A stretch of 56,129 bases of DNA. It comes from Oscillibacter sp. (GTDB lineage Bacteria; Bacillota; Clostridia; Oscillospirales; Oscillospiraceae). The stretch spans positions 14,367 through 70,495 of the forward strand of contig JAAVHD010000015.1 of the NCBI GenBank assembly GCA_014799915.1, written 5' to 3'. Shown in pieces: positions 1 to 56,129 of the stretch (position 1 is the first letter of the stretch; the number at the start of each line of letters is the position of its first letter). The position numbers and the translations under genes are program-made. A model generated the notes under the pieces. That model ran no database searches. It had not been told where the DNA came from and was given only the letters and a program-made list of their open reading frames with translations.

Positions 1-1461
1 AAGCTGGGCACCCTGGCACCGGACGCCTTTGACAGCACGGCGGAGGTCGTGGCTTTCGCGGAGCAGATCAACAAGCAGTTTACGCTTGCCGGCACCAACG
101 CCCAGGGGGCGCAGGCCGCCATGCTCCAGCTGACCCAGGCTATGTCCTCCGGTGTGCTGCGGGGCGAGGAATTAAATTCCGTACTGGAACAGGCCCCCAC
201 CATAACCCGCGCCATTGCCGATTACATGGGCGTGACCATCGGCGAAATGCGTGAGCTGGCCAGCGAGGGTCAGATCACGGCTGACGTGGTAAAGGCCGCC
301 ATCTTCGATGCGGCGGAGGAGACCAACGCGGCCTTTGATTCTATCCCGATGACCTTCTCCCAGGCTATGACGATGGTGAAAAACGAAGGGCTCAACGCCC
401 TGCGCCCAGTCCTGGAGGAGCTGAACAACTTCCTCAACAGCGACATCGGGCGGGACGCGCTGAACGGCTTTATCTCGGCGGTCCGCATGGGCGGGGAAAT
501 GCTGCTATGGCTGCTCCAGCTGGTGGAAAGCGGCGCGGCGTTCATTCAGGAGCACTGGGACACGGTTTCCACGCTTCTGATTGCCGGCGCGATAGCTATT
601 GCCGCGGTAATGACTTATTCAGCCATAAACTCTGCAATCGCATGGGCAACGATGAATCCAGTGCTCCTGCTCATTGTTGGCAGCATCGTCCTGGTGATCT
701 ACATGGCCCGGCAGATGGGGGCTACCTGGGAGGATATTTGCGGATTTATCGGAGGCGTTCTATACGAGCTGTACGCATTCGGCAACAACCTTATTGCCGA
801 CGTCTGGAATCGTCTGGCTATGTTCGCCGAGTTCTTTGCAAACTTCCTAAACCATCCAATAACTGCGACTGCCCACTTGATTGCTGATTGGGCCGATTGG
901 GTTCTAAGTGTCATACAGAGCCTGGCCAGCGCCATAGACGCCGTGTTCGGCAGTGATTTTGCCAGCGCGGTCAACAACTGGCGCTCCGGCGTGCAGGACT
1001 GGGCAAATTCCTTCGGTGAGAACGAGATTAAGATCCAGCGTATGGAGAAGATCCAGTACAACGACGCCTGGGATCGCGGCTCTGAAATGGGCCGCAGCGT
1101 TGGCGCCGCGCTGGACAACTTCAATATCTCCGACTTCATGAGCGGCATGGGCGGCAGCGGCTTTGATTATGACGCGCTGGCGGCGGCCTCCGGACTCAAC
1201 AGTACCCTCTCCGACATCGCCGGGGATACCAAGGCCATCCGCAACAGCGTGGCCCTCTCTGAGGAGGATATCAAACTGCTGGTGGACATGGCGACCCGGG
1301 AGTATGTGAACAACATCAACCTGACCGCCCAGACGCCCATCATTAACGTCACCGGCCAGAACACCGGCGACACTGAAATGGACAAGCGAGCCCTGGCCGA
1401 CGCCATCAAGGACATCCTGATCGAGGAGGCCGCCAGCCATACCGATCTTGCCTACACATAA
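1..1461 (+). CDS. Phage tail tape measure protein, C-terminal part (5-prime end outside window)
   Basis: Frame 1 is open from base 1; the listed start at 49 is an internal GTG. Contains a tape-measure-like segment AQGAQAAMLQLTQAMSSGVLRGEELNSVLEQAP and a hydrophobic central region. Sits directly upstream of baseplate genes. Confidence 0.85.
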   Translation, partial: KLGTLAPDAFDSTAEVVAFAEQINKQFTLAGTNAQGAQAAMLQLTQAMSSGVLRGEELNSVLEQAPTITRAIADYMGVTIGEMRELASEGQITADVVKAAIFDAAEETNAAFDSIPMTFSQAMTMVKNEGLNALRPVLEELNNFLNSDIGRDALNGFISAVRMGGEMLLWLLQLVESGAAFIQEHWDTVSTLLIAGAIAIAAVMTYSAINSAIAWATMNPVLLLIVGSIVLVIYMARQMGATWEDICGFIGGVLYELYAFGNNLIADVWNRLAMFAEFFANFLNHPITATAHLIADWADWVLSVIQSLASAIDAVFGSDFASAVNNWRSGVQDWANSFGENEIKIQRMEKIQYNDAWDRGSEMGRSVGAALDNFNISDFMSGMGGSGFDYDALAAASGLNSTLSDIAGDTKAIRNSVALSEEDIKLLVDMATREYVNNINLTAQTPIINVTGQNTGDTEMDKRALADAIKDILIEEAASHTDLAYT

Positions 1462-1470
1462 GGAGGCAGC

Positions 1471-2211
1471 ATGGAGAACAAATACGGCCTCTACATAGCC
1501 CACGAGGGAACGGTGGTACGCCTCCCGGTGAACCCGGAGAGCTATTCCATCACAAAGGACAACGACAACGGCAATTATAACGTCCTGGGCGTGGGCCCCA
1601 TCATGATCCCCCGGACGCCGAAGCTCCAGACAGCCGCCTGGTCCGGCCTCCTGCCGGGCCGGGCGGATCTGGGGGCGGTCCTGACGGCGGGAGCCTTCCA
1701 GCCGCCCAAGTTTTACATAGACTTCCTACAGACTGCCATGGACGAGAAGTGGATCGTCCGATTTGTAGCCAACCGCTATACGGAGGACGGCTCCCCCATT
1801 TTCGATACCAACATGGAGGCCATTGTCACCCGCTTCAAATCAGAGGAGCGGGGCGGGGAAACCGGGGATTTCTATTACGACATCGCCCTCAGCGAGTACC
1901 GGGACTACTCCCCGAAGACGGTCAAGCTCCAGCCATCGGCGGAAGTGGGCCAGCCCGTAACCGCCACGTCGGAGACCACCCGCTCCATTCCCCAGGGCCA
2001 ACTGACCGTAGGGCAGGCCGTGACGGTCAACGGGGACTGCTTTTACAATAGCTACGGCGGAGAGCCCCACGCGACCCTCTCCGGCTTTCGCGGTCAGATA
2101 TCCCGGATCGTCACTACCGACCCGCAGCGGCCCTATCCCTACCACATCGCTACCGAGAGCGGCGGCGCGAAGGGCTGGGTCAAGGCCAGTCAGATCCAGG
2201 TGGTGAGCTGA
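1471..2211 (+). CDS. Phage tail/baseplate protein in the XkdP position (SH3-like C-terminus, no obvious LysM)
   Basis: ATG preceded by aaggagg, 9 nt after the tape measure stop. Its stop overlaps the next start (TGATG at 2209-2213). C-terminal ...GGAKGWVKASQIQVV looks SH3-like. Confidence 0.55.
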   Translation: MENKYGLYIAHEGTVVRLPVNPESYSITKDNDNGNYNVLGVGPIMIPRTPKLQTAAWSGLLPGRADLGAVLTAGAFQPPKFYIDFLQTAMDEKWIVRFVANRYTEDGSPIFDTNMEAIVTRFKSEERGGETGDFYYDIALSEYRDYSPKTVKLQPSAEVGQPVTATSETTRSIPQGQLTVGQAVTVNGDCFYNSYGGEPHATLSGFRGQISRIVTTDPQRPYPYHIATESGGAKGWVKASQIQVVS

Positions 2212-3188
2212 TGGTATACGAGCTGATTATTCTGGAGAAGCGCACCGGCAACGCATGGGACGCGGCTCCGCAGGTTCAGAGTGTCACCTACACCACCAAC
2301 CGCACCGGCTCCCCCGGCACGCTGAAATTTACCGTGAACGCCTCCGGGGGCCTCTCCTTTGTGGAGGGCGACCCCGTCCGGTTCTCTGTGGACGGCCAGC
2401 TCATTTTCCTGGGCTGGGTGTTCACCAAAAGCCGGGACCGCTACGCCGTCATCGAGGTAACCTGCTACGACCAGCTCCGCTATCTGAAGGCCAGCGCCAG
2501 CTACTGCTTTACCGGCCGCACGGCGGGAGAGATCATCACCGAGATCGCTCAGGACTTCCAGCTGCAGGTGGGGAATCTGGACGATACCGGATATCCTATT
2601 CCTACTCTCATCATGGAGGAAAAGAGCTGCCTGGACATCATTTCCACCGCCCTCCAGCGCACGCTGCTGGCCACAGGGACGCTGTACACCTTCTTCGACG
2701 ACGGCGGCACGCTGTCCCTCCGGGAGGCGGGGGCCATGGTGGCAGAGGGCGTGGTGGGCACCTGCTCACTGCTGACGGACTACCAATACAAGACCGACAT
2801 CGACCAGCAGACCTACAACTCCATCAAGCTTTCGCGGCCCAATGAGGCCACGGGCCGGGCGGACGTGTTCCAGGTCATGGACAGCGGCAACATCAGCAGA
2901 TGGGGCCTTCTCCAGCTCTACCAGACGGTAGACGAGGCCATGAACGACGCCCAGGTAGAATCCCAGGCCCGGGCCATGCTCAAATATCACAACCGCCGCT
3001 TCCGCACGTTAAAAGTGCAAGCGCTTGGCATTTTGGGTCTGCGGGCGGGTCAGATGCTGATGATGGATGTGGACAACCTGGGGGACATCAACCTCCACAA
3101 CCTGGTCCTGCTGGAGCGGGTGACCCATACGTTCAAGAACGATCTGCACACAATGGAGTTTGAAGTCCAGGAGCTGGGGGTGGAATAA
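2211..3188 (+). CDS. Phage tail hub / late-control-D-like protein (XkdQ position)
   Basis: 325 aa, translationally coupled to the upstream gene. Size and position match XkdQ/gpD-like proteins of PBSX-type tails. Confidence 0.6.
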   Translation: MVYELIILEKRTGNAWDAAPQVQSVTYTTNRTGSPGTLKFTVNASGGLSFVEGDPVRFSVDGQLIFLGWVFTKSRDRYAVIEVTCYDQLRYLKASASYCFTGRTAGEIITEIAQDFQLQVGNLDDTGYPIPTLIMEEKSCLDIISTALQRTLLATGTLYTFFDDGGTLSLREAGAMVAEGVVGTCSLLTDYQYKTDIDQQTYNSIKLSRPNEATGRADVFQVMDSGNISRWGLLQLYQTVDEAMNDAQVESQARAMLKYHNRRFRTLKVQALGILGLRAGQMLMMDVDNLGDINLHNLVLLERVTHTFKNDLHTMEFEVQELGVE

Positions 3189-3190
3189 GC

Positions 3191-3712
3191 GTGGATCTAA
3201 CCGATGTCATGCGTCAGATGATGCAGCAGTCCATGGAGGGCTACGGCCTGTCCGACATGACCATAGGGACGGTCACCAGCGCGAAGCCGCTGAAGGTCAA
3301 GATCCGGGAGGGCATGGCGGACATCCCCCAGGAAGCCCTCCGCCTGACGGCGGCGGTGATCGAAAAGAAGATCCCCATTCTGGAGCATGAGCACATTACC
3401 GCCGGTTTCCGTCACGACCACGAGCTGCCGGACCTTTCTCATAGCCACAGCGGCGAGGAAGGCGATACCGGGCCGGCCCTGGAGGGAGAACTACGGACGG
3501 GCACCGCCCTGGACCCGGATGCCTATACGTCAGATCGGCGGCTGCTGAAGAAGGAGATCATCTGCTACGAGGACGGAAAGCCGCTCCCCGTGAAGGACGG
3601 ATACATCATCCTCAACCGCGCCCTGGAGACCGGGGACAAGGTCCTGATGCTCCGCGTCATGCGGGGGCAGCAGTTTATCATCCTTTCCCGCGTTTTTGAG
3701 AAGGAGGCATAG
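3191..3712 (+). CDS. Baseplate protein, XkdR-like (DUF2577-type)
   Basis: GTG start 2 nt after the previous stop. 173 aa with N-terminal MDLTDVMRQ...GTVTSAKPLKVKI typical of XkdR-like proteins. Gene order supports the call. Confidence 0.55.
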   Translation: MDLTDVMRQMMQQSMEGYGLSDMTIGTVTSAKPLKVKIREGMADIPQEALRLTAAVIEKKIPILEHEHITAGFRHDHELPDLSHSHSGEEGDTGPALEGELRTGTALDPDAYTSDRRLLKKEIICYEDGKPLPVKDGYIILNRALETGDKVLMLRVMRGQQFIILSRVFEKEA

Positions 3713-3714
3713 AT

Positions 3715-4125
3715 ATGGCCATGCTGCCGCAATCGAATATCGACCTTTCCCAGGGGATCGTCTTCCAGGACCAGCCCTCCCTTACCTGGATCGCCGACCC
3801 GGTGACCAACCGGCTCCGCGGCCGGGGCGATAACTGGGTGGCCGTCCGGCAGGCGGTGGAGGTCATCGTCAACGTGGAGCGCTTCAAGTGGCAGATCTAC
3901 ACGCCGAACTTCGGCACCGACTATGACGGCCTGTTGGGCACCGAGCCCGGATACGCCGCCTCTGAGCTGCGCCGGAGACTGGAGGATGCTTTCCTGCCGG
4001 ACAACCGGATACTGGGGATCAGAGACTATGCGTATACGTTCAAGGATGTAAGCCTGACCGTCACCTTCACCGTGGATACGGTGTTCGGCGACGTAACCAG
4101 CGGCATGGAGGTGAAACTGGCGTGA
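3715..4125 (+). CDS. Baseplate wedge protein, XkdS-like (gp25/W-like, DUF2634-type)
   Basis: aaggagg RBS upstream of ATG 3715. 136 aa, and its stop overlaps the GTG start of the baseplate J gene (GTGA at 4122-4125). Confidence 0.55.
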   Translation: MAMLPQSNIDLSQGIVFQDQPSLTWIADPVTNRLRGRGDNWVAVRQAVEVIVNVERFKWQIYTPNFGTDYDGLLGTEPGYAASELRRRLEDAFLPDNRILGIRDYAYTFKDVSLTVTFTVDTVFGDVTSGMEVKLA

Positions 4126-5234
4126 TCGACCTGAGCAAAAAGACCTACCGCAATATTTTGCAGGCCCAGCTGGACCGGGTGCCCAACTCCCTGGATAAGC
4201 GGGAGGGCTCCATGATCCAGACCGCCCTCGGGGCGGGCGCTTACTCCCTGGAGGAGTTCTACCTGGAGCTGGATCAGGTCCAGCGGGGCGCGTACTTCCA
4301 GACTGCCGTGGGGCAGGATCTGGAGTACCTGTCCGTGCTGGCCAATGTCCAGCGGTATCCCGCGTCCCCTGCGGTCCGGCTGGGCGTGTTCAATATCGAC
4401 GTGCCCATCGGCTCCCGGTTTTCCACCATCGACGGCGCGGACAGCGTCAACTTCATCGCCACGGAGAAGATCAGCGACGGACGCTTCCAGATGACCTGTG
4501 AGACCCCGGGAGCCATCGGCAATCAGTACACCGGCCCCATCCTGCCCATCACCTACATACAGGGCCTGACCTCGGCGGAACTGACGGACATCCTGATAGC
4601 CGGGGACGACACGGAGAGCGACGACGACCTGCGCAAGCGGGCTATCGACGCCCTGAACGAGCAGCCCTTCGGCGGCAACGTGGCGGACTACAAGCGGGTG
4701 GTGCTGGCTATCGACGGCGTGGGCGGCCTCCAAGTGTACCCCACTTGGGACGGAGGCGGCACGGTGAAGCTCAGCATCATCGGCGCGGACTGGATGCCGG
4801 CCTCCGAGCAGTTGGTGGAGACGGTGCAGAACACCGTTGACCCGCCGCCCGACCAGGGCCTGGGCTACGGCACCGCCCCCATCGGGGCGAAGGTGACCGT
4901 CACCACGCCGGAAACAGTGGAGATCAACATCTCCGCCGCGCTGGCCGCCGGCCCCGGCTACACCACCGCCCAGCTGGAAGGACCGGTAAAGCAGGCCATA
5001 GACGACTACCTCCTGGACATCCGCCAGGAGTGGGACAAACCGGAGGAATCCGGCCTGACCCACTATTCCTCCTGGGTATACGCCGCCCGGGTGACGGCGG
5101 CGATCCTGTCGGTGCAGGGCGTCGTCAACGTCACCGGGCTGACCATCAACGGCTCGGCGGCGGATCTCCAGCTCACGGAGGACGGCCTGCTCCAGCAGGT
5201 GCCGGTCCTGGGGGAGGTAACGGTCCATGCCTGA
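4122..5234 (+). CDS. Baseplate J-like protein (XkdT-like)
   Basis: 370 aa. N-terminus KTYRNILQAQLDRVPNSLDKREGSMIQTALGAGAYSLEEFY is typical of the Baseplate_J family. Gene order supports the call. Confidence 0.8.
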   Translation: MIDLSKKTYRNILQAQLDRVPNSLDKREGSMIQTALGAGAYSLEEFYLELDQVQRGAYFQTAVGQDLEYLSVLANVQRYPASPAVRLGVFNIDVPIGSRFSTIDGADSVNFIATEKISDGRFQMTCETPGAIGNQYTGPILPITYIQGLTSAELTDILIAGDDTESDDDLRKRAIDALNEQPFGGNVADYKRVVLAIDGVGGLQVYPTWDGGGTVKLSIIGADWMPASEQLVETVQNTVDPPPDQGLGYGTAPIGAKVTVTTPETVEINISAALAAGPGYTTAQLEGPVKQAIDDYLLDIRQEWDKPEESGLTHYSSWVYAARVTAAILSVQGVVNVTGLTINGSAADLQLTEDGLLQQVPVLGEVTVHA

Positions 5235-6108
5235 GACGCAGATCTGCAAATATTACCCGCCATGGTTCCGGCGCATCCTGGACTTCCAGGCCCTGTGCCA
5301 GACGGAGAAGGCGGAGCTGGACGCCATGGCGGAGGCCATGGACCAGATCCACAAGAATCTCTTTGTCCAGACCATGGACGAGGGCACCACGGCCCAGTGG
5401 GAGGTCATCCTCCGCATCCTGCCCACGCCGGACGAGACGCTGGAGTTCCGCCGCCTGCGGGTGCAGAACCGGCTCTCCCTGCGCCCGCCGTTTACCCTGA
5501 TCTTCCTGCGGGAGAAGCTGGATCTGCTCTTTGGCCCCGGCAACTACGAGGTGGAGGTGGACTATCCCAACTACACCCTGTATATCGAGGCCCCGGCGGA
5601 TAAGCAGGCGTATTTCACCGAGGTGTACGCCCTGCTGAACATCATCAAGCCCTGCCACATCGTCTATATCGCCCGGCCCAGGCTGGACAGCACGCTGCTC
5701 CTGTCGGAGCGGATCAGCCGGGGGCAGATGCTCTACAACTACATCCTTGGTTCGTGGCGGCTGGGGGAGAAGCCCTTCGCCACCTTCGAGGAACAGGAGG
5801 TTTTGAAATTGGAAACTATGCCCAGCGTTACCCCGGCGCTTTTGAACCAGACCGCCGCCTTTGTGGCCTCCGACGTGGCGTCGGTCCGCGTCAACGGGGA
5901 GATCGTCATCACCGCGCTGGCCCGCTCTACTTCCGGGGATGTGGGCAGCGTATCTTACACCATTCGGCGGAGCCAGACGGAGGAGGTCACCCTTTCGGAG
6001 CTGCTGGACAAGGATGGAAACGTGCTGTCCTCCAGTGCGGTGGTGATCCCGGTGCTGGAGGAGACGATGATGCTGCGGCACAGCTTCACGGTAAAGGAGG
6101 GAACGTGA
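5227..6108 (+). CDS. Phage tail protein, XkdU/YmfQ-like (P2 gpI-type, DUF2313)
   Basis: 8-nt overlap with the baseplate J gene. N-terminal YYPPWFRRILDFQALCQTEKAELD motif resembles YmfQ/XkdU proteins. Confidence 0.6.
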   Translation: MPETQICKYYPPWFRRILDFQALCQTEKAELDAMAEAMDQIHKNLFVQTMDEGTTAQWEVILRILPTPDETLEFRRLRVQNRLSLRPPFTLIFLREKLDLLFGPGNYEVEVDYPNYTLYIEAPADKQAYFTEVYALLNIIKPCHIVYIARPRLDSTLLLSERISRGQMLYNYILGSWRLGEKPFATFEEQEVLKLETMPSVTPALLNQTAAFVASDVASVRVNGEIVITALARSTSGDVGSVSYTIRRSQTEEVTLSELLDKDGNVLSSSAVVIPVLEETMMLRHSFTVKEGT

Positions 6109-6109
6109 C

Positions 6110-7717
6110 ATGGCGGAGAAACCTATCAAGACGCCGCTTCCGGCGGATCTGCCGGAGGACTGGAATATAGGCCAGACCGTAGCCCCTGACGGGACCGCTG
6201 TGGGCCTGACGGAGCAGCACGGGTATAACTATCTCATGGCGGCGGTGAACCGCGCCCAGAGGGGCGTGAACGAGGTCAATGAGGCCTTTGGGACGGTGAG
6301 CGGGAAGCGGACATGCCGCTTTGTTGTGGGAACGTCTACTGCTGGATGGACAGAGGCGGACTGTGACTATCTGTGCGATGGTGTGGATGATCAGGTGGAG
6401 ATTCAGCAGGCAATCAATACGCTTCCGGAAGGCGGCGGGGAAATCGTACTGCTTTCGGGAAACTATCAGTTGTCAGCGGATGTAAGTATTGCAGGGAAGA
6501 TTGAAAATCTCTCGATTACAGGGGAACCGGGCAGCACTATTCTTAGCGGCGGCCGTATAACTACTAATAACAGTCAGTCGCCTGTTGAGTTTTACATTTC
6601 TGGCATTGTCTTCAAAAAAAGCAGCGTGTCTGCGTATAATACATATCTTTCTGTAAAAAATTGTTCCTTCGAAAATTCCAATGTTTACTTTTATCAGACA
6701 CAATCTGATATTCCTGGAGAGTTTTTGTGCATTGGAAATCGGTTTTTGCTGAATGATGCGTCTGTAGAAAGTACGCAAATATACTGCTACAACAGTACGA
6801 ATACTCCAAATACAAACATTGTGATCTCTAATAATACGATCATTACGAACGAAGTGCTTGCATCCAGAAGTATCCTTGTCCGAGTTGGTGGACCAAGTGG
6901 CGGTGGAGGATTGTATACCATTAGCGGAAATGCGATACGTTGTATTTCGAAGTGCTATCTATTTTTACAGGCCCCTGGTACCGTTACAAACAATTTCTTC
7001 CATAATTGTGACGCTGATCTGTACGTTGGCGGGAATTTGGTGGGAAACCAATTCTTTGATTGTGATGCACGGGTAGATGCCGTGACTTTAAACACCAACA
7101 ACGTAAAGTGGTGCGCATCTGTATCTGGCAATACGGTGGAGAATGGGACAATTTCAGTGTCTGGCAATGTGGAAGTTACAGGAAATGCGGTTAATGCGGG
7201 CAGCACGGAAAAAGAATACGCAATCCGGCTTAGAAAGTTAGGGAGTAACGCTGCGGAAGATCAATTTCCGGTGGTGGTGGGGAATTATGTAGCCAATGGG
7301 AAATGCGGAATCCTCCTGGAAGAAGCCAATTCTTCTGGTGGAAATAATAATTGCAAAAATGCCATTGTCAATAGCAATCGCATCTACGGTTCACAGACCC
7401 CTATCAAAATTGGGGAGCATTGGAGCGGTTGCATGGTAACCGACAATCTGTTTACCACTGGCTCCATCGAGGACAATGGTACAGACAACATCGTCCGCTT
7501 CAACTCCGATGACCCCAGCACAGGCGGCGGCACCGCTGGTGTAACCACCTTCAACGGGCGCAGCGGGAAAGTAGTCCCCGGAAACGATGACTACACCGCG
7601 CCGATGGTCGGCGCGATCCCGGCCTCCGCTGTGAAGGACATCCAATCCATGACCCAATCGCAATACGACGCGCTGGCCTCGAAAAACGCCACAACGCTGT
7701 ATCTGATCAAGGAGTAG
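6110..7717 (+). CDS. Tail fibre/spike with right-handed beta-helix-like central domain
   Basis: Starts 1 nt after the previous stop. The high-GC conserved N-terminus and the C-terminus (GVTTFNGRSGKVVPGNDDYTAPMVGAIPAS) flank a low-GC core. The core is rich in N/S/T/G with short periodic repeats (ISGN, VSGN, VTGN). Confidence 0.65.
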   Translation: MAEKPIKTPLPADLPEDWNIGQTVAPDGTAVGLTEQHGYNYLMAAVNRAQRGVNEVNEAFGTVSGKRTCRFVVGTSTAGWTEADCDYLCDGVDDQVEIQQAINTLPEGGGEIVLLSGNYQLSADVSIAGKIENLSITGEPGSTILSGGRITTNNSQSPVEFYISGIVFKKSSVSAYNTYLSVKNCSFENSNVYFYQTQSDIPGEFLCIGNRFLLNDASVESTQIYCYNSTNTPNTNIVISNNTIITNEVLASRSILVRVGGPSGGGGLYTISGNAIRCISKCYLFLQAPGTVTNNFFHNCDADLYVGGNLVGNQFFDCDARVDAVTLNTNNVKWCASVSGNTVENGTISVSGNVEVTGNAVNAGSTEKEYAIRLRKLGSNAAEDQFPVVVGNYVANGKCGILLEEANSSGGNNNCKNAIVNSNRIYGSQTPIKIGEHWSGCMVTDNLFTTGSIEDNGTDNIVRFNSDDPSTGGGTAGVTTFNGRSGKVVPGNDDYTAPMVGAIPASAVKDIQSMTQSQYDALASKNATTLYLIKE

Positions 7718-7720
7718 GCC

Positions 7721-8614
7721 ATGCTGAAATTAGGGGATCAGAGTATTTCCGCCGCCTACCTCGGCGGGGTGAAAATCAAGAAGGCGTATCTGGGGGAAGC
7801 GGTCGTTTTCGACGTGTCGGAGCCGCCTGTCCCAACCTATACCATCACCGCCTCCATCGACCCCGCCGGGAGCGGAACGGTGTCCGGGGCCGGTACCTAC
7901 CAGGCGGGCGATACCGTCACGATCACCGCCGCGCCGGGGGATGGCTACCAGTTCACTGGCTGGCAGGAAAATGGGGTAACGGTCAGCGCGGACGCGGCGT
8001 ATACCTTCACCGTAACGGGGGACCGGACACTGACGGCGGTGTTCGAGGAGGTCAAGGCCAGCAGACTGCCTGCCGGGTATACGGAAGTTGAGTACATTCA
8101 AAACGCAAATACAAGTTCGTATATCAATACAGGAAAAGCGCTTCTCAATTCTACTCTTACTATGGAGATATCTGCTCCGGAGTGGAAATCCAGTTCTACG
8201 GCAAAATACTTGTTCAATTGCAACAGCGTATTTAATCTTTACGCACAATCCTCTAATATCAAGTTACTTCATTCATCCGGCTCAGCAAATACCTACACAG
8301 TCGGGGCAATGTCTACTGGCAAAATAAAAATCGATTGTTCCGGTAAATCGTTTACATTAAACGGAAACACCACTACTCTTGCGGCTAATAACAACGGTGC
8401 AAATATGACATTCCCCAACAAAACCGCCTCTAGCTCTTTGATCGTAAGAATATATTATGTAAAAAGCGTTAGAGCTGGCGATACATCCGCGACGTTTAAT
8501 TTTGAACTGATCCCGTGCATCAATCCAAGCGGTGTTGTCGGACTGTATGATTTAACAAATTCAGCATTTATACCGCCAACTGCTGGTACATTTATTGCTG
8601 GCCCAGCCGTCTAA
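7721..8614 (+). CDS. Second tail fibre / receptor-binding protein with an InlB-B-repeat-like (Listeria-Bacteroides repeat) domain
   Basis: Segment YTITASIDPAGSGTVSGAGTYQAGDTVTITAAPGDGYQFTGWQENGVTV...TLTAVF matches that repeat type. The C-terminal half is low-GC. Located between fibre 1 and the holin. Confidence 0.5.
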   Translation: MLKLGDQSISAAYLGGVKIKKAYLGEAVVFDVSEPPVPTYTITASIDPAGSGTVSGAGTYQAGDTVTITAAPGDGYQFTGWQENGVTVSADAAYTFTVTGDRTLTAVFEEVKASRLPAGYTEVEYIQNANTSSYINTGKALLNSTLTMEISAPEWKSSSTAKYLFNCNSVFNLYAQSSNIKLLHSSGSANTYTVGAMSTGKIKIDCSGKSFTLNGNTTTLAANNNGANMTFPNKTASSSLIVRIYYVKSVRAGDTSATFNFELIPCINPSGVVGLYDLTNSAFIPPTAGTFIAGPAV

Positions 8615-8758
8615 TCCACAACATCAAAGGAGATGAAAGGACAGTGTTCATCCTCTGCGCCAACAAAAAGCAACTGATCCTCCGACAGCCTCACAGAGGC
8701 AGAAAACAACGAGAATATTTCTATTAGGAAGAATAAATACGTCGAAAAGGAGTGCATC

Positions 8759-9238
8759 ATGGAACACGTAAACAGATTCAAGGCGGCAATCGCCGCAATC
8801 ACCGGCGCTCTGACAGCCCTGTGGGGCTGGATGGGATGGCTTGTGGTGGGGTGGATCGTGTGCATGGCGGCGGACTACCTCACAGGGTCCATGGCCGCAG
8901 CAAAGGCTGGAGAGTGGAACAGCGCCAGGGCTCGGGAGGGCATCTGGCACAAGTGCGGAATGATCGTGGTGGTTCTGGTAGCTGCCGGAGTAGATCTGCT
9001 TCTGGAGGCCGCACTGGAGAATCTGCCGGGGGTTCAGCTTCCGTTTGCCTTTGGCGGCATCGTGTGCCCAATGGTGCTGGTTTGGTACATCATCACAGAG
9101 CTGGGCAGTATCGCAGAGAATGGCGTATCGTTGGGTGCGCCAATGCCGGGCTGGCTGGTGAAGCTGCTGAAAATTGGGAAAGACGCGGTGGACTCGGCGG
9201 GAGAGAAGATCGTGGGGGAACGTGATGGTAAGCAGTAA
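8759..9238 (+). CDS. Phage holin (Phage_holin_4_1 / toxin-secretion-lysis holin type)
   Basis: aaggag RBS. 159 aa with several hydrophobic helices and a conserved YIITELGSIAENG-like motif. Immediately precedes and overlaps the endolysin gene. Confidence 0.75.
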   Translation: MEHVNRFKAAIAAITGALTALWGWMGWLVVGWIVCMAADYLTGSMAAAKAGEWNSARAREGIWHKCGMIVVVLVAAGVDLLLEAALENLPGVQLPFAFGGIVCPMVLVWYIITELGSIAENGVSLGAPMPGWLVKLLKIGKDAVDSAGEKIVGERDGKQ

Positions 9239-9887
9239 AGATCCTCTTGCAGTCGCCAGAGGCGAGCTGGGGAATACCGAGAGCCCCGCCGGGAGCAACC
9301 GGACCAAGTACGGCAAGTGGATGGGGCTGGACGGCCAGCCCTGGTGTATGTCGTTCGTCCAGTGGTGTTTCGATCAGGTAGGCGCGAAGCTGCCCCTGAA
9401 GACAGGCTCCTGCGGCGAGCTGATGCGGGCCGCGCAGAAGGCCGGGTGCTGGGTGACGCGGGACTTTCTGCCGAGGGACGTGGTGATCTACGATTTTCCC
9501 GGCGGTGCTGCTACAGACCACTGTGGAATCGTGGAGTTCCCGCTTCCGGACTACGGCGTGCAGGCCATTGAGGGAAACACCAGCGAGTCCGGGAGCCAGA
9601 GCAACGGCGGTATGGTCTGCCGGAAGAACAGGCCGATGAAGTACATTGTAGGGGCCGTAAGGCCGCAGTTTGACGAGGAGACGGAGGACAACGATATGGC
9701 GTATTACAAGACACTGAATGACGTGCCGGAGAGTTATCGGGAAACCATCCGTAAGCTGATGGAGAAGGGTGCGCTGAAGGGACACAGCGACCCGGACCCC
9801 AGCAGGCTGGATGACAATGTGCTCAATATCTCGGATGATATGTGCCGGGTCCTCACCGTGCTGGATAATCTGGGAAAGCTGGACTAA
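9225..9887 (+). CDS. Endolysin, CHAP-domain peptidoglycan hydrolase
   Basis: The ATG at 9225 overlaps the holin end by 14 nt; the listed ORF start 9174 is probably too early. Carries the CHAP-like motif SNRTKYGKWMGLDGQPWCMSFVQWCF with downstream H and N residues. Has a separate C-terminal domain. Confidence 0.75.
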   Translation: MVSSKDPLAVARGELGNTESPAGSNRTKYGKWMGLDGQPWCMSFVQWCFDQVGAKLPLKTGSCGELMRAAQKAGCWVTRDFLPRDVVIYDFPGGAATDHCGIVEFPLPDYGVQAIEGNTSESGSQSNGGMVCRKNRPMKYIVGAVRPQFDEETEDNDMAYYKTLNDVPESYRETIRKLMEKGALKGHSDPDPSRLDDNVLNISDDMCRVLTVLDNLGKLD

Positions 9888-9915
9888 ATAAACGGCAGGG
9901 CAGAGCAATGATACG

Positions 9916-9957
9916 AAAAAGTAGCCTCCACAGGACTTTCCTGCGGAGGCTACTTTA
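9916..9957 (+). terminator. Rho-independent terminator closing the phage lysis cassette
   Basis: Hairpin gtagcctcc-a-cagga-ctt-tcctg-c-ggaggctac (9921-9953) followed by tttat. Confidence 0.55.
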
Positions 9958-10071
9958 TAATAGCTTATTGATGTTTGGTCCTCCATACTGACTGATAATC
10001 AACGAGGCCAGCTTGGGATTGGTGTTTTTGATCTTGACCGGGTACTCCAGACGCTTCTCATATACAAACAT
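9955..10071 (-). pseudogene. cotJC: 5-prime stump of cotJC (Mn-catalase-family spore coat protein); only about 33 homologous codons remain
   Basis: The ATG overlaps the stop of the upstream ORF (TAATG). It translates MFVYEKRLEYPVKIKNTNPKLASLIISQYGGPN then INKLL-stop. This matches the conserved CotJC N-terminus (B. subtilis MWVYEKKLQYPVKV...QYGG). Full-length CotJC is about 190 aa. Confidence 0.7.
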
Positions 10072-10529
10072 TACTGCTTACCTCCTTCCGACAGTTCCCA
10101 GGGCCAGGGATCGTTCAGCCAGGTGTACCCGGCTGCGGTGACGGAGGTCTGCTGCAGGGGGCCATAGGCGGCCTCGTAGCGCTTGCGGCCCTCTTTGGCG
10201 AGGTTTACATAATCAACGTAGAGCGCCAGGGCCTCCTTGTCATTCTGGTGAGTATCTAGGTACAGTCCCAGCTCCGTTATGGTAAAGCCCAGGGCCATCA
10301 ACTCACACAGGGCATTGTTGGGGCAGTTCATTTTGCTCTTTACCGCCCGGAAGAAGGGCAGGTTCAGTCCAGGGAACAATGTACCGGCGGCCAGGGCCTG
10401 ATTCTGGTCATAGCGCTCGGGATTGTCGTTCTGCATGGAAATATAGGGGAACACCATATTGGCGCATTTGCCGGGCAGGCTGCCTTCCATGACGCCGCAG
10501 GTGCCGGGATTTGGATTGGGATTCTCCAA
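10071..10529 (-). CDS. CotJA-CotJB fusion spore coat-associated protein
   Basis: TTG start with aaggagg 9 nt upstream. The N-terminal half is CotJA-like (ANMVFPYISMQ...RYDQNQALAAGTLFPGLNLPF). The C-terminal half is CotJB-like (MALGFTITELGLYLDTHQNDKEALALY...YGPL...WLNDPWPWE). Confidence 0.75.
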   Translation of the reverse strand: MENPNPNPGTCGVMEGSLPGKCANMVFPYISMQNDNPERYDQNQALAAGTLFPGLNLPFFRAVKSKMNCPNNALCELMALGFTITELGLYLDTHQNDKEALALYVDYVNLAKEGRKRYEAAYGPLQQTSVTAAGYTWLNDPWPWELSEGGKQ

Positions 10530-10580
10530 GGGAAGATTCCTCCTTCAGGTGTAGTCGGGACGCAGGGGCGCCCTCAGACC

Positions 10581-10606
10581 ATCCTATGCCAAAGGAAGAA
10601 AGAGGT
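10581..10606 (-). promoter_or_regulatory. Candidate mother-cell sigma (sigK/sigE-like) promoter for the cotJ operon
   Basis: On the minus strand, AC-16 nt-CATAGGAT resembles the sigK-type consensus AC-N16/17-CATAnnnT(A). It lies about 50 nt upstream of the start. Weak, pattern match only. Confidence 0.25.
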
Positions 10607-10661
10607 GCGCTTGCGGCATAGTTTTCCCCCCGCCGGAATATGGTAGGAAGGGGGTGATCCT

Positions 10662-11387
10662 TTGTTTATCACATTCAAAAAATGGACGGCGCTGTATGTG
10701 GCGACGATTTTGGGATTATTTCTGGTTTTTGCCGCGATCCTGTGGCAGGGAAGCGCCGTCAATGCGTCAAAGAACCTGGAGCTGGAGCAGGGGGAGCCAT
10801 TCATCCTGGTAATCGACCCGGGCCATGGAGGCTTTGATCCCGGCGCGGTGGCGGCAGACGGAACGGCGGAGTCCCAGATCAATCTGGCAATCGGCCTGCA
10901 GATGGAGGAAATCGCCCGCCTGCTGGGGATCGAGACGGATATGACCCGGCGGGAGGACGTTTCCACCGAGAGCGATCCTTCCGCCGCCATCCGGCAGCGG
11001 AAGAACTCCGACCTGCAAAACCGGGTGGCCCAGGTCAACGATATCTCCGGCGGCGTACTGGTGAGCCTCCATCAAAACAGCTTGCCCCAAGTGCCCAGCG
11101 TCCATGGCGCACAGGTGTTTTACAGCGAGTCTGCGGGAAGTCAGGAGCTGGCGGAAGCGGTCCAGGCAGCGCTGAATGAAACGATCAATGACCGTGCCAA
11201 GGAAGTAAAGGCGGCGGGCAGTGGCGTGTACCTGCTGAAAAAAGCGGAGCTCCCCGCCATTCTGGTGGAATGCGGGTTCCTATCCAACGGGGAGGAGACG
11301 GCGCTGCTGAACACGCAGGATTATCAGACCCGATTGGCCCTGACGATTCTGGCATCGGTACTGGAGCATCTCTCCCAGCCCGAATAA
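10662..11387 (+). CDS. cwlD: N-acetylmuramoyl-L-alanine amidase, germination-specific CwlD type
   Basis: TTG start with aggaagggggtga RBS and an N-terminal membrane anchor. Amidase_3 motifs VIDPGHGGFDPGAV, SLHQNS and ECGFLSN are present. About 240 aa and adjacent to cotJ. Confidence 0.7.
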   Translation: MFITFKKWTALYVATILGLFLVFAAILWQGSAVNASKNLELEQGEPFILVIDPGHGGFDPGAVAADGTAESQINLAIGLQMEEIARLLGIETDMTRREDVSTESDPSAAIRQRKNSDLQNRVAQVNDISGGVLVSLHQNSLPQVPSVHGAQVFYSESAGSQELAEAVQAALNETINDRAKEVKAAGSGVYLLKKAELPAILVECGFLSNGEETALLNTQDYQTRLALTILASVLEHLSQPE

Positions 11388-11391
11388 AAAT

Positions 11392-11444
11392 GACGCAATG
11401 CAGGGCGAGCACGGTTCGCCCTGCATTGCGTCTATTGTTTATTT
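11392..11444 (+). terminator. Rho-independent terminator after cwlD
   Basis: 17-bp stem gacgcaatgcagggcga / tcgccctgcattgcgtc (11392-11432) followed by tattgtttattt. Confidence 0.7.
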
Positions 11445-11567
11445 CCGGCTGTACTGCAAAAATTAGCCATGAATCTGTTATTGATTCCTACATTTATGCG
11501 TGATATACTGCCCATAAGCACAGCGTAATATATGATTTCCCAACCGCAGAGGAGAGGTATTATTCCT

Positions 11568-11771
11568 ATGGAAAACAACGAGAAGCAGCCGGTGCCCCAG
11601 GATATCGACGCCGCTTTGGGCGAGATCGAAGCCGCGCTGGATCAGATGCTGGCGCTGGCGGAGCTGTCCGCCAGCGATTTGGATCTGGACAGAGAGATCC
11701 TGCAAAAGACCCTGGAGCGACTGCAAAATAAGATCGACCGCATTGCAGACGGACTGGGCCCGGTCATATGA
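11568..11771 (+). CDS. Small acidic coiled-coil-like hypothetical protein (67 aa from the second ATG)
   Basis: ATG 11568 is preceded by gaggagagg. The sequence is helical and acidic, with no recognised family. Its 3-prime end overlaps the convergent D-aminoacylase gene by 8 nt. Confidence 0.4.
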   Translation: MENNEKQPVPQDIDAALGEIEAALDQMLALAELSASDLDLDREILQKTLERLQNKIDRIADGLGPVI

Positions 11772-13338
11772 ATCTTCCGCTGGCACTGCCGGTGAACACC
11801 CCGTCCGCAATGGCGGGGATGCCGTTTACAAACACCCAGTCCATTCCCTGGGCCAGCTGATCCGGGGCCTGCCAAGTGCCGACTTCGTGAATTCGCGCCG
11901 GATCGAATAGACACAGATCTCCATCCGCCCCCGCATCGATGCGGCCCTTCCCCGTCAGGTGGAACCGCTCAGCAGGCTGGCGGGTGAGCTTATATACCGC
12001 CTCCGGCAGTGTCAGGATGCCCCGCTCCTTCACATAGACCTCCAGTAGCCGGGGGAATGCCCCATATACCCTGGGATGGGCCAGCCCGGCGGGGTAGGTG
12101 GCGTCGGAGATCACGCCGGAGAAGGGAGCGCGGAGGATGTCCTCGATGTCCGTCTCGTCCGCGATGAAGTCGATCATGGACACCGTGCAGTGCTCCGCAG
12201 CCAGCAGATCAAAAAGCGCGTCATAGGGATCTTTTCCCTGCGCTGCCGCAATTTCAGCGATAGAACAGCCCTCAAAGGCGGCGTTCTCCGGCAGATGGAA
12301 TGACGCTGCCCGGATGTTTTCAAATCCAACCAATGCCGCAATGTTCTCAAAGTCTGAATCTGTCTCCATTCTTCGGCGCATTGTCCGGCGGTCCTCCGGG
12401 TTCTGGAGAGCGGCTGTGAGCGCTTCCACACCGCCAGCCTGAAACTCCGGCGGCAGGACGTGAATCAGTTGGGTGGACCCGGCGGGGTAGGGGTAGACGT
12501 CACACATCACGTCCAAGCCATCTTCCCGCGCTTCCGCAATCAGACGAAGCATCGCCGGAACTGTTTTGCGCCAGTTCCGGCGGCCAATGGCCTTCATGTG
12601 GCTGATCTCCACCGGTGTTTCCAGCGCCCTGGCCACATCCAGCATTTCCCGCAGAGAATCCACCACGCCGTCACCTTCCTGACGCATATGGACGGTGATG
12701 ACCTGCCCGCTGCGCCGCAGGGGCTCCAGCGCACGGATGAGCTGTGGAGTGGTGTAGAAGCACTCCGGGGCGTAGCCCAGTCCAAGGGAAACGCCCACTG
12801 CGCCGTCGGCCAGCGCACGCTCCAGCAAGGCATGGAGCTTCCGGTATTCAACCTCTGTCAGCTCGCCCTCACGGAAGCCTGCGGCACAGGCCCGCAGCGT
12901 TCCCATGCCTGCCAGCATCCCGGCGTTCAGCGCCATGCCCGTCCGGTTGAGCTGCGCTCGGTAGTCCGACAGGGAAGGAAAATCCTCCCCTGCTCTGCCG
13001 GTAATGGGGGCCAGGTAGTCCAGCACTTCGGCTTTGTGGGGGCCTGACACCGGAACAAGGGACAGGCCGCAGTTGCCGCTGATGATGGTGGTCAGGCCTT
13101 GGGCCAGCTCTGCCATGCCGAAGCCGGGGCGGAGGATGGCTGCGTCGGCATGGCGGTGGATGTCAATGAATCCCGGCGTCAACGTCCGGCCTTTGCCGTC
13201 GATGACATGGGTGCTCTCCGCCTCCGGCACGCGGCCCACGGCGGCGATCCTGCCGCCCTTGAGGGCTACGCTGCCGGAAAAGGCGGGACTTCCGGAGCCA
13301 TCCAGGATTTTCACATTTTTAATCAGATAATCAAACAT
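11764..13338 (-). CDS. N-acyl-D-amino-acid deacylase (D-aminoacylase) family amidohydrolase
   Basis: N-terminus MFDYLIKNVKILDGSGSPAFSGSVALKGGRIAAVGR...GFIDIHRHAD is typical of the D-aminoacylase/amidohydrolase fold. 524 aa. Confidence 0.75.
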   Translation of the reverse strand: MFDYLIKNVKILDGSGSPAFSGSVALKGGRIAAVGRVPEAESTHVIDGKGRTLTPGFIDIHRHADAAILRPGFGMAELAQGLTTIISGNCGLSLVPVSGPHKAEVLDYLAPITGRAGEDFPSLSDYRAQLNRTGMALNAGMLAGMGTLRACAAGFREGELTEVEYRKLHALLERALADGAVGVSLGLGYAPECFYTTPQLIRALEPLRRSGQVITVHMRQEGDGVVDSLREMLDVARALETPVEISHMKAIGRRNWRKTVPAMLRLIAEAREDGLDVMCDVYPYPAGSTQLIHVLPPEFQAGGVEALTAALQNPEDRRTMRRRMETDSDFENIAALVGFENIRAASFHLPENAAFEGCSIAEIAAAQGKDPYDALFDLLAAEHCTVSMIDFIADETDIEDILRAPFSGVISDATYPAGLAHPRVYGAFPRLLEVYVKERGILTLPEAVYKLTRQPAERFHLTGKGRIDAGADGDLCLFDPARIHEVGTWQAPDQLAQGMDWVFVNGIPAIADGVFTGSASGRFI

Positions 13339-13420
13339 AGCGGCAACCTCTGACGATCATAATGTCGATACGCACAGGGAGACGGCCCCAACGGGCCGCC
13401 TCCCTTTTTCTAAGTTAAAA

Positions 13421-14875
13421 TCAGTCTTCCTCGGGGGCCAGTTCCGTAGTAGGATTTTTCGGCGGGAAGATCTTGGAGAACGCCAGGAAGAACACCAGCG
13501 CTACCACCAGTCCGGGAACGATGGGCTGGCTGATCGTCATGCCGAACACCTGACCGTGGCAGATGTTGTCCACGTACACCACGACCACCGTGCCGGAGAT
13601 CAGCGCGGCGATGGTGCCGGCCGTGGAAGCGCCCTTCCAGTAGTGGCCCAGCACGTAGGGGAAGAAAGCTCCGGCGGCGCGGAGTGTGAAGCAGAACATC
13701 AGCAGGGAGACGATGCTGCCCGTATTGAACAGCGCCACCAGCATAGCCGCCGCGCCGCAGATCGCCATGGTGATCTGGGTCACCCGCATGACCTCCTGGC
13801 TGGAGGCGTTGGGCTTGATGAGGGTGTGGTAGATGTCGTTGGCAAAGATGGAGCCCGCGCCCAGCAGATCGGAGTCCGAGGAGGACATGGTGGCGGAGAT
13901 GATGCCCGCGAAGAGCAGGCCGCAGATGACGGTGGGCATGACCTTGATGGCCAGCACCGGCAGCGCGTACCGCGCGCCTACGTCGGCGAACTCGGCAGAG
14001 CTGAACACGCCCATGTTGATCAGCGCCAGGGTGATAATGCCCAGAACGGCGGGGATGAATGCGTAAATGAAGTTCACCAGGGCCGCCAGGATGGAGCCCT
14101 GCCGTGCGGCCTTGCCGTCACGGGCGGCATAGTAGCGGGAAACGGCCTCCTGGCCCACGGTGAAGGTGGCCACGTACATGATGGTCAGGGAGATCACCGC
14201 CGTGGGGCTGTAGCCTTTGAACATGTCGAAGGTCTCGGCGGGCACATTGGCGACCACGTTGCTCCAGCCGCCGGCCATATTCATGGCGAAGGGGACGGCG
14301 ATGATCATACCGATGACGATCAGGAACACCTGGACAAAGTCGGTAAGGGTCACGGACCACAGTCCGCCCATGATGGAGTAGATGGTCACCACCACCGCCA
14401 CGATGATCACGGCGCTCTTATAGCTGATGCCCAGCATAGTGGAAAGGATTACCGAGGAGGCGATGAACTGGCTGGCCGTTGCGCCGATGAGGGGCAGGAG
14501 CATAATGATGGCGGTGATGAGGCCCGCGCTCTTGCCGTAGCGGCGGCGGAAATACTCCGGAACGGTCTTGACGGTGGCGGCCCGGAACTTGGGGGCCAGG
14601 AACGTCAGGATCACAAAGGCGAAGCCCATGGTGATGATGTACCAGGCGGCGGAGATGCCGTGGCTCTCCATGCCCTGCTGCACCACGCCCAGGGAACTGC
14701 CGCCGCCGATCTCGGTAGCGGCCAGGGTACCGGCCATCAGCAGGGGCCCCAGGCGGCGTCCGGCCACCATGAAGTCCGTATTGGAGGTGATCTTCGTGGA
14801 GGAGTACCAGCCGATAAAGAGCATGATCAACAGGTAAATCACAACAATCGCTGTGACGACAATATTGACTTGCAT
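13421..14875 (-). CDS. Sodium:solute symporter (SSF) family transporter
   Basis: 484 aa, about 12-13 hydrophobic helices, SSF-like N-terminal motif (MVAGRRLGPLLMAGTLAATEIGGGSSLG). Confidence 0.8.
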   Translation of the reverse strand: MQVNIVVTAIVVIYLLIMLFIGWYSSTKITSNTDFMVAGRRLGPLLMAGTLAATEIGGGSSLGVVQQGMESHGISAAWYIITMGFAFVILTFLAPKFRAATVKTVPEYFRRRYGKSAGLITAIIMLLPLIGATASQFIASSVILSTMLGISYKSAVIIVAVVVTIYSIMGGLWSVTLTDFVQVFLIVIGMIIAVPFAMNMAGGWSNVVANVPAETFDMFKGYSPTAVISLTIMYVATFTVGQEAVSRYYAARDGKAARQGSILAALVNFIYAFIPAVLGIITLALINMGVFSSAEFADVGARYALPVLAIKVMPTVICGLLFAGIISATMSSSDSDLLGAGSIFANDIYHTLIKPNASSQEVMRVTQITMAICGAAAMLVALFNTGSIVSLLMFCFTLRAAGAFFPYVLGHYWKGASTAGTIAALISGTVVVVYVDNICHGQVFGMTISQPIVPGLVVALVFFLAFSKIFPPKNPTTELAPEED

Positions 14876-14952
14876 ATGATTTCTCCCTTTCTTTTATTAA
14901 TGTAATATGGTTTCCTTTGCTGGGGACATACCTCCTTTCCCAATATATAGTC

Positions 14953-14981
14953 AGCATACCACACTTTTCCAGCGGTGTAAA
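14953..14981 (-). promoter_or_regulatory. SigA-type promoter for the symporter/D-aminoacylase unit
   Basis: Minus strand TTTACA-17 nt-TATGCT with a TG extension. An about 75-nt leader contains a 10-codon uORF. Confidence 0.45.
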
Positions 14982-15045
14982 GAACTTTTTACCAATGGAA
15001 GCATCGAAACGTAAAAAAATTTTGGATATTTCGTATAAAACAGCA

Positions 15046-15074
15046 TTGGCAAACCAGCGCGGCTGTGGTATACT
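15046..15074 (+). promoter_or_regulatory. SigA-type promoter pointing at ygeY
   Basis: TTGGCA-17 nt-TATACT with a TGg extension. It implies an about 300-nt leader that contains repeat copy 1. Confidence 0.45.
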
Positions 15075-15105
15075 GACTACGGTATGGCTTATACATTTAT
15101 TAGGT

Positions 15106-15358
15106 GAATCAAGGGTCTACGGGAACTCCCGGGCGCTGTTTGCCGCAGGGCGGCAAATGCGCTTGAAAGCCGCGCGGTTTGGGATTGTGCAATGGAGAAG
15201 ATTTTTTGGGGCGCGGCTTTCAGGGGATTCCGCACTCTGCGGAGTGCGGCCAGGGACGCTGTCCTAGTGGGCCGCCGCAGGCGGCCCGACAGCTGGGGCG
15301 GCCATTGGCCGCCTAACGCCTGGACTCTGCCACCTTTGAAAAGGTGGACGAAACTTTT
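15106..15358 (+). repeat. Multi-hairpin intergenic repeat, copy 1 (about 255 nt)
   Basis: Aligns end to end with 25137-25390 (same orientation) and with the reverse complement of 44911-45166. It is a chain of at least 7 GC-rich hairpins. Confidence 0.9.
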
Positions 15359-15377
15359 AATATAAGGAGGGACTCCT

Positions 15378-16559
15378 GTGATGCTGACGCAGGAAAGAAA
15401 AGAAGAGATGCTGTCGCTGGCAAAAGCCCTTGTCTCCCGGCAGAGCTATTCCGGCCAGGAGCAGGACGCGGCCAGCGAACTGAAGCAGTACCTGTCCGCC
15501 CACGGTTTTGACCGCGTAGAGACAGACCGGTACGGCAATGTCATGGGGCAGATCAAGGGCGGCAGGCCCGGTAAGAGGCTCCTGTTCGACGGACATCTGG
15601 ACACCGTCCCAGTGGCGAACCCCGCCGCCTGGACCCACGCCCCCTTCGCGCCGGAGGAGTCGGACGGGAAGCTCTATGGCCGGGGGACCAGCGACATGAA
15701 GGGCGCAGTGGCCGCCTTTACCGCCGCCGCAGGATTTTTCGCGGAGGACCGGGACTTTGCCGGGGAGATCTGGGTGGCCGGGGTGGTCCATGAGGAGTGC
15801 TTCGAGGGCGTGGCCGCCCGGAGCGTCAGCGAGATCGTCAAACCGGACTATGTGGTCATCGGCGAGGCGTCGCAGTGCAACGTCAAGGTGGGCCAGCGGG
15901 GGAGAGCGGAGATCGTGGTAGAGACCTTCGGCAAACCGGCCCACTCCGCCAATCCGGAGAAGGGCGTCAACGCGGTGTACGGCATGTGCAAAGTTGTGGA
16001 GGCGCTTCGGCATCTGGAGGTCCCGGAGCATCCGGTGCTGGGAAAGGGCATCCTGGAGCTGACGGATATCCAGTCGGCCCCCTATCCCGGGGCCTCCGTG
16101 GTGCCCTTCTACTGCCGGGCTACCTATGACCGCCGCCTGCTGGTGGGGGAGACCAGGGAGAGCGTTCTGGAGCCTATCCGGGCCGTTCTGGAATCCCTGA
16201 CAGCGGAGGGCGTTGTCCTTCGGGCTAATGCCTCTTTTGCCGAGGGGGATGCCCTCTGCTACACCGGCGAGACGATCCACGGGGAGCGTTTTTTCCCCGG
16301 CTGGCTGTATGGGGAGGAGGAACCCTTTGTCCAGGCCGTCCTGTCGGAGCTGCGGAATATCGGTCAGGAGCCTGAGGTGACACAGTACAGCTTCTGCACC
16401 AACGGCAGCCACTACGCCGGAGAGGCCGGGATCCCCACCATCGGCTTTGGTCCCTCCCGGGAGTCTCTGGCCCATACGGACGACGAGTACGTAGAGATCG
16501 CACAGCTGGAAAAAGCCTGCGAGGGCTATTATGCCATTATGAAGGCGCTGCTGCAATGA
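15378..16559 (+). CDS. ygeY: YgeY-family M20 peptidase/deacylase (selenium-metabolism-linked hydrolase family)
   Basis: aaggaggg RBS with a GTG-ATG start. Motifs GRGTSDMKG, VHEEC, GQRGR, HSANPEKGVNA and FCTNGSHYAGEAGIPTIGFGPS match the E. coli YgeY pattern. Confidence 0.75.
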   Translation: MMLTQERKEEMLSLAKALVSRQSYSGQEQDAASELKQYLSAHGFDRVETDRYGNVMGQIKGGRPGKRLLFDGHLDTVPVANPAAWTHAPFAPEESDGKLYGRGTSDMKGAVAAFTAAAGFFAEDRDFAGEIWVAGVVHEECFEGVAARSVSEIVKPDYVVIGEASQCNVKVGQRGRAEIVVETFGKPAHSANPEKGVNAVYGMCKVVEALRHLEVPEHPVLGKGILELTDIQSAPYPGASVVPFYCRATYDRRLLVGETRESVLEPIRAVLESLTAEGVVLRANASFAEGDALCYTGETIHGERFFPGWLYGEEEPFVQAVLSELRNIGQEPEVTQYSFCTNGSHYAGEAGIPTIGFGPSRESLAHTDDEYVEIAQLEKACEGYYAIMKALLQ

Positions 16560-16655
16560 GGACATCGGTTCGGGAAAGAAAGGGGCCTGTCGTCCTTCTT
16601 ACCTATAAATATGGCGAGAATCTGAAATTGATTTGTACAAATTTACAAAAATGAC

Positions 16656-16684
16656 TGGACAACAGAGGAAAAGTATGGTATAGT
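16656..16684 (+). promoter_or_regulatory. SigA-type promoter for the PRTase-like gene
   Basis: TGGACA-17 nt-TATAGT with a TGg extension. aaggagg RBS lies before ATG 16738. Confidence 0.45.
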
Positions 16685-16737
16685 AAACATTCCAAAAGGG
16701 ACTTTCCCATTGTCCGGTAAGAAAAGGAGGTAAGAGA

Positions 16738-17376
16738 ATGGAACCTAAGTTCTTCAACATCCCCGTTTGCGTAGGCGATGTAACGCTGCGCGTAGCCAAG
16801 GGCCACTTTGCCACCCGGAACAGCCATATCAATTACTTTATCGACGTCACCCGGCAGCAATCCTGCCTTCAGGAGGCGGATGCCGTGGCGCAGCAGCTGG
16901 CCCAACGGATCAAGTCCTCCATGATGGTGGACACCATCCTGTGCATGGATGGCACCCGCGTGATCGGCACCTGCCTGGCCCGCCAGTTGGCTCAGTCGGG
17001 ATTCAGCTCTGTCAACGCGGGCAAGGAGATCTACCTCCTCCGGGAAAATGTCAGCTCTGACGGGAAGCTCATCTTCCGTGACAACGCCCGGTTCATGCTG
17101 GAGGGGAAGAACATCCTGATCCTCTTGGCCTCTATCACCACCGGCGGTACGGTGGAGAAGGGAATGCGCTGCGTGAGCTACTACGGCGGCAATGTGGCTG
17201 GTGTGGCCTCCATCTACAGCCACCTGAGTGAAGTGGACGGCGTGCCGGTCATCTCCCTGTTCAACACCGCCGATCTGCCGGATTACGCCAGCTACGCCTC
17301 CGATAAGTGCCCGCTTTGCCAGCAGGGGCAGGAGGTAGACGCGGTAGTGGACAAGTACGGCTATTCCAAGCTGTGA
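16738..17376 (+). CDS. Phosphoribosyltransferase-like protein with a degenerate PRPP loop
   Basis: Type I PRTase fold signature ILILLASITTGGTVEKG, but with LA where the two acidic residues normally sit. C-terminal CPLCQQG motif. Confidence 0.55.
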   Translation: MEPKFFNIPVCVGDVTLRVAKGHFATRNSHINYFIDVTRQQSCLQEADAVAQQLAQRIKSSMMVDTILCMDGTRVIGTCLARQLAQSGFSSVNAGKEIYLLRENVSSDGKLIFRDNARFMLEGKNILILLASITTGGTVEKGMRCVSYYGGNVAGVASIYSHLSEVDGVPVISLFNTADLPDYASYASDKCPLCQQGQEVDAVVDKYGYSKL

Positions 17377-17409
17377 TCCGCGACTGACAGCGAGAATTAC
17401 ATTAGTTCA

Positions 17410-17462
17410 ATAAAATAGCGAGGCAGGCTTTCGAAAGGGAAGCCTGCCTCGCTGCTTATTTT
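17410..17462. terminator. Bidirectional terminator between the PRTase-like gene and hisIE
   Basis: 14-bp stem agcgaggcaggctt / aagcctgcctcgct (17417-17453), flanked by aataaaat and cttatttt. Confidence 0.7.
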
Positions 17463-17469
17463 GCGTCCT

Positions 17470-18126
17470 TTATACGCCGGTGGCCCGCTCCTGCTTGACC
17501 TTGTGGTCGATCACATGCCGGGAAGCCAGCTCTTTCATGACATCATCCACGGAGATGCCCATTTCCACCATCAGCACCATCACATGGTACATCAAGTCGG
17601 CGATCTCATAGATGGTCTCCGGCTTGTCCTCGGCCTTGCCCGCGATGATGACCTCGGTGGACTCCTCGCCAACCTTTTTCAGGATCTTGTCCAGGCCCTT
17701 CTGGAAGAGGTAGGTGGTGTAGGACCCCTCCGGCAGCGTCTCCTTCCGGCCTTGCAGCAGTGCATACAGCCCCTCCACCGAGAAGGGGGCGGGCTGACCG
17801 TCGTTTACAAAAACCTTGTCGTTGAAGCAGGAATCCGTCCCCAGATGGCAGGCGGGCCCCTCCTTGTTCACCGTGACCATCAGAGCGTCCCGGTCACAGT
17901 CGGCGGTGATGTCTACGATGTGCTGAATGTTGCCGCTGGTCTCGCCCTTGCGCCACAGCTCCTGCCGGGACCGGGACCAGAAGCAGGTCCGGCCCTCCTG
18001 TATGGAGATCTCCAGGCTCTCCCGGTTCATGTAGGCCAGAGTCAGCACCTTTTTGCTCTGCGCGTCCACCACAATGGCGGGGATCAGGCCGTGGCCGTTG
18101 AATTTCAGTTCGTCGATGTTGAGCAT
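17470..18126 (-). CDS. hisIE: Bifunctional phosphoribosyl-AMP cyclohydrolase / phosphoribosyl-ATP pyrophosphatase
   Basis: 218 aa. The HisI part has GLIPAIVVD...TLAYMN...[18 protein letters not shown]. The HisE part has [17 protein letters not shown]. Last gene of the his operon. Confidence 0.9.
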
Positions 18127-18137
18127 ACTGCTTCTCC

Positions 18138-18896
18138 TTACAATCTCATAATAATGCCGTCATCAGCCAGTTCCCGCTTCAGATCCGGGATGGCTACCTC
18201 GCCAAAATGGAAGATCGAGGCCGCCAGCCCCGCATCCACTTTGGGCAGGGCATGGAACAGCGTCTTGAAGTGATCCGCGCACCCGGCCCCGCCGGAGGCA
18301 ATCACCGGCACGTCTACCATGTCGCAGATGGCTTGCAGCATTTCCAGATCGAACCCGTTTTTCACGCCGTCGGTGTCGATGCTGTTGAGAACGATTTCTC
18401 CAGCTCCATTGGTCACGCCGGACTTGATCCACTCGATGGCGTCCAGGCCGGTGTCCTCACGGCCACCCTTGGCGAATACACGGAACTGGCCGTCCACCCG
18501 CTTGGCGTCCACGGACAGCACCACGCACTGGTCGCCGTACTTCTTCGCCGCCGCCGGGATCAGGGAGGGGTCCCGGAGGGCCCCGGAGTTGACGCTGACC
18601 TTGTCCGCCCCGCATTTCAGTACACGGTCGAAGTCGTCCACCGTGTTGATGCCGCCGCCCACGGTCAGGGGGATGAAGATGGTGGAGGCCACCTCCGTCA
18701 GGATGTCCGTGAACAATGCCCGGCCTTCGGCGGATGCGGTGATGTCGTAAAACACCAGCTCGTCCGCGCCGCAGTCGGAGTAGAACTTCGCCAGCTTCAC
18801 CGGGGAGCTGACGTCCGCCAGCCCCAGAAAATTGACGCCTTTGACCACCCGTCCGTCCTTTACGTCCAGGCAGGGGATAATGCGTTTCGTAATCAC
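18138..18896 (-). CDS. hisF: Imidazole glycerol phosphate synthase cyclase subunit
   Basis: [23 protein letters not shown]...GADKVSVNS...ASGGAG are canonical HisF motifs. Confidence 0.92.
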
Positions 18897-19612
18897 TGCG
18901 GACCTCCTTCCTGGACGGCCTGGGCAAGATCAACGGCCCCGGCGTACCACGCTTTGCCTACGATGGCGGCGTAGAGGCCACGGTCCCTGAGCTTAAGCAG
19001 ATCCTCGTTGGAGGATACCCCGCCGGAGGCGGTGATGGAGCAGGAAACTGCCTTTTGCAGTGTTTCCAGCCGATCAAAAGAAGGGCCGGAGAGGGTTCCG
19101 TCGGTGTCAATATCTGTAAAGATAATATACTTTACTCCAATTGATTCCATTTGCTTTGCGAACTCCAAATAGTCCAATCCGGCGTTTTCCACCCATCCGG
19201 CAGTGCGGACCAAGCCATCCTTTGTGTCGATGCCAACGGCGATGCGCTCGGGGCCATATTTTTGTACTGCTTCCTGGACAAACTCCGGGTCAGAAACGGC
19301 GGCGGACCCGATAACTGCCCGCCAGACGCCCAGTGCGAACACCGCCTCCAGATCCGCCATGGACCGGATGCCGCCGCCCAACTCAATCTTCAATCCAACG
19401 TCCGCCACCGCCTGTACGATGGCGGCGTTTTTTCTTGCGCCGTCTTTGGCTCCGTCCAGATCTACCATGTGGAGATACCGTGCTCCGGCGGCGTAGAAGG
19501 TTTTGGCAGTCTCTACCGGACTGTCCGCCACCTGATGGACGGTGGCAAAGTCGCCCTTGTAGAGCCGGACCACCTTGCCGTCCTTTAAGTCAATCGCGGG
19601 AAAAATCAACAT
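18893..19612 (-). CDS. hisA: ProFAR isomerase
   Basis: MLIFPAIDLKDGKVVRLYKGDF...LHMVDLDGA are canonical HisA motifs. 4-nt overlap with hisF. Confidence 0.9.
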   Translation of the reverse strand: MLIFPAIDLKDGKVVRLYKGDFATVHQVADSPVETAKTFYAAGARYLHMVDLDGAKDGARKNAAIVQAVADVGLKIELGGGIRSMADLEAVFALGVWRAVIGSAAVSDPEFVQEAVQKYGPERIAVGIDTKDGLVRTAGWVENAGLDYLEFAKQMESIGVKYIIFTDIDTDGTLSGPSFDRLETLQKAVSCSITASGGVSSNEDLLKLRDRGLYAAIVGKAWYAGAVDLAQAVQEGGPQ

Positions 19613-19624
19613 AGCTTTCCCTCC

Positions 19625-20242
19625 TTACAGTTCGCAGAACGCCCGCAGGATGTTTAGCCCCACGTTCCCGCTTTTTTCCGGATGGAACTGTACGCCGTAG
19701 ACATTGTCCTTTGCTACCGCCGCTGTCAGTTCGGCTCCGTACTCTGCCGAGGCAATGACGCTTTCCCCACATTCCGCGCCGCAAAAGGAGTGGACGAAGT
19801 ACACGCAGTCCCCCTCGTGAATGTGCCGGAACAGCGGGCTGACTGGCTTTCCGGCAGGGAAATGGAGGGCGTTCCAGCCGATATGTGGAATCTTATAGCC
19901 CACCGGGATATAGTCCGCAATAGGCCGCACGGAGCCGGGAATCAGCCCCAGTCCCTCATGCCGTCCGTACTCCAGGCTGTAGTCAAACAGCAGCTGCATT
20001 CCCAGGCAGATACCTAAAAGCGGTTTCCCGCTTCCCGTCTCCTCACAGACCAATTTATCCAGGCCGTCCTGGCGCAGCAGCTCCGCCGCATCGCCAAAGG
20101 CCCCCACGCCGGGGAGGATCAGCTTGTCCGCATCCCGGATGACTGCCGGGTCTCCGGTGACCACCGTCTCTGCCCCGATGGCGGCGAAGGAGCTTTTCAA
20201 GGAAAACAGGTTTCCAACGCCGTAGTCAATGATGGCAATCAA
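19625..20242 (-). CDS. hisH: Imidazole glycerol phosphate synthase glutamine amidotransferase subunit
   Basis: MIAIIDYGVGNLFS...LPGVGAFG...GICLGMQLL...HIGWN...GVQFHPEKS are class I GATase/HisH motifs. Confidence 0.92.
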   Translation of the reverse strand: MIAIIDYGVGNLFSLKSSFAAIGAETVVTGDPAVIRDADKLILPGVGAFGDAAELLRQDGLDKLVCEETGSGKPLLGICLGMQLLFDYSLEYGRHEGLGLIPGSVRPIADYIPVGYKIPHIGWNALHFPAGKPVSPLFRHIHEGDCVYFVHSFCGAECGESVIASAEYGAELTAAVAKDNVYGVQFHPEKSGNVGLNILRAFCEL

Positions 20243-20830
20243 TTACAGCACCCCCTTGGTGGAGGGGATTTCCTGGGAAAACCGGGAGTCAATAGCAACT
20301 GCCGCCGCCAGGGAACGGGCCAGACTCTTGAAAGCGCCCTCAATGATGTGGTGGCTGTTGTTTCCCGCCAGCTGCCGGATGTGGAGGGTCATATCTCCCC
20401 GGCGGGCCAGGGCGATGAAGAACTCCTCCGCCAGCTCTGTGTCAAAGGTGCCTACCTTCTGGGTGGGGATGTGCAGGTCGTAGCACAGCATCCCTCGTCC
20501 GGAGAGGTCCACGGCGGTGAGGATCAGCGCCTCGTCCATGGGCAGGAGCATGGAGCCGTAGCGCACCACGCCCCGCTTGTCGCCCAGCGCCTGGGCAAAG
20601 GCGTTCCCCAGGCAGATGCCGATGTCCTCAACTGTGTGGTGGTCGTCCACATAGGTGTCGCCCTTGCACTGGACGGACAGGTCGAACCGCCCATGGCGGG
20701 CAAACAGGGTCAGCATATGGTCTAAAAATCCGCATCCGGTGGCGATCTGGCTCAATCCGGTGCCATCCAGATCCAGACGCAGGCGGATGTCGGTCTCCGC
20801 CGTGGTACGGCTCAGTTCAGCAACGCGCAT
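20243..20830 (-). CDS. hisB: Imidazoleglycerol-phosphate dehydratase
   Basis: RTTAETDI...GFLDHML...DDHHTVEDIGI...HHIIEGAFKSLARSL are canonical IGPD motifs. Confidence 0.92.
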   Translation of the reverse strand: MRVAELSRTTAETDIRLRLDLDGTGLSQIATGCGFLDHMLTLFARHGRFDLSVQCKGDTYVDDHHTVEDIGICLGNAFAQALGDKRGVVRYGSMLLPMDEALILTAVDLSGRGMLCYDLHIPTQKVGTFDTELAEEFFIALARRGDMTLHIRQLAGNNSHHIIEGAFKSLARSLAAAVAIDSRFSQEIPSTKGVL

Positions 20831-21897
20831 CAGCCCACCTCCTTCAAAATTTCACGGACCTTCTCCAGAAGCACGTCCATCTGCTCCCGGGACCCGATGG
20901 TCACCCGGCACCAGTCGGCGATCTCGGGCTTATCCCAGTGCCGCACCAGCACGCCCTTGGCCTTCAGCTCCCGGTAAATTGTACCGCCGTCAACGGTCTT
21001 GCAGCGGGTGAAGATGAAATTGGCCTTGCTGGGCAGGGTCTCAAAGCCCAGCTTACCCAGTTCCTCCACGGTGTAAGCGCGGTTGGCCTGGATGATCCTG
21101 CTGTTGTTTACATAATATTCGTCATTCTCAATGGTAGCGACAGCTGCTGCCATGGTCAGACGGTTGATGTTGTAGGAGTTGGTGGAGTACTTGATCTTGT
21201 CCAGGTCCTCGATCAGCGCCGGACTGCCGATGGCGAAGCCCAGCCGTCCGCCCGCCAGGGAGCGGAATTTTGAAAACGTCTGGCATACCAGCAGGTTCTC
21301 ATACTTCTCCACCAGCGGCAGGCAGCTCTCGCCGCCGAAGTCGATGTACGCCTCGTCGATCATGACCACGTGGTTCGGGTTGCTCTTGACGATCTTCTCG
21401 ATCTCGTCCACGCTGATGATCCGCCCGGTGGGGGCGTTGGGGTTTGCGATGACGACATTTTTCCCAATGCCGCAGTAGTCCTCCGGCTCCAGACGAAAGT
21501 CCTCCCGCAAGGGGATCGCGTCATAGGGCAGGCGGTAGAGGTTGGCGTAAACCGGATAGAAGCCGTAGCTGACGGCGGGAAAGGCCACCGGCTTCTCCTC
21601 GTCGCAGAAGGTCATGAAGAAGAAGTTCAGCAGCTCGTCGGAGCCGTTGGCGAGAAAGACGTTCTCCAGTTTCACCCCGTAGTGCTTGGCCAGGGTTTCC
21701 CGCAGGACCTTGCCCTCGGGGTCGGGGTAGAGGTTCAGGTGATTGATCTCCGCCGCGTTCACCGCTTCCAGTACCGCCGGAGCAGGGGGGAAGGGGGACT
21801 CGTTGGTATTCAGCTTGACGTACTGCATATCCTGGGGCTGCTCCCCGGGGACATATGCTTCCAGTGTGTCGAAGCGCTTACTGATAAATTTGCTCAT
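20830..21897 (-). CDS. hisC: Histidinol-phosphate aminotransferase
   Basis: 355 aa class II aminotransferase (LNTNESPFPP...YPDP...NPNAPTG...TFSKFRSLAGGRLG). Confidence 0.9.
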   Translation of the reverse strand: MSKFISKRFDTLEAYVPGEQPQDMQYVKLNTNESPFPPAPAVLEAVNAAEINHLNLYPDPEGKVLRETLAKHYGVKLENVFLANGSDELLNFFFMTFCDEEKPVAFPAVSYGFYPVYANLYRLPYDAIPLREDFRLEPEDYCGIGKNVVIANPNAPTGRIISVDEIEKIVKSNPNHVVMIDEAYIDFGGESCLPLVEKYENLLVCQTFSKFRSLAGGRLGFAIGSPALIEDLDKIKYSTNSYNINRLTMAAAVATIENDEYYVNNSRIIQANRAYTVEELGKLGFETLPSKANFIFTRCKTVDGGTIYRELKAKGVLVRHWDKPEIADWCRVTIGSREQMDVLLEKVREILKEVG

Positions 21898-21930
21898 GAT
21901 CAGAATTCTCCTTTTCAGAGGGGCCCCCCA

Positions 21931-22046
21931 GCAGGGCGATAGCCCTGCGGCAATAAAGAACCCCAGAGGATGACAGGCAAAGCGGAGCTTTGCCGCAAAA
22001 AGTTTTTCTTTTTGATACTTTTTCTTTGTTCACAAAGAAAAAGTAT
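21931..22046. repeat. Hairpin train inserted between hisD and hisC
   Basis: Three hairpins: gcagggc-gata-gccctgc (21931-21948), ggcaaagc-gga-gctttgcc (21976-21994), and a 14-15 bp stem atactttttctttg / caaagaaaaagtat (22015-22046). They fill a 156-nt gap in an otherwise tightly packed operon. Confidence 0.75.
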
Positions 22047-22053
22047 GACTGCC

Positions 22054-23325
22054 TTACTCCGCGCTCCGCGTCAGCGCGCTGCGGGCGTGGGCTTCCAGGC
22101 TCTCCTGACGGGCAAAAGCGGCGACTTTGGGCGCGGCCTCTGCCATGGCTTCGCTGGAATAGTAGATGAACTGGGATTTTTTTACAAATTCCTCCACCGA
22201 TAGCGGGCCGGAGAACCGCGCGGTGCCGTAAGTCGGCAGGGTGTGGTTTGCGCCCGCGAAGTAGTCTCCCAGCGCCTCCGGCGTGCTGCGGCCCAGGAAG
22301 ATGGACCCGGCGTTTTTCACTTGGCCGAGGTAGTCAAAGGGATTGTCAACGCACAGCTCCAGGTGTTCCGGAGCCAGGGCGTTGGCGATGCGGACGGCTT
22401 CCGGGATGTCCCTGGTGAGGATGATCTTTCCGTTTTTCTCCAAAGACGCCTGGGCAGTCGCCTTTGTGGGCAATGTTTCCAGCTGCTGCTCCATTTCCTG
22501 GACCACGGCCTGGGCCAGGGCGGAGGAATCGGTGACCAGAACGGCGCAGCCGCCGGTGTGCTCCGCCTGGCTCAGAAGGTCGGCGGCTGCATGGCGGGGA
22601 TCACTCTTTCCGTCGGCGATGACCAGAATGTCGCTGGGACCGGCGATCATATCAATGCCCACGATCCCGAAAACCTGCCGCTTGGCCTCTGCCACAAAGG
22701 CGTTGCCGGGGCCGACGACCTTATCCACTTTTGGCACGCTCTCCGTCCCGTAGGCCAGCGCCGCCACCGCCTGCGCCCCGCCGCAGCGGAATACCCGGTC
22801 CACGCCCGCGATCCGCGCGGCGGCCAGAATGGCGGGATGGATATCTCCATTACAGGTAGGAGGAGAGACCATCACGATCTCCGGGCACCCGGCAATCTTG
22901 GCAGGAATGCAGTCCATCAGCACAGTGGAGGGCAGGGGAGCAGTGCCGCCGGGGATATACACGCCGACCTTCTCAATAGGCGTGACCTTCTGCCCCAGCA
23001 CGACGCCGGGCTTGTCGTTGACGACAAACCCGTGCTGTACCTGACGCCGGTGGAAGGCGCGGATATTCTCCGCCGCTTCCTCCAGTACGGCCCGCAGCTC
23101 CGGGTCCATGTCCGCCAGAGCCTTATCCAGCAGCTCCTGAGGGACCTCCAGCGCGTCCGGCTCCGCTTTATCGAACTCCCTGGTGTACCGCAGCAGGGCG
23201 GCGTCGCCGTTCTGCCGCACATCATCAATGATCCCGGCTACAATGCCGGAGATGTCCCGTTTATCCTCTGTACGGCTCAGGATCTCAGAGAGGGAGACCT
23301 GCTCCGCGTCCAAAATCTTTATCAT
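22054..23325 (-). CDS. hisD: Histidinol dehydrogenase
   Basis: 423 aa. Motifs GVYIPGGTAPLPSTVLM, GPGNAFVAEAKR, QAEH and APEHLEL. Confidence 0.92.
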   Translation of the reverse strand: MIKILDAEQVSLSEILSRTEDKRDISGIVAGIIDDVRQNGDAALLRYTREFDKAEPDALEVPQELLDKALADMDPELRAVLEEAAENIRAFHRRQVQHGFVVNDKPGVVLGQKVTPIEKVGVYIPGGTAPLPSTVLMDCIPAKIAGCPEIVMVSPPTCNGDIHPAILAAARIAGVDRVFRCGGAQAVAALAYGTESVPKVDKVVGPGNAFVAEAKRQVFGIVGIDMIAGPSDILVIADGKSDPRHAAADLLSQAEHTGGCAVLVTDSSALAQAVVQEMEQQLETLPTKATAQASLEKNGKIILTRDIPEAVRIANALAPEHLELCVDNPFDYLGQVKNAGSIFLGRSTPEALGDYFAGANHTLPTYGTARFSGPLSVEEFVKKSQFIYYSSEAMAEAAPKVAAFARQESLEAHARSALTRSAE

Positions 23326-23331
23326 GGCAAT

Positions 23332-23964
23332 TTATCCTTTCTCGGCGAGTTCTTCCACCCGGCGGCAGAGCTCCACGATCTGTTCATGCTTGAATTTATA
23401 GCTGACCTTGTTGGCGATGAGTCGGGCGGAGATGGGCACGATGGTGGTTTTCGGCTCCAGATCGTTCTCCAGCAGTGTCTTTCCCGTCTCCACGATGTCC
23501 ACGATCACATCGCTGAGCCCCAGAATGGGGGCGATCTCGATAGAGCCGTTCAGATGGATGATGTCAATATCCCGGCTCATGGAGGCGTAGTACCCGCTGG
23601 CGATGCGGGGGAACTTGGTGGCTACCCGCAATACCCGGTCCGTCCGGTCCCGGAAATCCTTCTTCCCGGCCACGCACATCCGGCATTTGCCCAGCCCCAG
23701 GTCCGCCAGCTCGTAGACGTCCGGGGCGTACTCCAATAAAATATCCTTCCCGGCCACGCCGATGTCCGCCGCGCCCCGCTCCACGTAGATGGCCACGTCC
23801 GATGGCTTCACCCAGAAGTACCGGACCCCGGCCTCGGGGTTCTCGAAAATCAGCTTCCGGTTCTCCTCCTCGATGGAGGGGCATGGGTATCCGGCGGCCT
23901 TGAACCGGGCGTAGACCTTCTCGCCCAGCCGCCCCTTGGGCAGCGCCACACTTATCATATCCAT
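23332..23964 (-). CDS. hisG: ATP phosphoribosyltransferase, short form
   Basis: 210 aa (short HisG, needs HisZ). Motifs VALPKGRL, DIGVAGKD and ETGKTL. Confidence 0.9.
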   Translation of the reverse strand: MDMISVALPKGRLGEKVYARFKAAGYPCPSIEEENRKLIFENPEAGVRYFWVKPSDVAIYVERGAADIGVAGKDILLEYAPDVYELADLGLGKCRMCVAGKKDFRDRTDRVLRVATKFPRIASGYYASMSRDIDIIHLNGSIEIAPILGLSDVIVDIVETGKTLLENDLEPKTTIVPISARLIANKVSYKFKHEQIVELCRRVEELAEKG

Positions 23965-25067
23965 CAGTCCCGGCCCCCTTCCTCAAACCGGACTATCTCC
24001 CGGCAACGCAGTCCCTGGGGAATTTCCCGCTCCATGCGGACGGACTTTCCTTGAGCGATGAGAGACGCGGCCCTGGCCGCCACACCGGCGGGGTCCGCCT
24101 CCGGTCCGTAGAGCAGCAGCGTGTCCACATCGTACTCGCTGCCCTCGTCCAGCCGTTCCAGCTGATCGAGATACACCGCAAAGCCGATGGCCTGCCCGGT
24201 CTTGCCCATGCGGCGCAGCAGATTGTCGTACCGTCCCCCCGCCAGCACGCCGCTGGCCAGTCCCGGCAGATAGCCCCGGAAGATGATGCCGTTGTAGTAA
24301 CGCATGTCGTTGGCAATAGAGAAGTCCAGCCGCAGGCCGTCCAGCAGCCCCAGGCGCTCCATGATCCGGCACAGCCCTTCCAGCTCAGCCAGGGCCGATT
24401 TTGCCCGTCCGCCCACAGCCAATTCCTCCAGCTGTGGCAGTACCTGAGCGGGAGGTCCATACAGCTGTGCCAGACGGCACAGCCGGTCCGCCAGCTCCCG
24501 CTCCACGCCCGCCTGGGCGCACAGCCGGTCCAGGGCAGGCGCGTTCTTACGGCTCAGCTCCATGAGGAGCTGTTCCTTCACGCTCTCCTCCCGGACCTGC
24601 TCCAGCAGCCCGGATACCAGTCCCATATGCCCCAGGTCCAGCAGATACTCCCCGCCGCCCAGCAGCCGCAGACTCTCCGCTGCCAGTGCCAGCACCTCGC
24701 CCATGGCCGCCAGATCCAGCTCGCCGATGCACTCCAGCCCGGTCTGCATGATCTCCCGGAAGCCCAGTCCGGCGGAGGTGGTGCGGTAGACGTTCTCGTG
24801 GTAGTACACCTTATCCAGCCCGCCCGCCGGAGGCTGGGCGTTCTTGACGATGGAGAGGGTGACGTCCGGCTTGAGCGCCATCAGCCGCCCGTCGGTATCG
24901 GTAAAGGTCAGAATATTTTCACTGACCAGAAAACTCTTGTTTCTTACATATAAGTCATAAGGCTCGAACTTACTCATGCGGTAGGGCTGGTAGCCGTGGC
25001 GGTGGTACAGCTCCCTCAGCCGCAGCCCGCCCCGCTCGTCCGAGCGCCAGATCGGGGATTGCTCCAT
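23964..25067 (-). CDS. hisZ: ATP phosphoribosyltransferase regulatory subunit (HisRS paralogue)
   Basis: Class II aaRS-like motifs (YRMSKFEPYDLY, LKPDVTLSI, YYHENVYR). I prefer ATG 25067, preceded by aggaggg, over the listed TTG at 25115. 1-nt overlap with hisG. Confidence 0.85.
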   Translation of the reverse strand: MEQSPIWRSDERGGLRLRELYHRHGYQPYRMSKFEPYDLYVRNKSFLVSENILTFTDTDGRLMALKPDVTLSIVKNAQPPAGGLDKVYYHENVYRTTSAGLGFREIMQTGLECIGELDLAAMGEVLALAAESLRLLGGGEYLLDLGHMGLVSGLLEQVREESVKEQLLMELSRKNAPALDRLCAQAGVERELADRLCRLAQLYGPPAQVLPQLEELAVGGRAKSALAELEGLCRIMERLGLLDGLRLDFSIANDMRYYNGIIFRGYLPGLASGVLAGGRYDNLLRRMGKTGQAIGFAVYLDQLERLDEGSEYDVDTLLLYGPEADPAGVAARAASLIAQGKSVRMEREIPQGLRCREIVRFEEGGRD

Positions 25068-25136
25068 TGTGACCCTCCTGAAATCAGCCATAAGCGAAAC
25101 GTAGTTTCGCGACAATAAGTTCTTTTTTGATAGTAC

Positions 25137-25390
25137 GAATCAAGGGTTGACGGAAACTCCCGGGCGCTGTTTGCCGCATAGGCGGCAAATGCGCTTGAAA
25201 GCCGCGCAGTTTGGGATTGTGCTATGGAGAAGATTTTTTTGGGCGCGGCTTTTGGGGGATTCCGCACTCTGCGGAGTGCGGCCAGGGGCTCTGCCCTAGT
25301 GGGCCGCCGCGGGCGGCCCGACAGCTGGGGCGGCCAAAGGCCGCCTAACGCCTGGACTCCGCCACCTTTGAAAAGGTGGACGAAACTTTT
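25137..25390 (+). repeat. Multi-hairpin intergenic repeat, copy 2
   Basis: By eye about nine-tenths identical to copy 1. It lies between the yerC-like gene and hisZ, antisense to both. Confidence 0.9.
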
Positions 25391-25426
25391 ATGATACGGT
25401 TTGTCAAAACCTTGAGTCGTGTCAGC

Positions 25427-25714
25427 CTATTTCCCCTCAATCCGGTCCAACACCGTCTGATACCCGCCCGCACCGTAGGCGCAGCAGCGGTTGACGCGGC
25501 TGATAGTGGCGGTGCTGGCCCCGGTGTGCTGGGCGATGCGGCTGTATACCGTCTTTTCTCTGAGCAGCTTTGCTACCAGGATTCGCTGGGAACAGTCCTG
25601 GATCTCCTTACCGGTCATCAGATCCTCCAGAAAGGCCCGGCACTCCGCCTCCGTCTGAAGCGACAGGATCGCCTTGACCAGCAGCTCCGCGCCCTCTCCA
25701 TGAAATACCTCCAC
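25427..25714 (-). CDS. yerC: YerC/YecD-family TrpR-like DNA-binding protein (candidate histidine-operon regulator)
   Basis: 95 aa. AILSLQTEAECRAFLEDLMTGKEIQDCSQRILVAKLL....YSRIAQHTGASTATISRV matches the YerC/YecD family. GTG start after aagggggat. Confidence 0.75.
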   Translation of the reverse strand: MEVFHGEGAELLVKAILSLQTEAECRAFLEDLMTGKEIQDCSQRILVAKLLREKTVYSRIAQHTGASTATISRVNRCCAYGAGGYQTVLDRIEGK

Positions 25715-25779
25715 GGCTCATCCCCCTTTCCTTTGGAAGCACTGATGAAATCAGTTCCTTCTCACTTTTGCGCTTTAGC

Positions 25780-25808
25780 ATAGTAACATGATAGTGCAAA
25801 AAAGTCAA
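25780..25808 (-). promoter_or_regulatory. SigA-type promoter for yerC (and possibly the his operon)
   Basis: Minus strand TTGACT-17 nt-TACTAT. The leader contains the perfect palindrome ACTGATttcATCAGT (25741-25755). Confidence 0.5.
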
Positions 25809-26056
25809 GGAAGATAGAGATATGAATTATTCTGATTTTTTTTGATCAGAAGGCCCCGACTTGTGGCACATTTCACAAATTCAAAAGAAAGTGTTCGGTT
25901 AAATCGCCAATTTCTTCATTTTGCGCGGAAAAACGATCGGAACTGTGGACAAACTTGGTTCCTTTCATGTATAATGAAAACATGGGAGGCGCCCCTTACG
26001 GCCTCCCTCTGCCCGTCAGCCCGGGCAGGCAATCTGAGAGGAGGGGGGATGTCATA

Positions 26057-26908
26057 ATGAACGAAAACACAAGCAGTATCTACAAACATTCCATGAAGCT
26101 GGAACGCCGTACGGCATCGCTCTATGTCCAGAATACGGGCTGTCAACAATGTGCTCCCGGCTGCGGCTGGGGACCGGGGGTGCGTGACCATTTTCTGCTG
26201 CATTATGTCGTCAGAGGAAAGGGTGTGTACGAGTGCCGGGACAGGCGCTATGAGCTGAAGGTTGGCGACGTCTTCCTGGTCTATCCGGGCGCCAGCATCC
26301 GCTACGCCGCCGATGAGCTGGACCCATGGGAGTACGTGTGGGTGGGCTTTCGCGGCCTGGACGCGGAGAAGTGCATGGAGCAGACGGACTTCACACCGGA
26401 GAAGCCCGTCATGCAGGGCGGCGAGGAGCTGCACAGTCTGATGGAGGCGGTCTACAACAGCTATGGGACCTCTGCCTGGGAGGGACTGGAGATGACGGCG
26501 CGGCTGTACAGCCTGCTGGCCTATCTGGTGCGGACTTCCCAGCGCCGGGGGCAGGAGGGAGGCGGCGCCCCGGATTGCGCTCAGATGGCGGCGGAGTACA
26601 TCGTCAACCACTATGAGGAGCCCATCACCGTGGAGGGTCTGGCGGCCTATGCCTCTGTCAGTCATTCAAGCCTCTACCGCCGCTTTGTCAAGCGCTTCCA
26701 GATCTCGCCCAAGCGCTTCCTGCTGGAGTACCGCATCGAGAAGGCCTGCGCCCTGCTGACAGACAGCGGGTGCTCCATCCAGGAGATTTCCAACTCCGTG
26801 GGCTTCGAGGACCCGTTCTACTTCTCCCGGGCCTTCAAGGACGTCAAAGGCGTCTCACCCCGGCAGTACGCCGCCATGCACCGGGGCAAAGAGGAACCGG
26901 AGAAGTAA
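26057..26908 (+). CDS. AraC-family transcriptional regulator (cupin + HTH)
   Basis: C-terminal AraC HTH (ISPKRFLLEYRIEKACALL....SIQEISNSVGFEDPFYFSRAFK...G.SP..Y). ATG 26057 with a gagaggagggggg RBS is preferred over the listed 25955. Confidence 0.8.
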   Translation: MNENTSSIYKHSMKLERRTASLYVQNTGCQQCAPGCGWGPGVRDHFLLHYVVRGKGVYECRDRRYELKVGDVFLVYPGASIRYAADELDPWEYVWVGFRGLDAEKCMEQTDFTPEKPVMQGGEELHSLMEAVYNSYGTSAWEGLEMTARLYSLLAYLVRTSQRRGQEGGGAPDCAQMAAEYIVNHYEEPITVEGLAAYASVSHSSLYRRFVKRFQISPKRFLLEYRIEKACALLTDSGCSIQEISNSVGFEDPFYFSRAFKDVKGVSPRQYAAMHRGKEEPEK

Positions 26909-26932
26909 GAAACATGTTGATTTGGTGAAGAA

Positions 26933-27382
26933 ATGATTGTCAGGGAATACCGGCCCTCCGACTGCCGGGAGATGGCGGAGCTGTTTTATCAGACCGTCCA
27001 TACGGTCAACGTCCGGGACTATACAAAGGAGCAGTTAGACGCCTGGGCGGACGGGAAGACGGATCTGGAAAAATGGGACAGGTCCTTCCGGGAGCACTAC
27101 AGTCTCGTCGCGGCAGAGCAGGGCGTGATCGTAGGTTTTGGCGACATTGACAGGACCGGATATCTCGACCGGCTGTACGTCCATAAGGATCATCAGGGCC
27201 AGGGGATCGCCACGGCGATCTGCGACCGGTTAGAGCAGGCCGTCCCGGGGAGCATCGTGACCCATGCTTCCATCACGGCAAGACCCTTCTTTGAGAAGCG
27301 GGGGTATCAGGTCATCAAAGAACAGCAGGTGGAGCGCCGCGGGATCTCCCTGACGAACTATGTGATGGAGAAAAAGCGGTAA
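26933..27382 (+). CDS. GNAT-family N-acetyltransferase
   Basis: 149 aa. Has the motif A-like LYVHKDHQGQGIATAI and the YitI/putative acetyltransferase pattern. Confidence 0.75.
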   Translation: MIVREYRPSDCREMAELFYQTVHTVNVRDYTKEQLDAWADGKTDLEKWDRSFREHYSLVAAEQGVIVGFGDIDRTGYLDRLYVHKDHQGQGIATAICDRLEQAVPGSIVTHASITARPFFEKRGYQVIKEQQVERRGISLTNYVMEKKR

Positions 27383-27430
27383 AAGAGCCAAGAGCCATAT
27401 AAGCGGCTGAAGGAATAGAACATTCGCGTC

Positions 27431-27471
27431 AAATAAAAAGTGAGGCCCGGACACCAATGTGTCCGGGCCTC
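27431..27471 (-). terminator. Terminator of the M3 peptidase gene (also a hairpin after the GNAT gene)
   Basis: 13-bp stem gaggcccggacac / gtgtccgggcctc (27442-27471), followed on the minus strand by actttttattt. Confidence 0.65.
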
Positions 27472-27488
27472 GTTGCGTCAGAAAATCG

Positions 27489-29705
27489 TTACGCGGCCAT
27501 CCCGCCCATGAGCTGATCCACCATGCTCATCAGCAGCCGGTAGACAACCGACCACATTTCAGCGCGGAGGATAGGCTGATCAGGACGGAAGGTGCCGTCG
27601 GCATAGCCGGAGATAACACCCAGCTCGGCCAGGGCGGCGACAAAGCCGTCGCTGGTATCAGAGAAGGGAGAAGCGTCGCTGTCCTCCAGCTCCAGCTCCT
27701 GCGCCAGCAGACGGGCAAACTCGGCGCGGGTGATGACGGCGCTGCCGTCCTCGACATCAGGCCGGTTTTCCGTCAGCTGTGCCACGAGTTCAATGGCGTC
27801 GTTCCAGATGGCAGGATTATAGGGGTAGATATATCCGTCCGTGTCGGGCTCAATGGCGCCGGCGGAATACAGCGCGGTCACCGCAGGGGCGAACCACTCG
27901 CTGCCCAGCAGATCAACGGGACCTGCCATCATCTCCTCCAGCTCGGCGAGACGGGTTTCCAGATCCAGTGTTTCCCACAGGGCGTCGGCCAGATCATTCA
28001 CATAAGAAGCGCTGATGGGGGACTCTACGCCCACCTCGGCGAAGCTCTCCTGGAAGCCATAGGTAGCATCCAGAGCGGTGAATTTCAGATAGTTGTCCAC
28101 ACCGGCGAAATAGTCATCCTGGGCCTCCAGCCAGAAGGAGAAAGCTCCGGCGGCGGAGACAGCGTAGCTGATATAGTAGCAGGGGCTGGTGAAGGTATGG
28201 GGCACGTAATACCAGCCATACATCTCTGTGCGCTCGTCATCCGCGTCGATCTGGCCGTACTCCTTGCACAGGCGGCAGTACTCCTGATTGATCTGATCCA
28301 GGGTCACGCCGTCGGTGGCGTAAACGTACTGCTGGAGCTCGTCATAGAGGCAGCCGGTGATCAGGGCGCTGCACAGGTTCAGCAGCAGGTAGTCCTGCAC
28401 CGCCTGGGCATCCTCCTCGGAACCGAAGATGTCCTCATAGAAGTTGGTGAACAGCAGTTCCAGACCCTGGGAATGGACCTCGGCGATATCAATGGACTTG
28501 CTGCTGTCGTTCCAGCCGGAGGGCTGCCAGTAGAAGTTGTTGTAGTGGCCAAACTCATGGACTGCGGTGGAGAAATCATAGAGATCCCCGGAAGGGGAGT
28601 TGAAATAGAAGGGGGCACCATAGCTGTCCAGAAGGGTGGTGAAGCCCGCGTCGCCCTTGGTGTCGCTGAAACCGGAATCATAGAGGCCATGCTCACGCAT
28701 ATAGGTAAAAGCCTCGGTAAGCTCGCTGGAGAGCTGGCCGATATAGGGCTCAATCATATCCAGCGCAATGTCCCCGGTATAGTCCTGCACGTAAACCGGA
28801 TTGTCGTACTCGGTGTAATACAGGGTGAGCAGTGCGTCGTACAGGGGGACGATGTTCTCCTTCACCGCCTGATGGAAGGAGCGGATCTCCTGCTGGGTGT
28901 AGTCACGCTGGTAGACCTCGGCGTAGGCGTAGTCGGCGTAGTTGTCATAGCCGGCATCCGCGGCGATCTCCTTGCGCAGCTCTACCATGCGCAGATAGAT
29001 GTCGCCCAGGGCGGCGTTGGCGTTTTTGGCTATCTGGCGGGAGATAGTGGTATAGGTTTCCTGATCCATCTCACCGGCGGCCAGGGCCAGTTCCAGAGAA
29101 GCGTCGTCCCATTCCTCGCCCTCGTATTCGGCGGTGTAGGTCAGATACGCGGCGGACAGGTACTCGTTCTCAAGCGCAGTCTCCTTGTTGGAGCGTGCAA
29201 GCTCTTCCTCGGTCATAGCCTCGTACTCGGTGTAGTAGGCGATGTCCTCCTCCGTCAGCTGCGCACGCAAAAAGCTGTCGCAAGGGGATTCCAGGATGTC
29301 CTGGATCAAGAGGATCAAAGCGTCCACTACGGTCATGTACAGCTCGTTGGCATACTCCATCTCGGCTGCGGCCTCCTCGTCGGTCACATCCTGATAGGTC
29401 TTGATGTTCACAAGCGTATACATCGTGACGATCTCCAGGAACTGCTCGGCGAACTTGTTGAAGCTCTCCTCAACAGCCTTCTCGTTGGCGCTGTTGGCCA
29501 GGAGCTCCCGGATCTCGTCCATCTCCGCCAGGATCGGCTCACTGTCGATGTGCTTGTACTCCATGTCAGAGTAGTTCACATCGGCGTGGATCTGATCGGT
29601 GAAGAAGTCGGTTTCCCGGACCCCGCCCTCCGCCGCCAGCGCCGCCGGGCACATAGACAGCAGCAGGGAAAAGGCCAGCAGCAGGGTCAAAAGTTTCTTT
29701 CTCAT
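27489..29705 (-). CDS. Secreted M3-family (oligoendopeptidase F-like) zinc metallopeptidase with C-terminal SLH repeats
   Basis: HEFGH zinc motif. Signal peptide MRKKLLTLLLAFSLLLSMCPAALAAEG (ATG 29705; the listed GTG 29732 is possible). C-terminal SLH-like FSDTSDGFVAALAELGVISGYADGTFRPDQPILRAEM. Confidence 0.75.
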   Translation of the reverse strand: MRKKLLTLLLAFSLLLSMCPAALAAEGGVRETDFFTDQIHADVNYSDMEYKHIDSEPILAEMDEIRELLANSANEKAVEESFNKFAEQFLEIVTMYTLVNIKTYQDVTDEEAAAEMEYANELYMTVVDALILLIQDILESPCDSFLRAQLTEEDIAYYTEYEAMTEEELARSNKETALENEYLSAAYLTYTAEYEGEEWDDASLELALAAGEMDQETYTTISRQIAKNANAALGDIYLRMVELRKEIAADAGYDNYADYAYAEVYQRDYTQQEIRSFHQAVKENIVPLYDALLTLYYTEYDNPVYVQDYTGDIALDMIEPYIGQLSSELTEAFTYMREHGLYDSGFSDTKGDAGFTTLLDSYGAPFYFNSPSGDLYDFSTAVHEFGHYNNFYWQPSGWNDSSKSIDIAEVHSQGLELLFTNFYEDIFGSEEDAQAVQDYLLLNLCSALITGCLYDELQQYVYATDGVTLDQINQEYCRLCKEYGQIDADDERTEMYGWYYVPHTFTSPCYYISYAVSAAGAFSFWLEAQDDYFAGVDNYLKFTALDATYGFQESFAEVGVESPISASYVNDLADALWETLDLETRLAELEEMMAGPVDLLGSEWFAPAVTALYSAGAIEPDTDGYIYPYNPAIWNDAIELVAQLTENRPDVEDGSAVITRAEFARLLAQELELEDSDASPFSDTSDGFVAALAELGVISGYADGTFRPDQPILRAEMWSVVYRLLMSMVDQLMGGMAA

Positions 29706-29759
29706 TCTTGCTTTCTCATCCTTTCTTGACACATGGTCAGTGTTGGCAAAGCCGCTTCA

Positions 29760-29788
29760 ATTATACACAGCCACGCGCCGGTTTTCAA
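29760..29788 (-). promoter_or_regulatory. Near-consensus SigA promoter for the M3 peptidase gene
   Basis: Minus strand TTGAAA-17 nt-TATAAT. Confidence 0.55.
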
Positions 29789-29876
29789 GACCCTGCACCT
29801 AATTCAAATGATTTTCCAGAAATATGGATGGAGACAGGCAAAATCTGGTGATCTGTTTCCTGCCCTTGCGGGTACT

Positions 29877-31529
29877 TTAGCCCGCAAGGGGCTGCATGAC
29901 TGCCGGATGCAGATCGTACACCTGGGTAAACTGCCCCTTCCGCTCCGGGGTGAGGTGGTGGCTGACCAGGATCAGTGTCAGCTCGGGATTGGCCAGCAGG
30001 CTCTTTTCCACGATGTCCGCGTTCTTCTGGTCCAGGGCGCTGGTGCCCTCGTCCACCAGGAGGATGGAGCGGTCATGGATCAGGGCGCGGGCGATGGCTA
30101 CCCGCTGCTTCTGCCCGCCGGAGAGGCTGCCGCCCTCCTCGCCCACGACGGTGTCCAGACCGTCCGGCATGGAGGCCAGGTCGCCCGCCAGGGCGCTGTC
30201 CCGCAGGGCTTTTTCCATCTGCCCGTCGGTGAAGGTCTCGCCCAGGGTGATGTTGTCCCGGATGGTGGAGTTGAACAGGAACACGTTCTGCTCGATGTAG
30301 CTCATCTGCTGCTGGAGCTGTTCCGGGGTGAAGTCTTTCGCGTCCTTGCCGTCGAAGCGGATAGCCCCGCCGTAGTCCGGCAGCCAGCCCAGCAGCAGCT
30401 TCAGCAGCGTGGACTTCCCGCAGCCGGAGGGGCCGGTGATGGCATACTTGCCGCCCTTTTTGAACTGGAGGGACAGGTCTTGCAGGATGGGTTTTTCGCC
30501 GTATTGGAAGCTGAGGTTTTCTACGGTGATAGCGCTGTGCACCTGTTCCAGCCCGGTGACTGTTTCGGCCTGGACATCGTCGGCGTGGACAGTGATGTTT
30601 TTGAAATAAGGCTTGGCGGACGCCAAAGACATACGGTGGTTGGCGATAGTTCGCAGACCGTTGGTAATTCCGGCGGTTAAGTTGCTGGCGCTCGCCATGG
30701 CACCCAGAATAATCTTCCCTTGGAATGCCAACATCACCGTCACTACCTGCTGAAAGATTTGCAAGGAAACGCTGAAAAATCCGGTCAGACAGGAGATGCT
30801 GGACTGTGTGCAGCTTCGGCGGCAGTTGGGGGTCTCCATCTGGTCACTCACAGAATCGCCTTGGCTTAAAAACCGGTCGGTACGGCCGAAGGAACGCAGC
30901 ACATCAAAGCCGGACAGCAGATCCTTCAGCTTGCTGATACCCTCGGCCTCAGCGGCGGCGCAGGCCTCTCCCAAATGCTCCATACGCTTTTGAAACAACT
31001 TTGGAACAATCAGCATGACCGCGGCAGAAACCAATCCCGCCGTCAGCATGATCCAGTGCAGGGAAATCAGGGCAAGGATGCACCAAACGATCAACCCAAT
31101 CTGCTGGACGCAACTAAGGAAGGGTGCCCAAGCCAAATGTTCAATTTGTTTGACGTTGGTAGTCAGCCAGGAAATGTACTCGCCGGTGTCCTGGCTATGA
31201 TAGGATGCATGGGTTTTGTCCAGCAGGGACAGATACAGATCGTGACGGACTTCGTTGTTCATGGCCCGGACAGCGCGAGCCTCCATGACACCCTGCAGCG
31301 CTGCCAGGGCAAGGTAGAGGCCATAGCCGCCTACCTCCGCCGCTGTCCAGAGCAGGAAATCCTGGAAATTCAGCTTGATTGCCGCATCAAAGGAGCGCAT
31401 CATGATGAGTTGCAATATGACGTAGATGCCCTCGCAGGTCAGCCCCAAAGAGCAGGCAAGTGCGAGTTTCCTCCAATTTCTCCTTAAATAGTACTTCATG
31501 TCAGTTCTCCTTCTCTTTCCACTTTTCAC
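29877..31529 (-). CDS. ABC exporter, fused permease-ATPase half transporter
   Basis: 550 aa with an N-terminal 6-TM domain. Walker A GPSGCGKST, signature LSGGQKQR, Walker B ILLVDEGTSALD. Confidence 0.85.
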   Translation of the reverse strand: MKSGKRRRTDMKYYLRRNWRKLALACSLGLTCEGIYVILQLIMMRSFDAAIKLNFQDFLLWTAAEVGGYGLYLALAALQGVMEARAVRAMNNEVRHDLYLSLLDKTHASYHSQDTGEYISWLTTNVKQIEHLAWAPFLSCVQQIGLIVWCILALISLHWIMLTAGLVSAAVMLIVPKLFQKRMEHLGEACAAAEAEGISKLKDLLSGFDVLRSFGRTDRFLSQGDSVSDQMETPNCRRSCTQSSISCLTGFFSVSLQIFQQVVTVMLAFQGKIILGAMASASNLTAGITNGLRTIANHRMSLASAKPYFKNITVHADDVQAETVTGLEQVHSAITVENLSFQYGEKPILQDLSLQFKKGGKYAITGPSGCGKSTLLKLLLGWLPDYGGAIRFDGKDAKDFTPEQLQQQMSYIEQNVFLFNSTIRDNITLGETFTDGQMEKALRDSALAGDLASMPDGLDTVVGEEGGSLSGGQKQRVAIARALIHDRSILLVDEGTSALDQKNADIVEKSLLANPELTLILVSHHLTPERKGQFTQVYDLHPAVMQPLAG

Positions 31530-32397
31530 CCCGCAGCATAGAGGCTTTTCGGTAGGGCGCGTTCAGAAATCCGCTTCCGCCTGTGGTCAGCCAGCGGGCA
31601 AAATAGAGGAAGGGCACCAGCGCCTCGTCACAGTCCAGCAGGTAGGAGTTGATGAGACCGTCCTCGGTTTCCAGCTCCGCCCTGCTCAAAAGGTTCAGTT
31701 CTGTCAGATCGTCCATCAGGGCCTTGACTTCCGCTGCGTCCAATCCCATAGGCTTGGCAATTGCTCCCGGCGTATAGCGGCGCGTGGCGGGCGGTTTGCT
31801 GTGCAGATACTCCAGCAGCTCCAGACAGTGGGGCTTCGACAGGACCTCAAAAAGGCGGCGGTAGAGACCGTTTTCTTCCATGAAGGGTTCCCAGCCTGTC
31901 TCCGGCTCCGGGAAAATGGCGGCGAAAGACATATCGTTGGCCCGGATGCCCAAAATCGTCCCGTCCTCCCTGGCGATCCGTGTCCGCCGCAGCCAGCGGG
32001 TAGGCTCCCCATCCTCTAACGTCTCGCTTTCGCAGCAGTTTTCATATCCGCTGATATCAATTACATCCTCCGGCTTGCCGCTGATAACCGCCCCTGCCGC
32101 CGACCATACCAGACGGCACAGCCGGTCTACCCGCCGGTTCTGGGGGACGGTAAGCATCCACCGGTACACCGTATCCTCTATATTGATCTGCTCCCCGCCT
32201 TCCAGGCCAAAAAGAGCGTCGATGGTAACCCCCAGCTGCCTGGACAGGACAGGCAGCAGCTCCACATCCGGCGCGCCGCCTTTCTCCCACTTGCCCACCG
32301 CCTGGGAGGATACCCCTACCATCTTACCCAACTGTTCCTGGGTAAGGCCCCGCTCTTTCCGCAGCGCGGCAATGCGTTCGCTTAACATACCCGGCAT
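31501..32397 (-). CDS. XRE-family HTH transcriptional regulator with a long C-terminal domain
   Basis: N-terminal HTH_3 (RIAALRKERGLTQEQLGKMVGVSSQAVGKWEKG). 298 aa. The 3-prime end overlaps the ABC gene start by 29 nt. Confidence 0.75.
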   Translation of the reverse strand: MPGMLSERIAALRKERGLTQEQLGKMVGVSSQAVGKWEKGGAPDVELLPVLSRQLGVTIDALFGLEGGEQINIEDTVYRWMLTVPQNRRVDRLCRLVWSAAGAVISGKPEDVIDISGYENCCESETLEDGEPTRWLRRTRIAREDGTILGIRANDMSFAAIFPEPETGWEPFMEENGLYRRLFEVLSKPHCLELLEYLHSKPPATRRYTPGAIAKPMGLDAAEVKALMDDLTELNLLSRAELETEDGLINSYLLDCDEALVPFLYFARWLTTGGSGFLNAPYRKASMLRGEKWKEKEN

Positions 32398-32427
32398 AAA
32401 AGCACCGTCCTTTCACTTGCTGGTTGT

Positions 32428-32456
32428 ATGATAGCAAAAACCTTGGTTGGGTTCAA
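32428..32456 (-). promoter_or_regulatory. SigA-type promoter for the XRE-ABC unit
   Basis: Minus strand TTGAAC-17 nt-TATCAT, about 30 nt upstream of the XRE start. Confidence 0.45.
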
Positions 32457-32550
32457 TAGAGGTATTTTTTCAAAAATCCAACTGTAGGTTTCAAAAGCAA
32501 ACCCGGACAGAGGCGGTTCCTCCATATGTCAAAAATCAGGAGGAAAGCGA

Positions 32551-32579
32551 ATGACAAATGACGCTTCATCTGGTATACT
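32551..32579 (+). promoter_or_regulatory. SigA-type promoter for addBA
   Basis: ATGACA-17 nt-TATACT with a TGg extension, about 30 nt upstream of addB. Confidence 0.4.
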
Positions 32580-32609
32580 GAAGAAAATACTGAAACAGGA
32601 GGAATGACC

Positions 32610-35600
32610 ATGCTGCGGATCTGGATAGGCCGGGCCAATACGGGAAAATCCAAACGGGTGCTGGAGGAGATCAAGGAGAAACGCGCCCCGGTGCTGCTGC
32701 TGGTGCCGGAGCACGCCTCCCACGGCTCCGAGATGGACCTGTGCCAGGAGTGCGGGCCCACGGCCTCCCGGTACGCGGAGGTGCTGAGCCTGCGGCAGCT
32801 GGCCACCCGGGTGCTGGAGCGCACCGGGGCGCTGGCGGACGGGGCCCTGGACGCCGGCGGAAAACTGCTGCTGATGCAGCTGGCGCTGCGGGAGGCGTCG
32901 CCGCAGCTGACGGTGTACGCCCGGCCCTCCCGGAGGGCCCCCTTTTTGCAGGAGCTGGTGACGCTGTGCGACGAGCTGATCGCCTGCCAGGTGAGGCCGG
33001 AGGACTTGGGTGAGGCCGCCCCGCTGCTGGAGGGCATGAGCGGGGAGAAGGCCCGGGATATCGCCCTGATCTATGCCGCCTACCTTGCCCACCTCAACCA
33101 GGACGGCACGGACCGTCGGGACCGGATGGAGAAGCTGCTGGAGCGCCTGGAGGAATCCAAATACGCCGTGGGGAAGGACATATATCTGGACGGCTTCACC
33201 TACTTCACCGCCCAGGAGATGCAGCTGCTGGAAATTTTGCTGCGGACGGCGAAGTCGGTGACGGTGACCCTGCTGGGCGACGGCAGCGAGCTGGAGGTGT
33301 TCCAGCAGAGCGTCCGGGCTCGGAGCCGCCTGGAGCGGCTGGCCGCCGCGTGCGGCGTGCCCTGCCGGACGGAGATCCTGCCCGCCGGGCCGCCGGAGAA
33401 TGCCCTGGAGCACCTGGCGGAGCGCTTTTTCGGCCCCATGGAGCCCTGGGAAGGGGACTGCGCCGGTGTGGAGCTGGTGAAGGCGGAGAGCATGTTCACG
33501 GAGACGGAGTACGTGGCCGCAAAGATCATGGAGCTGGTGCGGACGGGGGGTTACCGCTTTCGGGAGATCGCCGTGGCGGCCCGGAACCTAGACGAGTATG
33601 CCGCCACCATCGAAAACGTCTTTGAGCGCTTCGGCATCCCCGTCTACCTCAGCCGCCGCAGCGACGTATTGGAAAAACCGGTGCTGAGTCTGCTGGCGGG
33701 GGCCCTGGACGCGGTGACGGGAGGCTATGAGTACGAGGATATGTTCCGCTGGCTGAAAACCGGGCTGGCGGGGATCACCGATGCGGAGTGCGATAAGCTG
33801 GAGAATTACGTCATCACCTGGGACGTCCACGGTTCCATGTGGGTCCGGGAGGAGGACTGGACCGCCAACCCCGACGGCTGGCGGGAGGATTTTACCCCCG
33901 CCCAGGCGGAGGCGCTGGCGGAGATCAATGACATCCGCCGCCGGGTGGGCGGCCCCCTGGGCCGTCTGGCGCAGGGATTGAAGGATCACGAGGGCGCGTC
34001 GGACAAGCTGCGCGTGCTGTGGGGCTTCCTGGAGGAGCTGGGCCTGGCCCGGCAGCTGGAGGAGCGCACCGCCCGGCTGGAGGAACTGGGCGAGCTCCAG
34101 CGGGCCCGGGAGTATGCCCAGCTGTGGGAGCTGCTGTGCGATGTGATGGACCAGTTCGCCGGTATGCTGGAGGATATGCCCCTGGACGGGGAGGAGTTCG
34201 CCCGGCTTTTGAAGCTGGTGCTGACTCAGTACGACGTGGGCACCATTCCCGTATCCCTGGACCAGGTCCAGGCCAGCCAGATCACCCGCAACGACCGCCA
34301 CCGGATCAAGGTGCTGTTCCTCATGGGGGCCAATGACCACGTCCTGCCCGCCGTCCAGACCAGTACCGGCCTTTTCACCCGGGAGGACCGGGAGCAGCTG
34401 CTGGAAAACGGCATCGAGCTGGCCCCCAGCGGGATGGACGTGTTCCACATCGAGCTGCAAAACCTCTACGCCGCCCTGGCCCAGCCCACGGACCGGCTCT
34501 TCGTCTCCTGGCCCGCGTCGGATCTGGCGGGTTCGCCCCTGCGGCCCTCCTTCGTTGTGGGACGGGCCAGGACGCTGCTACCAGGGGTGAAGGAGACGGA
34601 TGACGGCGGCGTTTCCTTCCGCCGCCTCACGTCGCCCCTGCCCGCCCTGGAGCTGGCGGGAGGGGAGCAGGGCGGAGCCCTGTGGAGCTATTTTGCGGAA
34701 AATGAGCGGCACAGCGCCGCCCTTTCCGCCATGGAGCGGGCCGCCGGGATGAACCGGGGACGATTGTCCCCCTCGGCGGTGGAGACCCTGTACGGCTCCA
34801 GCTGCCGCATGTCCGCCAGCCGGATCGACAAGATCAACTCCTGTCACTTCGCCTACTTCATGCAGTACGGCCTCCGGGCAAAAGAGCGGACTCCTGCGGG
34901 CTTTGACGCATCCCAGGTGGGGACCTTCCTCCACTTCGTCCTGGAGAAAGTCACCCACGCCGTCATGGACCGGGGCGGCTTTGCCCAGGTGGACGAACAG
35001 GAGCTACGCCGCCTCACGGACCAGGCGGTGCAGATGTATATGGACGAGGCCCTGCCCGGCTTTGACAAGCGGGAGGAGCGGTTCAAATACTTATTCCGCC
35101 GTCTGCGGAAGACGGTGCATACCATCGTATCCAACGTGGCCGACGAGCTGGCCCACTCCGACTTTGTGCCTGTGGCCTTCGAGCTGGGGTTCGGCGAGGG
35201 GGAGGAGATGCCCCCCGTCTCCATCCGGATAGAGGACGCTTCCCTCACCGTGGCGGGCCGTGTGGACCGGGTGGACGGCTGGCTGCGGGACGGCAGGCTG
35301 TACCTGCGGGTGGTAGACTACAAATCCGGCAAAAAGGCTTTTGACCTCAGCGACGTCCGCCACGGCCTGAACATCCAGATGCTGCTCTACCTCTTTGCTC
35401 TGAGGCGGGAGGGAAAGAAGGTGTTTGGCCGGGAGATCGTCCCGGCGGGGGTGCTGTACCTGCCCGCCCGGGATGTGCTGGTCAGCAAGCCCCGGAGCAT
35501 CCGCGAGGAGGATATCCGCGCCGCGCTGGATAAGGAGCTGCGCCGCAGCGGGTTGGTCCTCTCCCAGCCGGAGGTGCTCCAGGCCATGGAGCACAGCGCT

Positions 35601-35927
35601 CTGGAGGAGCCCCGGTTCCTGCCCCTGTCCGTGGGGCGCGGCGGGATCTCCGGCGGATTGGCCAGCGCCGAGGAGTTGGGAAAGCTGGAGCGGTACGTGG
35701 ACCATCTGCTGGAAAAGATCGCCCGGGAGCTTCAGGGCGGCGTCATCGACGCCGATCCTTGCTATACCAGCGAGAGCGACAATGCGTGTACCTACTGTGA
35801 ATTTGCCTCCGCCTGCAATTTCACCGATGGGGAGGGCGGCGACCACCGCCAGCCCCTGCGCCCGGTGAAGCCGGAGGAATTCTGGGGACAGATCAATGTG
35901 ATCGTAGGAGAGGAGGCGGCAAAATGA
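32610..35927 (+). CDS. addB: ATP-dependent helicase/deoxyribonuclease subunit B
   Basis: N-terminal GRANTGKS P-loop and 1100-aa size. C-terminal RecB-type nuclease with Fe-S cysteines (C...CTYCEFASAC). The second ATG (32610) has better spacing to aggagg than 32604. Confidence 0.9.
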   Translation: MLRIWIGRANTGKSKRVLEEIKEKRAPVLLLVPEHASHGSEMDLCQECGPTASRYAEVLSLRQLATRVLERTGALADGALDAGGKLLLMQLALREASPQLTVYARPSRRAPFLQELVTLCDELIACQVRPEDLGEAAPLLEGMSGEKARDIALIYAAYLAHLNQDGTDRRDRMEKLLERLEESKYAVGKDIYLDGFTYFTAQEMQLLEILLRTAKSVTVTLLGDGSELEVFQQSVRARSRLERLAAACGVPCRTEILPAGPPENALEHLAERFFGPMEPWEGDCAGVELVKAESMFTETEYVAAKIMELVRTGGYRFREIAVAARNLDEYAATIENVFERFGIPVYLSRRSDVLEKPVLSLLAGALDAVTGGYEYEDMFRWLKTGLAGITDAECDKLENYVITWDVHGSMWVREEDWTANPDGWREDFTPAQAEALAEINDIRRRVGGPLGRLAQGLKDHEGASDKLRVLWGFLEELGLARQLEERTARLEELGELQRAREYAQLWELLCDVMDQFAGMLEDMPLDGEEFARLLKLVLTQYDVGTIPVSLDQVQASQITRNDRHRIKVLFLMGANDHVLPAVQTSTGLFTREDREQLLENGIELAPSGMDVFHIELQNLYAALAQPTDRLFVSWPASDLAGSPLRPSFVVGRARTLLPGVKETDDGGVSFRRLTSPLPALELAGGEQGGALWSYFAENERHSAALSAMERAAGMNRGRLSPSAVETLYGSSCRMSASRIDKINSCHFAYFMQYGLRAKERTPAGFDASQVGTFLHFVLEKVTHAVMDRGGFAQVDEQELRRLTDQAVQMYMDEALPGFDKREERFKYLFRRLRKTVHTIVSNVADELAHSDFVPVAFELGFGEGEEMPPVSIRIEDASLTVAGRVDRVDGWLRDGRLYLRVVDYKSGKKAFDLSDVRHGLNIQMLLYLFALRREGKKVFGREIVPAGVLYLPARDVLVSKPRSIREEDIRAALDKELRRSGLVLSQPEVLQAMEHSALEEPRFLPLSVGRGGISGGLASAEELGKLERYVDHLLEKIARELQGGVIDADPCYTSESDNACTYCEFASACNFTDGEGGDHRQPLRPVKPEEFWGQINVIVGEEAAK

Positions 35928-38900
35928 GCATCCAACTGACAGACAGCCAGCGGGCCGTGGTAGAGGACCGGGGCGGGCGGGTGCTGGTATCCGCCGCCGC
36001 CGGCAGCGGCAAGACCCGGGTCCTGGTGGAGCGGCTGTTTCTGCGTGTACTGGGGGAGGAGCAGGCGGACCTGGACGACTTCCTCATCATCACCTATACC
36101 CGCGCCGCCGCCGCCGAGCTGCGGCAGCGCATCGCCCAGGAGCTGGGCCGCCGCATGGCGGACCGCCCCGGCGACCGCCATCTCCAGCGGCAGCTGCTGC
36201 TGGTGTATCAGGCGGACATCAAGACCATCGACGCCTTCTGTACCGGACTTCTGAGGGAGAACGTCCATCTGCTGGACCTGGGGGAGCAGGGGGGACTCAC
36301 AGCGGACTTCCGCGTGCTGGACGAGAGCGAGGCGGAGCTGCTGCGGCAGAAGGTCCTGCCCCGGGTACTGGAGGATTTTTATACGGATATGACCCCCGGG
36401 CGGACCCTTCTGGCGGACTGCTTCGGCTTTGGCCGGGACGACCGGGGGCTGGAGGACCTGGTTCTGGAGCTTCATAGAAATGTCCAGAGCCACGCCTATC
36501 CGGAGCGCTGGCTGGAGGAGCAGAAGGCGGCCTGGGCCGCCCTGCCGGAGGACGGCGGGGAAACGGTCTTTGGCCGCGCGCTGCTGGAGCGGGTGGCGCG
36601 CAAGGCGCGGCACTGGGCGGCGCTGCTGGAGGGTATGCTGGAGGAGCTGCGCGGCGACGCGGCGGTGGAGAAAGCGTACACCCCCGGTTTCCAGAACGCC
36701 GCCGCCCAGCTGACGGCCCTGGCGGACGCGGCGGAGACCGGCTGGGATGCCGCCGCTGGGAAAATCCCCGTGTTTCCCCGGCTGTCCGCTGCCAGAAAGT
36801 GTGAAAATCCGGCATTAAAGGATAAAGCGAAGGCCCTCTGGGATCGTTGCAAGAAGGAAACTGCCGCCTTCTGCGCCATCCTGGACGCCTCCGGCGCGGA
36901 GACAGGGGAGGACCTGATCCGTTCGGCCCCAGCCATGGAGGCGCTGCTGACGCTGTGCATGGATTTCTCGGCGGCCTACCAGAAGGAGAAGCTGCGGCGG
37001 AACGTCACCGACTTCTCCGACCAAGAGCACTACGCCGTACGCCTGCTGCTTGGGGAGGAGGGACAGCCCACGCCCCTGGCTGAGGTGATGGCGGAGCGCT
37101 ACCGGGAGGTGATGGTGGACGAGTATCAGGACACCAACCAGGTACAGAATTGCATCTTCGACGCCCTGTCCCGCAATGGCAGGACCCTGTTCACCGTGGG
37201 GGACGTGAAGCAGTCCATCTACCGCTTCCGCCTTGCGGACCCCACTATCTTTTTAGAGCAGTACCGGGTCTATCCCGACGCGGCGGAGGCCGTGGAGGGG
37301 GAGCCCCGGCGTATCCTCCTCAGCCAGAATTTCCGGTCCCGTGGGCCGGTGCTGGACGCAGCCAACTTCGTCTTTTCCGCCGTCATGAGCAGGGAGATGG
37401 GGGAGGTGGACTACGGCGAGGCGGAGCGCCTCCACTTCGGCGCGGCCTATCTGCCGCCAAGGGAGGACTGCCAGACGGAGTTCCATCTCTTGATCCCGCC
37501 CCAGGATGGAGAGGAAGACCCGGAGGAAAAGGTTCCCGGCGCATTGCTGGAGGCCCGGTTCGCGGCGGAGCGGGTAGCCGGGCTGCTGGCGGAGGGCTAT
37601 CCCGTCACGGACGAGGACACCGGGGCGCTCCGCCCCTGCCGCCCGGAGGACATCGTGATCCTGATGCGCTCCCCCGGTCCCCGTCTGCGGCACTACGCCA
37701 GGGCGCTCTCGGAGCGGGGAATCCCCTGCTCCGCCCAGGAGAACGAGGATTTCTTCTCCACCATGGAGGTTGCGGTGGTCTGTTCACTGCTGGAGATCCT
37801 GGACAATCCCCGGCAGGATGTACCGTTGATTGCCGTGCTGCGCTCGCCCCTGGCGGGCTTCACCCCGGACCGGCTGGCGCTGATCCGGGGCCGGCACCCG
37901 GCGGGAGATTTTTACGAGGCCCTGTCCGCCTGCGAGGATGAGGACTGCGTACAGTTTTTACAGCAGCTGGAGGACCTGCGGAGCTTGTCCCGGGACATGA
38001 GCGTCCACCGGCTGGTCTGGCGGATATACAACCAGCTGAACGTCCTGGGCGTCTTCGGGGCCATGTCGGGGGGCGAGCGGCGGCGGGAGAATCTCATTGC
38101 CCTGTACGAGCACGCACGGAACTTTGAGAGCGCGGGCTATAAGGGGCTTTTTGCCTTTGTGTCCCACCTCCGGCGTTTGCTGGAGAACGGGGAACAGCCC
38201 CTCACCGCCTCCGGCTCTCCGGTGGGTGGCGTGCAGATCATGAGTATCCACAAGTCCAAGGGCCTGGAGTTCCCCATCGTGATCCTGGCGGACCTGGGGA
38301 AGCGGTTCAACCAGATGGACCTGCAAAAACCGGTGCTGGTCCATCCCCAGCTGGGCCTGGGGCCCCTGTACATCGACCTGGACCGCCATATCCGCTATCC
38401 CACCATCGCCCGGGAGGCGGTAGCTGGACTGCAAAGCCGGGAATCCCGCTCCGAGGAGATGCGGGTGCTGTATGTGGGCATGACCCGCGCAAAGGAGAAG
38501 CTGATCCTGACCGCCTCCATGCCGTCCCTGCGGCGGCTGAAGGATCTGACGGCCCTGTCGTCCCTGCCCGTCCCGCCGGAGACGGTGGACGGGGCAAGGT
38601 CCATGTCGGAGTGGATCCTGCTGCCCCTGCTGCAGCGGCGCGAGGCTGGGGAGCTACGGGCGCTGGTGGATCAGGAGGAGGGCATCTGGGCCCCAACAGA
38701 GGACGAGCCCTGGCTGGTGTCGGTTCACGAGCGGTCCCGGTACGCCGTCCCACCGGCACAGAGGGAGGCGGAGATCGTATCCTCCCGGGACGCTCTGCCG
38801 GTCAATCGGGAGGCGCTGGACTTCGTCTATTCCCACCAGGCCGCCTGCACCGTTCCCACCAAGCTCACCGCCACCCAGCTCAAGGGCCGTGAGAAGGACA

Positions 38901-39484
38901 AGGAGATCGCCGAAGAGACCGTCCAGCCCTACGTGCATCATGATTTTGCCGCGCCCCGGTTCCTGTCGGGCCAGCGGCCTCTCACCGCCTCGGAGCGGGG
39001 CACCGCCACACACATGGTGATGCAGAACCTGCCCCTAAAGGAGGACACGGATGTGGATGCGGTGATAGCGGACCTGGTCACCCGGCATCTGCTGACCCGG
39101 GAGCAGGCGGAGGCCGTAGACCGGGGGGCGATCCGGCGCTTTCTGCGCTCACCGCTGTGTGCGGACCTGCGGCAGGCGGAACCGGTGGAGCGGGAATACC
39201 GGTTCAGTTTGCTGCTGCCGGGGGAGGCGTATTTCCCCGAGCTGGGAGCGGGGGAGGAGATCATGCTCCAGGGCGTGGTAGATCTGTTCGCCGTGAAGGA
39301 CGGGGCCGTCACCGTGGTGGACTTCAAGACGGACTATGTGACCGAGGACACCCTTCAGGAAAAGGCGGAGAGCTACCGTCCCCAACTGGAGGCCTACAGC
39401 GCCGCGCTGGAGCGCATTCTGGAGCTGCCGGTGAAGCGGCGGGTCTTGTACTTCTTCCGCCTGGGACGGACGGTGGAGGTATAG
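35924..39484 (+). CDS. addA: ATP-dependent helicase/nuclease subunit A (UvrD/Rep-type helicase plus nuclease)
   Basis: AAAGSGKT Walker A, VDEYQDTN, TVGDVKQSIYRFR, SIHKSKGLEF, YVGMTRAKEKL, C-terminal nuclease (GVVDLF...VVDFKTD). 4-nt overlap with addB. Confidence 0.92.
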   Translation: MSIQLTDSQRAVVEDRGGRVLVSAAAGSGKTRVLVERLFLRVLGEEQADLDDFLIITYTRAAAAELRQRIAQELGRRMADRPGDRHLQRQLLLVYQADIKTIDAFCTGLLRENVHLLDLGEQGGLTADFRVLDESEAELLRQKVLPRVLEDFYTDMTPGRTLLADCFGFGRDDRGLEDLVLELHRNVQSHAYPERWLEEQKAAWAALPEDGGETVFGRALLERVARKARHWAALLEGMLEELRGDAAVEKAYTPGFQNAAAQLTALADAAETGWDAAAGKIPVFPRLSAARKCENPALKDKAKALWDRCKKETAAFCAILDASGAETGEDLIRSAPAMEALLTLCMDFSAAYQKEKLRRNVTDFSDQEHYAVRLLLGEEGQPTPLAEVMAERYREVMVDEYQDTNQVQNCIFDALSRNGRTLFTVGDVKQSIYRFRLADPTIFLEQYRVYPDAAEAVEGEPRRILLSQNFRSRGPVLDAANFVFSAVMSREMGEVDYGEAERLHFGAAYLPPREDCQTEFHLLIPPQDGEEDPEEKVPGALLEARFAAERVAGLLAEGYPVTDEDTGALRPCRPEDIVILMRSPGPRLRHYARALSERGIPCSAQENEDFFSTMEVAVVCSLLEILDNPRQDVPLIAVLRSPLAGFTPDRLALIRGRHPAGDFYEALSACEDEDCVQFLQQLEDLRSLSRDMSVHRLVWRIYNQLNVLGVFGAMSGGERRRENLIALYEHARNFESAGYKGLFAFVSHLRRLLENGEQPLTASGSPVGGVQIMSIHKSKGLEFPIVILADLGKRFNQMDLQKPVLVHPQLGLGPLYIDLDRHIRYPTIAREAVAGLQSRESRSEEMRVLYVGMTRAKEKLILTASMPSLRRLKDLTALSSLPVPPETVDGARSMSEWILLPLLQRREAGELRALVDQEEGIWAPTEDEPWLVSVHERSRYAVPPAQREAEIVSSRDALPVNREALDFVYSHQAACTVPTKLTATQLKGREKDKEIAEETVQPYVHHDFAAPRFLSGQRPLTASERGTATHMVMQNLPLKEDTDVDAVIADLVTRHLLTREQAEAVDRGAIRRFLRSPLCADLRQAEPVEREYRFSLLLPGEAYFPELGAGEEIMLQGVVDLFAVKDGAVTVVDFKTDYVTEDTLQEKAESYRPQLEAYSAALERILELPVKRRVLYFFRLGRTVEV

Positions 39485-39507
39485 GGAGCGTTCCGTATAG
39501 AAAAGGT

Positions 39508-39587
39508 ATGGCCCCGGAGGCATGAATGCCTCCGGGGCCATGGTTTGGTTTTGCTCAATATGCCCAAATTGCCGTTTTTGGGCTTTT
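39508..39587 (+). terminator. Tandem terminators after addA
   Basis: Hairpin atggccccggaggcat / atgcctccggggccat (39508-39541) plus a T-rich tail. Second hairpin gcccaaa / tttgggc (39562-39583) plus tttt. Confidence 0.65.
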
Positions 39588-39695
39588 CGTTTCTGTGATG
39601 GAGAAATCTGTCCGTAAAAAAGGAAAGGCCGCCGGAGGGGTTAGCCTGCCGGGAAAGATCATCAGTCAAATTTCCTTATTTTTCCGAGAAAGGTA

Positions 39696-39724
39696 TAGCA
39701 TTTTCCACGGGGATATGGTATACT
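39696..39724 (+). promoter_or_regulatory. Extended -10 promoter candidate for the hybrid kinase gene
   Basis: TGgTATACT at 39716-39724 with a weak -35 (TAGCAT). ggagg RBS lies before ATG 39782. Confidence 0.35.
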
Positions 39725-39781
39725 GAACGCTGAATGAAAGTATCTTGATCCACATATTGTGCAAAGAAAGTGGAGGTATAG

Positions 39782-41431
39782 ATGGACGCGTTTGAAAATG
39801 GCAGATACCGGAACATGGACCTGACCCAACGCGTCGGGGAGCTGGAACGGGAAAATGCGGAGCTGCGCCGGGCGCTGGAAGCGGCGGAGGAGGCCAACCA
39901 GGCCAAGAGCCGGTTCCTCTCGAATATGTCCCACGATATCCGCACGCCTATGAATGCTATCGTGGGCATGACGGCTATCGGCTTAAGCCATATCGACGAG
40001 AAGGCGCGGGTGCAGGATTGTCTGGACAAGATCCGCACGGCGTCCTCCCATTTGATGAGCTTGGTCAACGATGTGCTGGATATGTCCAGGATCGACAGCG
40101 GACGGGTGGTTTTCAGCCAGGAGGAGTTCTCCCTGGCGGATCTGACCCACGAGCTGGCCGTCATTGTCCGGCCCCAGGCAGTGCAGAAGGAGCAGAACCT
40201 GTACTTTGAGATCGGGCAGATCTGCGAAGAAAATCTGATCGGCGATCCGCTCCATCTGCGTCAGATCCTGGTGAATATTATCAATAATGCGGTGAAATAC
40301 ACCCCGGCGGGCGGGAAGATCCATGTCCGCTTTTCCCAGCGGCCCGTCCGGGAGGACGGCGTGGTTTGGCTGGATTTCCTCTGCGAGGACAACGGTATCG
40401 GCATGAGCGAGGATTTCCTGGAGCGGATCTTCGAGCCCTTTGAGCGGGTAAAGAGCAGCACGGTGGACAAAATCGAGGGCACGGGCCTGGGTATGTCCAT
40501 CGTGAAGAGCCTGGTGGACGGCATGGGCGGCCAGATCCATGTGAAGAGCCAGGAGGGCAGGGGCAGCGAGTTCACTGTGGAACTGCCGATGCTGGCCTGT
40601 CCCCGGAAACAGGTCCGAAGCCTGCCGGAGGATGCGCAGGTGCTGGTGGTGGAGCGGAAGAACGACCGCGCGGCGCAGATCTGCGACTGCCTCTGGGGCG
40701 GCGGTCTGGTACCGGTGCGACTGGAGGGCGGCATGGAGGCCGTCACCTATCTGACCGAGGCGAACTACGAGGGGTATATGCCCAGCGCCCTGTTGCTGGG
40801 GCAGGAGCTGACGGACATGCCGCCGCTGGAGGCCGCGGCCTATGTGCGGAAGCTGGCGGGGCCGGACTTCCCGATCCTGCTGGTGTCGGAGGGGGACTGG
40901 GCCCAGATGGAGTACCGGGCTACCCGGGCGGGGATCAACGCCTTTGTGCCCTGTCCTCTGTTTGGCAGCCGCCTGCTGGACACCATTGACAGCCTGGTGG
41001 AGAACGCCGGCGGGAACAGCGGCAAGGCGGGCTCCCGGGAAGGGGATTACAGCGCCTACCGCCTGCTGCTGGTGGAGGACAACGAATTGAATCTGGAGAT
41101 CGCTACGGAGCTGCTGAGCATGACCGGCATCCAGGTGGAGACCGCGGAGAACGGACTGGAGGCGGTGGAGAAATTTGCCGCCGCGCCGGAGGGTCACTAC
41201 GATATTATCCTGATGGATATCCAGATGCCCGTTATGAACGGCTATGAGGCGGTCCGGAAGATCCGGAAAATGGACCGGGCCGACGCGGGAAGTGTCTGGA
41301 TCGTGGCTATGACCGCCAACGCCTTCATGGAGGATGTGCGCCTCGCCAAGGACGCGGGTATGAACGAGCACCTGTCCAAGCCGGTGGATTTGGAGCGGCT
41401 GCAGGATGTGCTGCGCAGGCAGCTGCACTGA
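39782..41431 (+). CDS. Cytoplasmic hybrid sensor histidine kinase (coiled coil, HisKA, HATPase, pseudo-receiver, receiver)
   Basis: H-box [12 protein letters not shown]-box [11 protein letters not shown]-boxes DNGIGM and GTGLGMSIV. The terminal REC has LLLVEDN...ILMDIQMP...TANAF...SKP. No TM or PAS-like segment is evident. Confidence 0.85.
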
Positions 41432-41448
41432 GCAGATCCCCTGACGGA

Positions 41449-41573
41449 GTATTATTTCCGAGCTAAAAGCTCGGAAATAATACATTTGATTTGAGCCGTT
41501 TTGCTCGCCGCCGTTTGGCGGCAACCGCAAAACATGGCACATATTACTTCTGAGCTTTGAGCTCAGAAGTAAT
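41449..41573. repeat. Hairpin train between the kinase and the HD-GYP gene
   Basis: Three strong hairpins. The first has a 16-bp stem, gtattatttccgagct / agctcggaaataatac (41449-41483). The second is nested, gttttgc..gccgcc-gttt-ggcggc..gcaaaac (41498-41533). The third has a 14-bp stem, attacttctgagct / agctcagaagtaat (41543-41573). Confidence 0.8.
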
Positions 41574-41595
41574 ATATAGAGAGAGGTGAGCATAA

Positions 41596-43449
41596 ATGCG
41601 GCCATATCAGCAGAAATATATCGACAATGTCCGGGAAATCGCCGCGCTCACCGAGCGTCTGAAGCCGGGGGAGCTGGTCTTTGAGGAGTATGCAGCTCTG
41701 CTCCGGGAGAGGGAGCGGCAGGCGGCGGAAAAGGTGAAGGAAAACCTGGAGCTGCTGCGCAGGAATCTGCTGCCCACGGTGGACCACCTGTTTGAGACAA
41801 CGCCGGAGGACCTAAAGGATCTGGAGGACTTTGCCTCCCAGCTGCGTGGAAACACGGAGACCCGGGACGAGGGCCTGTTCCGCCTGATCCATCAGGCACT
41901 GTTGAGCCTGGCCCGGCAGCGGGGGGACCGAAACGCCATGATCCGGGAGCTGTACTGGCTGGGGATGGGCTATTTTGACCTGAGCAGCAAGCTGGTGGGA
42001 CTGGGGCTGCAGCATGTGGCGAAGTACGTCAGCCAGATGCGCCTGTGTTTCACGGAGGCGGCGGCCTATCTGAAATATTTTGATGAGATCGACGATACGG
42101 AGACCCGGGGATATATCCTGCGTTCCCGGGCCAATATGTCCCTGGGACTTTTCAGATCCCCCGGCGAGAAGATTAGTCAGGTGCGGGAGACGCTGCGGAT
42201 CATGCAGGACGAGTCCTATCAGAGCAAGGAGCCGGATCTGCCGTGGGACCGCTATATCTACACGGTCCATCAGCAGATGGCGACCAGCATCTCCTACCGC
42301 AAGGAGAAGGTGATGACGCCGGAGGATATGGCCAGCATTATGGATTCGGCCTATATCGTCTATCAGCGGCGGATACAGGAGACGAGTGAAAAGCATGAAA
42401 CGCCGCCCCTGCGCTGGGCGTTTCCTTATTATGCCATTGAGTATTACTGCGGGATCTACGATATGGACCATCTGCTGGGGCGGGTGGAGATGCTGCTGGA
42501 CGCGGCGGACCCCGCCGACCGCTCGCCGGACGGGATGTATGGAATTTTGTCCCTGCCAGCATTTTACTGCCAGTATCTGCTCCAGTATCCGGAACGAATC
42601 CCGGGCAGGGAGGCGTATATCGACTCCCTTTTCCGGCGGGCCATGAACTATGCGGATTCCTTTGCTTCGTCGAAGGAGGATCGTATCCCCCTTTACATCC
42701 GGCATCTGTCCTACATGTATCTGGAAACCAGCAGCGGGACCCCCTTCGGGGAGTTTCTCCAATGGATGATGCTCCGGTTCATGCCGGAGGTATATTTGCA
42801 CTCCTGGATGGTGGGCACGGCGGCCAAGGCGCTGTGCGAGCTGATCCTGGAGGAGGAACCGGAGTTTTTCGACGATATCCCTGAGATCTGCGCACTGACG
42901 GACCCGCAAAAGAAGCGGCGGCAGGTGCTGGACGACGCCATGCAGAGCGGCCTGCTCCACGACATCGGGAAGGTCAGCGTGCTGGAGCTGTCCACCCGCA
43001 CTGTGCGGCAATGGCAGGAGGAGGAGTACGAGGTCACCTGCCTGCATACGGCGGCGGGACATCTCCTCCTGAGTGAGCGGGCCTCCACGGAGCGCTTCGC
43101 CCCAGTGGCGCTGGGGCACCACGCCTGGTATGACGGCTCCGCCTACGGATATCCCGCGACCTATAAGCGGCTGGAGTGTCCCAGCCGTCAGATGGTGGAT
43201 GTTGTCGGCCTGATAGACTGGATCGAGGCTGTGACCAACTCCGACTGCTCCCACACGGGAATTGTGATGACCTTTGACGAGGCGGTGGAGGAGGCCATTG
43301 CCCTGGAGGGGCGGCAGTTCTCACCCCTGCTGACCGCCCGTCTGCGGGATAAGCAGGTAACAGAGAAGATCCGTCAGGCCTTTAAGGCCGGCCGCCGGGA
43401 GGCATACCGTCAGATGTACGAGCAGGAGCGGGAAAGGGATGATCCCTGA
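41596..43449 (+). CDS. HD-GYP-domain protein with a large uncharacterised N-terminal domain
   Basis: C-terminal HD-GYP signature: LHSWMVGTAAKAL, LLHDIGKVSV, GHHAWYDGSAYGYP. The first 400 or so aa have no family I recognise. Confidence 0.75.
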   Translation: MRPYQQKYIDNVREIAALTERLKPGELVFEEYAALLRERERQAAEKVKENLELLRRNLLPTVDHLFETTPEDLKDLEDFASQLRGNTETRDEGLFRLIHQALLSLARQRGDRNAMIRELYWLGMGYFDLSSKLVGLGLQHVAKYVSQMRLCFTEAAAYLKYFDEIDDTETRGYILRSRANMSLGLFRSPGEKISQVRETLRIMQDESYQSKEPDLPWDRYIYTVHQQMATSISYRKEKVMTPEDMASIMDSAYIVYQRRIQETSEKHETPPLRWAFPYYAIEYYCGIYDMDHLLGRVEMLLDAADPADRSPDGMYGILSLPAFYCQYLLQYPERIPGREAYIDSLFRRAMNYADSFASSKEDRIPLYIRHLSYMYLETSSGTPFGEFLQWMMLRFMPEVYLHSWMVGTAAKALCELILEEEPEFFDDIPEICALTDPQKKRRQVLDDAMQSGLLHDIGKVSVLELSTRTVRQWQEEEYEVTCLHTAAGHLLLSERASTERFAPVALGHHAWYDGSAYGYPATYKRLECPSRQMVDVVGLIDWIEAVTNSDCSHTGIVMTFDEAVEEAIALEGRQFSPLLTARLRDKQVTEKIRQAFKAGRREAYRQMYEQERERDDP

Positions 43450-43485
43450 GCATACTGCCGGTGTGCCCATAGGAATAGATACTAC

Positions 43486-43534
43486 GATCAACCAACTTGA
43501 AAAGTAGATTTGCTATTTTTCAAGTTGGTTGATC
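43486..43534 (+). other. Perfect 18-bp stem-loop between the HD-GYP gene and pepA
   Basis: gatcaaccaacttgaaaa / ttttcaagttggttgatc with a 13-nt loop and no clean U-tract after it. Possible terminator or processing/stability element. Confidence 0.5.
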
Positions 43535-43562
43535 ATATCAGATATCAGAAGGAGAAGATGTT

Positions 43563-44909
43563 ATGGTTAGATTGTGGAATGGAGAAGATGTCCAGTGGAA
43601 GATCAAGCTGTGCCTGGGCGGTAAGGAGGGCTCACTGGAGCCGGGCGAGGAGGCCAGGGAGCTGGCAGCAGGTCTGCCGGAGAAGCCGAAGGCCGAGGAT
43701 CTGCGCCGGTGCGCCGCCAGGGCGGCCCTTGAGATCCGGACACTGGGCGGTACATCTGCGCTGCTGGATGTGTCGCCCGCCGTGGAGGCGCTGGGCGGCG
43801 AGGGGCTGGCAGCCCTGGTCCAGGGCTTTGAGCTGGCCCTCTACCGGCAGGAGAACTGGAAGCAGGAGAAGAAGGAGGAGAAGCCTCTCGACCTCTACCT
43901 CACCGGCGCGGGCGATGGGGACGCGGTCCTGGCGGAGACCACCGTGCTGGATCGCTGGGTATGCTTTGCCAGGGATCTGGTGAACCGCCCCTCCAACAAG
44001 CTGACGCCTGTGATGCTGGCCCAGGCGGTGACAGAGGCAGCAAAAGATCTGCCCGTAGAGGTCCAGGTGCTGGACGAGAACGAGACCCGCGCACTGGGGA
44101 TGGAGGCGTTCCATGCCGTAGGCGACAGCTCCGCCAACCCGCCCAGGCTCATTGTCCTGCGCTATCGCGGCGGCAGGGAGGAGGCACCCATCGCCCTGGT
44201 GGGCAAGGGCGTGTGCTTTGACTCCGGCGGATACAGCATCAAGCGGAGTATGCGGGGCATGAAGGGCGACATGGCCGGCGGCGCGTCGGTGTGTGCGGCG
44301 ATCCTGGCCCTGGCGGAGAATCGGGTGCCGGTGAACGTGACGGCGGTGATCCCCGCTGTGGAAAACCGCATTTCTCCGGCCAGCTTCCTGCCCGACGACG
44401 TGATCGGCTCCATGTCTGGCAAGACCATTGAGATCGGCAGTACCGACGCCGAGGGCCGTCTGATCCTGGCTGACGCCATTACCTACGCCATTGAGAAGGA
44501 AAACGCCTGCAAAGTGGTGGATATTGCCACGCTGACCGGAGCGATCGCCCGGATGTTGGGCGGCGTTGCCGCTGGCGTGATGGCCAATGACGATGATTTC
44601 TACGCCGCGCTTCAATCTGCCGCCGGGCATACCGGGGAGAAGTTCTGGAGGATGCCGGATTATCCGGAGTATAAGAAGCTGATCGAGAGCCCGGTGGCGG
44701 ATCTGTACAACTCCAGCGAGGGCTGCGGGGCTATCGCGGCGGGCATGTTCCTGCGGGCCTTCGCCGGGGATACGCCCTGGGTTCATCTGGATATCGCCGG
44801 TACAGGTCACTCCAGCGGCCAGGGTCAGCCCTATCAGCCCAAGGGGGCTACAGGTATGGGGGTCACGACGCTTTACCAGATGTGCAAGGATATGGCAGGG
44901 AAAGAATAA
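43563..44909 (+). CDS. pepA: Leucyl aminopeptidase (M17)
   Basis: VGKGVCFDSGGYSIK, MKGDMAGGA, STDAEGRLILADA and GMGV are canonical M17 motifs. Confidence 0.88.
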   Translation: MVRLWNGEDVQWKIKLCLGGKEGSLEPGEEARELAAGLPEKPKAEDLRRCAARAALEIRTLGGTSALLDVSPAVEALGGEGLAALVQGFELALYRQENWKQEKKEEKPLDLYLTGAGDGDAVLAETTVLDRWVCFARDLVNRPSNKLTPVMLAQAVTEAAKDLPVEVQVLDENETRALGMEAFHAVGDSSANPPRLIVLRYRGGREEAPIALVGKGVCFDSGGYSIKRSMRGMKGDMAGGASVCAAILALAENRVPVNVTAVIPAVENRISPASFLPDDVIGSMSGKTIEIGSTDAEGRLILADAITYAIEKENACKVVDIATLTGAIARMLGGVAAGVMANDDDFYAALQSAAGHTGEKFWRMPDYPEYKKLIESPVADLYNSSEGCGAIAAGMFLRAFAGDTPWVHLDIAGTGHSSGQGQPYQPKGATGMGVTTLYQMCKDMAGKE

Positions 44910-44910
44910 T

Positions 44911-45166
44911 AAAAGTTTCGTCCACCTTTTCAAAGGTGGCGGAGTCCAGACGTTAGGCGGCCTTTGGCCGCCCCAGCTGTCGGTCCGCCTACGGCGGACC
45001 ACATGGGCAGCGCCTCTGGTCGCGCCCCGCAGGGCGCGAAATTCCCCAAAAGCCGCGCTCAAAAAAATCTTTTCTCTAGCACAATCCCGAACCACGCGCG
45101 GCTTTTAAGCGCATTTGCCGCTTACGCGGCAAACAGCGCCCGGGAGTTTCTGTCAAATCCTGATTC
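44911..45166 (-). repeat. Multi-hairpin intergenic repeat, copy 3 (inverted, most divergent)
   Basis: Its reverse complement aligns over the full length with copies 1 and 2. Several stems differ by paired (compensatory) substitutions. Sits between the convergent pepA and rpoC. Confidence 0.88.
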
Positions 45167-45184
45167 GCCTATTTTCATAGTAAT

Positions 45185-45223
45185 AAAAAAGTCGGAAGCC
45201 ATTTATTGGCTTCCGACTTTTTT
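45185..45223. terminator. Bidirectional terminator downstream of rpoC
   Basis: aaaaaa-gtcggaagcc-atttatt-ggcttccgac-tttttt. Confidence 0.8.
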
Positions 45224-45241
45224 AATCACAGAAGAGGAAAA

Positions 45242-48907
<3,666 letters not shown>

Positions 48908-48925
48908 TTACACAGCTCCTCCCGG

Positions 48926-51900
48926 TTAAAAATCTTCTTCATCGTCACCGTCATCACCGGCGGCGAAATCATCGTCGTCATCATCGTCAATATCCTCGAT
49001 GCCGTAGCCGGACTCCTCAAGAGCCTCCTCATCGGCCACATACTCCTCACGCTCGTCCCGGTCCTCACGGTCCATGCGGGCGAGGTTGAAGGTGGTCATC
49101 TCGTCGTCATCGTCCTTCAGCTCGATGACGTTGCCGTCCTTATCCAGCACCTGGATATCCAAGCACAGGGCCTGGAGCTCCTTGACCAGCACCTTGAAGG
49201 ACTCGGGCACGCCGGGCTTGGGCACGTTGTGACCCTTGACGATGGATTCGTAGGTGTGGACACGTCCCGTGACGTCGTCGGACTTCACGGTCAGGATCTC
49301 CTGGAGGGTGTAGGACGCGCCGTAGGCCTCCAGGGCCCACACTTCCATTTCGCCGAACCGCTGGCCGCCGAACTGGGCCTTGCCGCCCAGAGGCTGCTGG
49401 GTGACCAGGGAGTAGGGGCCGGTGGAACGGGCGTGGATCTTATCGTCCACCAGGTGGTGGAGCTTCATAAAGTAGACGTAGCCAACAGTGACCTTGTTGT
49501 CAAACCGCTCGCCGGTGCGGCCATCGTAGAGCCAGCTCTTGCCCTCGGGGTCCAGACCGGCCTCCTGGAGGGCTTCGGCGATGTCCTGCTCGTTGGCCCC
49601 GTCGAAGATGGGGGTGGCGACCTTCCAGCCCAGGGTCTTGGCGGCGTAGCCCAGATGGACCTCCAGCACCTGGCCGATGTTCATACGGGAGGGCACGCCC
49701 AGGGGGTTCAGCACGATGTCCAGCGGCGTGCCGTCGGGCAGGAAGGGCATATCCTCCTGGGGCAGGATGCGGGAGACGACGCCCTTGTTGCCGTGGCGGC
49801 CTGCCATCTTGTCGCCCACGGAGATCTTCCGCTTCTGGGCGATATAGACCCGGACCACCTGGTTGACGCCCGGCCCCAGCTCGTCGCCGGCCTCGCGGGT
49901 GAATACCTTGGCGTCCACTACAATGCCGCTCTCGCCGTGGGGGACTTTCAGGGAGGTATCGCGGACCTCACGGGCCTTCTCGCCGAAGATGGCCCGCAGC
50001 AGGCGCTCCTCAGCGGTCAGGTCGGTCTCGCCCTTGGGCGTGACCTTGCCCACCAGGATATCGCCGGCACGAACCTCCGCGCCGATGCGGATGATGCCCC
50101 GCTCGTCCAGATCCCGCAGGGCGTCCTCGCCCACGTTGGGGATATCCCGGGTGATCTCCTCGGGTCCCAGCTTGGTGTCACGGGAGTCGATCTCGTACTC
50201 CTCAATGTGGATGGAAGTGTATACATCCTCGCGGACCATGCGCTCGTTCAGCAGGACGGCGTCCTCGTAGTTGTAGCCCTCCCAGGTCATGAAGCCCACC
50301 AGGATGTTCCGGCCCAGGGCGATCTCGCCCTGCTCGGTGGCGGGACCGTCGGCCAGCACGGTGGGGGAGATGCCCTTCTCGGGGTCCGCCCCGTGGACGC
50401 GCTCACCCACGTTGACAATGGGCCGCTGGTTGATACAGGTGGTATGGTTGGAGCGGAGGTACTTGACCAGCTTGTAGTCCTTGGTCTCCCCGCTGTCGTA
50501 CTTGACGGAGATGGAGGTGGCATCTACCTTGGTGACCTCGCCGTCGCCCTCGGCCAGCACCACGATCTCGGAGTCCATGCAGATCTTGTGCTCCATGCCG
50601 GTGCCGATGATGGGGGCCTCAGGCCGGAGCAGGGGCACCGCCTGGCGCTGCATGTTGGCGCCCATCAGGGCGCGGTTGGCGTCGTCGTTGGGCAGGAAGG
50701 GGATCATGGCGGAGGCGATGGACACCATCATGCGGGGGCTAATGTCCACGAAGTCCACCTTGTCCCGCTCCACGCCCACCACCTCGTCGCGGTGGCGGCA
50801 GGTGATACGCTCGTTGATAAAGCGGCCGTTCTCGTCCACAGGCTCAGCGGCCTGTGCCACGATATACTGGTCCTCTACGTCCGCGGTCATATAGACCACT
50901 TCGTCGGTGAGGCAGCCGGTCTCATGGTCTACCTTCCGGAAGGGGGCCTCAATAAAGCCGTACTCGTTGATCCGGGCATAGGTGGCCAGATAGTTGATCA
51001 GGCCGATGTTAGGACCTTCGGGGGTCTCGATGGGGCACATGCGGCCATAGTGGCTGTAGTGGACGTCGCGCACGTCCATGCTGGCCCGCTCTCTGGACAG
51101 ACCGCCGGGGCCCAGGGCGGACAGACGCCGCTTGTGGGTCAGCTCCGCCAGGGGGTTGGTCTGATCCATGAACTGGGACAGGGGGGAGGAGCCGAAGAAC
51201 TCTTTAATAGCCGCGGTGACAGGCCGGATGTTGATCAGGCTCTGGGGTGTGACGATGTCCAGATCCTGGATGGTCATACGCTCCCGGATGACACGCTCCA
51301 TGCGGGAAAAGCCGATGCGGAACTGGTTCTGGAGCAGCTCGCCCACGCAGCGCAGGCGGCGGTTGCCCAGGTGGTCGATGTCATCCTTGGTGGTCAGACT
51401 GTGGCCCAGGGCGTTCATATAGTTGATGGATGCCAGGATGTCGTCCACGATGATGTGCTTGGGCACCAGGTCGTCCGCGTGGGAGCGGATGGCGTACTTC
51501 AAATCGTCGCCCTCATACTGGGTGAGCAGCTCCTGGAGCACGTCGTAGCGCACCCGCTCCTTGATGCCGCACTCGGCCAGGGGATCGAAGTCCACATACC
51601 GGCTCAGATCGCACATGTGGTTGGAGAAAATGCGGAAGGGGCTGCCGTCCACGTCCACCGTGACCTCGTTGACGCCGATGGCGTCCAGCTCCCGCAGTTC
51701 ATTGCGGGTGAGCACGTGGCCGGGCTCGTAGAGCAGCTCGCCAGTGGCGGGATGGACCACGGGCTCCATCAGGGTCCTGTCCGCAGCCCGGACCCACAGG
51801 GCCAGCTTCTTGTTGAACTTGTACCGGCCCACGGTGCTCAGATCGTACCGCCGGGGGTCGAAGAACAGGCCGTTGATGAGCGTCTCAGCGGAGTCCACCG

Positions 51901-52639
51901 TGGGGGGCTCGCCGGGGCGCAGCTTGCGGTAGATCTCCAGCAGGGCCTCCTCGTAGGTCTTGCAGCTGTCCTTCTCCAGGGTGGCCCGGATGGTGGGATC
52001 GTCGCCGAAGGCGTCCAGAATATCCGTGTCCTCCCTGAGGCCCAGCGCACGGATCAGGCAGGTGATAGGCAGCTTGCGGTTTTTGTCGATGCGGACCCAG
52101 AACAGCTCGTTGGAGTCCGTCTCATACTCCAGCCAAGCGCCCCGGTAGGGGATCAGCTGGGAGGTGAGGATGGGCAGATCGGTCTTGACGTCGACCTCCT
52201 TGCCGTAATAGATGCCAGGGGAGCGGACGATCTGGGAAACCACAACGCGCTCCGCACCGTTGACGATGAAGGTGCCGGACTTGGTCATGAGAGGGAAGTC
52301 CCCCATGAAGATCTCCTGCTCCTTGATGACGTCGGTCTTCTTGTTGCGCAGGCGCACCGTGACCTTCAGGGGCGCGGCGTAGTTCACGTCCCGGGCCTTG
52401 CACTCCTCCACGTCATACTTGGGAGGCTCGTCCATGCTGAAGTCGATGAAGCTCAGCTCCAGGGTGTCGGCGTAGTCGCTGATGACGCCCACGTCGGCGA
52501 ACACTTCCTTCAGGCCGGTGTCCAGGAACCACTGGTAGGAGTCCTTCTGGATCTCCAGCAGGTTGGGCATGGGCATGATCTCCTCATGCCGGGCAAAGTT
52601 CTTCCGCAGGGTTTTGCCGTAGTACTTGTCCTTGGCCAT
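48926..52639 (-). CDS. rpoB: DNA-directed RNA polymerase subunit beta
   Basis: 1237 aa. Motifs [30 protein letters not shown] and [18 protein letters not shown]. Confidence 0.97.
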
Positions 52640-52790
52640 GTTAAAATACTCATCTGCCTTTCCGCGCCCCGCCCGGAGGGGAGAGACGCCAAATTTTCAT
52701 ACAATTCCGATACGCACGGGCCGGTTGATAATTTTAATGTAAAAACCTATTGCGTTTTTCGTGGGAAAATGCTATACTGAAAATAACTTG

Positions 52791-52815
52791 GAGGGGTAGT
52801 CGTACCCCTCTTTTT
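52791..52815 (+). terminator. Strong hairpin plus T5 on the + strand inside the rpoB leader region
   Basis: gaggggta-gtcg-tacccctc followed by ttttt. On the rpoB (minus) strand it is a hairpin without a U-tract. Confidence 0.4.
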
Positions 52816-52829
52816 GGTCATAGCAATTC

Positions 52830-52858
52830 AGTTTACTATTTTTCCCTTGATTTGTCAA
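52830..52858 (-). promoter_or_regulatory. Candidate SigA promoter for rpoBC
   Basis: Minus strand TTGACA-17 nt-TAAACT, about 190 nt upstream of the rpoB start. The -35 lies inside the palindrome ttcccttga-tttg-tcaagggaa (52842-52863). Confidence 0.4.
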
Positions 52859-52894
52859 GGGAATTTTTGTACCTATTATAATGATTTAGTCACT

Positions 52895-52940
52895 AAAAAC
52901 AGCTTGCAGGAACCACTGAGGTGCCTGCAAGCTGTTTTTT
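52895..52940. terminator. Bidirectional terminator at the edge of the low-GC island
   Basis: aaaaa-cagcttgcagg-(13-nt loop)-cctgcaagctg-tttttt. Confidence 0.7.
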
Positions 52941-53188
52941 ATGTCCGCTAGGATCGGAGGAGGCTGGAGTTGATCTGGACTGCTAACTAGCCTGTGAGGT
53001 TGATCCGGAGAGCGGAGTGAGCTATGTTGTTGAGGCAGACTACCGGTACGATTTGACAGATGTTCCTCCGACTCTTTCTGGATACTTTCTGCGAATGCGA
53101 CATTTGTCTGAATAATTTGGAGACGAAGCTGAAAGAAGAAGCTGTTGTATATGGAGCCGAAGTGAGCGAAAGTTCCTTGGATTGAGGG

Positions 53189-53218
53189 TTGCAAAAAGGA
53201 GCAGTCATCGGCTATAAT
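53189..53218 (+). promoter_or_regulatory. SigA-type promoter upstream of the dsdA operon leader
   Basis: TTGCAA-18 nt-TATAAT. Confidence 0.5.
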
Positions 53219-53232
53219 AGATACAGAGAGTG

Positions 53233-53385
53233 ATGGACGAGGAGCGGAAGCGGCAAGGCAATCGAAGAAACCATATACCGGTGTATCGAGGAAAATGTAC
53301 CGGCACTGTTTTTGATGACACGTCAGAAGGAGACAGCGGCAATCATGGTGGCGTTGTTGCTTCAGAAGCAATGATTGCGTTCTAA
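53233..53385 (+). other. Leader region with a possible 50-codon ORF (MDEERKRQGNRRNHIPVYRGKCTGTVFDDTSEGDSGNHGGVVASEAMIAF)
   Basis: Lies between the promoter at 53189-53218 and the terminator at 53404-53422. The RBS is weak (agagag) and the peptide matches no family I recognise. It may be non-coding leader RNA. Confidence 0.25.
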
Positions 53386-53403
53386 TGGATCAATAAGGGG
53401 GTG

Positions 53404-53422
53404 GGGTGGTCTCCACCCTTTT
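53404..53422 (+). terminator. Short GC hairpin plus T4 (candidate attenuator) before the dsdA operon
   Basis: gggtgg-tct-ccaccc-tttt, 30 nt upstream of ATG 53452. Confidence 0.4.
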
Positions 53423-53451
53423 ATCCATTATTGGAGAAGGGGCGGCGAAGT

Positions 53452-53970
53452 ATGGAGCTGGGACTGACAATTCCGTTGCAAAGACATCTGAAGATCAGAA
53501 CCATCCCGTATGGGGAGGAGCCAGAGCGCAAATTCTGCTGGGATCTCCATGTGATCACGCTGCATGGTCGGGCCAGTCTGCTGGCTGTCCACTGTTACAG
53601 CCGTTATACCTTTATATTGTATGATTTGAGCAGCTGGGAGTGGGATAATCTACTGGAGACATTTTTGATAGGATTGCGGCAAAACTTTCAAAATATCGGT
53701 ATCTCGGATGCGATTATAGATAGCTATTTCGGACATGCTGGTGCGCCGCAGATAACCAAAACTCATGGCAGAAGGGAAGTAGCATATCTTAACCGTGCCT
53801 GGGAGGATGTCATGTCTTTTGACTATACTCTGGACCGATCTGCAAAAGCGCAGCCCATATTGGATCATGCTGTGAACACAAAATTATGTCGCTGCGCTGG
53901 GATAGAGGGCTTGGGGAAAGCAGAAGAAAGGCTATTGCAGAGTTTGCAAAATATGGGAGGGAAGGGCTGA
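53452..53970 (+). CDS. Conserved-looking hypothetical protein (172 aa)
   Basis: ATG 53452 is preferred because the listed GTG 53401 would run through the terminator hairpin. No motif I can name. First gene of a 3-gene unit with dsdA. Confidence 0.55.
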   Translation: MELGLTIPLQRHLKIRTIPYGEEPERKFCWDLHVITLHGRASLLAVHCYSRYTFILYDLSSWEWDNLLETFLIGLRQNFQNIGISDAIIDSYFGHAGAPQITKTHGRREVAYLNRAWEDVMSFDYTLDRSAKAQPILDHAVNTKLCRCAGIEGLGKAEERLLQSLQNMGGKG

Positions 53971-54134
53971 TGCTGGCCTACACATATTCTGGAGTGAGGA
54001 AAACGAAACGCTGGACATCTATCAAGGTATGGTACCAGAACGAGAAATTCCGGGTGTGTTGCAAGACCTTTACTGGCTGGACGGCACAGACCATCCAGCG
54101 TGAGGTCGATCACGGTAAAGAAATTCTGATTTGA
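53970..54134 (+). CDS. Small protein (54 aa), translationally coupled
   Basis: The ATG overlaps the upstream stop (TGATG at 53968-53972). Sequence MLAYTYSGVRKTKRWTSIKVWYQNEKFRVCCKTFTGWTAQTIQREVDHGKEILI. Ends 27 nt before the dsdA ATG. Confidence 0.4.
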   Translation: MLAYTYSGVRKTKRWTSIKVWYQNEKFRVCCKTFTGWTAQTIQREVDHGKEILI

Positions 54135-54160
54135 TAATCAATTCCGGGGTGAATAGGACG

Positions 54161-55483
54161 ATGGATGACTACATTATTACGAAAGCGCCAATTATAGAGG
54201 CGATGCAGAAGGGAAAGGAAGTTGTCTGGATCAACCCAGATAAGCGCCCTTTTGCGGAGAGTGCATGTACCTGCGAACTGTCGATGAAGGATGTGGACGA
54301 TGCCGAGGCCAGACTGCTGCGGTTTGCACCGTTTATTATGAAATGCTTTCCTGAAACGAGGGACAGAGGCGGATTGATCGAATCCTCCTTGACCAGTATC
54401 CCCAGGATGAAAGATTTGGTGAACCGGAAATACAACAGTGGCATTTCCGGAACATTGCTCCTAAAGCAGGACAGTCATCTTGCGATTGCCGGTTCTGTCA
54501 AAGCACGGGGCGGGATCTATGAAGTTCTGAAGCATACGGAAGATCGGGCCCTGGCACATGGGCTGCTGTCCCTTGAAGACGACTATGCAAAGCTGGCGGA
54601 CCCGGAGTGCCGGACGTTCTTTGAACAGTATACGGTCCAGGTGGGTTCTACCGGAAATCTCGGAATGAGCATTGGAATTATGAGTGCGGCGATTGGATAT
54701 CAGGTGATCGTCCATATGTCCGCAGACGCGAAGCAGTGGAAAAAGGAGCTGCTGCGAAGCCACGGCGTTACTGTCATGGAATATCAATCAGACTATAGTG
54801 AAGCTGTGAAGCACGGACGGAAGCTTTCTGACGAAAATCCCAACAGCTATTTTGTTGATGACGAAAATTCCAGAAATCTCTTTTTAGGCTATGCTGTTGC
54901 AGCAAAGAGACTGGTGGGACAGCTGCAGGAGAAGAACATTGTTATTAATAGGGAACACCCGCTGTTCGTTTATATCCCCTGTGGAGTAGGCGGAGCACCG
55001 GGTGGAATCAGTTTTGGTCTGAAGCAGATATGGGGTGACGATGTCCATTGCTTTTTCGTGGAGCCTGTCCAGGCCCCATGTATGCTGGTGGGGATGGCAT
55101 CCGGCTTAAATAGCACCATTTCTGTGCAGGATATTGGGCTGTCCGGCAGGACACATGCGGATGGGCTGGCTGTCGGCCGTGCCTCAGGATTTGTTGGGGA
55201 TATTATGAAGCCTCTGCTCAGCGGAGAATTTACAATCCAGGATGCAAAGCTGTATGACTATATGCGGGATATGCTTGACGCGGAAGGAATTTTCCTGGAG
55301 CCGAGTGCATGTGCGGCTTTTCAGGGCATTGTGACGATGAACAAGAGTGAAGAAATGCGCCGGTATCTGGAAGATAATAGGCTGACTGATAAGATGGCAG
55401 ATGCAGTCCATATTGCCTGGGCTACCGGGGGGAGCCTGGTTCCCGATAAAATTCGGGAAGAATACCGTCAAACGTATCTTTAA
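54161..55483 (+). CDS. dsdA: D-serine ammonia-lyase (D-serine dehydratase)
   Basis: Collinear match to E. coli DsdA motifs: LLLKQDSHLAIAGSVKARGGIYEVL (PLP lysine), VGSTGNLGMSIGIMSA, HMSADAKQWKK, FVDDENSRNLFLGY, CGVGGAPGG, ADGLAVGRASGFVG, WATGG. Confidence 0.9.
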   Translation: MDDYIITKAPIIEAMQKGKEVVWINPDKRPFAESACTCELSMKDVDDAEARLLRFAPFIMKCFPETRDRGGLIESSLTSIPRMKDLVNRKYNSGISGTLLLKQDSHLAIAGSVKARGGIYEVLKHTEDRALAHGLLSLEDDYAKLADPECRTFFEQYTVQVGSTGNLGMSIGIMSAAIGYQVIVHMSADAKQWKKELLRSHGVTVMEYQSDYSEAVKHGRKLSDENPNSYFVDDENSRNLFLGYAVAAKRLVGQLQEKNIVINREHPLFVYIPCGVGGAPGGISFGLKQIWGDDVHCFFVEPVQAPCMLVGMASGLNSTISVQDIGLSGRTHADGLAVGRASGFVGDIMKPLLSGEFTIQDAKLYDYMRDMLDAEGIFLEPSACAAFQGIVTMNKSEEMRRYLEDNRLTDKMADAVHIAWATGGSLVPDKIREEYRQTYL

Positions 55484-55667
55484 TGCTGAGAGCCTGCCCG
55501 AATAAAAGAGTCTGTCATCTCAACTGCATTGTTTCCAGGAATCCAAATTGTTCATATCAGAACGCAGAATAATTGCTTTCATGAGCCCGGTATGTGCAGA
55601 TAGGGAATAGATGATTCTGCGGATGATCAAGAAAACAATGCTTTACATCAATATTCGATCTGGTTCG

Positions 55668-56129
55668 TTATGTGTTTGAATCTGGTAGGACATATGTCTC
55701 CGACAACTCCATTCCGCTGGATTTTCCGCGTGTTGGAGAAGGTGGGGGGAGTGCTCCATTGATCCATGCGGTGGATACGTCCATCGCCATACGGCAGGCG
55801 TTGGTTTGATCAAGTGCGTTGAGCATCACGAAATCGTGGATGATACCCTGTATGCAAAGGGCTGTGACATCTACTCCAGCACAGCGGAGACGTTCCCCGA
55901 AGGCTTGGCCTTCGCTGCGCAGGACATCCGCCTGACCGTTAATGATCATCGTATCTGGTAATTTCCGTAAGCAGTCTGTCCCGGCCAGCAGCGGCGAGGC
56001 TGTAATTTGAGTCCGGTCAGCTTTGCAGCAGGTATACTGATCCCAAAACCATTGCATTCCGGCGCGATACAGGTAATAATTTGCCGCAAACTGGCGATAG
56101 CTGGGCGTGTCAAAGCAGGCGTTGGTCAC
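55668..56129 (-). CDS. Alpha/beta hydrolase (esterase/lipase, HSL/Aes-like), C-terminal part; 5-prime end outside window
   Basis: The ORF is open to the window edge. MIINGQADVLRSEGQAFGERLRCAGVDVT...GIIHDF is the typical C-terminal Asp/His region of alpha/beta hydrolase fold-3 enzymes. Confidence 0.65.
   Translation of the reverse strand: MTNACFDTPSYRQFAANYYLYRAGMQWFWDQYTCCKADRTQITASPLLAGTDCLRKLPDTMIINGQADVLRSEGQAFGERLRCAGVDVTALCIQGIIHDFVMLNALDQTNACRMAMDVSTAWINGALPPPSPTRGKSSGMELSETYVLPDSNT

Follow-up and report, generated by a model that had tools for sequence, protein, structure and literature searches.

A contractile-tail prophage inserted in the spore coat gene cotJC of Oscillibacter sp., with a predicted large serine recombinase gene at its far end

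The spore coat gene cotJC of an uncultured Oscillibacter sp. is interrupted by a prophage. We analysed a stretch of 56,129 nucleotides (the window), which is the reverse complement of bases 1-56129 of contig k119_12739 (70,495 nt; ENA assembly ERZ27267592). One end of the element lies in the window next to a short 5' piece of cotJC, and a second contig of this assembly has the remaining 3' piece of the gene, directly behind a recombinase gene. We conclude, with a probability of about 0.9, that window positions 1-9979 form one end of a temperate prophage that is at least 32 kb long, has a PBSX-type contractile tail, and was inserted in cotJC by its own 488-aa large serine recombinase. The insertion in cotJC, the recombinase gene at the far end, the hybrid att sites, the in-frame join of the two gene pieces, the occurrence of both occupied and empty sites, and the reuse of the site by other elements can all be read from the sequences. 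A preliminary description of the window, made from its letters, had placed a prophage at 1-9975 inside cotJC; that proposal is supported by the two junctions, the recombinase, and the intact join described below.

The split gene and the two probable ends of the element

On the minus strand of the window, a fused cotJA-cotJB ORF of 152 aa (10071..10529) matched both PF11007 and PF12652 of Pfam; it had 2932 homologues, and among the 120 listed nearly all carried both domains. Its stop codon overlaps the start ATG of cotJC in the sequence TAATG at 10073-10069. The cotJC reading frame that begins there is a stump, a 38-aa ORF at 9955..10071 on the minus strand, in which the host sequence consists of codons 1-30 and two bases of codon 31; its translation is MFVYEKRLEYPVKIKNTNPKLASLIISQYGGPNINKLL, followed by a stop. 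Residues 1-32 of the stump matched positions 1-32 of the Mn_catalase family PF05067 in Pfam (E 1.1e-6; 28.3 bits, with a cut-off of 27), and 32 of its first 33 residues were identical to those of CotJC from an uninterrupted allele (L002, described below); residue 33 is N and already differs from the host D. The preliminary description had recognised this peptide as the N-terminus of CotJC and had placed the loss of homology near 9973. The Pfam match and the alignment with L002, which ends at window position 9973, agree with both statements, and all of its coordinates, including those of TAATG, held on re-checking. It had further described the end of the stump as five unrelated codons; the element-encoded tail is real, but it comprises six codons rather than five, because residue 33 is changed and the probable crossover lies inside codon 31. 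In NCBI the stump is MBD5153802.1, a hypothetical protein (HDT15_01670) of Oscillibacter sp. from a metagenome-assembled genome (MAG). A search for further cotJC-like sequence elsewhere in the window found none, and neither tRNA genes nor Rfam families were found anywhere in the window.

Divergent from cotJ is a host gene for a CwlD-like amidase (10662..11387, plus strand; PF01520 in Pfam), whose best NCBIfam match, spore_cwlD, scored 181.6 bits, under the cut-off of 221.55. The same neighbour also adjoins cotJ at phage-free loci. Its presence beside cotJ is compatible with a spore-forming host, although it is no proof of one. In B. subtilis, cotJ is sigma-E-dependent and expressed in the mother cell; by analogy, the cotJC of this organism may be a mother-cell-expressed coat gene.

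To the left of the stump, positions 1..9979 hold the right, late-gene arm of the prophage, which runs on the plus strand from the C-terminal part of the tape measure gene to the lysis cassette and was annotated with Pfam. It begins with the C-terminal 470 aa of a tape measure protein (49..1461; PF20155 TMP_3, E 1.6e-36), whose 661-aa gene, as called on L050, starts left of the window. The other plus-strand genes include those for a YqbQ/XkdQ-like baseplate hub protein, a marker of PBSX-type tails (2211..3188; PF24032 YQBQ, E 9e-103), a baseplate J-like protein (4122..5234; PF04865, E 1.3e-55), a holin (8759..9238; PF05105 Phage_holin_4_1, E 5e-33), and a CHAP-domain endolysin (9225..9887; PF05257 CHAP, E 3.8e-6). 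The coordinates of the endolysin are those of the 220-aa public gene call on L001 (10643-11305) converted to the window, where the longest ORF begins at 9174. A DUF2577 protein, a sheath initiator, a Gp48-like protein, a tail fibre, and a repeat protein are also encoded within 1-9887, as judged by Pfam. The element reaches 14.4 kb past the left edge of the window, up to the terminase genes (L050, L265), and this part encodes, in order, the small and large terminase, portal, head morphogenesis, capsid, head-tail, sheath, and tube (DUF2001) proteins, a chaperone, and the start of the tape measure. The contig therefore has the whole late region, amounting to 24.4 kb of phage DNA, and from terminase to lysis its genes follow without obvious breaks, all as full-length ORFs. 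The tail module contains YqbQ/XkdQ, an XkdM-like tube protein (DUF2001), sheath, DUF2577, baseplate J, and tail assembly chaperone genes in the conserved order, and in this respect the earlier assignment of the tail to the PBSX/skin type was correct. The assignment denotes relatedness of the module only and is no sign that the element is defective like PBSX. The closest relatives of the tail module in IMG/VR (up to 95% amino acid identity) diverge before the lysin and are without a cotJC piece; therefore they either have another integration site or are truncated.

Between the lysin gene and the att site lies a hairpin of 33 nt (9921..9953), which was found by folding both strands and was missed by a simple terminator scan. 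On the minus strand it has a folding energy of -31.9 kcal/mol (z -8.75) and is followed, on this cotJ strand, by UUUUU; on the plus strand the energy is -28.9 kcal/mol. The folding agrees with the terminator hairpin proposed earlier at the same position, and the hairpin could act as a putative terminator of transcription from either side.

The missing half of cotJC was located on L257, which is contig k119_61402 (14,977 nt) of ERZ27267592, the same assembly as that of the window. A query with the full-length CotJC protein returned intact homologues only and no attL; L257 was reached from the 90% cluster of intact CotJC by way of a 150-aa gene call, P0253, which corresponds to residues 49-198 and occurs on contigs L257 and L258. 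Along L257 there are small phage ORFs and a repressor-like HTH gene (RstR/DicA-like), a 285-aa ORF, the gene for the 488-aa recombinase (6126-7592), and the 3' part of cotJC. The recombinase (MBD5154329.1) has Resolvase (PF00239), Recombinase (PF07508), and Zn_ribbon_recom (PF13408) domains and the motif AAYIRVSTDDQ; its NCBIfam matches, to CcrB and XisF, were both sub-threshold. This domain composition is that of a large serine recombinase, and the protein is a predicted phage serine integrase. Its gene ends 29 nt before the attL core, after which GTATGGAGG-TCCAGACGGCGAACTC continues as cotJC from codon 31 to the stop at 8127, and L257 in this way carries cotJC codons 31-198. The host genes that follow (GH31, YaaD, L32, YceD, and LuxS) are the same as those to the right of cotJC in L002, and L257 is 95.9% identical to L002 positions 5150-9325. 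The preliminary description had suggested looking at the far prophage end for the missing codons next to a recombinase gene, and this is what L257 presents: the codons lie directly 3' of the large serine recombinase gene.

The proteins of L257 are tagged HDT15_04380 to HDT15_04435 and the stump is HDT15_01670, and L257 and the stump contig are therefore in the same MAG. An overlap between the ends of the two prophage contigs (k119_12739 and k119_61402) was looked for, and none was found. As the ends are on separate, non-overlapping metagenomic contigs, the early/replication region and the physical continuity of the element are unseen, and because of this gap its size is given as at least 32 kb. 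We infer that the two contigs represent the two ends of one element.

An empty site from the same species was available in contig L002 (Logan SRR11425456), in which a CotJA-CotJB protein of 152 aa, 100% identical to that of the window, is followed by an intact cotJC of 198 aa and by GH31, YaaD, and L32. Positions 1-5165 of L002 matched window positions 15137-9973 with 97.2% identity, the match ending at 9973, and this match overlaps the one to L257 (5150-9325) in a 16-nt core only. When the window attR sequence through GTATGGAGG was joined in silico to L257 from TCCAGAC onward, the product was a 597-nt ORF encoding 198 aa. The joined CotJC protein was 100% identical to that of the uninterrupted L002 allele; of the 18 nucleotide differences between the two genes, 18 were synonymous and none non-synonymous. 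Both suggestions of the preliminary description on this point, a join at a shared core giving an intact ORF and a comparison with uninterrupted cotJ operons of relatives, thus had a positive outcome, the latter even within the same species (L002, L259-L264), and precise excision is predicted to restore the full-length CotJC ORF. The exact intact CotJC protein was present on seven contigs (L002 and L259-L264), all from other samples and none from ERZ27267592, and neither attP (the excised form) nor an empty-site contig was found in the same sample as the window. The best 80 loci of a scan of genome contigs all had intact cotJC, and taxonomically the scan pointed to the Oscillospiraceae (Ca. Pelethomonas 89%).

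Attachment sites and reuse of cotJC

Comparison of attR, attL, and attB gave a core common to attB and attP, GTATGGAGG, at window positions 9980..9988 on the minus strand. It is adjoined by the phage half-site of attR, the P' arm ACCAAACATCAATAAGCTAT (9960..9979, minus strand), from which the stump takes its last codons and its stop. The attB site, which includes ATCAGTCAGTATGGAGG-TCCAGACGGCGAACTC, is the cotJC sequence coding for QYGGPDG; attR includes CAGTATGGAGG-ACCAAACATCAATAAGCTAT, followed by the hairpin; attL includes GTAGTCTGACGGTGTATGGAGG-TCCAGACGGC; and the reconstructed attP, of 42 bp, is GTAGTCTGACGGTGTATGGA-GG-ACCAAACATCAATAAGCTAT. The base after GTATGGAGG (window 9979) is the phage A in attR and the host T in attL and in empty sites, and therefore the exchange took place within the 9-nt GTATGGAGG. 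Dyad symmetry about the last GG was 11/20 for the attP of this phage, 14/20 when the P arm of L017 was compared with the P' arm of the window, and relatives (L253, L192) scored 14-15/20 in their attP sites. Many attP sites of relatives have their dyad centre at GG, and in the attP/attL pairs L192/L188 and L183/L024 the identity ends immediately after GG. From the dyad symmetry and this divergence, the central dinucleotide would be the GG at window 9981-9980, and the crossover most likely occurred there, at the first two bases of the Gly31 codon. An imperfect dyad about a putative 2-bp crossover, together with hybrid attL and attR, gives these sites the character of serine-integrase att sites. 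The P' arm of the window was also present, with few changes, in L005, L006/7/9, and L008/10-14, and it is dyad-related to the P arms of L257 (11/20) and L017 (14/20) and to the attP of L253. Exact and degenerate att-arm patterns found only L017/L018 and chance matches in IMG/VR, and a search of JGI metagenomes with the arm-plus-hairpin pattern found nothing.

We propose that the phage-encoded recombinase at the other end of the element catalysed the integration, joining attP to the attB of cotJC, most likely by a crossover at the GG in the codon for Gly31. The lysogen would then have cotJA-cotJB with a 38-aa stump, closed by the stop codon and hairpin of the phage arm, and the 3' part of cotJC, devoid of a promoter, would lie behind the recombinase gene at a distance of at least 32 kb. 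Since excision by a serine recombinase is conservative, any excision would rebuild a perfect cotJC. That this recombinase made the insertion is our inference; the phage, for its part, is probably functional, as suggested by the full-length ORFs of its late genes and of its repressor-like gene.

The codon-31 site is used repeatedly. The same junction was found in three assemblies (L001, L004, and L005), the arm in L005 being a variant with TATATCAATAAGC in place of AACATCAATAAGC, and the site was occupied in three of the five contigs from the species of the window. Logan run SRR11425463 carries this junction. In a sister species, whose CotJA-CotJB is 88% identical and which includes MAG GCA_021768185.1, the same nucleotide position was occupied by one of two other elements, the first encoding a protein of 2,464-2,591 aa and the second being another phage, which has genes for Gp58, CHAP, and holin; by a tally of the contigs read, approximately 23 of 24 were occupied and one of 24 was intact. 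The element-side arm is alike in the three element types, reading ACCA[A/T]AC[A/T][T/C]CAA[T/C]AA[G/A]CTA and then the hairpin, which is at the same place in the two other types.

Among viral contigs in IMG/VR, 34 carried pieces of cotJC; 23 of these begin near codon 30, and in 20 of the 23 a large serine recombinase of 479-484 aa is encoded directly upstream on the same strand. A profile of this recombinase found more than 514 relatives in IMG/VR. About 53 of the best 80 could be classified by their downstream sequence; approximately 18 abut a 3' cotJC piece and three abut the 5' stump in an inverted arrangement, so that about 21 of the approximately 53 abut cotJC. Many others show free attP sites, with dyads whose centre is GG or CC. 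With members of this IMG/VR family the L257 recombinase shares 43-57% identity. A close relative was sought among GenBank phages and none was found, the best match being 40% identical and from a metagenomic virus, and cotJC pieces in GenBank phages occurred only on unannotated faecal fragments.

Breaks were also found at other points of cotJC. A break at codons ~61-64 (after TDIGTE) has a recombinase of a distant lineage, approximately 24% identical, encoded directly upstream (L035, L046, L048). At codon ~136 (after DLAA) the break is bordered by a conserved element arm, TGG(T/C)(A/G)CGA...TGTAA(G/A)(G/A)ACAAC, and this break occurs also in L003, of the same species as the window; a break at codon ~175 (after FQRFGE) is represented by P0249, P0251, and P0254. 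Pieces spanning residues 29-136 and 62-136 are flanked on both sides, indicating two elements in one cotJC. The window's stump falls in a 90% cluster of 1067 sequences, of which the 15 listed are 34-75 aa long. A general scheme can be drawn from these breaks, in which the cotJC of gut Oscillospiraceae and their relatives would be a landing pad with several sites (codons ~31, ~61-64, ~136, and ~175), at least two of them with a serine-recombinase lineage of their own and with two elements possible at once, the elements being excised in the sporulating mother cell; as a whole we hold this scheme to be unlikely.

Timing of excision and rival readings

With regard to when the element leaves cotJC, we lean toward the reading that the gene is a passive safe harbour, a conserved landing site that is tolerated as the gene is dispensable; the lysogen would then be a cotJC mutant until induction or loss of the phage. 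All of the breaks fall in the most conserved motifs of the protein (QYGGPDG, TDIGTEE, DLAAEQ, and FQRFGEG), several elements that are unrelated to one another use cotJC, as do at least two distant recombinase families, lysogenic and non-lysogenic strains occur side by side in samples of one study, and the hairpin after the arm would insulate the phage from cotJ transcription. A harbour of this kind leaves unexplained, however, why sporulation genes recur as targets in the literature, and sequence data alone cannot tell it from excision under developmental control.

Under developmental control, a mother-cell sigma factor would turn on a directionality factor or the recombinase, so that excision would take place only in the mother cell and the spore would keep the prophage. 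We regard such a switch as possible but doubtful. It would fit the architecture, which is as in the tested cases (a mother-cell coat gene, by analogy, with a recombinase at the element end and an in-frame join), and the high occupancy (~23/24 in the sister species and 3/5 here), which suggests a low cost; the split allele has accumulated no non-synonymous changes, and reviews place almost all such elements in mother-cell genes, with excision in sporulation (PMC6957869). A scan of the 7.6 kb beside the recombinase on L257 with the sigma-K consensus, on the other hand, yielded no site where 0.1-0.2 were expected, so that the result carries little information; the consensus, moreover, is that of B. 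subtilis, which may not apply to this host. The elements are polymorphic and apparently complete phages rather than fixed remnants, and CotJC-type catalases are dispensable for coat assembly in B. subtilis and C. difficile (PMC11222575), and therefore selection for reconstitution may be weak. For the cotJC copies that are cut by two elements at once, a switch would also require coordinated excision.

Two further readings would set aside the temperate prophage itself. It is improbable that the element is a domesticated, defective one, a PBSX- or skin-like remnant or a tailocin that yields no infectious phage. Its tail module is PBSX-like and its early region is unseen, but terminase, portal, capsid, head-tail, sheath, tube, baseplate, fibre, holin, lysin, repressor-like, and recombinase genes are all full-length ORFs, and the arm variant in L005 and the empty sites in the same species point to recent and repeated integration. 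Finally, although the data are metagenomic contigs, we can practically dismiss the idea that assembly produced the stump as a chimera, or that it merely duplicates the 5' end of a cotJC that is intact elsewhere, for the junction is identical in three separately assembled data sets, the complementary 3' half has matching downstream host synteny, the breaks are nucleotide-exact with the site reused in other species, and this sample did not yield the exact intact CotJC protein.

Relation to known elements and significance

As far as can be read from its junctions, the element is of the same kind as skin and SPbeta: it lies inside the coding sequence of a sporulation gene, it appears to have its own recombinase at the junction, and a precise join restores the ORF. 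It resembles SPbeta in spsM of B. subtilis, where an active prophage occupies the coding sequence of a mother-cell spore-envelope gene, with the SprA recombinase at the element end, the SprB directionality factor, and a conservative excision that restores the ORF (PMC4191935, PMC5499854). It differs from SPbeta in the target gene, in the host class (Clostridia, Oscillospiraceae), and in being a contractile-tail phage of at least 32 kb compared with the 134-kb SPbeta; no counterpart of SprB was identified for it, and the element is known from sequence. With skin in sigK (SpoIVCA; B. subtilis and C. difficile; PMC5025042) it shares a PBSX-related element with a large serine recombinase that splits a sporulation gene; whereas skin is a defective, lineage-fixed remnant in an essential regulator, the element described here is apparently complete, polymorphic among strains, and located in a structural or enzymatic coat gene. 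The elements vfbin (spoVFB), vrin (spoVR), gin (gerE; PMC5595907), and yin (yabG; PMC10747680) likewise have their own site-specific recombinase and lie inside a mother-cell sporulation gene, but they are mostly small and non-phage or degraded, and their excision has been demonstrated experimentally. In C. difficile, phi027 adjoins a CotJC-like gene (PMC11222575).

That phages lie inside sporulation genes is already known, and cotJC is on a published list of targets, drawn up in silico. The preliminary description had treated cotJC as a gene not known to be a described target; it is, however, named together with gerE, yaaH, and yhbH as often used for phage or transposon integration in a passage of Kohm et al. 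(bioRxiv 10.1101/2021.11.22.469490) that cites Abe et al. (2013, Mol Microbiol 90:415). The searchable full-text literature yielded nothing on the Oscillospiraceae case, on the recombinase family and its att sites, or on the breaking of cotJC at several points. The modest novelty is one of scale, in the number of elements and of sites and in the size of an uncharacterised integrase family from gut Clostridia.

Few sporulation genes split by phages are known, and the documentation of this one is unusually complete: both junctions, the recombinase gene, attP, attB, and an empty site in an isogenic background are available. The case comes from uncultured gut Clostridia, where transmission between hosts is driven by sporulation. 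A large uncharacterised family of serine integrases with a known natural attB of approximately 40 bp could be added to genome-engineering catalogues, and the many CotJC stumps of 34-75 aa that are labelled 'hypothetical' could be recognised by annotators as prophage junctions (one 90% cluster has 1067 sequences). Developmental gene rearrangement would extend well beyond Bacillus and Clostridioides if excision were timed by sporulation; and if cotJC were a landing pad with several sites, cleared in the mother cell, these never-cultured bacteria would need a DNA rearrangement, or several in coordination, to produce their coat catalase.

Break points and att orientation in cotJC

In addition to codon 31, at which the prophage end (1-9979) interrupts cotJC in the window, we found cotJC broken at other fixed positions, namely at codons ~61-64 directly after the motif TDIGTE, at codon ~136 after DLAA, where the element carries a conserved arm TGGYRCGA...TGTAARRACAAC, and at codon ~175 after FQRFGE. 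These additional positions were defined with loci L003 4700-5122, L035, L037, L039, L040, L042-L049, L245 and L246 and with proteins P0249, P0251, P0252, P0254 and P0257; the broken gene in L003 belongs to the same species as the window. As the cotJC pieces comprising codons 29-136 and 62-136 had elements on both flanks, we concluded that a single cotJC can carry two elements. Serine recombinases of a distant lineage (about 24% identity) were encoded immediately upstream of the codon-61 junctions.

Within the recombinase family related to the 488-aa L257 protein, the recombinase gene of three loci (L181, L197 and L233) abutted the cotJC 5' stump, which lay on the opposite strand, and the central dinucleotide was CC, not GG. 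The strand of the stump, together with the CC center, indicated that the att site of these loci is inverted relative to the recombinase gene.

Giant reading frames at cotJC junctions

In the sister species, including GCA_021768185.1, an element (L006 10616-18010, L009 2412-9806 and L007 2398-10173) occupied exactly the same cotJC position as the window prophage and had a similar att arm. Its first gene encoded a protein of 2,464-2,591 aa that matched either no Pfam family or LPD23 only; the element was non-phage in appearance. Giant ORFs were also present near attL-type junctions (the side carrying the cotJC 3' part) in L016 and L017/L018 (1,997 and 2,276 aa), where no recombinase was found within 10 kb of the junction; a Mrr/SWIM nuclease-like gene adjoined the junction in L017/L018.

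A possible second prophage, and phi027 of C. difficile

A 403-aa head protein, P0271 (MBD5153091.1), whose gene lies outside the contig of the window, in a 61,219-nt contig assigned to Oscillibacter sp., shared a 90% cluster with the Pa193_gp24-like protein of the window phage, and its accession number fell within the range of the proteins of the window MAG. Together these observations suggest that the same genome has a second prophage related to the window phage. In C. difficile R20291, CDR20291_1465, a CotJC-like Mn catalase gene, adjoins prophage phi027 (PMC11222575).

The cotJ genes and short CotJC proteins

CotJA and CotJB were encoded by one ORF of about 150 aa (10071-10529, minus strand). 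Both Pfam domains were present in nearly all of the 120 homologues listed out of 2932, and we concluded that the fusion is the norm in the clade and not an error. By-eye inspection of the upstream region (10530-10661) revealed AC-N16-CATAGGATG, which is similar but not fully identical to CATAnnnTA, the -10 motif of sigma-K/sigma-E in B. subtilis.

The 90%-identity cluster containing the window stump (9955-10071, minus strand) had 1067 member sequences, of which the 15 listed were 34-75 aa long; some members were annotated as 'hypothetical protein' or 'manganese containing catalase'. Short CotJC stump calls are probably, for the most part, prophage junctions.

Follow-up and report, generated by a model that had tools for sequence, protein, structure and literature searches.

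The BOX elements of Streptococcus pneumoniae are built as boxA-boxB(n)-boxC, lie between genes in either orientation and are often co-transcribed with their neighbours; we know of no transposase for them. REP/BIME and REPIN elements, whose REPs measure 20–40 nt, are mobilised by RAYT (Y1/HUH) transposases. To our knowledge, RAYT systems have been described mainly in Proteobacteria, and systems of the REP/RAYT type hardly at all in Gram-positive anaerobes. The Correia elements of Neisseria, ERIC and bcr1 of the Bacillus cereus group are small structured MITE-like repeats common to hosts and phages; promoters that face outward arise at the ends of Correia elements, and T-rich TTTAT repeats border bcr1. 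PATEs and the stand-alone omega-RNAs of the IS200/IS605 family have no terminal inverted repeats and carry direct subterminal hairpins (PMC10055086, PMC10691335).

A repeat family that seems closest in kind to BOX, REP/REPIN and PATE elements, and that apparently was neither catalogued nor described before, is represented by three copies in a 56,129-nt stretch of DNA from Oscillibacter sp. (the whole of which is called the window below). An initial interpretation made from the letters alone (the sequence-only reading) had pointed to three full-length copies, all of which were recovered by a repeat finder and aligned with MAFFT:

15106..15358, forward strand (+): copy 1, long form
25137..25390, forward strand (+): copy 2, long form, the copy on which this analysis centres
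44911..45166, reverse strand (−): copy 3, long form, with a hairpin H3 of a different variant type

Overall identity among the three is ~83–94%. Copies 1 and 2 are ~93–94% identical (ungapped) and the inverted copy 3 is ~83–90% identical to either, close to the earlier estimate by eye of nine-tenths for the first pair and less for the third. The repeat finder paired 15106-15367 with 25137-25399 and both with the inverted 44906-45171. In the alignment the mean column identity is 90% and similarity falls sharply at both ends, the flanks of the three copies being mutually unrelated. Conservation extends ~7 nt to the left of GAATCA (ATAGTAC, ATTAGGT and ATAGGC) and ~5 nt (TAnnAT) to the right, past GAAACTTTT; thus the conserved bases of copy 1 reach ~15099 and ~15363, and the left junction of copy 2 reads CTTTTTTG|ATAGTAC-GAATCA. 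An exact 22-base pattern matched only the three copy sites in the window, with 0 matches expected from shuffled sequence. We think it about 60% probable that the copies belong to a non-autonomous, non-coding, recombining family of interspersed hairpin-module repeats, distributed patchily in Oscillospiraceae, other gut Clostridia and phages.

Pfam searches of the neighbouring genes bear out that the three contexts differ. Copy 1 lies between an SSF symporter gene (−) and an M20 peptidase gene (+, 15378-16559) and makes up most of the ~300-nt leader of the latter, with a strong promoter-like site TTGGCA-17-TATACT upstream (15046-15074). Copy 2 occupies the spacer between a TrpR/YerC-like gene (25427-25714, −) and a hisZ-like gene (23964-25067, −); it is antisense to both, and the yerC stop codon is 36 nt away. 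Copy 3 is found between convergent pepA (M17) and rpoC; the pepA stop codon (44907-44909) directly adjoins its 3′ end, and the copy is preceded by the rpoC terminator, a hairpin and T-run at ~45183-45222; the copies of two other contigs (L087 and L204) likewise follow terminators. Only copy 1 is a sense leader, and family-wide the 3′ neighbour gene is mostly convergent, with a stop codon often ~20–35 nt off. These observations speak, as the sequence-only reading had argued, against one orientation-specific cis-regulatory role, and for the same reasons we rejected a cis-regulatory leader or riboswitch. Its statement that no reading frame is conserved also held, because indels of 1–2 nt shift the frames and the stops differ between copies. 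A protein-coding gene was accordingly discarded: the frames are broken, and a six-frame chimeric query returned no protein at E≤0.01.

The three copies fall within ~46 kb of non-prophage DNA. The window itself corresponds, in reverse complement, to the first 56 kb of an ENA metagenome contig, and the organism is an uncultured member of the Oscillospiraceae. The best RpoC matches to the window protein are only 69–78% identical, and the nearest named PepA and HisZ relatives, with 73–76% identity, are labelled Oscillibacter sp. Several other features of the window deserve mention. Positions 1-~9500 and the ~10 kb upstream of them on the source contig (L238) make up a prophage or phage-like region. 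It contains genes for capsid, sheath, tape-measure, baseplate, holin and amidase and is free of the repeat. Beside copy 2, the his operon leader (25068-25136) contains a conserved hairpin GCGAAAC-GTA-GTTTCGC. Past the 3′ end of copy 2 (25391-25426) comes a small hairpin GGTTT-GTCA-AAACC, a modified form of which persists in the orthologous copies. Located directly upstream of hisZ, the TrpR/YerC-like gene may control the his operon. A weak 50-nt direct repeat (62–74% identity) occurs three times, at 32794-32843, 34039-34088 and 41903-41952, apparently in large ORFs, and is probably a coding-sequence motif.

The element folds far better than shuffled sequences on both strands (z = −5.3 for + and −5.8 for −). 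All the hairpins first listed by eye are present with the loops and stem differences given for them, in the sequence as well as in the consensus fold. In copy 2 the modules are arranged as follows:

25170..25189, forward strand (+): hairpin H1, TTTGCCGC-ATAG-GCGGCAAA, with both-side changes at 4 of its 8 pairs
25198..25252, forward strand (+): long stem H2, AAAGCCGCGC ... GCGCGGCTTT, around a variable internal region
25255..25360, forward strand (+): three-way junction with the closing stem GGGG/CTCC
25262-25281, forward strand (+): hairpin H3, with a UGCG loop
25282-25295 with 25351-25355, forward strand (+): hairpin H4
25296..25350, forward strand (+): optional 55-nt module, which interrupts the 3′ arm of H4 with two GC hairpins (25301-25319 and 25329-25345)
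25361..25390, forward strand (+): family-wide core: H5, with a variable base and an invariant CCTTTGAAAAGG top, followed by the tail ACGAAACTTTT

In relatives H1 can be much enlarged (by 80 nt in L114b and by ~60 nt in L231), and in H2 they show AAA/TTT changed to GGG/CCC. All three window copies have the 55-nt module, and so does L114a, in which its stems differ from those of the window but keep their pairing; it is missing from the orthologous copies of the sister genomes and from most family members. Every member recovered has the 3′ core, consisting of the three-way junction, H5 with its invariant CCTTTGAAAAGG top and the tail GAC-N-AAACTTTT. Strong conservation is also seen in the unpaired joiners and loops (GGAACTCCC, CGCTG, AATGCGCTT, the UGCG loop and ACTCC).

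Family members were recruited through the core motif, with the search pattern CCTTTG-N-AAAGG-NN-G-N-C-N-AAACTTTT, and the universality of the core is for this reason partly circular; second copies, which are free of this bias, also end in AAACTTT(T/G). The pattern led to 20 viral loci in IMG/VR and at least 120 metagenome loci, mostly from the human gut. Many of the matches lie within ~50 nt of contig ends, as expected of a repeat that breaks assemblies. In a blastn search of phage records the last 40 nt matched unannotated gut 'Bacteriophage sp.' scaffolds, one of which (L087) carries a diverged ~330-nt homologue of the same layout; the same search against plasmids gave only noise. The family is modular. 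Full-length relatives (L114a, L114b, L136, L185 and L103) keep the helix order, namely GAATCA..GGAACTCCC, H1, the long stem H2, GGGG, H3, H4, ACYCC, H5 and the tail, with hairpins that expand or drop out, and other members have this 3′ core joined to other 5′ modules. Two copies are found in the 3.5-kb contig L114 as compared with three in the 56-kb window. The unpaired tail, loops and joiners are deeply conserved in contexts ranging from ~40% to ~70% GC.

A low-GC branch has a different architecture. Its unit in L150 (10925-11377) measures ~450 bp, is bounded by 28-nt inverted repeats (..TAAATTATGGTTTAGC / GCTAAACCATAATTT..) and contains two inverted cores that face each other, TTGAAA-16-TATAAT pointing outward from each; low-GC gut contigs of this kind are numerous. 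The 15-nt inverted-repeat end of this branch was unspecific as a probe for viral contigs, yielding at least 120 single matches apparently due to chance. An exact pattern taken from the optional module (GACAGCTGGGG...CTAACGNCTGGA) had 0 matches in genome, viral or metagenome sequences, which reflects the rarity of that module. In the IMG/VR contigs L096, L098, L100, L101, L104, L105 and L108 a tyrosine integrase gene is located ~470 nt from a truncated low-GC copy whose homology to the repeat starts abruptly at CTATCGTCAG, which suggests that a phage family integrates into or beside the element. GC-rich members such as L136, L185, L170 and L107 often have a short GC hairpin, for example GCGCTTCGCGC, 2–8 nt past the tail; its complement contains GCGAAGC, which we take to be an exceptionally stable DNA mini-hairpin.

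How does the family compare with the systems introduced above? It resembles BOX elements, as we know them, in its conserved terminal modules, the variable number of internal hairpin modules, the strong folding and the lack of coding capacity. However, there is no sequence relationship, the host clade is another, and the present elements have a three-way junction and a ~26-nt core that is maintained across very different GC contents and occurs in phage contigs too. Likeness to REP and REPIN elements, again as generally known, lies in the hairpin with an adjacent conserved single-stranded motif, the location at gene 3′ ends and in convergent regions, and the concerted evolution, and the inverted core doublets of the low-GC branch are REPIN-like. 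On the other hand, a REP is a 20–40 nt imperfect palindrome next to a conserved tetranucleotide, whereas the unit here spans 80–280 nt with 3–7 helices, only H5 and its tail being REP-like in size; furthermore no RAYT/Y1 gene was found in the fetched loci. The 3′ TTGAAA-16-TAnnAT site and the T-rich junctions are reminiscent of Correia elements and bcr1, but terminal inverted repeats and defined target duplications belong to Correia, ERIC and bcr1, and neither is demonstrable in the window subfamily. PATEs share a structured scaffold that reaches the element boundary and the occurrence in many copies away from any linked gene (PMC10055086, PMC10691335); they differ in that here our searches detected neither an effector nor a Y1 transposase, the target motif varies and there is no similarity to Rfam families.

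Consistent with the view that the element is not assignable to a named family, Rfam 15 gave 0 matches in the whole window at the gathering score. For copy 2 at E<10 it returned only noise (E>5), and for four relatives from phage records nothing relevant. A search of the open-access literature on the motif and on described repeats in these taxa yielded nothing specific. A group I or II intron was dismissed by reasoning on the unfitting size and ends and the missing Rfam match. An intrinsic terminator was likewise set aside, as no T-run adjoins any stem. A CRISPR repeat was also considered and rejected; H3 together with the GAAAC tail resembles, we presume, type I-C CRISPR repeats.

The sequence-only reading had taken the paired differences in the stems as the signature of selection on secondary structure, and had proposed a covariation test. 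Among 31 diverse core sequences, 94.5% of the H4/H5 cells are paired compared with ≤61% when the partners are slid, and 41 cells show a double change where shuffles give 12. For the full element (12 members, 61-pair model) the corresponding values are 97% paired versus ≤47% slid, with both-side changes at 15 pairs versus 7.1 in shuffles. In neither alignment did any of 500 shuffles reach the observed value, so that covariation stands well beyond chance in both the cores and the full-length members. From these pairing statistics it follows that the hairpins are real and maintained, and to this extent the earlier claim stood. The nature of the constraint is another matter. Stem changes are nearly all from one Watson–Crick pair to another: of the 403 cells of the core alignment a single one is G-T, and one-sided changes are few in the full alignment. 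Strand asymmetry is not clear except for an invariant G-U in the putative junction stem. As a consequence an RNA fold, hairpins of single-stranded DNA and palindrome correction are not separable on these data.

The second qualification of that claim comes from the orthologous loci. In a sister genome (sample ERZ23500220; PepA 95% and HisZ 96% identical) all three orthologous sites are occupied, with matching flanks, by copies of the short form, and a third strain (L004) has a short-form copy at the site of copy 2. Modules recur among the copies of one genome. In the sister genome, loci 1 and 2 have in common an H5 of the type CGGCC/GTAA/GGCCG and an H1 of the type TTTACCGC/GCGGTAAA. CCACC/GAAA/GGTGG and the 55-nt module are common to all three window copies. 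The paralogues c1 and c2 are 94% identical as against 87% for the orthologues c1 and o1, whose flanking coding sequences are 94–100% identical. That hairpin variants follow the genome and not the locus indicates that the copies within a genome are homogenised by gene conversion (concerted evolution). The 'compensatory' differences among the window copies and their orthologues are then largely swaps of pre-existing hairpin variants rather than independent compensatory events.

The orthologous sites are also polymorphic for the presence of the element, which is absent from two of the three sites checked in relatives with 80–87% identical flanking proteins: from the yerC-hisZ spacer, which measures 90 nt or 2 nt, where HisZ identity is 85–87%, and from the pepA-rpoC region where PepA identity is 80%. 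An nhmmer search of the fetched loci of these relatives (~180 kb, partly redundant) found no copy anywhere, and none of 80 related loci fetched via rpoC (closest RpoC 69–78%) has the element. At the single comparable empty site the flank differs beyond a simple insertion and has an H5-like hairpin of its own. In the relatives with 80% PepA identity (L232-L234, 11350-11895), a 181-aa AAA_18/kinase-like gene fills the pepA-rpoC gap where the window has copy 3. One empty yerC-hisZ spacer (L241, 9911-10000) has one H5-like hairpin, GCACCTTTT..AAAAGGTGC, which may be a remnant, a seed or a coincidence.

Unlike DDE-derived MITEs, the window subfamily is devoid of terminal inverted repeats. Judged by eye, the 5′ end ATAGTACGAATCAAGG agrees with the reverse-complemented 3′ end ATAAAAGTTTCGTCCA at 4 of the first 12 bases; such repeats, of 28 nt, are confined to the low-GC branch. 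A clean target-site duplication could not be reconstructed for this subfamily with its one comparable empty site. There is T-rich direct similarity at the two junctions, CTTTTTTGAT / CTTTTATGAT in copy 2 and TTTTAT in L103, of which TTTT belongs to the conserved tail. The left-flank ends of ~8 independent copies read TTTTTTG, CATTT, AATTT, ATTTT, GAAA, GAAA, ATTC and GGGT. At both ends a hairpin is followed in direct orientation by (A/C)G(G)RAAC; the 3′ ACGAAAC is universal, and the 5′ hairpin with CGGGAAC is clear in L185 and weak in the window copies. These direct-orientation end hairpins and T-rich junctions might liken the element to the ends of IS200/IS605 elements, to PATEs and to stand-alone omega-RNAs. 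At the 3′ end each window copy has an outward sigma-70-like site matching 9–10 of 12 consensus positions:

25368..25395, forward strand (+): outward site of copy 2, TTGAAA-16-TATGAT
15336-15363, forward strand (+): equivalent site of copy 1, with TAATAT
44933-44906, reverse strand (−): equivalent site of copy 3, with TATTAT

The −10 box at this site is TATAAT in the low-GC branch and is lacking in many other GC-rich members. No promoter consistently preceding the element was found, nor any intrinsic terminator at its 3′ end.

The neighbourhood of ~150 copies was inspected for genes that could move them. Clustering of 1,096 ORFs and Pfam searches of the upstream ORFs uncovered no recurrent transposase; only one family of phage integrases came up, in one group of near-identical viral contigs. 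No tnpB, iscB or Y1 tnpA gene is located near any of the copies, and a tblastn search of 2.8 Mb of fetched loci with an IS200 TnpA query revealed no IS200-like Y1 transposase.

The sequence-only reading had favoured a REP/MITE-like mobile or recombinogenic element or an autonomous structured RNA. The former fits the multiple copies, both orientations, presence or absence among relatives and exchange of modules; the latter gained no positive support, because no consistent promoter or terminator accompanies the element. An RNA function nevertheless deserves to be weighed in two forms. It could be that the element is a stand-alone guide-RNA scaffold of omega-RNA type, transcribed in the sense direction from a PATE-like derivative of IS200/IS605, in which the DNA past ...GAAACTTTT serves as guide for a TnpB-type nuclease encoded elsewhere and a Y1 transposase moves the element through its terminal hairpins. 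PATEs encoding omega-RNAs and mobilised stand-alone omega-RNAs are on record (PMC10055086; PMC10691335). The ~200–255 nt multi-hairpin scaffold with its conserved unpaired joiners, its sharp 3′ end abutting variable sequence and its lack of terminal inverted repeats would suit this role, as would the direct-orientation end motifs (in L185 the 5′ CCGGT-CAAAA-ACCGG-CGGGAAC matches the 3′ H5-ACGAAAC) and the T-rich pentamers (TTTAT, TTGAT) just upstream of the left end in several copies. The conserved G-U of the GGGG/CUCC junction stem, which is an A-C mismatch on the other strand, points in the same direction. However, the gene searches described above turned up no tnpB, iscB or Y1 tnpA near ~150 copies and no IS200-like Y1 in the 2.8 Mb, Rfam yielded nothing beyond noise at E<10, the left-flank motif is not uniform, both orientations occur within one replichore, a consistent sense-strand promoter is missing and variable stem positions have almost no G-U. 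We therefore consider this guide-RNA arrangement rather unlikely. It is similarly doubtful that the elements are an omega-RNA-like mobilised scaffold or some other trans-acting structured RNA of an uncatalogued class in gut Oscillospirales and their phages, and there is only a small chance that an effector or HUH enzyme binds the 3′ junction, hairpin and tail while the DNA beyond ...GAAACTTTT gives specificity.

In its other form the RNA hypothesis would make the copies paralogous genes for an independent trans-acting structured small RNA and not mobile DNA at all. The conserved multi-helix fold with covariation, loops of UNCG and GNRA type (UGCG in H3; GUAA and UCCG in H1 of some copies), a −10-like hexamer that several copies have 2 nt ahead of GAATCA (TATAAT in L114b; GATAAT in L004 and B_o2) and the phage integrase that neighbours a truncated copy in some viral contigs, a situation also known from tRNA and sRNA genes, would all be compatible with this, but neither an upstream −35 box or consistent promoter nor a 3′ intrinsic terminator was found, whole helices are dispensable or expandable between orthologous copies, close relatives have no element, and the positions look opportunistic (within a leader, antisense within an operon, abutting a stop codon). 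A small-RNA gene family thus appears distinctly improbable. No greater weight is given to a purely mechanistic origin of the stems, in which template switching at quasi-palindromes and gene conversion copy changes from arm to arm, making covariation uninformative on function. The almost exclusive Watson–Crick to Watson–Crick double changes (1 G-T in 403 core cells) and the few one-sided changes in the full alignment are what it predicts, and since the same variant hairpins occur at different loci of one genome, conversion does operate. It leaves unexplained the deep conservation of the unpaired tail, loops and joiners from ~40% to ~70% GC and the conserved helix order, and as a full account it is quite unlikely; it is best seen as a contributor to the preferred reading. 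Several points count against the hairpin-module repeat family that we prefer. Besides the partly circular recruitment of members, the missing terminal inverted repeats and clean target-site duplication of the window subfamily and the lack of an IS200-like Y1 gene in the 2.8 Mb, the conserved joiners and loops and the multi-helix junction exceed what is typical of REPs or MITEs and would also suit a functional RNA. In addition, the surroundings of the copies yielded no transposase or other mobilising gene.

For this interspersed repeat family we infer the following mode of mobilisation and role of the core. The 3′ core would be the recognition site of a trans-acting factor that propagates the element and acts on folded single-stranded nucleic acid; the other hairpins would be optional cargo that can be gained, lost or swapped. 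Copies would settle between genes, chiefly at gene 3′ ends and frequently right behind T-runs, and then persist, and those within one genome would be homogenised by gene conversion. Any effects on neighbouring genes would be by-products: copy 1 may supply a structured 5′ leader of ~250 nt to the M20 peptidase gene, copies 2 and 3 may add hairpins behind stop codons, and a putative promoter points outward from each copy.

Although the Oscillospiraceae and related Clostridia of the gut are abundant, most have not been cultured, and the annotation of their DNA outside genes is poor. A repeat of the present type matters in these bacteria because it breaks metagenome assemblies and exchanges modules between copies, and because it places long hairpin arrays, and possibly outward promoters, in leaders, operon spacers and 3′ ends. 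Shared copies could also link phages to their hosts. Within a known kind of element, the family stands out by a core that is constant across GC contents, by its complex fold and by having no mobilising partner found near the copies. Conservation of the core across very different base compositions points to a specific trans-acting partner, and the identity of this partner would show how such repeats spread in Gram-positive anaerobes.
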